Virus record (IMG/VR): IMGVR_UViG_3300029248_000066
From: a virus
Lineage: Duplodnaviria > Heunggongvirae > Uroviricota > Caudoviricetes
Direction: 5' to 3' (one strand)
DNA length: 6,151 bases
Shown here: piece by piece, positions 1-6,151 of the stretch
How the letters are laid out: the number at the start of each line of letters is the position of its first letter
How positions within the stretch are numbered: position 1 is the stretch's first letter
The notes under the pieces: generated by a model
The model's database searches: none
What the model saw: the letters and a program-made list of their open reading frames with translations, nothing else
What the model was told of the DNA's origin: nothing
Translations under genes and position numbers: made by a program

Positions 1-234
1 TGGCGAGCAAGTGATACGATGTTAATCGCCTGCCAGAACGTTACTCCACTTCTTCAGGTTGCGGAGCACCGCGAAGCCGGTCGCTTTACTTCTATCAGTC
101 AGGAATATCCCCTGATACTCAGCAAGGCGCGAGCAATCCTTGCCAGAGAAACGGCGCATGTAAAATTCCAACCGTGGCAGGATGATAAGTGGAGCAGGGT
201 ATTGCCACATTTGCGTCAGGCTAGATTGCAATAG
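1..234 (+). CDS. Hypothetical protein, C-terminal part (open to the window start; first in-window ATG at 19)
   Basis: Frame is open from position 1 to TAG at 232-234. Same strand as all downstream phage genes. No recognisable family. A mirror ORF of almost equal length exists on the minus strand, so strand assignment is uncertain. Confidence 0.3.
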   Translation, partial: WRASDTMLIACQNVTPLLQVAEHREAGRFTSISQEYPLILSKARAILARETAHVKFQPWQDDKWSRVLPHLRQARLQ

Positions 235-396
235 TTTTACATATTAGGCGCTGAATGGATGCAAGCAGGTAGCGCACTGGGCGGCAATGATTAAGGCTTC
301 AGATAAGCCAAGTAAGCACTGAAGAAGTTCAATGTAATCAAATTCTCTTTATGGTATTTTCGTTAGACCCCTCATGCACTTAGATGGAAATTTGAA

Positions 397-597
397 ATGA
401 TGTATTCAGTGACTTTCGATGATACTGGACGAGTAGAAGATATTGAACTAGATCGTGAGGTTAGAGCCGGAGATAGACTCTCTCTTAATATTGATGGTCT
501 TGATGGTATTTATATAGTCATGACTGTTAGCGGCCCTATCTATGAAAATGTTTGTATGCCAATGAATATCCGGGTTCAAAAGTATTGGAAGCAATGA
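397..597 (+). CDS. Hypothetical small protein (66 aa), first gene of the AT-rich insertion
   Basis: ATG-initiated ORF ending TGA 595-597, followed directly by a terminator-like hairpin. AT-rich relative to the flanking phage genes. No strong Shine-Dalgarno seen and no family recognised. Confidence 0.4.
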   Translation: MMYSVTFDDTGRVEDIELDREVRAGDRLSLNIDGLDGIYIVMTVSGPIYENVCMPMNIRVQKYWKQ

Positions 598-602
598 TGT
601 AT

Positions 603-631
603 AATCCCCTCAGATGCTCGAGGGGATTTTT
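603..631 (+). terminator. Intrinsic-terminator-like hairpin (9-bp stem AATCCCCTC/GAGGGGATT, 8-nt loop) followed by a T-run
   Basis: Perfect 9-bp complementarity between 603-611 and 620-628, followed by TTTTT then AT. The right arm (GAGGGG) doubles as the likely Shine-Dalgarno for the ATG at 632. Confidence 0.5.
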
Positions 632-859
632 ATGTCAGACTGGAACATTGCAGCAAAACCGCAAAAGGAACGTGACAAGGTAAGCGTTGGCCTTGCGCTT
701 TCAGGTGTAGCGTATAAAGAACGCCCGAACATGCCGGTTATAGCTAAACAGGTAGCTAGAGAACAACTTGGGCATCTCCGCGAGTACTTAATGGATCGCG
801 TCCGTTATTACCGTAAGCAGAGCATCACCTTCCAAAAGCATCCGAACCACGCTACATAG
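632..859 (+). CDS. Hypothetical small basic protein (75 aa)
   Basis: ATG at 632 lies 6 nt downstream of GAGGGG (620-625); stop TAG 857-859. The ORF track's upstream ATG at 614 sits in the hairpin loop with no Shine-Dalgarno, so 632 is preferred. GC content is host-like. No family recognised. Confidence 0.5.
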   Translation: MSDWNIAAKPQKERDKVSVGLALSGVAYKERPNMPVIAKQVAREQLGHLREYLMDRVRYYRKQSITFQKHPNHAT

Positions 860-874
860 AAATGGCAGACTTAA

Positions 875-1462
875 ATGCAAGAAAATGAAAAGCAAGAGCA
901 GCATGAAACTGAACCTCAGGATTTAGATTTTCCAGCAGAATTTGACTCTCTGATTAATGCAAATGGAAAGATAACACCTGCATTGCTAACGGTAGTTAAC
1001 CGGTATTTTTTATATTTTTCATTCTTTGAATCACTTCTTTTGGGGTGTTCTGGAAGTCAGGGGAAGAGTTCGAAATACGCAGCGAAATTGTTGGAATTCA
1101 AATTAGTTGATCTTGACGTTCTTAAGCGAACATACTTCTTTTTTGCAGACCGTTATCTGGCAGATGTAGTGAAGTTTGAAAACCTATGTGGTGATTTAGA
1201 GCATACATCGCAGAAGGCTAGGGATGAAAAAATTAAGGCCATGCAATTAAAGACAAACGACCCTGAAATTCAGTTAGGTGTTTGTATTTTTGTTTGTTTC
1301 AGGTTGCGAAACAACCTTTTTCATGGACCAAAATGGCGTTATTTGCTTGATGGGCAAGAGGATTTGCTCTTAATTGCCGGAAATTTTATACATTCTATTC
1401 TATTACAGGTGCCTAGTAGAGATGGCTGGGAATTCAAGAATATTTTAACTTCTACTGATTAG
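875..1462 (+). CDS. Hypothetical protein (195 aa), AT-rich, with C-terminal HEPN-like motif R145-N-N-L-F-H150 (candidate HEPN RNase / toxin or abortive-infection effector)
   Basis: Single long ORF, ATG 875 to TAG 1460-1462. Manual counts suggest under 40% GC against about 50% for neighbouring phage genes. Codons 1307-1324 encode RNNLFH, which fits the HEPN active-site signature Rx4-6H in its common R-N-x-x-x-H form. Acidic N-terminus. Confidence 0.6.
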   Translation: MQENEKQEQHETEPQDLDFPAEFDSLINANGKITPALLTVVNRYFLYFSFFESLLLGCSGSQGKSSKYAAKLLEFKLVDLDVLKRTYFFFADRYLADVVKFENLCGDLEHTSQKARDEKIKAMQLKTNDPEIQLGVCIFVCFRLRNNLFHGPKWRYLLDGQEDLLLIAGNFIHSILLQVPSRDGWEFKNILTSTD

Positions 1463-1529
1463 CTTTGATTTTCCATAATCAACCCGCCATAATCATGTCA
1501 TCGGAGCCTGAACAACTCCGGTGACTTCT

Positions 1530-1553
1530 GCGCTTTGAGGGGACTCAAAGTGC
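1530..1553. other. Stable hairpin / palindrome (10-bp stem with one G-U pair, GGGA loop) in the intergenic region, without a U-tract
   Basis: CTTTGAG (1533-1539) pairs with CTCAAAG (1544-1550), extendable by 3 bp. No T-run on either strand, so not a classical intrinsic terminator. Confidence 0.3.
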
Positions 1554-1647
1554 AAACGACAATCAGAACACCTTTCAACCAGTCACAGATGCAGAAATGC
1601 ACCTGCGATTTTTTGCATCCAACGTTTGACCTCTGCGGAGGTGAAGC

Positions 1648-2103
1648 GTGAACCTCCCACAAGACGGCATCAAATTACATCGCGGTAACTTCACCGCTAT
1701 CGGTAAGCAGATCCAGCCTTATCTGGAGGACGGAAAATGCTTTCGCATGGTGCTTAAACCGTGGCGCGAGAGACGCAGTCTTTCCCAGAATGCACTCAGC
1801 CACATGTGGTACAGCGAAATCAGTGAGTACCTCATCAGCAGGGGGAAATCGTTCGCTACTGCAGCATGGGTAAAAGATGCTCTCAAACACACATACCTCG
1901 GTTATGAAACCAAGGACCTGGTTGATGTCGTAACCGGCGAAATCACTACGATCCAGTCGTTACGCCATACCTCCGATCTTGATACCGGAGAGATGTATGT
2001 CTTCCTGTGTAAGGTTGAAGCCTGGGCGATGAATATTGGCTGCCACCTGACTATTCCGCAGAGCTGCGAGTTCCAGCTGCTGCGCGACAAGCAGGAGGCG
2101 TAA
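1648..2103 (+). CDS. ybcN: YbcN-like protein (DLP12 prophage DNA base-flipping protein family, NinB/Orf-like), 151 aa
   Basis: Translation is near-identical to the recalled E. coli K-12 DLP12 YbcN ([15 protein letters not shown]...QLLRDKQEA). GTG start at 1648 with GGAGG (1636-1640) 7 nt upstream. Stop TAA overlaps the ninE ATG (TAATG). Confidence 0.9.
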
Positions 2104-2273
2104 TGGCTACACCGCTTATTCGGGTCATGAACGGACACATCTACAGAGTACCAAATCGTCGTAAGCGTAAGCCTGAGCTGAAGCCATCCGAAATACCAAC
2201 ACTGCTAGGGTATACCGCCAGCCTGGTTGATAAAAAATGGTTGCGACTGGCAGCAAGGAGGAATCATGGCTGA
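2103..2273 (+). CDS. ninE: NinE family protein, 56 aa
   Basis: ATG 2103 overlapping the ybcN stop; translation [56 protein letters not shown] matches recalled NinE. Below the ORF-track length cutoff, found by manual translation. Confidence 0.85.
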   Translation: MATPLIRVMNGHIYRVPNRRKRKPELKPSEIPTLLGYTASLVDKKWLRLAARRNHG

Positions 2274-2556
2274 TTTGAGAAAAGCAGCGCGTGGTCGGGA
2301 ATGCCAGGTAAGAATCCCTGGCATATGTAATGGCAACCCTGAAACGTCTGTACTGGCACATATCCGGCTGGCTGGATTGTGTGGCACCGGTACCAAACCG
2401 CCAGACCTGATTGCCACCATTGCATGTTCTGCCTGTCACGATGAGATCGACCGTCGCACGCATTTTGTTGACGCTGGATATGCAAAAGAATGCGCGCTGG
2501 AAGGTATGGCGAGAACACAGGTTATCTGGCTGAAAGAGGGGGTTATTAACGCGTGA
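2266..2556 (+). CDS. ybcO: YbcO-like protein (DLP12 prophage putative nuclease, DUF1364 family), 96 aa
   Basis: ATG 2266 ([23 protein letters not shown]...) preceded by AGGAGG and overlapping the ninE stop by 8 nt. The ORF track's TTG at 2227 is rejected as an upstream extension. Cysteine-rich pattern and 96-aa length match recalled YbcO. Confidence 0.85.
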
Positions 2557-2915
2557 ATACCTACAGCATCACATTACCCTGGCCTCCGAGCAATAATCGC
2601 TATTACCGCCATAATCGCGGGCGCACGCACGTCAGCGCAGAGGGACAGGCATACCGCGATAACGTCGCTCAAATCATTAAAAACGCAATGCTGGATATCG
2701 GCCTGGCTATGCCTGTGAAAATCCGCATTGAGTGCCACATGCCGGATCGCCGTCGCCGTGACCTGGATAATCTACAAAAGGCCGCTTTTGACGCACTCAC
2801 CAAAGCAGGTTTCTGGTTGGATGATGCTCAGGTCGTTGATTATCGCGTTGTGAAGATGCCCGTTACCAAAGGTGGGAAGCTGGAGCTGACCATCACCGAA
2901 CTGGGAGATGAATGA
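2553..2915 (+). CDS. rusA: Holliday junction resolvase RusA (endodeoxyribonuclease), 120 aa
   Basis: Translation [37 protein letters not shown]...ELGDE closely matches recalled E. coli RusA. GTG start overlaps the ybcO stop (GTGA). Confidence 0.95.
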
Positions 2916-3052
2916 TGTTTGAGTCTTATATGGCAGAACGTCTTCGCCGCCGCTGGGTGCGCCTGCGCTTATATCGTTTTCCCGGTTCTGTTTTGACCGA
3001 TTACCGAATACTGAAGAATTACGCCAAAACACTGAAAGGAGCTGCCGCATGA
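2912..3052 (+). CDS. ylcG: YlcG-like small protein, 46 aa
   Basis: ATG 2912 overlaps the rusA stop (ATGA); translation [46 protein letters not shown]; stop TGA 3050-3052 overlaps the next ATG. Position matches ylcG downstream of rusA in DLP12. Found by manual translation. Confidence 0.75.
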
Positions 3053-3738
3053 ATATCCAATATTTACAGTATGTTCGCGAGCAACTCATGGTGGCTACCG
3101 CTGATTTGAGCGGAGTAACGAAAGGCCAGCTTGAAGCCTGGCTGGAGCATGCTCAATTTGATACTGGTACATACAAACGAAAGAAGCCGCGCATTCTGGA
3201 TGAGGTAACTGGCAGGATGATTACGCTGGATAATCCGCCGATTTCCGGTAAGCAGTCGTACGCAAAAGGTTCATCCATTGCACTGGTCAGCCAGGTTGAG
3301 TTCTCAACATCTTCATGGCGCCGCGCGGTTCTGTCTCTCGAAGAACATCAGAAAGCGTGGTTGCTGTGGAGTTACAGCGAAAGTGTTCGCTGGGAGCATC
3401 AGGTTGCCATAACGCAGTGGGCATGGAACGAGTTTAAAGCTCTGTTAGGTACAAGAAAAATTGCCAGTAAGACACTGGAACGCTTAAAGAAGTTGATCTG
3501 GCTGGCGGCACAGGATGTGAAGAACGAGCTGGCAGGGCGTAAGACCTATGAATACCAGGAGCTGGCATCACTGGTGGGAGTGACATCAAAAAACTGGTCT
3601 GAGACATTTACTGAACGCTGGGTTGCAATGAAGCACATTTTTCTACAGCTTGATAGCCAAGCTTTATTGCTTTTAACGAAAACACGTTCAAAACAAAAGA
3701 CGACATTTTCACAGCAAAGTATTGCAAAACTGGATTAA
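3049..3738 (+). CDS. Putative late-gene antitermination protein Q (phage 82 / Q-like, non-lambda type), 229 aa
   Basis: Sits between rusA-ylcG and a promoter/terminator pair plus lysis cassette, the canonical Q position; phage 82 is known to have rusA next to Q. The protein has no cysteine, so it is not a lambda-Q zinc-finger type. Assignment is by synteny and recalled family resemblance, not by a verified alignment. Confidence 0.6.
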   Translation: MNIQYLQYVREQLMVATADLSGVTKGQLEAWLEHAQFDTGTYKRKKPRILDEVTGRMITLDNPPISGKQSYAKGSSIALVSQVEFSTSSWRRAVLSLEEHQKAWLLWSYSESVRWEHQVAITQWAWNEFKALLGTRKIASKTLERLKKLIWLAAQDVKNELAGRKTYEYQELASLVGVTSKNWSETFTERWVAMKHIFLQLDSQALLLLTKTRSKQKTTFSQQSIAKLD

Positions 3739-3750
3739 AAAGCATATATT
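3722..3750 (+). promoter_or_regulatory. Candidate sigma70 late promoter (PR'-like): -35 TTGCAA, 17-bp spacer, -10 TATATT
   Basis: TTGCAA at 3722-3727 and TATATT at 3745-3750 with a 17-nt spacer, straddling the Q stop. A -10-like TGATATTTT (3762-3770) lies in the predicted early transcribed region, consistent with the sigma-dependent pause used for Q loading in lambdoid phages. Confidence 0.4.
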
Positions 3751-3919
3751 TCGTGTAAATCTGATATTTTGCCAATGTTGTACGCACTGGCAGTAATCCA
3801 AATTCAAGCTCGAGGTTTAAAGCCTTGGGCTTTTCTGTTTCTGGGCGGTGAGTATCCTTCCGACGTACCCCAGCCAGGGTGTCTTCAGCTGTTGAGTTGA
3901 TATTGCTTAACCCTCTGTT

Positions 3920-3942
3920 GCCAGCTACATGCTGGCTTTTTT
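3920..3942 (+). terminator. Rho-independent terminator (tR'-like): stem GCCAGC/GCTGGC, loop TACAT, then TTTTTT
   Basis: Perfect 6-bp GC-rich stem (3920-3925 / 3931-3936) followed by six T (3937-3942), about 170-185 nt downstream of the candidate late promoter, analogous to lambda tR' which yields the short 6S transcript. Confidence 0.6.
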
Positions 3943-4059
3943 ATTCCAGGCTTGCGGGGAGCATCAACTCCGTGCTTTGTCGTTAAATTACCCCGTGAGC
4001 CTGATTTCTGACATTTAACGTCCCGGCCTTTTGTCGGCGGCGAAACATTGGCTATTCAT

Positions 4060-4365
4060 ATGCACGAAAAAGAGAGCCTTGCCGGAGCGTTCTGGCTCGT
4101 TTTGCTGATCATCGCAGGTTGGGGCGGTCTGGTCCGCTACCTGATAGATGTGAAGCAGAGTAAAGCAACGTGGAGTTGGATAAATGCTCTGGCTCAGATA
4201 GTGGTATCAGGATTCACCGGTGTTATTGGTGGCCTGATCAGCATCGAAAGTGGATTCAGTATTTACATGATTCTCGCGACAGCGGGGATTAGTGGTGCGA
4301 TGGGTTCGGTTGCACTGACGTACTTCTGGGAACGACTGACAGGGGTGAAAAATGCAAAATCTTAA
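4060..4365 (+). CDS. Putative holin (class I-like, three predicted transmembrane segments, charged C-terminus); alternative upstream TTG start at 4048
   Basis: Small membrane protein with three hydrophobic stretches (AFWLVLLIIAGWGGLV; WINALAQIVVSGFTGVIGGLISI; IYMILATAGISGAMGSVALTYFW) and basic tail ERLTGVKNAKS. It immediately precedes and overlaps the endolysin R gene by 14 nt. Not a lambda S homologue by sequence. Confidence 0.75.
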   Translation: MHEKESLAGAFWLVLLIIAGWGGLVRYLIDVKQSKATWSWINALAQIVVSGFTGVIGGLISIESGFSIYMILATAGISGAMGSVALTYFWERLTGVKNAKS

Positions 4366-4827
4366 TCCTCAGCGTAAGGCTTTCCTCGATATGGTGGCAT
4401 GGTCAGAAGGAACGGATAACGGGCGACAACCGACACGTAATCACGGTTATGATGTTATTGTTGGCGGCGAACTGTTTACTGATTACTCTGATCACCCTCG
4501 CAAACTTGTCACGTTAAACCCCAAACTCAAATCAACAGCCGCCGGACGTTATCAGCTTCTTTCACGCTNNNNNNNNNNNNNNNNNNNNNNNNNNNNNNNN
4601 NNNNNNNNNNNNNNNNNNNNNNNNNNNNNNNGGCATTGCAGCAGATTAAAGAGCGTGGCGCTTTACCGATGATTGATCGCGGTGATATCCGTCAGGCTAT
4701 CGATCGTTGCAGCAATATCTGGGCGTCGTTACCTGGTGCAGGTTACGGTCAGTATGAACATAAAATCGGTGACCTGATTTCCCGGTTTAAAGAGGTTGGC
4801 GGGGTGGTAAATGAAGTTGAGCTATAA
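4352..4827 (+). CDS. R: Endolysin R, lambda-type lytic transglycosylase, interrupted by a 63-nt N-run (4569-4631)
   Basis: Both halves match recalled lambda R closely (N-terminal ...QRKAFLDM.AWSEGTDNGRQ.TRNHGYDVIVGGELFTDYSDHPRKLVTLNPKLKST.AGRYQLLSR, C-terminal ALQQIKERGALPMIDRGDIRQAIDRCSNIWASLPGAGYGQ), including the WSEGT catalytic glutamate region. ATG 4352 is preceded by GGGGTG. The span is 476 nt against the 477 expected, so the two halves are out of frame by 1 nt across the N-run. Confidence 0.85.
4569..4631. other. Run of 63 N (assembly gap or masked sequence) inside the endolysin gene
   Basis: Directly visible as n characters. Confidence 0.99.
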
Positions 4828-5272
4828 GCTAGTTATCGCTGCTTTCTTCGTTACTATTATTGGTTCTTTCATCTGGTCAGCGAATCATTACCACAATCAA
4901 GCCATTGAATACAAAAAGCAGCGCGACGAAAACGCTATGGCATTACATTCGGCTATGGCGACGATCTCTGATATGCAGAAGCGTCAACGTGACGTAGCTG
5001 AACTTGACGCCAGATACACAAAGGAGCTTGCTGATGCTAACACGACTCTCGAAAGTCTCCGTACTGATGTCTCTGCTGGTCGTAAGCGCTTGCAAATCGC
5101 CGCCACCTGTGCAAAGTCAACGACCGGAGCCAGCGGCATGGGCTATGGAGAAAGTCCAAGACTTACAGCTGATGCTGAACTCAATTATTACCGCCTCCGA
5201 AGTGGGATCGACAAGATAACTGCACAGGTTAACTACTTGCAGGAGTACATCAAGACACAGTGCCAGAAATGA
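4811..5272 (+). CDS. Rz: Spanin inner-membrane subunit Rz (i-spanin), 153 aa
   Basis: Close match to recalled lambda Rz (N-terminal TMD, ...NHY..NAI.YK.QRD.NA...QRDVAALDA.YTKELADA...). Overlaps the R stop by 17 nt. C-terminal cysteine present. Confidence 0.9.
   Translation: MKLSYKLVIAAFFVTIIGSFIWSANHYHNQAIEYKKQRDENAMALHSAMATISDMQKRQRDVAELDARYTKELADANTTLESLRTDVSAGRKRLQIAATCAKSTTGASGMGYGESPRLTADAELNYYRLRSGIDKITAQVNYLQEYIKTQCQK
5034..5219 (+). CDS. Rz1: Spanin outer-membrane lipoprotein subunit Rz1 (o-spanin), 61 aa, embedded in the +1 frame of Rz
   Basis: ATG 5034 preceded by a perfect AAGGAG (5021-5026). Signal peptide MLTRLSKVSVLMSLLVVSAC with lipobox V-S-A-C, then proline-rich KSPPPVQSQRPEP. 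Wholly inside Rz, as in lambda. The ORF track's TTG at 5004 is rejected. Confidence 0.8.
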   Translation: MLTRLSKVSVLMSLLVVSACKSPPPVQSQRPEPAAWAMEKVQDLQLMLNSIITASEVGSTR

Positions 5273-5280
5273 ATCTATAG

Positions 5281-5308
5281 ATGACACTCCACGTTCGTAT
5301 AAGATAAT
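5281..5308 (+). promoter_or_regulatory. Candidate promoter for the downstream AT-rich gene: -35 ATGACA, 16-bp spacer, -10 GATAAT
   Basis: ATGACA 5281-5286 and GATAAT 5303-5308, about 37 nt upstream of the ATG at 5345, in an AT-rich intergenic region. Motif match only. Confidence 0.3.
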
Positions 5309-5344
5309 GCTAAATTACTATTAGCTTAATCACAGGAGACGGAC

Positions 5345-6151
5345 ATGGAAAGAGGTGTGGTATTTAGTGCATGCGAATTACTTAAAACCGAGGATGGAAA
5401 AGGCATCCGTACAGGTAAATGGATTAGTCAATTAGAAATAAACTATCTATGTCTTTATTGGGATAAACTAGTTTCACCCACTAATAATATTATACATACA
5501 GCATTAAATAACGAGGATGAATTAGAAAAATGTGGATTGCTAACCAGACCTGTATATAGACATCATGGTTGTTTTGATGGCCAATATATGGCTGATTTTT
5601 ATGCTGAAACTCATGCCAAAACAATAGATATACTTAGGCATGCGGATTCTTCTGTCGATTGGCGCATGCATTTTTTAAGTGACCAAATAAACTTGGTGCC
5701 TGAATTATCTAGAACCTCAGAAGTGATACGTTTTGAGCTAGCAAATTTATTACCCGTTCCCACAGAAGATGTGCACCTACATGATATTCTTGATTTCAAG
5801 GAAAGAAGAAAACCTGAATTAATCGCTTTACATGAATATCTTGATGAGCTTTACTTGGAAATAAAACGTTCTGGTGATATCAATCTTCAGAAAGCAAAAG
5901 CTCTTTCTAATCTTAAACAAGCAATAAAGGATATTGAACGCTTAAATTGTGAAGTGTGGAAAAGTCCAATAAAATTTAGCATCTCCACTTCCTTTGAGTT
6001 CGATTTTTCACAAATATTTAGTCTGGCGGGAACTGTTTTATCTATGTCAGTAGATTATCCTTATAATGTTATTGGAGGGGTAAGTAGTTTTGCTTATTTT
6101 TTGGGAGGATGCATAAAAATAAAGCCACAATTTCAACAAGTGTTATCATTA
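5345..6151 (+). CDS. Hypothetical protein, AT-rich moron-like gene, at least 269 aa (3' end beyond window); function unknown
   Basis: ATG 5345 with AGGAG (5334-5338) 6 nt upstream. Manual translation (MERGVVFSACELLKTEDGKGIRTGKWISQLEINYLCLYWDKLVSP...) is open for 269 codons to the window end. Missing from the ORF track because no stop lies inside the window. Manual GC counts of about 30-42% per 60 nt against about 50% for the adjacent lysis genes. No family recognised. Confidence 0.6.
   Translation, partial: MERGVVFSACELLKTEDGKGIRTGKWISQLEINYLCLYWDKLVSPTNNIIHTALNNEDELEKCGLLTRPVYRHHGCFDGQYMADFYAETHAKTIDILRHADSSVDWRMHFLSDQINLVPELSRTSEVIRFELANLLPVPTEDVHLHDILDFKERRKPELIALHEYLDELYLEIKRSGDINLQKAKALSNLKQAIKDIERLNCEVWKSPIKFSISTSFEFDFSQIFSLAGTVLSMSVDYPYNVIGGVSSFAYFLGGCIKIKPQFQQVLSL

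What the first reader, a model, noticed from the sequence alone, without database searches (positions are those of the whole stretch)
397..1462. AT-rich three-gene insertion in the nin region: possible toxin / abortive-infection module
Three co-directional ORFs (66 aa, 75 aa, 195 aa) sit immediately upstream of the conserved ybcN-ninE-ybcO-rusA cluster. The first and third are markedly AT-rich, which suggests horizontal acquisition. The largest carries a HEPN-type motif, and two small partner proteins plus a terminator/RBS hairpin between them resemble toxin-antitoxin or Abi operon architecture. None of the three matches a nin-region gene I can recall from lambda or DLP12.
Basis: partly seen in the sequence, partly recalled or inferred. 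Interest (0 to 1): 0.7.

Follow-up and report, generated by a model that had tools for sequence, protein, structure and literature searches.

The report
Prophage cargo gene with HEPN-type motif
The three small genes are not one toxin-antitoxin operon: the middle one is a known phage copy of a DNA-polymerase accessory subunit, and the 195-aa gene is an uncharacterised, widely spread protein with a nuclease-type motif, sitting in the prophage slot that holds a proven anti-phage nuclease (HepS) in sister prophages.

Summary
Three co-directional ORFs lie at 397-597, 632-859 and 875-1462. The first and third are AT-rich (GC 0.38 and 0.37, against about 0.50 in the flanks). A strong hairpin with a T-run lies between ORF1 and ORF2.

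The three-gene toxin/Abi reading is only partly right.
- ORF2 is a homologue of the DNA polymerase III theta subunit (phage P1 Hot). Its C-terminal tail is frameshifted.
- ORF1 is an orphan that travels with the upstream antirepressor-like gene, not with ORF3.
- ORF3 (orfC) stands alone. It belongs to an unannotated family of 545 clusters across Proteobacteria. The family has an invariant R-x-R-N-N-L-F-H-G-x-K-W block, which is an Rx4H HEPN-type signature. The fold is all-alpha, selection is purifying, and no partner gene is conserved.

orfC fills a hypervariable slot between the theta stop codon and a conserved linker before ybcN/ninB. In E. coli 95-3322 the same slot holds a HepS homologue. 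HepS is the experimentally proven single-protein HEPN abortive-infection nuclease. Another allele holds PADLOC candidate PDC-S67.

The parts
19..234 (+). 3' end of an antirepressor-like gene (P22AR C-terminal domain; full length 202 aa in E. coli LR-50). It is the first gene of the variably present block.
   Evidence: Pfam PF10548, E 6e-5, and phrog_7640, E 1.5e-41. Annotated in LR-50. Absent together with orfA, theta and orfC from the sister prophage in EFF60.
397..597 (+). orfA: 66-aa orphan protein, predicted all-beta, function unknown. It travels with the upstream antirepressor-like gene.
   Evidence: phrog_38858 (unknown function), E 2e-49. No Pfam, PADLOC or NCBIfam hit. Only 9 hits, E. 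coli or unnamed metagenome/assembly records; the cluster also has Enterobacter members. AF2 gives five strands at pLDDT 65. Present with P22AR-C in L002, L003 and L097, including loci without orfC.
600..633 (+). Conserved TATAAT hexamer (600-605) abutting a 9-bp GC-rich hairpin (603-628) and a T-run. It is a tR2-like intrinsic terminator or insulator. Its 3' arm, GAGGGG, is the Shine-Dalgarno sequence of theta.
   Evidence: Terminator scan. Fold dG -20.4, z -4.8. Conserved in window, KO-TP1, RothD, Klebsiella and E. coli loci. Similarity to Klebsiella theta modules begins at about 592-600.
632..859 (+). orfB: homologue of DNA polymerase III theta subunit / phage P1 Hot, 75 aa. Core residues 1-65 are intact. 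A 1-nt deletion at about 827-828 replaces the ancestral tail. The ancestral tail is still readable in the +2 frame at 829-888, ending in a TGA that overlapped the orfC ATG.
   Evidence: PF06440, 87.3 bits. PDB 1SE7/2IDO Hot, E 1.6e-24. 63.5% identity to P1 Hot. PGAP flags it 'frameshifted' in LR-50. Frame comparison with L008 and KO-TP1.
875..1462 (+). orfC: 195-aa all-alpha protein of an unannotated family. Candidate stand-alone HEPN-like effector. It is the cargo gene of the theta-to-ybcN slot.
   Evidence: 40 enterobacterial homologues, none with Pfam domains. 545 cluster representatives at E<=1e-3. AF2 pLDDT 83.7, eight helices. dN/dS 0.08-0.18. No conserved neighbour in 80 genomes.
1283..1336 (+). 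Codons for the invariant block C137-W154 (CIFVCFRLRNNLFHGPKW), which contains the Rx4H signature R145...H150.
   Evidence: Alignments A1, A2 and A5.
1463..1647 (+). Conserved linker preceding ybcN/ninB; right boundary of the cargo slot. It contains a -35/-10-like pair (1465-1493) and a terminator-like hairpin (1590-1607). A second copy lies upstream of the P22AR-C gene in LR-50 and other E. coli prophages.
   Evidence: Matches 2890 E. coli records and phages HK639 and 82. Two copies in L001, L002, L003 and L097; one copy in EFF60. Promoter and terminator scan.
1648..2103 (+). ybcN (NinB-like), first gene of the conserved ybcN-ninE-ybcO-rusA-ylcG-Q backbone. It is context, not part of the cargo.
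   Evidence: Annotation of LR-50. Weak PF05772 NinB hit.

Best explanation
The region is a mosaic of two accessory modules in the early-right (nin) region of a lambdoid E. coli prophage. It is not one operon of three partners.

Module 1 is an antirepressor-like gene plus the orphan orfA. It ends at a terminator-type hairpin.

Module 2 starts at that hairpin. It consists of a phage theta/Hot homologue followed by a cargo slot. The slot's left edge is the theta stop codon and its right edge is a conserved linker of about 155-190 bp in front of ybcN/ninB. By homology to P1 Hot, theta binds and stabilises the epsilon proofreading subunit of Pol III. Cargo genes are translationally coupled to theta.

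In this window the slot holds orfC. The most likely mechanism (inferred, not shown) is that orfC is a stand-alone, metal-independent HEPN-type endoribonuclease. It would oligomerise so that two R145-x4-H150 motifs, with N146/N147 and helped by E52, R93 and K153, form a composite active site. It would stay inactive until a phage-derived cue appears, then cleave tRNA or other RNA and abort infection by competing phages. That is the mode of action shown for HepS, which occupies the same slot in sister prophages.

Shown: the gene identities of theta and HepS, the slot architecture, and the conservation, distribution and solo status of orfC. Inferred: RNase activity, defence role, trigger, and expression in the lysogen.
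For: Theta identity.

Slot architecture:
- In 80 IMG/VR theta loci the gap from theta to ninB/ybcN/DUF1367 varies from 236 to 1269 nt. It holds at least 12 unrelated cargo families: orfC in 4, HepS in 2, PDC-S67 in 1, UmuD-like in 6, and several unknowns.
- In 64 of 74 loci with a cargo ORF, it starts within -14 to +17 nt of the theta stop.
- In the ancestral arrangement (L008, L168) the orfC ATG lies 14 nt inside theta.

Same-slot HepS: the protein at L003 4629-5261 matches PDB 9OIJ HepS at E 2e-107. HepS is an experimentally validated single-protein HEPN Abi and anticodon nuclease of the Gifsy-1 prophage (PMC13043305).

orfC family:
- Invariant E52, R93, R145, N147, H150, G151 and K153 across 45 and then 50 distant members.
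- N or H directly follows the R, as in HEPN signatures.
- All-alpha model at pLDDT 83.7, with the motif followed by one terminal helix.
- Purifying selection.
- No conserved neighbour; contexts are mobile or defence-like, with integrases, a Pycsar TIR effector, Mrr, HipA, HicB and a T4SS coupling protein.
- More distant relatives also sit in phage nin regions (L123, L124).
- Low GC. IS-disrupted and truncated alleles exist.
Against: - No profile-level link to HEPN. None of 95 family members hits any Pfam HEPN-clan model. Profiles A1 and A2 hit nothing in the PDB at E<=10. hhalign against the HepS family gives probability 0.2%.
- No PADLOC hit for orfC.
- No orfC homologue in 50,697 sequenced phage records.
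- orfC is co-directional with, and embedded in, the delayed-early operon, with no convincing promoter of its own. It may therefore be expressed during lytic growth rather than in the lysogen.
- No experimental data exist.
Confidence: 0.45

Rival explanations
1. The three ORFs form one toxin-antitoxin or abortive-infection operon, in which the 195-aa HEPN protein is the toxin and the two small proteins neutralise or regulate it.
For: The ORFs are co-directional and tightly spaced. HEPN toxins commonly pair with small antitoxins (general knowledge). orfC nearly always has theta or a theta remnant upstream: 15 of 17 IMG/VR loci, and also L002, L005-8 and L013-15.
Against: - ORF2 is a theta/Hot homologue and lies at this position in phages that lack orfC.
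- Theta is frameshifted or fragmentary next to intact orfC in the window, L002, L005-7, L013-15, L111, L112 and L114.
- orfA accompanies only the E. coli copies and also occurs without orfC.
- A terminator-type hairpin separates orfA from theta.
- Distant family members have no conserved small neighbour.
Confidence: 0.05
2. orfC works for the phage during lytic development rather than for the lysogen. As a delayed-early gene coupled to theta, it would be an RNase or RNA-binding factor used for host takeover, counter-defence or replication-linked functions.
For: - orfC is embedded in the pR-driven nin operon behind a tR2-like terminator, in the same orientation, with no significant promoter prediction of its own.
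- Its start codon ancestrally overlapped theta, a replication accessory gene.
- Neighbours of the slot are recombination and replication genes.
Against: - HepS, a proven defence, has the same theta-coupled arrangement in E. coli 95-3322 and L170. So the arrangement does not predict a lytic role.
- No sequenced, propagating phage in INPHARED carries orfC.
- Relatives in other Proteobacteria sit in non-phage variable islands.
- IS-disrupted alleles persist in otherwise similar prophages.
Confidence: 0.2
3. orfC is not an enzyme. The RNNLFHG block would be a structural or binding element of a helical regulator, for example a protein-protein inhibitor. The Rx4H resemblance to HEPN would be coincidental.
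For: There is no profile similarity to any HEPN family. Top structural matches are generic helical bundles. G151, K153 and W154 next to the motif are not typical HEPN features.
Against: - The invariant residues are polar or charged (E, R, R, N, H, K), as expected for a catalytic or substrate-binding site rather than a hydrophobic core.
- HEPN families are notoriously undetectable by sequence profiles. HepS itself has only sub-threshold Pfam hits and no PADLOC model.
Confidence: 0.2
4. Theta and the downstream HEPN-type protein are a functional pair. The Hot homologue would tie the effector to the replisome (epsilon subunit) as sensor, guard or regulator.
For: Two unrelated Rx4H proteins, orfC and HepS, are each translationally coupled to theta. 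The orfC-theta linkage persists down to 55% orfC identity.
Against: - The same coupling holds for at least 10 unrelated cargo families, including tiny ORFs.
- Salmonella HepS works alone and is not next to theta.
- Theta decays beside intact orfC.
- Distant orfC relatives have no theta.
Confidence: 0.06

Closest known systems
HepS (HEPN Solo defence element, Gifsy-1 prophage of Salmonella Typhimurium; PDB 9OIJ/9OIK; PMC13043305)
   Same: Single all-alpha protein of about 200 aa with an R-N-x-x-x-H motif. Encoded without a conserved partner in the accessory region after the replication genes of lambdoid prophages. A HepS homologue occupies the same theta-to-ybcN slot in E. coli 95-3322 and in IMG/VR contigs L169 and L170.
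HEPN superfamily RNases in general (HepT/DUF86 toxins, AbiA/AbiD/AbiF/AbiJ/AbiV HEPN domains, Tha, Csm6, Cas13, Las1)
   Same: Rx4-6H signature with N/H after the arginine, a helical bundle, a conserved acidic residue in the first core helix, and association with mobile elements and conflict loci.
   Different: Not matched by any Pfam HEPN-clan model (0 of 95 members). No MNT or other antitoxin neighbour. Extra invariant G-x-K-W after the histidine and an invariant R93-Y94.
Phage P1 Hot / E. coli HolE (theta subunit of DNA polymerase III)
   Same: orfB aligns over residues 1-70 with Hot (E 1.6e-24) and HolE (E 7.5e-14), covering the three-helix core that binds epsilon. The same gene lies at the same position in HK639, CobraSix, RothD and KO-TP1.
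   Different: The C-terminal tail is replaced after residue 65 by a 1-nt deletion. PGAP calls it a pseudogene in LR-50. Function of the truncated form is untested.
PADLOC candidate PDC-S67 and other single-gene prophage 'morons'
   Same: PDC-S67 occupies the same slot in IMG/VR contig L200 (E 1e-41), which shows the slot recruits single-gene defence candidates.
   Different: Unrelated protein with a predicted N-terminal membrane segment. orfC has no PADLOC match.

Membership tests
HEPN superfamily | Conserved Rx4-6H motif | tested here: met
   R145-NNLF-H150 is invariant in 23 close homologues and in 45 plus 50 distant family members.
HEPN superfamily | Polar residue (N/H/D) immediately after the motif arginine | tested here: met
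   N146 in most members, H in some (for example P0056 and P0063, 'RLRHNLFHG'); N147 is invariant.
HEPN superfamily | All-alpha up-down helical bundle superposable on solved HEPN domains | tested here: inconclusive
HEPN superfamily | Significant match to a curated HEPN-clan profile | tested here: not met
   No Pfam hit for orfC. None of 45 or 50 family members matches; the only hit is one HEPN_Apea at E 0.16.
HEPN superfamily | Metal-independent endoribonuclease activity dependent on R and H | not testable with these tools
   Needs biochemistry.
HepS family | Sequence homology to HepS (PDB 9OIJ) | tested here: not met
   orfC profiles A1 and A2 have no PDB hit at E<=10. hhalign of A2 against the HepS-family alignment A3 gives probability 0.2%. 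By contrast, the L003 protein hits HepS at 2e-107.
HepS family | Solo gene in the prophage accessory region after replication genes, with no conserved partner | tested here: met
   This feature is shared, but it defines the kind of system, not homology.
DNA polymerase III theta / Hot (orfB) | Match to PF06440 above the gathering score and to solved Hot/theta structures | tested here: met
   87.3 bits against a 34.6 cut-off. 1SE7 at E 1.6e-24 and 1DU2 at E 7.5e-14.
DNA polymerase III theta / Hot (orfB) | Intact full-length reading frame | tested here: not met
   The tail after residue 65 is frameshifted relative to L008, KO-TP1 and 76 of 80 IMG/VR relatives. NCBIfam gives 80.8 bits, below the 97-bit cut-off.
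Toxin-antitoxin / multi-gene Abi operon | Conserved co-occurrence of toxin with its small partner gene(s) | tested here: not met
   orfA is with 4 of 17 close orfC loci. Theta is degraded beside intact orfC in many loci. No conserved neighbour appears in 80 distant loci.
Toxin-antitoxin / multi-gene Abi operon | Partner recognisable as an antitoxin or DNA-binding fold | tested here: not met
   orfA has no family hit and a low-confidence all-beta model. orfB is theta.
Catalogued defence systems (PADLOC v2.0.0) | Match to a PADLOC model | tested here: not met
   No hit for any of the three ORFs. Of 45 family members, only isolated weak hits, the best being PDC-M47A at E 5e-4 in one member.

The most novel reading that the evidence does not exclude
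The orfC family would be a previously unrecognised, Proteobacteria-wide class of stand-alone HEPN-like abortive-infection nucleases with a new trigger. In enterobacterial lambdoid phages it, like HepS, would be functionally wired to the phage theta/Hot homologue. The effector would then monitor the state of the Pol III epsilon-theta module, that is, replisome hijacking by an incoming phage, rather than a structural protein.
Probability: 0.06. Interest if true: 0.8.

Novelty: new member of a known kind. Interest (0 to 1): 0.45.

Why it matters
If orfC is an active solo HEPN-type nuclease, it adds a new family to the single-protein prophage defences exemplified by HepS and Tha. The family has 545 clusters at 50% identity and is absent from Pfam and PADLOC.

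The analysis also defines a sharply bounded cargo slot in lambdoid phages, from the theta stop codon to the pre-ninB linker. The slot already contains one validated system (HepS), one catalogued candidate (PDC-S67) and about ten unknown families. It could therefore be mined systematically for new anti-phage or counter-defence genes.

For annotation, the work corrects the reading of the middle gene (theta/Hot, tail frameshifted). It also shows that the three ORFs should not be treated as one system.

Tried and rejected
- Pfam, PHROGs, PADLOC and NCBIfam scans of all three ORFs identified only theta. orfA and orfC hit only PHROGs of unknown function.
- PDB sequence and profile searches with orfC alignments found nothing.
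- Foldseek of the orfC model against PDB and BFVD found nothing below E = 1. AFDB50 was not available.
- Profile-profile comparison of orfC against the HepS family found no relationship.
- Pfam and PADLOC scans of 95 distant family members, looking for a bridge to a HEPN model, found none.
- A search for a conserved partner gene around 80 distant homologues found at most 6 of 80 sharing any neighbour. Neighbour Pfam content is heterogeneous.
- tblastn of orfC against 50,697 phage records gave no match.
- Rfam and tRNA scans of the window found nothing at gathering level.
- Promoter scan: the number of sigma-70-like sites does not exceed shuffled expectation. No promoter can be assigned to orfC.
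- The orfA structure prediction was low-confidence, and no fold-search jobs remained.
- Literature searches found no paper on this family or on DUF6236. They did find the HepS paper.
- Rejected: theta as antitoxin, orfA as a partner of orfC, and orfC as a HepS homologue.
Full report
**1. What is in the sequence**

The window is the early-right (nin), Q and lysis region of a lambdoid E. coli prophage. Over bases 250-1650 it is 99.8% identical to the chromosome of E. coli LR-50. In LR-50 the surrounding genes are O, P, ren, then a cargo region, then ybcN, ninE, ybcO, rusA, ylcG, Q, holin, lysozyme and Rz, followed by HK97-type head genes.

- The three ORFs of the finding are at the stated coordinates: 397-597 (66 aa, orfA), 632-859 (75 aa, orfB; 81 aa from an upstream ATG) and 875-1462 (195 aa, orfC).
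- GC content is 0.378, 0.487 and 0.369 respectively, against 0.50-0.53 for ybcN to rusA (profile).
- Between orfA and orfB lies a 9-bp GC-rich hairpin followed by a T-run (603-628). Its dG is -20.4 kcal/mol, z = -4.8, and none of 200 shuffles folds as well.
- All three ORFs are under purifying selection.

**2. orfB is a theta/Hot homologue, not an unknown small partner**

- orfB matches Pfam DNA_pol3_theta at 87 bits against a cut-off of 34.6. It matches the PHROG theta families and the solved structures of P1 Hot (1SE7/2IDO, E 1.6e-24) and E. coli theta (E 7.5e-14) over residues 1-70.
- The same gene sits at the same place, after a terminator and just before ninB, in phages HK639, CobraSix, RothD and KO-TP1.
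- Relative to intact relatives (L008, KO-TP1), the window copy has a single-base deletion at about 827-828. This replaces the last 19 or so residues with 10 unrelated ones.
- The ancestral tail LPKASEPRYIEMADLNARK* is still readable in the +2 frame. It ends at a TGA (886-888) that overlaps the orfC ATG at 875. This explains why PGAP marks the gene 'frameshifted' in LR-50.
- The helical core that contacts epsilon is retained. Whether the protein still functions is untested.

**3. orfA belongs to a different module**

- orfA has only 9 hits, E. coli or unnamed metagenome/assembly records; its 90% cluster also has Enterobacter members, and a 48% relative turned up in an IMG/VR contig.
- It has no family assignment beyond an unknown-function PHROG. 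Its all-beta model is low-confidence (pLDDT 65).
- It always follows the antirepressor-like P22AR-C gene, including in prophages where orfC is replaced or disrupted.
- It accompanies only 4 of 17 close orfC homologues and 3 of 80 theta loci.
- Similarity between the window and the Klebsiella or KO-TP1 theta modules begins at the hairpin (about 592-600). The hairpin is thus the left boundary of the theta module.
- The hairpin, an abutting invariant TATAAT and the GAGGGG Shine-Dalgarno sequence in its 3' arm are conserved in 8 of 10 loci.

**4. orfC is a conserved, stand-alone protein with an Rx4H signature**

- The word-indexed search found 40 enterobacterial homologues, all in lambdoid prophage nin regions and none with Pfam domains.
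- The exhaustive profile search found 545 cluster representatives at E <= 1e-3. They are mostly proteins of 160-180 aa from Alpha-, Beta- and Gammaproteobacteria.
- Across these, E52, R93, R145, N147, H150, G151 and K153 are invariant, and F-R-x-R-N-N-L-F-H-G-x-K-W is the family signature.
- This is an Rx4H motif with N or H after the arginine. Together with an acidic residue in the first long helix, it matches the sequence hallmarks of HEPN RNases (established description of the superfamily, from my knowledge).
- The AF2 model is confident (pLDDT 83.7) and all-alpha. The motif lies at the end of the penultimate helix, followed by one terminal helix.
- No Pfam, PADLOC or NCBIfam model matches orfC or any of 95 relatives. 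PDB profile searches are empty.
- I therefore call orfC HEPN-like by motif. Fold evidence is inconclusive and profile membership is not met.

**5. No partner**

- Around 80 distant homologues, no neighbouring gene family is shared by more than 6 loci.
- The neighbours are a mixed bag typical of mobile and defence islands: integrases, MUG113/T5orf172, a Pycsar-type TIR effector, Mrr, DEAD helicases, HipA, HicB and a T4SS coupling protein.
- In Enterobacteriaceae, orfC is nearly always preceded by theta or a theta remnant: 15 of 17 IMG/VR loci, and also L002, L005-8 and L013-15.
- Theta is frameshifted, truncated or vestigial beside intact orfC in many of these loci. It therefore cannot be an essential antitoxin.

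**6. The slot is a cargo hotspot that holds a proven defence gene in sister prophages**

- In E. coli 95-3322 the backbone is the same (P22AR-C, orfA, theta..., ybcN), but orfC is replaced by a 210-aa protein.
- That protein matches PDB 9OIJ/9OIK HepS at E 2e-107. Its relatives give consistent sub-threshold HEPN Pfam hits.
- HepS is a single-protein HEPN abortive-infection system of the Gifsy-1 prophage. It is a tetramer activated by the siphovirus J tail-tip protein, and it then cleaves tRNA anticodon loops (PMC13043305).
- A survey of 80 IMG/VR theta loci shows the interval between theta and ninB/ybcN/DUF1367 ranges from 236 to 1269 nt. It contains at least a dozen unrelated gene families: orfC in 4, HepS in 2, a PADLOC PDC-S67 homologue (E 1e-41), UmuD-like proteins, and several unknown families of 65-216 aa.
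- In 64 of 74 loci with a cargo ORF, it starts within -14 to +17 nt of the theta stop codon. Translational coupling to theta is thus a property of the slot, not of orfC.
- The right boundary is a conserved linker of about 155-190 bp in front of ybcN/ninB (window 1463-1647). It is found in 2890 E. coli records and in HK639 and phage 82.
- In LR-50 this linker occurs twice, bracketing the whole P22AR-C, orfA, theta, orfC block. The sister prophage in EFF60 has one copy and no block. This points to gain or loss by homologous recombination at linker copies.
- orfC is interrupted by IS421 in one E. coli genome and truncated by an IS3 element in another. Truncated members occur in its 90% cluster.

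**7. Most likely mechanism**

- Shown: gene identities, slot architecture, conservation, and the solo status of orfC.
- Inferred: orfC is a metal-independent HEPN-type endoribonuclease that oligomerises to pair its Rx4H motifs. It would act as a latent, trigger-activated effector protecting the lysogen against competing phages, in the manner of HepS.
- I give this about 0.45.
- Main caveats: there is no profile or strong structural link to HEPN. No promoter has been demonstrated that would express orfC in the lysogen. No sequenced phage isolate carries it.
- Rivals: a lytic-cycle role for the phage (0.2); a non-catalytic helical protein (0.2); a theta-effector functional pair (0.06); the original three-gene toxin-antitoxin/Abi operon (0.05).

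**8. Comparison and novelty**

- Theta/Hot is already known.
- orfC is not a homologue of HepS. It is the same kind of element: a solo Rx4H protein in the same prophage slot. If active, it would be a new family of a known kind.
- Interest is moderate. It is a good experimental candidate, and the slot is a well-delimited hunting ground. Nothing in the data is mechanistically surprising.

Noticed in passing
window 5345-6151 (+), runs off the window: A second AT-rich cargo gene (GC 0.34) lies directly after the Rz lysis gene. It encodes a DUF6236 protein (PF19749, E 2.4e-31). It is present in 74 of 5426 E. coli genomes. LR-50 carries a DUF6979 gene at that place instead. No literature was found on DUF6236.
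   Followed up: partly
window 1456-1650; L001 10809-10961 and 13207-13401: The conserved linker in front of ybcN is present twice in LR-50, L002, L003 and L097, about 155 bp at 81% identity in LR-50. The copies flank the P22AR-C, orfA, theta, orfC block. It is present once in EFF60, which lacks the block. In Citrobacter (L009) it precedes the orfC homologue. It looks like a portable recombination boundary. It carries -35/-10-like hexamers and a terminator-like hairpin.
   Followed up: partly
window 600-633: An invariant TATAAT abuts the terminator hairpin, whose 3' arm is the Shine-Dalgarno sequence of theta. A transcript starting just downstream of this -10 would lack the 5' arm and leave the Shine-Dalgarno sequence free. 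Read-through transcripts would terminate or sequester it. This is speculative and no -35 element is conserved.
   Followed up: partly
window 827-888: A single-base deletion in theta codon 66 shifts the frame. The ancestral tail and its stop, which overlaps the orfC ATG, are still readable in the +2 frame. The same lesion is in LR-50 and three IMG/VR contigs, so it is real and lineage-specific.
   Followed up: yes
window 1301-1317: A terminator-like hairpin plus T-run falls exactly on the codons of the RLRNNLFHG motif inside orfC. This is probably a coincidence of the coding sequence.
   Followed up: no
window 4569-4631: A run of 63 N lies inside the lysozyme gene (an assembly gap or masked stretch). 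It splits the ORF into 4352-4672 and 4636-4827.
   Followed up: no
window 3754-3833: A weak Rfam match to the isrJ sRNA (26 bits, below the gathering score of 37; E 0.12) lies just downstream of the Q antiterminator gene, where the late promoter and leader transcript are expected.
   Followed up: no
L001 9298-10716 (LR-50, upstream of the window, minus strand): A 472-aa coiled-coil-rich protein between ren and the cargo block gives a weak PADLOC HEC-07 hit (E 1e-9). It is another possible defence gene in the same accessory region and is also present in EFF60.
   Followed up: no
L004 4001-4401 and L097 4129-5594: orfC alleles are destroyed by insertion sequences, an IS3-family element and IS421, in two E. 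coli genomes. Truncated members (97-158 aa) are in the 90% cluster. This is compatible with a fitness cost or with neutrality.
   Followed up: partly
L200 1115-1699; L190 3246-3896; L195 3251-3730: Other occupants of the theta-to-ninB slot include a PADLOC PDC-S67 homologue (E 1e-41), an unannotated 216-aa protein and an unannotated 159-aa protein whose N-terminus looks hydrophobic by eye (no membrane prediction run), and several families of 65-90 aa. The slot may be worth mining systematically.
   Followed up: partly

What the first reader, a model, noticed from the sequence alone, without database searches (positions are those of the whole stretch)
5281..6151. AT-rich ORF downstream of Rz/Rz1 with its own promoter-like signal and Shine-Dalgarno, running off the window
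The slot between the lysis cassette and the packaging genes is a classic moron site in lambdoid phages (bor and similar). Here it holds a forward-strand ORF of at least 269 aa with markedly lower GC than the lysis genes and no motif I can assign. That makes it a candidate lysogenic-conversion or anti-phage defence gene, and the system may continue beyond the window.
Basis: partly seen in the sequence, partly recalled or inferred. Interest (0 to 1): 0.65.

Follow-up and report, generated by a model that had tools for sequence, protein, structure and literature searches.

The report
Self-promoted prophage cargo gene (DUF6236)
Just after the lysis genes of an E. coli lambdoid prophage sits a single, foreign-looking gene of the uncharacterised DUF6236 family that brings its own promoter; it repeatedly lands in the cargo slots where temperate phages keep defence genes, so it is a reasonable but untested anti-phage candidate and not a new kind of system.

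Summary
An ORF starts at ATG 5345 (SD AGGAGA 5334-5339), runs off the window after 269 codons, and has 34% GC against 47% for the rest of the window. The full gene is 287 aa, so only 18 codons are missing. In complete genomes it is followed by HNH endonuclease, small terminase and large terminase, so no multi-gene system continues downstream.

The protein belongs to Pfam DUF6236 (E 2e-31). It is identical to RefSeq WP_021556491.1 and occurs in 32 of 5426 complete E. coli genomes. It matches no PADLOC or NCBIfam model and no solved structure, shows no fusions or conserved partner gene, and no searchable paper text names the family.

It behaves as an autonomous cargo cassette. Homology with sister prophages breaks at the Rz stop and resumes at the HNH start, and those prophages carry other genes in the slot. 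A conserved extended -10 promoter (TGcTAAATT, 5308-5316) travels with the gene. Homologs sit after lysis genes, after tail genes, in the cos-proximal P2-family defence hotspot (system #125 in Rousset 2022, untested), beside RM, SIR2-HerA and a PADLOC candidate-system gene (PDC-S26), or alone in chromosomes.

The best reading is a lysogen-expressed single-protein defence or exclusion factor. Its mechanism is unknown.

The parts
5271..6151 (+). Cargo cassette (about 1010 bp in full; the last ~129 bp lie beyond the window): promoter, leader, DUF6236 ORF and an AT-rich tail
   Evidence: Homology between OW1E2 (with the gene) and NCTC9066 (with KilA-N cargo) ends 2 nt before the Rz stop and resumes 4 nt before the HNH ATG. 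That corresponds to L002:11807-12816, and window coordinate = L002 minus 6536. Alternative cargo in the same slot is shown.
5306..5316 (+). Conserved promoter element AATGCTAAATT, an extended -10 (TG 5308-5309, hexamer TAAATT 5311-5316)
   Evidence: An exact or near-exact motif lies at -44..-34 from the ATG in homolog loci with unrelated upstream flanks. It occurs in 50 of 80 loci (shuffle mean 5, maximum 14) and in 26 of 55 dereplicated upstream sequences (expected 3.85). The invariant positions (TG, T1, A2, T6) are those of the sigma-70 extended -10 consensus (established knowledge).
5281..5308 (+).
   Evidence: Consensus scan gives 10 of 12 matches, but the count of such sites in the region is not above shuffles. 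These hexamers are not conserved in the homolog upstream regions.
5334..5339 (+). Shine-Dalgarno AGGAGA, 5 nt before the ATG
   Evidence: Read directly from the sequence.
5345..6151 (+). DUF6236 family protein, codons 1-269 of 287 (cut by the window end)
   Evidence: Translation. The full gene is in XH990 and OW1E2, WP_021556491.1. Pfam PF19749 E 2.4e-31, 109.5 bits against a cut-off of 26.2. PHROG 23128, E 5e-144. dN/dS is about 0.08 against homologs of 72% identity.
4811..5272 (+). Rz spanin gene (with Rz1 embedded at 5004-5219): the left flank of the cargo slot, not part of the cassette
   Evidence: Pfam Phage_lysis E 7.6e-39. The Rz1 ORF has a lipobox and a Pro-rich sequence.

Best explanation
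Window ~5271-6151 is the first 880 bp of a ~1-kb autonomous single-gene cargo cassette (a 'moron') inserted between the Rz/Rz1 spanin genes and the HNH-terminase packaging module of a lambdoid E. coli prophage.

Shown: the cassette consists of its own sigma-70 extended -10 promoter, a strong SD and one 287-aa cytoplasmic protein of the DUF6236 family. It has foreign base composition, is under strong purifying selection, has no partner gene, and recurs in the accessory-gene slots of many unrelated temperate phages.

Inferred: it is transcribed from its own promoter in the lysogen, and also by read-through of the Q-antiterminated late transcript because no terminator separates it from Rz. It acts as a self-contained, single-protein anti-phage defence or superinfection-exclusion factor that benefits the lysogen.

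Speculative: the N-terminal Rossmann-like alpha/beta domain, with the conserved residues W39-D40, R68, W106 and R129, is the sensing or catalytic site, and the long helical hairpin (aa 145-203, with conserved F151-K152, H163, Y170) mediates oligomerisation or activation. HepS-type solo abortive-infection proteins are the working analogy.
For: Gene and family. The exhaustive profile search finds 1726 cluster representatives, all of ~280-300 aa among the 150 listed, with no fusions.

Cargo status:
- The breakpoints fall exactly at the Rz stop and the HNH start.
- The same slot holds KilA-N plus 2 ORFs in NCTC9066, KilA-N, DUF1398 and YlcI in CUPS04, and DUF6979 plus an ORF in LR-50.
- The identical gene sits in two prophages with different early regions.
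- The gene's GC is below that of its flanks in 74 of 74 viral loci, mean 0.40 against 0.52.

Own promoter: the conserved TGnTAnnnT at a fixed distance from the ATG.

Selection: dN/dS is about 0.08, and the gene is annotated as a DUF6236 family protein at full-length coverage in 31 of 32 E. coli genomes.

No partner: there is no recurrent neighbour in 35 taxonomically broad genomic loci.

Defence lead:
- Homologs lie directly upstream of gpQ/gpP in phiCTX-like P2-family prophages (L113, L114, L119). This cos-proximal slot is the defence hotspot defined by Rousset et al. 2022 (PMC9122126).
- That paper's Table S5B lists 'System #125, DUF6236, 23 occurrences in the P2 hotspot'. Its protein aligns end to end with ours (30% identity, E 4e-49).
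- Known or candidate defence genes are directly adjacent in other loci: type IIG RM (L043), SIR2+HerA (L045) and PDC-S26 (L019).
- Of 74 IMG/VR loci, 43 lie after lysis genes of five lysin types, 5 after tail genes and 3 in the P2 cos slot.
- Orphan chromosomal copies with conserved synteny in Psychrobacter show a function that does not depend on the phage cycle.
Against: No experiment exists. DUF6236, PF19749 and the protein accession appear in no searchable paper text, and Rousset et al. did not test system #125 (the family is absent from their tested-systems tables).

No PADLOC v2.0.0 model matches even at E<=1.

The defence-neighbour signal is modest. About 4-5 of 32 genomic loci have a defence gene within three genes, and most neighbours are housekeeping genes.

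The P2 hotspot also holds non-defence cargo such as partition systems and cytolethal distending toxin (PMC9122126).

There is no catalytic motif. The R155-x7-H163 spacing is not a HEPN motif, and R154/R155 are not conserved in the P2-hotspot homolog.

No terminator follows the gene in E. coli, so the classical moron anatomy is incomplete.

The gene is co-oriented with the late operon, so a role in the lytic cycle is not excluded.
Confidence: 0.45

Rival explanations
1. It is lysogenic-conversion or host-fitness cargo unrelated to phage defence, for example a stress, metabolic or virulence-associated cytoplasmic protein. On this reading it is expressed from its own promoter in the lysogen, as bor is in lambda or ctx in phiCTX.
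For: It occupies the same slot as lambda bor (established knowledge) and as ctx in phiCTX: homology to phiCTX starts at the portal gene, immediately after the DUF6236 gene. Many chromosomal copies sit among housekeeping or miscellaneous genes such as acetyltransferases, photolyase and NnrS. The P2 hotspot also carries non-defence cargo.
Against: There is no signal peptide, lipobox or predicted TM segment. The N-terminus is MERGVVFSACELL, the maximum KD19 is 1.25, and Phobius was negative for the P2-hotspot homolog in Rousset Table S5B. The family spans free-living marine and soil bacteria of many phyla, which argues against a virulence role. No metabolic domain is detectable.
Confidence: 0.2
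2. It is an accessory gene of the phage's own lytic cycle, expressed with the late operon. Possible roles are a lysis or packaging helper, a counter-defence protein, or an inhibitor of competing phages during induction.
For: It is co-oriented with the late operon, with no terminator between it and Rz. In Enterobacteriaceae it lies after the lysis genes in at least 43 of 74 viral loci. In E. coli and Klebsiella it stays linked to the HNH-TerS(P27) module down to 47% protein identity.
Against: Sister prophages with the same lysis and packaging modules lack it and carry other genes instead. It occurs with five lysin types and three small-terminase types, and also after tail genes, next to integrase and in P2-family cos slots. 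Orphan copies occur in non-phage chromosomal contexts. It carries a sigma-70 promoter of its own.
Confidence: 0.15
3. It is one component of a multi-gene defence system that continues beyond the window.
For: Only the fact that the window ends inside the ORF.
Against: The downstream genes in identical prophages are HNH endonuclease, TerS, TerL and portal. The HNH gene is present whether or not DUF6236 is. No partner gene is conserved across 35 genomic and 74 viral loci. No fusion proteins are seen.
Confidence: 0.03
4. It is selfish or neutral hitch-hiking DNA with no current function for either phage or host.
For: It is rare in E. coli (32 of 5426 genomes), AT-rich and of unknown function.
Against: dN/dS is about 0.08. 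Sixteen columns are invariant across 42 homologs down to 26% identity. The gene is annotated at full-length coverage in 31 of 32 genomes. The promoter is conserved. The family has 1726 cluster representatives across many phyla.
Confidence: 0.05

Closest known systems
Pfam PF19749 / DUF6236 (RefSeq 'DUF6236 family protein', WP_021556491.1; PHROG 23128)
   Same: The window protein is a bona fide member: 109.5 bits against a cut-off of 26.2. It is identical to the RefSeq protein and aligns end to end with ~285-aa homologs.
   Different: Only profile positions 74-266 of 324 are matched, so this enterobacterial clade is shorter at the N-terminus and diverges at the C-terminus from the Pfam seed. 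The family has no known function, so membership explains nothing mechanistically.
System #125 ('DUF6236', 23 occurrences) of the cos-proximal hotspot of E. coli P2-like prophages, Rousset et al. 2022 (PMC9122126, Table S5B)
   Same: It is a full-length homolog (30% identity, E 4e-49) and a single-gene arrangement with no signal peptide or TM segment. It is carried as prophage hotspot cargo.
   Different: It sits in a different phage family and slot (P2 gpA-gpQ region against lambdoid Rz-HNH). The two are too diverged to detect at the DNA level. System #125 was catalogued but not tested, so it gives no functional proof.
Classical lambdoid morons in the post-lysis slot (lambda bor; morons as defined for HK97/HK022 by Juhala, Hendrix and colleagues; my own knowledge)
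   Same: It is an extra gene between conserved modules, with different base composition, its own promoter and presence/absence polymorphism among related phages.
   Different: Bor is a small outer-membrane lipoprotein on the opposite strand, whereas this is a 287-aa cytoplasmic protein on the late-operon strand. No terminator of its own was found.
HepS of Gifsy-1, a solo HEPN abortive-infection protein (PMC13043305)
   Same: The working analogy is a single prophage-encoded protein in an accessory slot, with no partner or inhibitor gene, often on prophages but also elsewhere, inferred to be expressed in the lysogen.
   Different: There is no homology: the PDB sequence and profile searches found nothing. 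There is no Rx4-6H motif, since the spacing here is x7 and the arginines are not conserved. The fold and the slot are different, and activity is untested.
Csm6 / CARF-domain proteins (best Foldseek hit 6tug)
   Same: Weak overall resemblance: a Rossmann-like N-terminal domain followed by helical elements (E 0.011, probability 0.63). Cad1, another CARF protein, appears lower in the list.

Membership tests
Pfam DUF6236 (PF19749) | Whole-protein HMM score above the curated gathering threshold | tested here: met
   109.5 bits (window fragment) and 109.7 bits (full length) against a cut-off of 26.2, E 2e-31.
Pfam DUF6236 (PF19749) | Full-length collinear alignment with other members and shared conserved residues | tested here: met
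   All 88 homologs carry PF19749 only and are ~285 aa. Sixteen columns are invariant in 42 sequences. The protein aligns end to end with the P2-hotspot member.
Moron (autonomous prophage cargo gene; Juhala/Hendrix sense) | Present in some but absent from closely related phages, with sharp homology breakpoints at gene boundaries | tested here: met
   The breakpoints lie 2 nt before the Rz stop and 4 nt before the HNH start. Alternative cargo is seen in NCTC9066, CUPS04 and LR-50.
Moron (autonomous prophage cargo gene; Juhala/Hendrix sense) | Base composition different from the neighbouring phage genes | tested here: met
   GC is 0.341 against 0.471 in the window, and the gene is below its flanks in 74 of 74 viral loci.
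Moron (autonomous prophage cargo gene; Juhala/Hendrix sense) | Own promoter | tested here: met
   This is met at the sequence level only. An extended -10 TGnTAnnnT is conserved at -42..-32 in 26 of 55 distinct upstream regions against 3.85 expected. Promoter activity was not measured.
Moron (autonomous prophage cargo gene; Juhala/Hendrix sense) | Own transcription terminator | tested here: not met
   No terminator-like site on the + strand lies between the stop codon and HNH in OW1E2. The scan is a simple consensus scan, so a weak terminator cannot be excluded.
Known or candidate anti-phage defence systems (PADLOC-DB v2.0.0) | Match to a defence-protein HMM | tested here: not met
   0 families at E<=1. 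Newer DefenseFinder and PADLOC releases could not be run.
Defence-island gene (guilt by association, as in Doron et al. 2018; my own knowledge) | A large fraction of family members lie next to known defence genes | tested here: inconclusive
   Within 3 genes in 32 dereplicated genomic loci there is a type IIG RM (L043), SIR2+HerA (L045), PDC-S26 (L019) and one Shedu SduA hit whose locus I did not identify; the rest are housekeeping genes. Family members also lie in the P2 cos hotspot. The sample is small and only +/-3 genes were scanned.
HEPN-domain ribonucleases | Rx4-6H motif in a helical bundle | tested here: not met
Bor-like or Cor-like surface exclusion / lipoprotein morons | Signal peptide or lipobox, envelope location | tested here: not met
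   The N-terminus MERGVVFSACELLKTEDG has no signal-like segment. Phobius found no signal peptide or TM segment in the P2-hotspot homolog (Table S5B).
Membrane-acting abortive-infection or exclusion effectors | At least one predicted transmembrane helix | tested here: not met
   The conserved hydrophobic G/A/S-rich segment at aa ~240-260 reaches KD19 of only 1.25 in this protein (1.25-2.09 across the family). AF2 models it as beta strands of low to medium confidence.
Phage structural or packaging proteins | Homology to a virion or terminase family, or obligatory presence with the module | tested here: not met
   There is no Pfam, PHROG or NCBIfam structural annotation. The HNH-TerS-TerL module occurs without the gene.

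The most novel reading that the evidence does not exclude
DUF6236 is a previously unrecognised single-protein anti-phage defence (abortive infection or exclusion) family with a fold not represented in the PDB. It spreads as a ~1-kb promoter-equipped cassette between the cargo hotspots of unrelated temperate phages (lambdoid post-lysis slot, P2 cos slot, att-proximal ends) and chromosomal defence islands across many bacterial phyla.
Probability: 0.4. Interest if true: 0.6.

Novelty: new member of a known kind. Interest (0 to 1): 0.4.

Why it matters
If DUF6236 is a defence gene, it adds a widespread family to the catalogue of one-protein immune systems. The family has about 1700 clusters at 50% identity across Proteobacteria, Bacteroidota, Campylobacterota, Nitrospirota, Firmicutes and others. 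Because it has no recognisable effector domain, its mechanism would probably be new.

The finding also documents the Rz-to-terminase junction of lambdoid prophages as a cargo hotspot. Four different cargo sets are seen between the lysis genes and the packaging module, three of them between identical Rz and HNH flanks. This makes the junction comparable to the P2 and P4 hotspots and usable for systematic mining.

The conserved extended -10 that travels with the gene gives a simple, testable handle on lysogen expression.

If it is not a defence gene, it is simply one more annotated DUF in a prophage.

Tried and rejected
1. Translating from 5346 was one base out of frame; the correct start is 5345.
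2. Sequence searches for a known function found nothing beyond DUF6236 and an unannotated PHROG. I ran Pfam at E<=1, NCBIfam, PADLOC, PHROGs, and PDB by phmmer and by profile.
3. Fold searches of a medium-confidence AF2 model (pLDDT 74.6, pTM 0.75) were uninformative.
   - Foldseek against the PDB gave at best E 0.011, for Csm6 and assorted Rossmann enzymes.
   - BFVD gave nothing.
   - The AFDB library was unavailable.
4. The HEPN idea (conserved EFKERRxxELxALH) is rejected. The spacing is x7, a proline breaks the helix, and the arginines are not conserved in the P2-hotspot homolog.
5. The membrane-effector idea (conserved G/A/S-rich hydrophobic C-terminal segment) is not supported for this protein. 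KD19 is 1.25, and Phobius was negative for the homolog.
6. A search for a partner gene or domain fusion found none.
7. An SD-sequestering leader hairpin is present in 18 of 23 distinct homolog leaders if the bases right after the -10 are transcribed. It is absent from the window's copy and lost if the TSS is 7 nt after the -10. RNAalifold found no consensus on a MAFFT alignment. It is left unexplained.
8. Literature searches for DUF6236, PF19749 and WP_021556491 returned 0 papers. The only mention is one row in a supplementary table of PMC9122126. No supplementary files are held for the 2026 NAR paper on P2/P4 hotspots.
Full report
OBSERVATION

The window is the late-regulatory and lysis region of a lambdoid E. 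coli prophage. Its genes, in order, are:
- a P22AR C-terminal fragment (19-231)
- a HolE-like theta-subunit gene (614-859)
- an unassigned low-GC ORF (875-1462)
- NinB/ybcN, NinE, YbcO, RusA and YlcG
- antiterminator Q (3049-3738)
- holin (4048-4365)
- endolysin (4352-4827, partly masked by Ns at 4570-4631)
- Rz (4811-5272) with Rz1 embedded

Downstream of Rz an ORF starts at ATG 5345, preceded by AGGAGA (5334-5339), and stays open for 269 codons to the window end. Its GC is 0.341, against 0.471 for the rest of the window.

WHAT THE GENE IS

The 871-bp stretch is at least 99.7% identical to chromosomal prophage DNA in 32 of 5426 complete E. coli genomes. In all of them it is annotated 'DUF6236 family protein'. 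In strains XH990 and OW1E2 the gene is 864 bp (287 aa, WP_021556491.1), so the window lacks only 18 codons.

The protein scores 109.5 bits on Pfam PF19749 (cut-off 26.2) and matches PHROG 23128 of unknown function. It matches nothing in NCBIfam or PADLOC v2.0.0, even at E<=1.

A word-indexed search found 88 homologs, and a profile search found 91. All are single-domain proteins of ~285 aa. An exhaustive HMMER search of 1.84 billion representatives found 1726 clusters at E<=1e-3, with no fusions among the best 150. A genome scan shows members in Gamma-, Beta- and Alphaproteobacteria, Flavobacteriia, Campylobacterales, Desulfobacterales, Nitrospirota, Paraclostridium, Pelagicoccus and a cyanobacterium.

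Sixteen columns are invariant across 42 sequences: W39, D40, P45, G64, W106, L136, P137, P139, F151, K152, R155, D167, Y170, D178, Y276 and L37. dN/dS against homologs of 72% identity is about 0.08. It is a real, selected protein-coding gene.

IT IS A SINGLE-GENE CARGO CASSETTE

Downstream of the gene lie HNH endonuclease, small terminase (P27 family), large terminase and portal. Nothing suggests a multi-gene system.

Comparing OW1E2 with NCTC9066, homology stops 2 nt before the Rz stop and resumes 4 nt before the HNH start codon. This delimits a 1010-bp insert, whose left edge corresponds to window ~5271. Other prophages hold different cargo in the slot:
- NCTC9066, with the same Rz and HNH flanks, has a KilA-N gene plus two small ORFs.
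- LR-50, the closest relative over window 1-5086 and also HNH-flanked, has DUF6979 plus a small ORF.
- CUPS04 has KilA-N, DUF1398 and YlcI, followed by a Nu1-type terminase rather than HNH.

The identical DUF6236 gene occurs in prophages with different early regions: e14/ymf-like with a KAP NTPase in XH990, and lambda-like with a SIR2 protein in OW1E2. A 47%-identical Klebsiella homolog sits in the same slot in four different backbones.

I classified 74 IMG/VR loci by their neighbouring genes:
- 43 have lysis genes within four ORFs upstream, of five different lysin types.
- 23 have packaging genes downstream, of three small-terminase types.
- 5 follow tail genes.
- 3 sit in a P2-family slot.

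Other copies lie between integrase and tail fibre (Klebsiella phage Mulock), at a Vibrio prophage end, or as orphans in non-phage chromosomal contexts in Pseudoalteromonas and Psychrobacter, syntenic in three Psychrobacter genomes. Across 35 diverse genomic loci no neighbour family recurs.

The gene's GC is below that of its flanks in all 74 viral loci, mean 0.40 against 0.52.

THE PROMOTER

The generic scan finds ATGACA-16-GATAAT at 5281-5308, but such hits are not more frequent than in shuffles.

Aligning the upstream regions of homologs shows something stronger. The motif AATGCTAAATT (window 5306-5316) contains TG-n-TAAATT. It recurs 34-44 nt before the ATG in loci whose further upstream sequence is unrelated and whose proteins are only 40-55% identical. 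The variable positions are the ones that vary in sigma-70 -10 hexamers: TAAATT, TACATT, TAACAT, TAATAT, TAATTT, TAGATT.

TGnTAnnnT occurs at -60..-20 in 50 of 80 loci (shuffle mean 5, maximum 14). After dereplication it occurs in 26 of 55 distinct upstream sequences (expected 3.85, maximum 11 in 500 shuffles). I read this as an extended -10 promoter that belongs to the cassette. Conservation is shown; promoter activity is inferred.

No terminator separates Rz from the gene, or the gene from HNH. Late read-through transcription is therefore also expected.

STRUCTURE AND MECHANISM

AlphaFold2 with the 42-sequence alignment gives pLDDT 74.6 and pTM 0.75. The model has three parts:
- an N-terminal alpha/beta domain (aa 1-137)
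- a long helical hairpin (145-203)
- C-terminal strands, with a low-confidence stretch at 225-251

None of the structure searches gave a significant match:
- Foldseek against the PDB gives nothing better than E 0.011. The top hit is Csm6, with TM 0.26, followed by assorted Rossmann-like enzymes.
- BFVD gives nothing.
- PDB sequence and profile searches give nothing significant.

The fold is thus not assignable with the tools at hand. I also rejected two specific ideas. A HEPN-like reading of EFKERRxxELxALH fails on spacing and on conservation. A membrane-effector reading fails on hydropathy (KD19 1.25) and on the Phobius result reported for a homolog.

The mechanism therefore remains a low-confidence proposal. 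I suggest a cytoplasmic, self-contained sensor-effector. The conserved W39-D40, R68, W106 and R129 cluster in the Rossmann-like domain would form the active or binding site, and the hairpin would act as an oligomerisation or activation element.

WHY DEFENCE IS THE LEADING FUNCTIONAL GUESS

1. Three IMG/VR loci (L113, L114, L119) are phiCTX-like P2-family prophages. In them the homolog lies directly upstream of the divergently oriented portal gpQ and terminase gpP. Rousset et al. 2022 define this cos-proximal gpA-gpQ region as a defence hotspot that holds old and tin (PMC9122126).
2. Table S5B of that paper lists 'System #125, DUF6236, 23 occurrences in the P2 hotspot' as a single protein with no signal peptide or TM segment. 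It aligns end to end with the window protein (30% identity, E 4e-49). The family is absent from the paper's tested-systems tables, so it was not tested.
3. In MAG contigs the gene lies directly next to a type IIG RM enzyme (L043), a SIR2-HerA pair (L045) and a PDC-S26 candidate (L019). One further neighbour matches Shedu SduA.
4. Solo prophage defence proteins in accessory slots have precedent, for example HepS of Gifsy-1 (PMC13043305).

Several points count against this reading. The neighbour signal is small: about 4-5 of 32 loci, with most neighbours being housekeeping genes. The P2 hotspot also holds non-defence cargo. No experiment on the family exists.

RIVALS

A non-defence lysogenic-conversion role is possible, since the slot is that of bor and ctx. 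There is, however, no export signal, and the family is spread through free-living environmental bacteria.

A lytic-cycle accessory or counter-defence role fits the gene's orientation and the missing terminators. It does not fit the presence/absence polymorphism between identical modules, the orphan chromosomal copies or the sigma-70 promoter.

A multi-gene system and junk DNA are both effectively excluded.

VERDICT

The moron interpretation is supported and sharpened: the cassette boundaries are defined, the promoter is conserved, the unit is a single gene, and the family is assigned. The defence interpretation is plausible but untested, and the idea that the system extends beyond the window is not supported.

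The sequence itself is already in RefSeq under a DUF name, and the family has been catalogued once as hotspot cargo. I therefore rate it as a new member of a known kind (prophage cargo or candidate defence gene) and a reasonable candidate for testing. Interest 0.4.

Noticed in passing
window 875-1462 (+): A 195-aa ORF with low GC (~0.37-0.40) lies in the nin-region accessory slot between a HolE-like gene and ninB. It has no Pfam, PADLOC or PDB sequence match. It contains CFRLRNNLFHGPKW, a canonical HEPN-type R-N-x3-H motif. It is present in only 2 of 5426 complete E. coli genomes, annotated hypothetical. It is a candidate solo-HEPN defence gene, comparable in position to HepS of Gifsy-1.
   Followed up: partly
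upstream regions of homolog genes, e.g. L064:5960-6003, L005:7960-8003, L096:5957-6003, L012:7967-8003: In 18 of 23 distinct homolog leaders the ~30 nt between the conserved -10 and the ATG form a hairpin or palindrome. It pairs the SD with the bases just after the -10, and the arms covary (CCCCA/TGGGG, CCTCA/GAGGA, GACTACCT/GAGGTAGTC). The window's own copy lacks it. Depending on the TSS it is either an SD-sequestering RNA hairpin or a DNA operator. RNAalifold on a MAFFT alignment found no consensus.
   Followed up: partly
window 4570-4631: A run of 62 Ns lies inside the endolysin gene (4352-4827). The gap has about the same length as the corresponding stretch in OW1E2, so it is masking and not a deletion.
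   Followed up: yes
window 1-6151 as a whole: The window is a mosaic. Positions 1-5086 match LR-50 (96.7%), which lacks the DUF6236 cassette. Positions 1465-6151 match OW1E2, which lacks window 1-1464. No complete E. coli genome in the collection holds the whole window. One recombination breakpoint therefore lies inside Rz (~5086), and the cassette travels with the 3' part of Rz and the HNH-terminase module.
   Followed up: partly
window 614-859 (+): The prophage encodes a homolog of the DNA polymerase III theta subunit (HolE/HOT-like; Pfam DNA_pol3_theta, E 7e-25). In LR-50 the corresponding gene is frameshifted.
   Followed up: no
L001:9113-10444 (-) and L002:5520-7451 (+): The two E. coli prophages that carry the identical DUF6236 gene also carry other defence-type cargo in other slots. 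XH990 has a KAP family NTPase between Q and the holin, and OW1E2 has a SIR2 family protein between replication gene P and the nin region.
   Followed up: no
L064:7060-8394, L082:7476-8936 and 10 further IMG/VR loci (cluster C3): A ~445-487-aa protein with only a weak Glycos_transf_2 match (E 4e-5) and no PADLOC match is the immediate downstream neighbour of the DUF6236 gene in 8 loci and lies within a few genes in 4 more. It may be another cargo gene sharing the post-lysis slot, possibly for O-antigen or receptor modification.
   Followed up: partly
L100:5153-5920 (-), L096:5369-5818 (-), L066:5510-5860 (-), L087:5359-5910 (-): Four unrelated families of small-to-medium ORFs on the opposite strand (clusters C15, C18, C24, C28; 117-256 aa) recur immediately upstream of DUF6236 genes in Klebsiella/Enterobacter-type prophages. 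None has a Pfam or PADLOC match. They look like further uncharacterised cargo of the same hotspot.
   Followed up: partly
L130:9807-10181 and L003:8000-9160: Alternative cargo between identical Rz and HNH flanks: a DUF6979 family protein plus a 67-aa ORF in LR-50, and a KilA-N protein plus two small ORFs in NCTC9066, the latter ending in a clear intrinsic terminator just before HNH.
   Followed up: no
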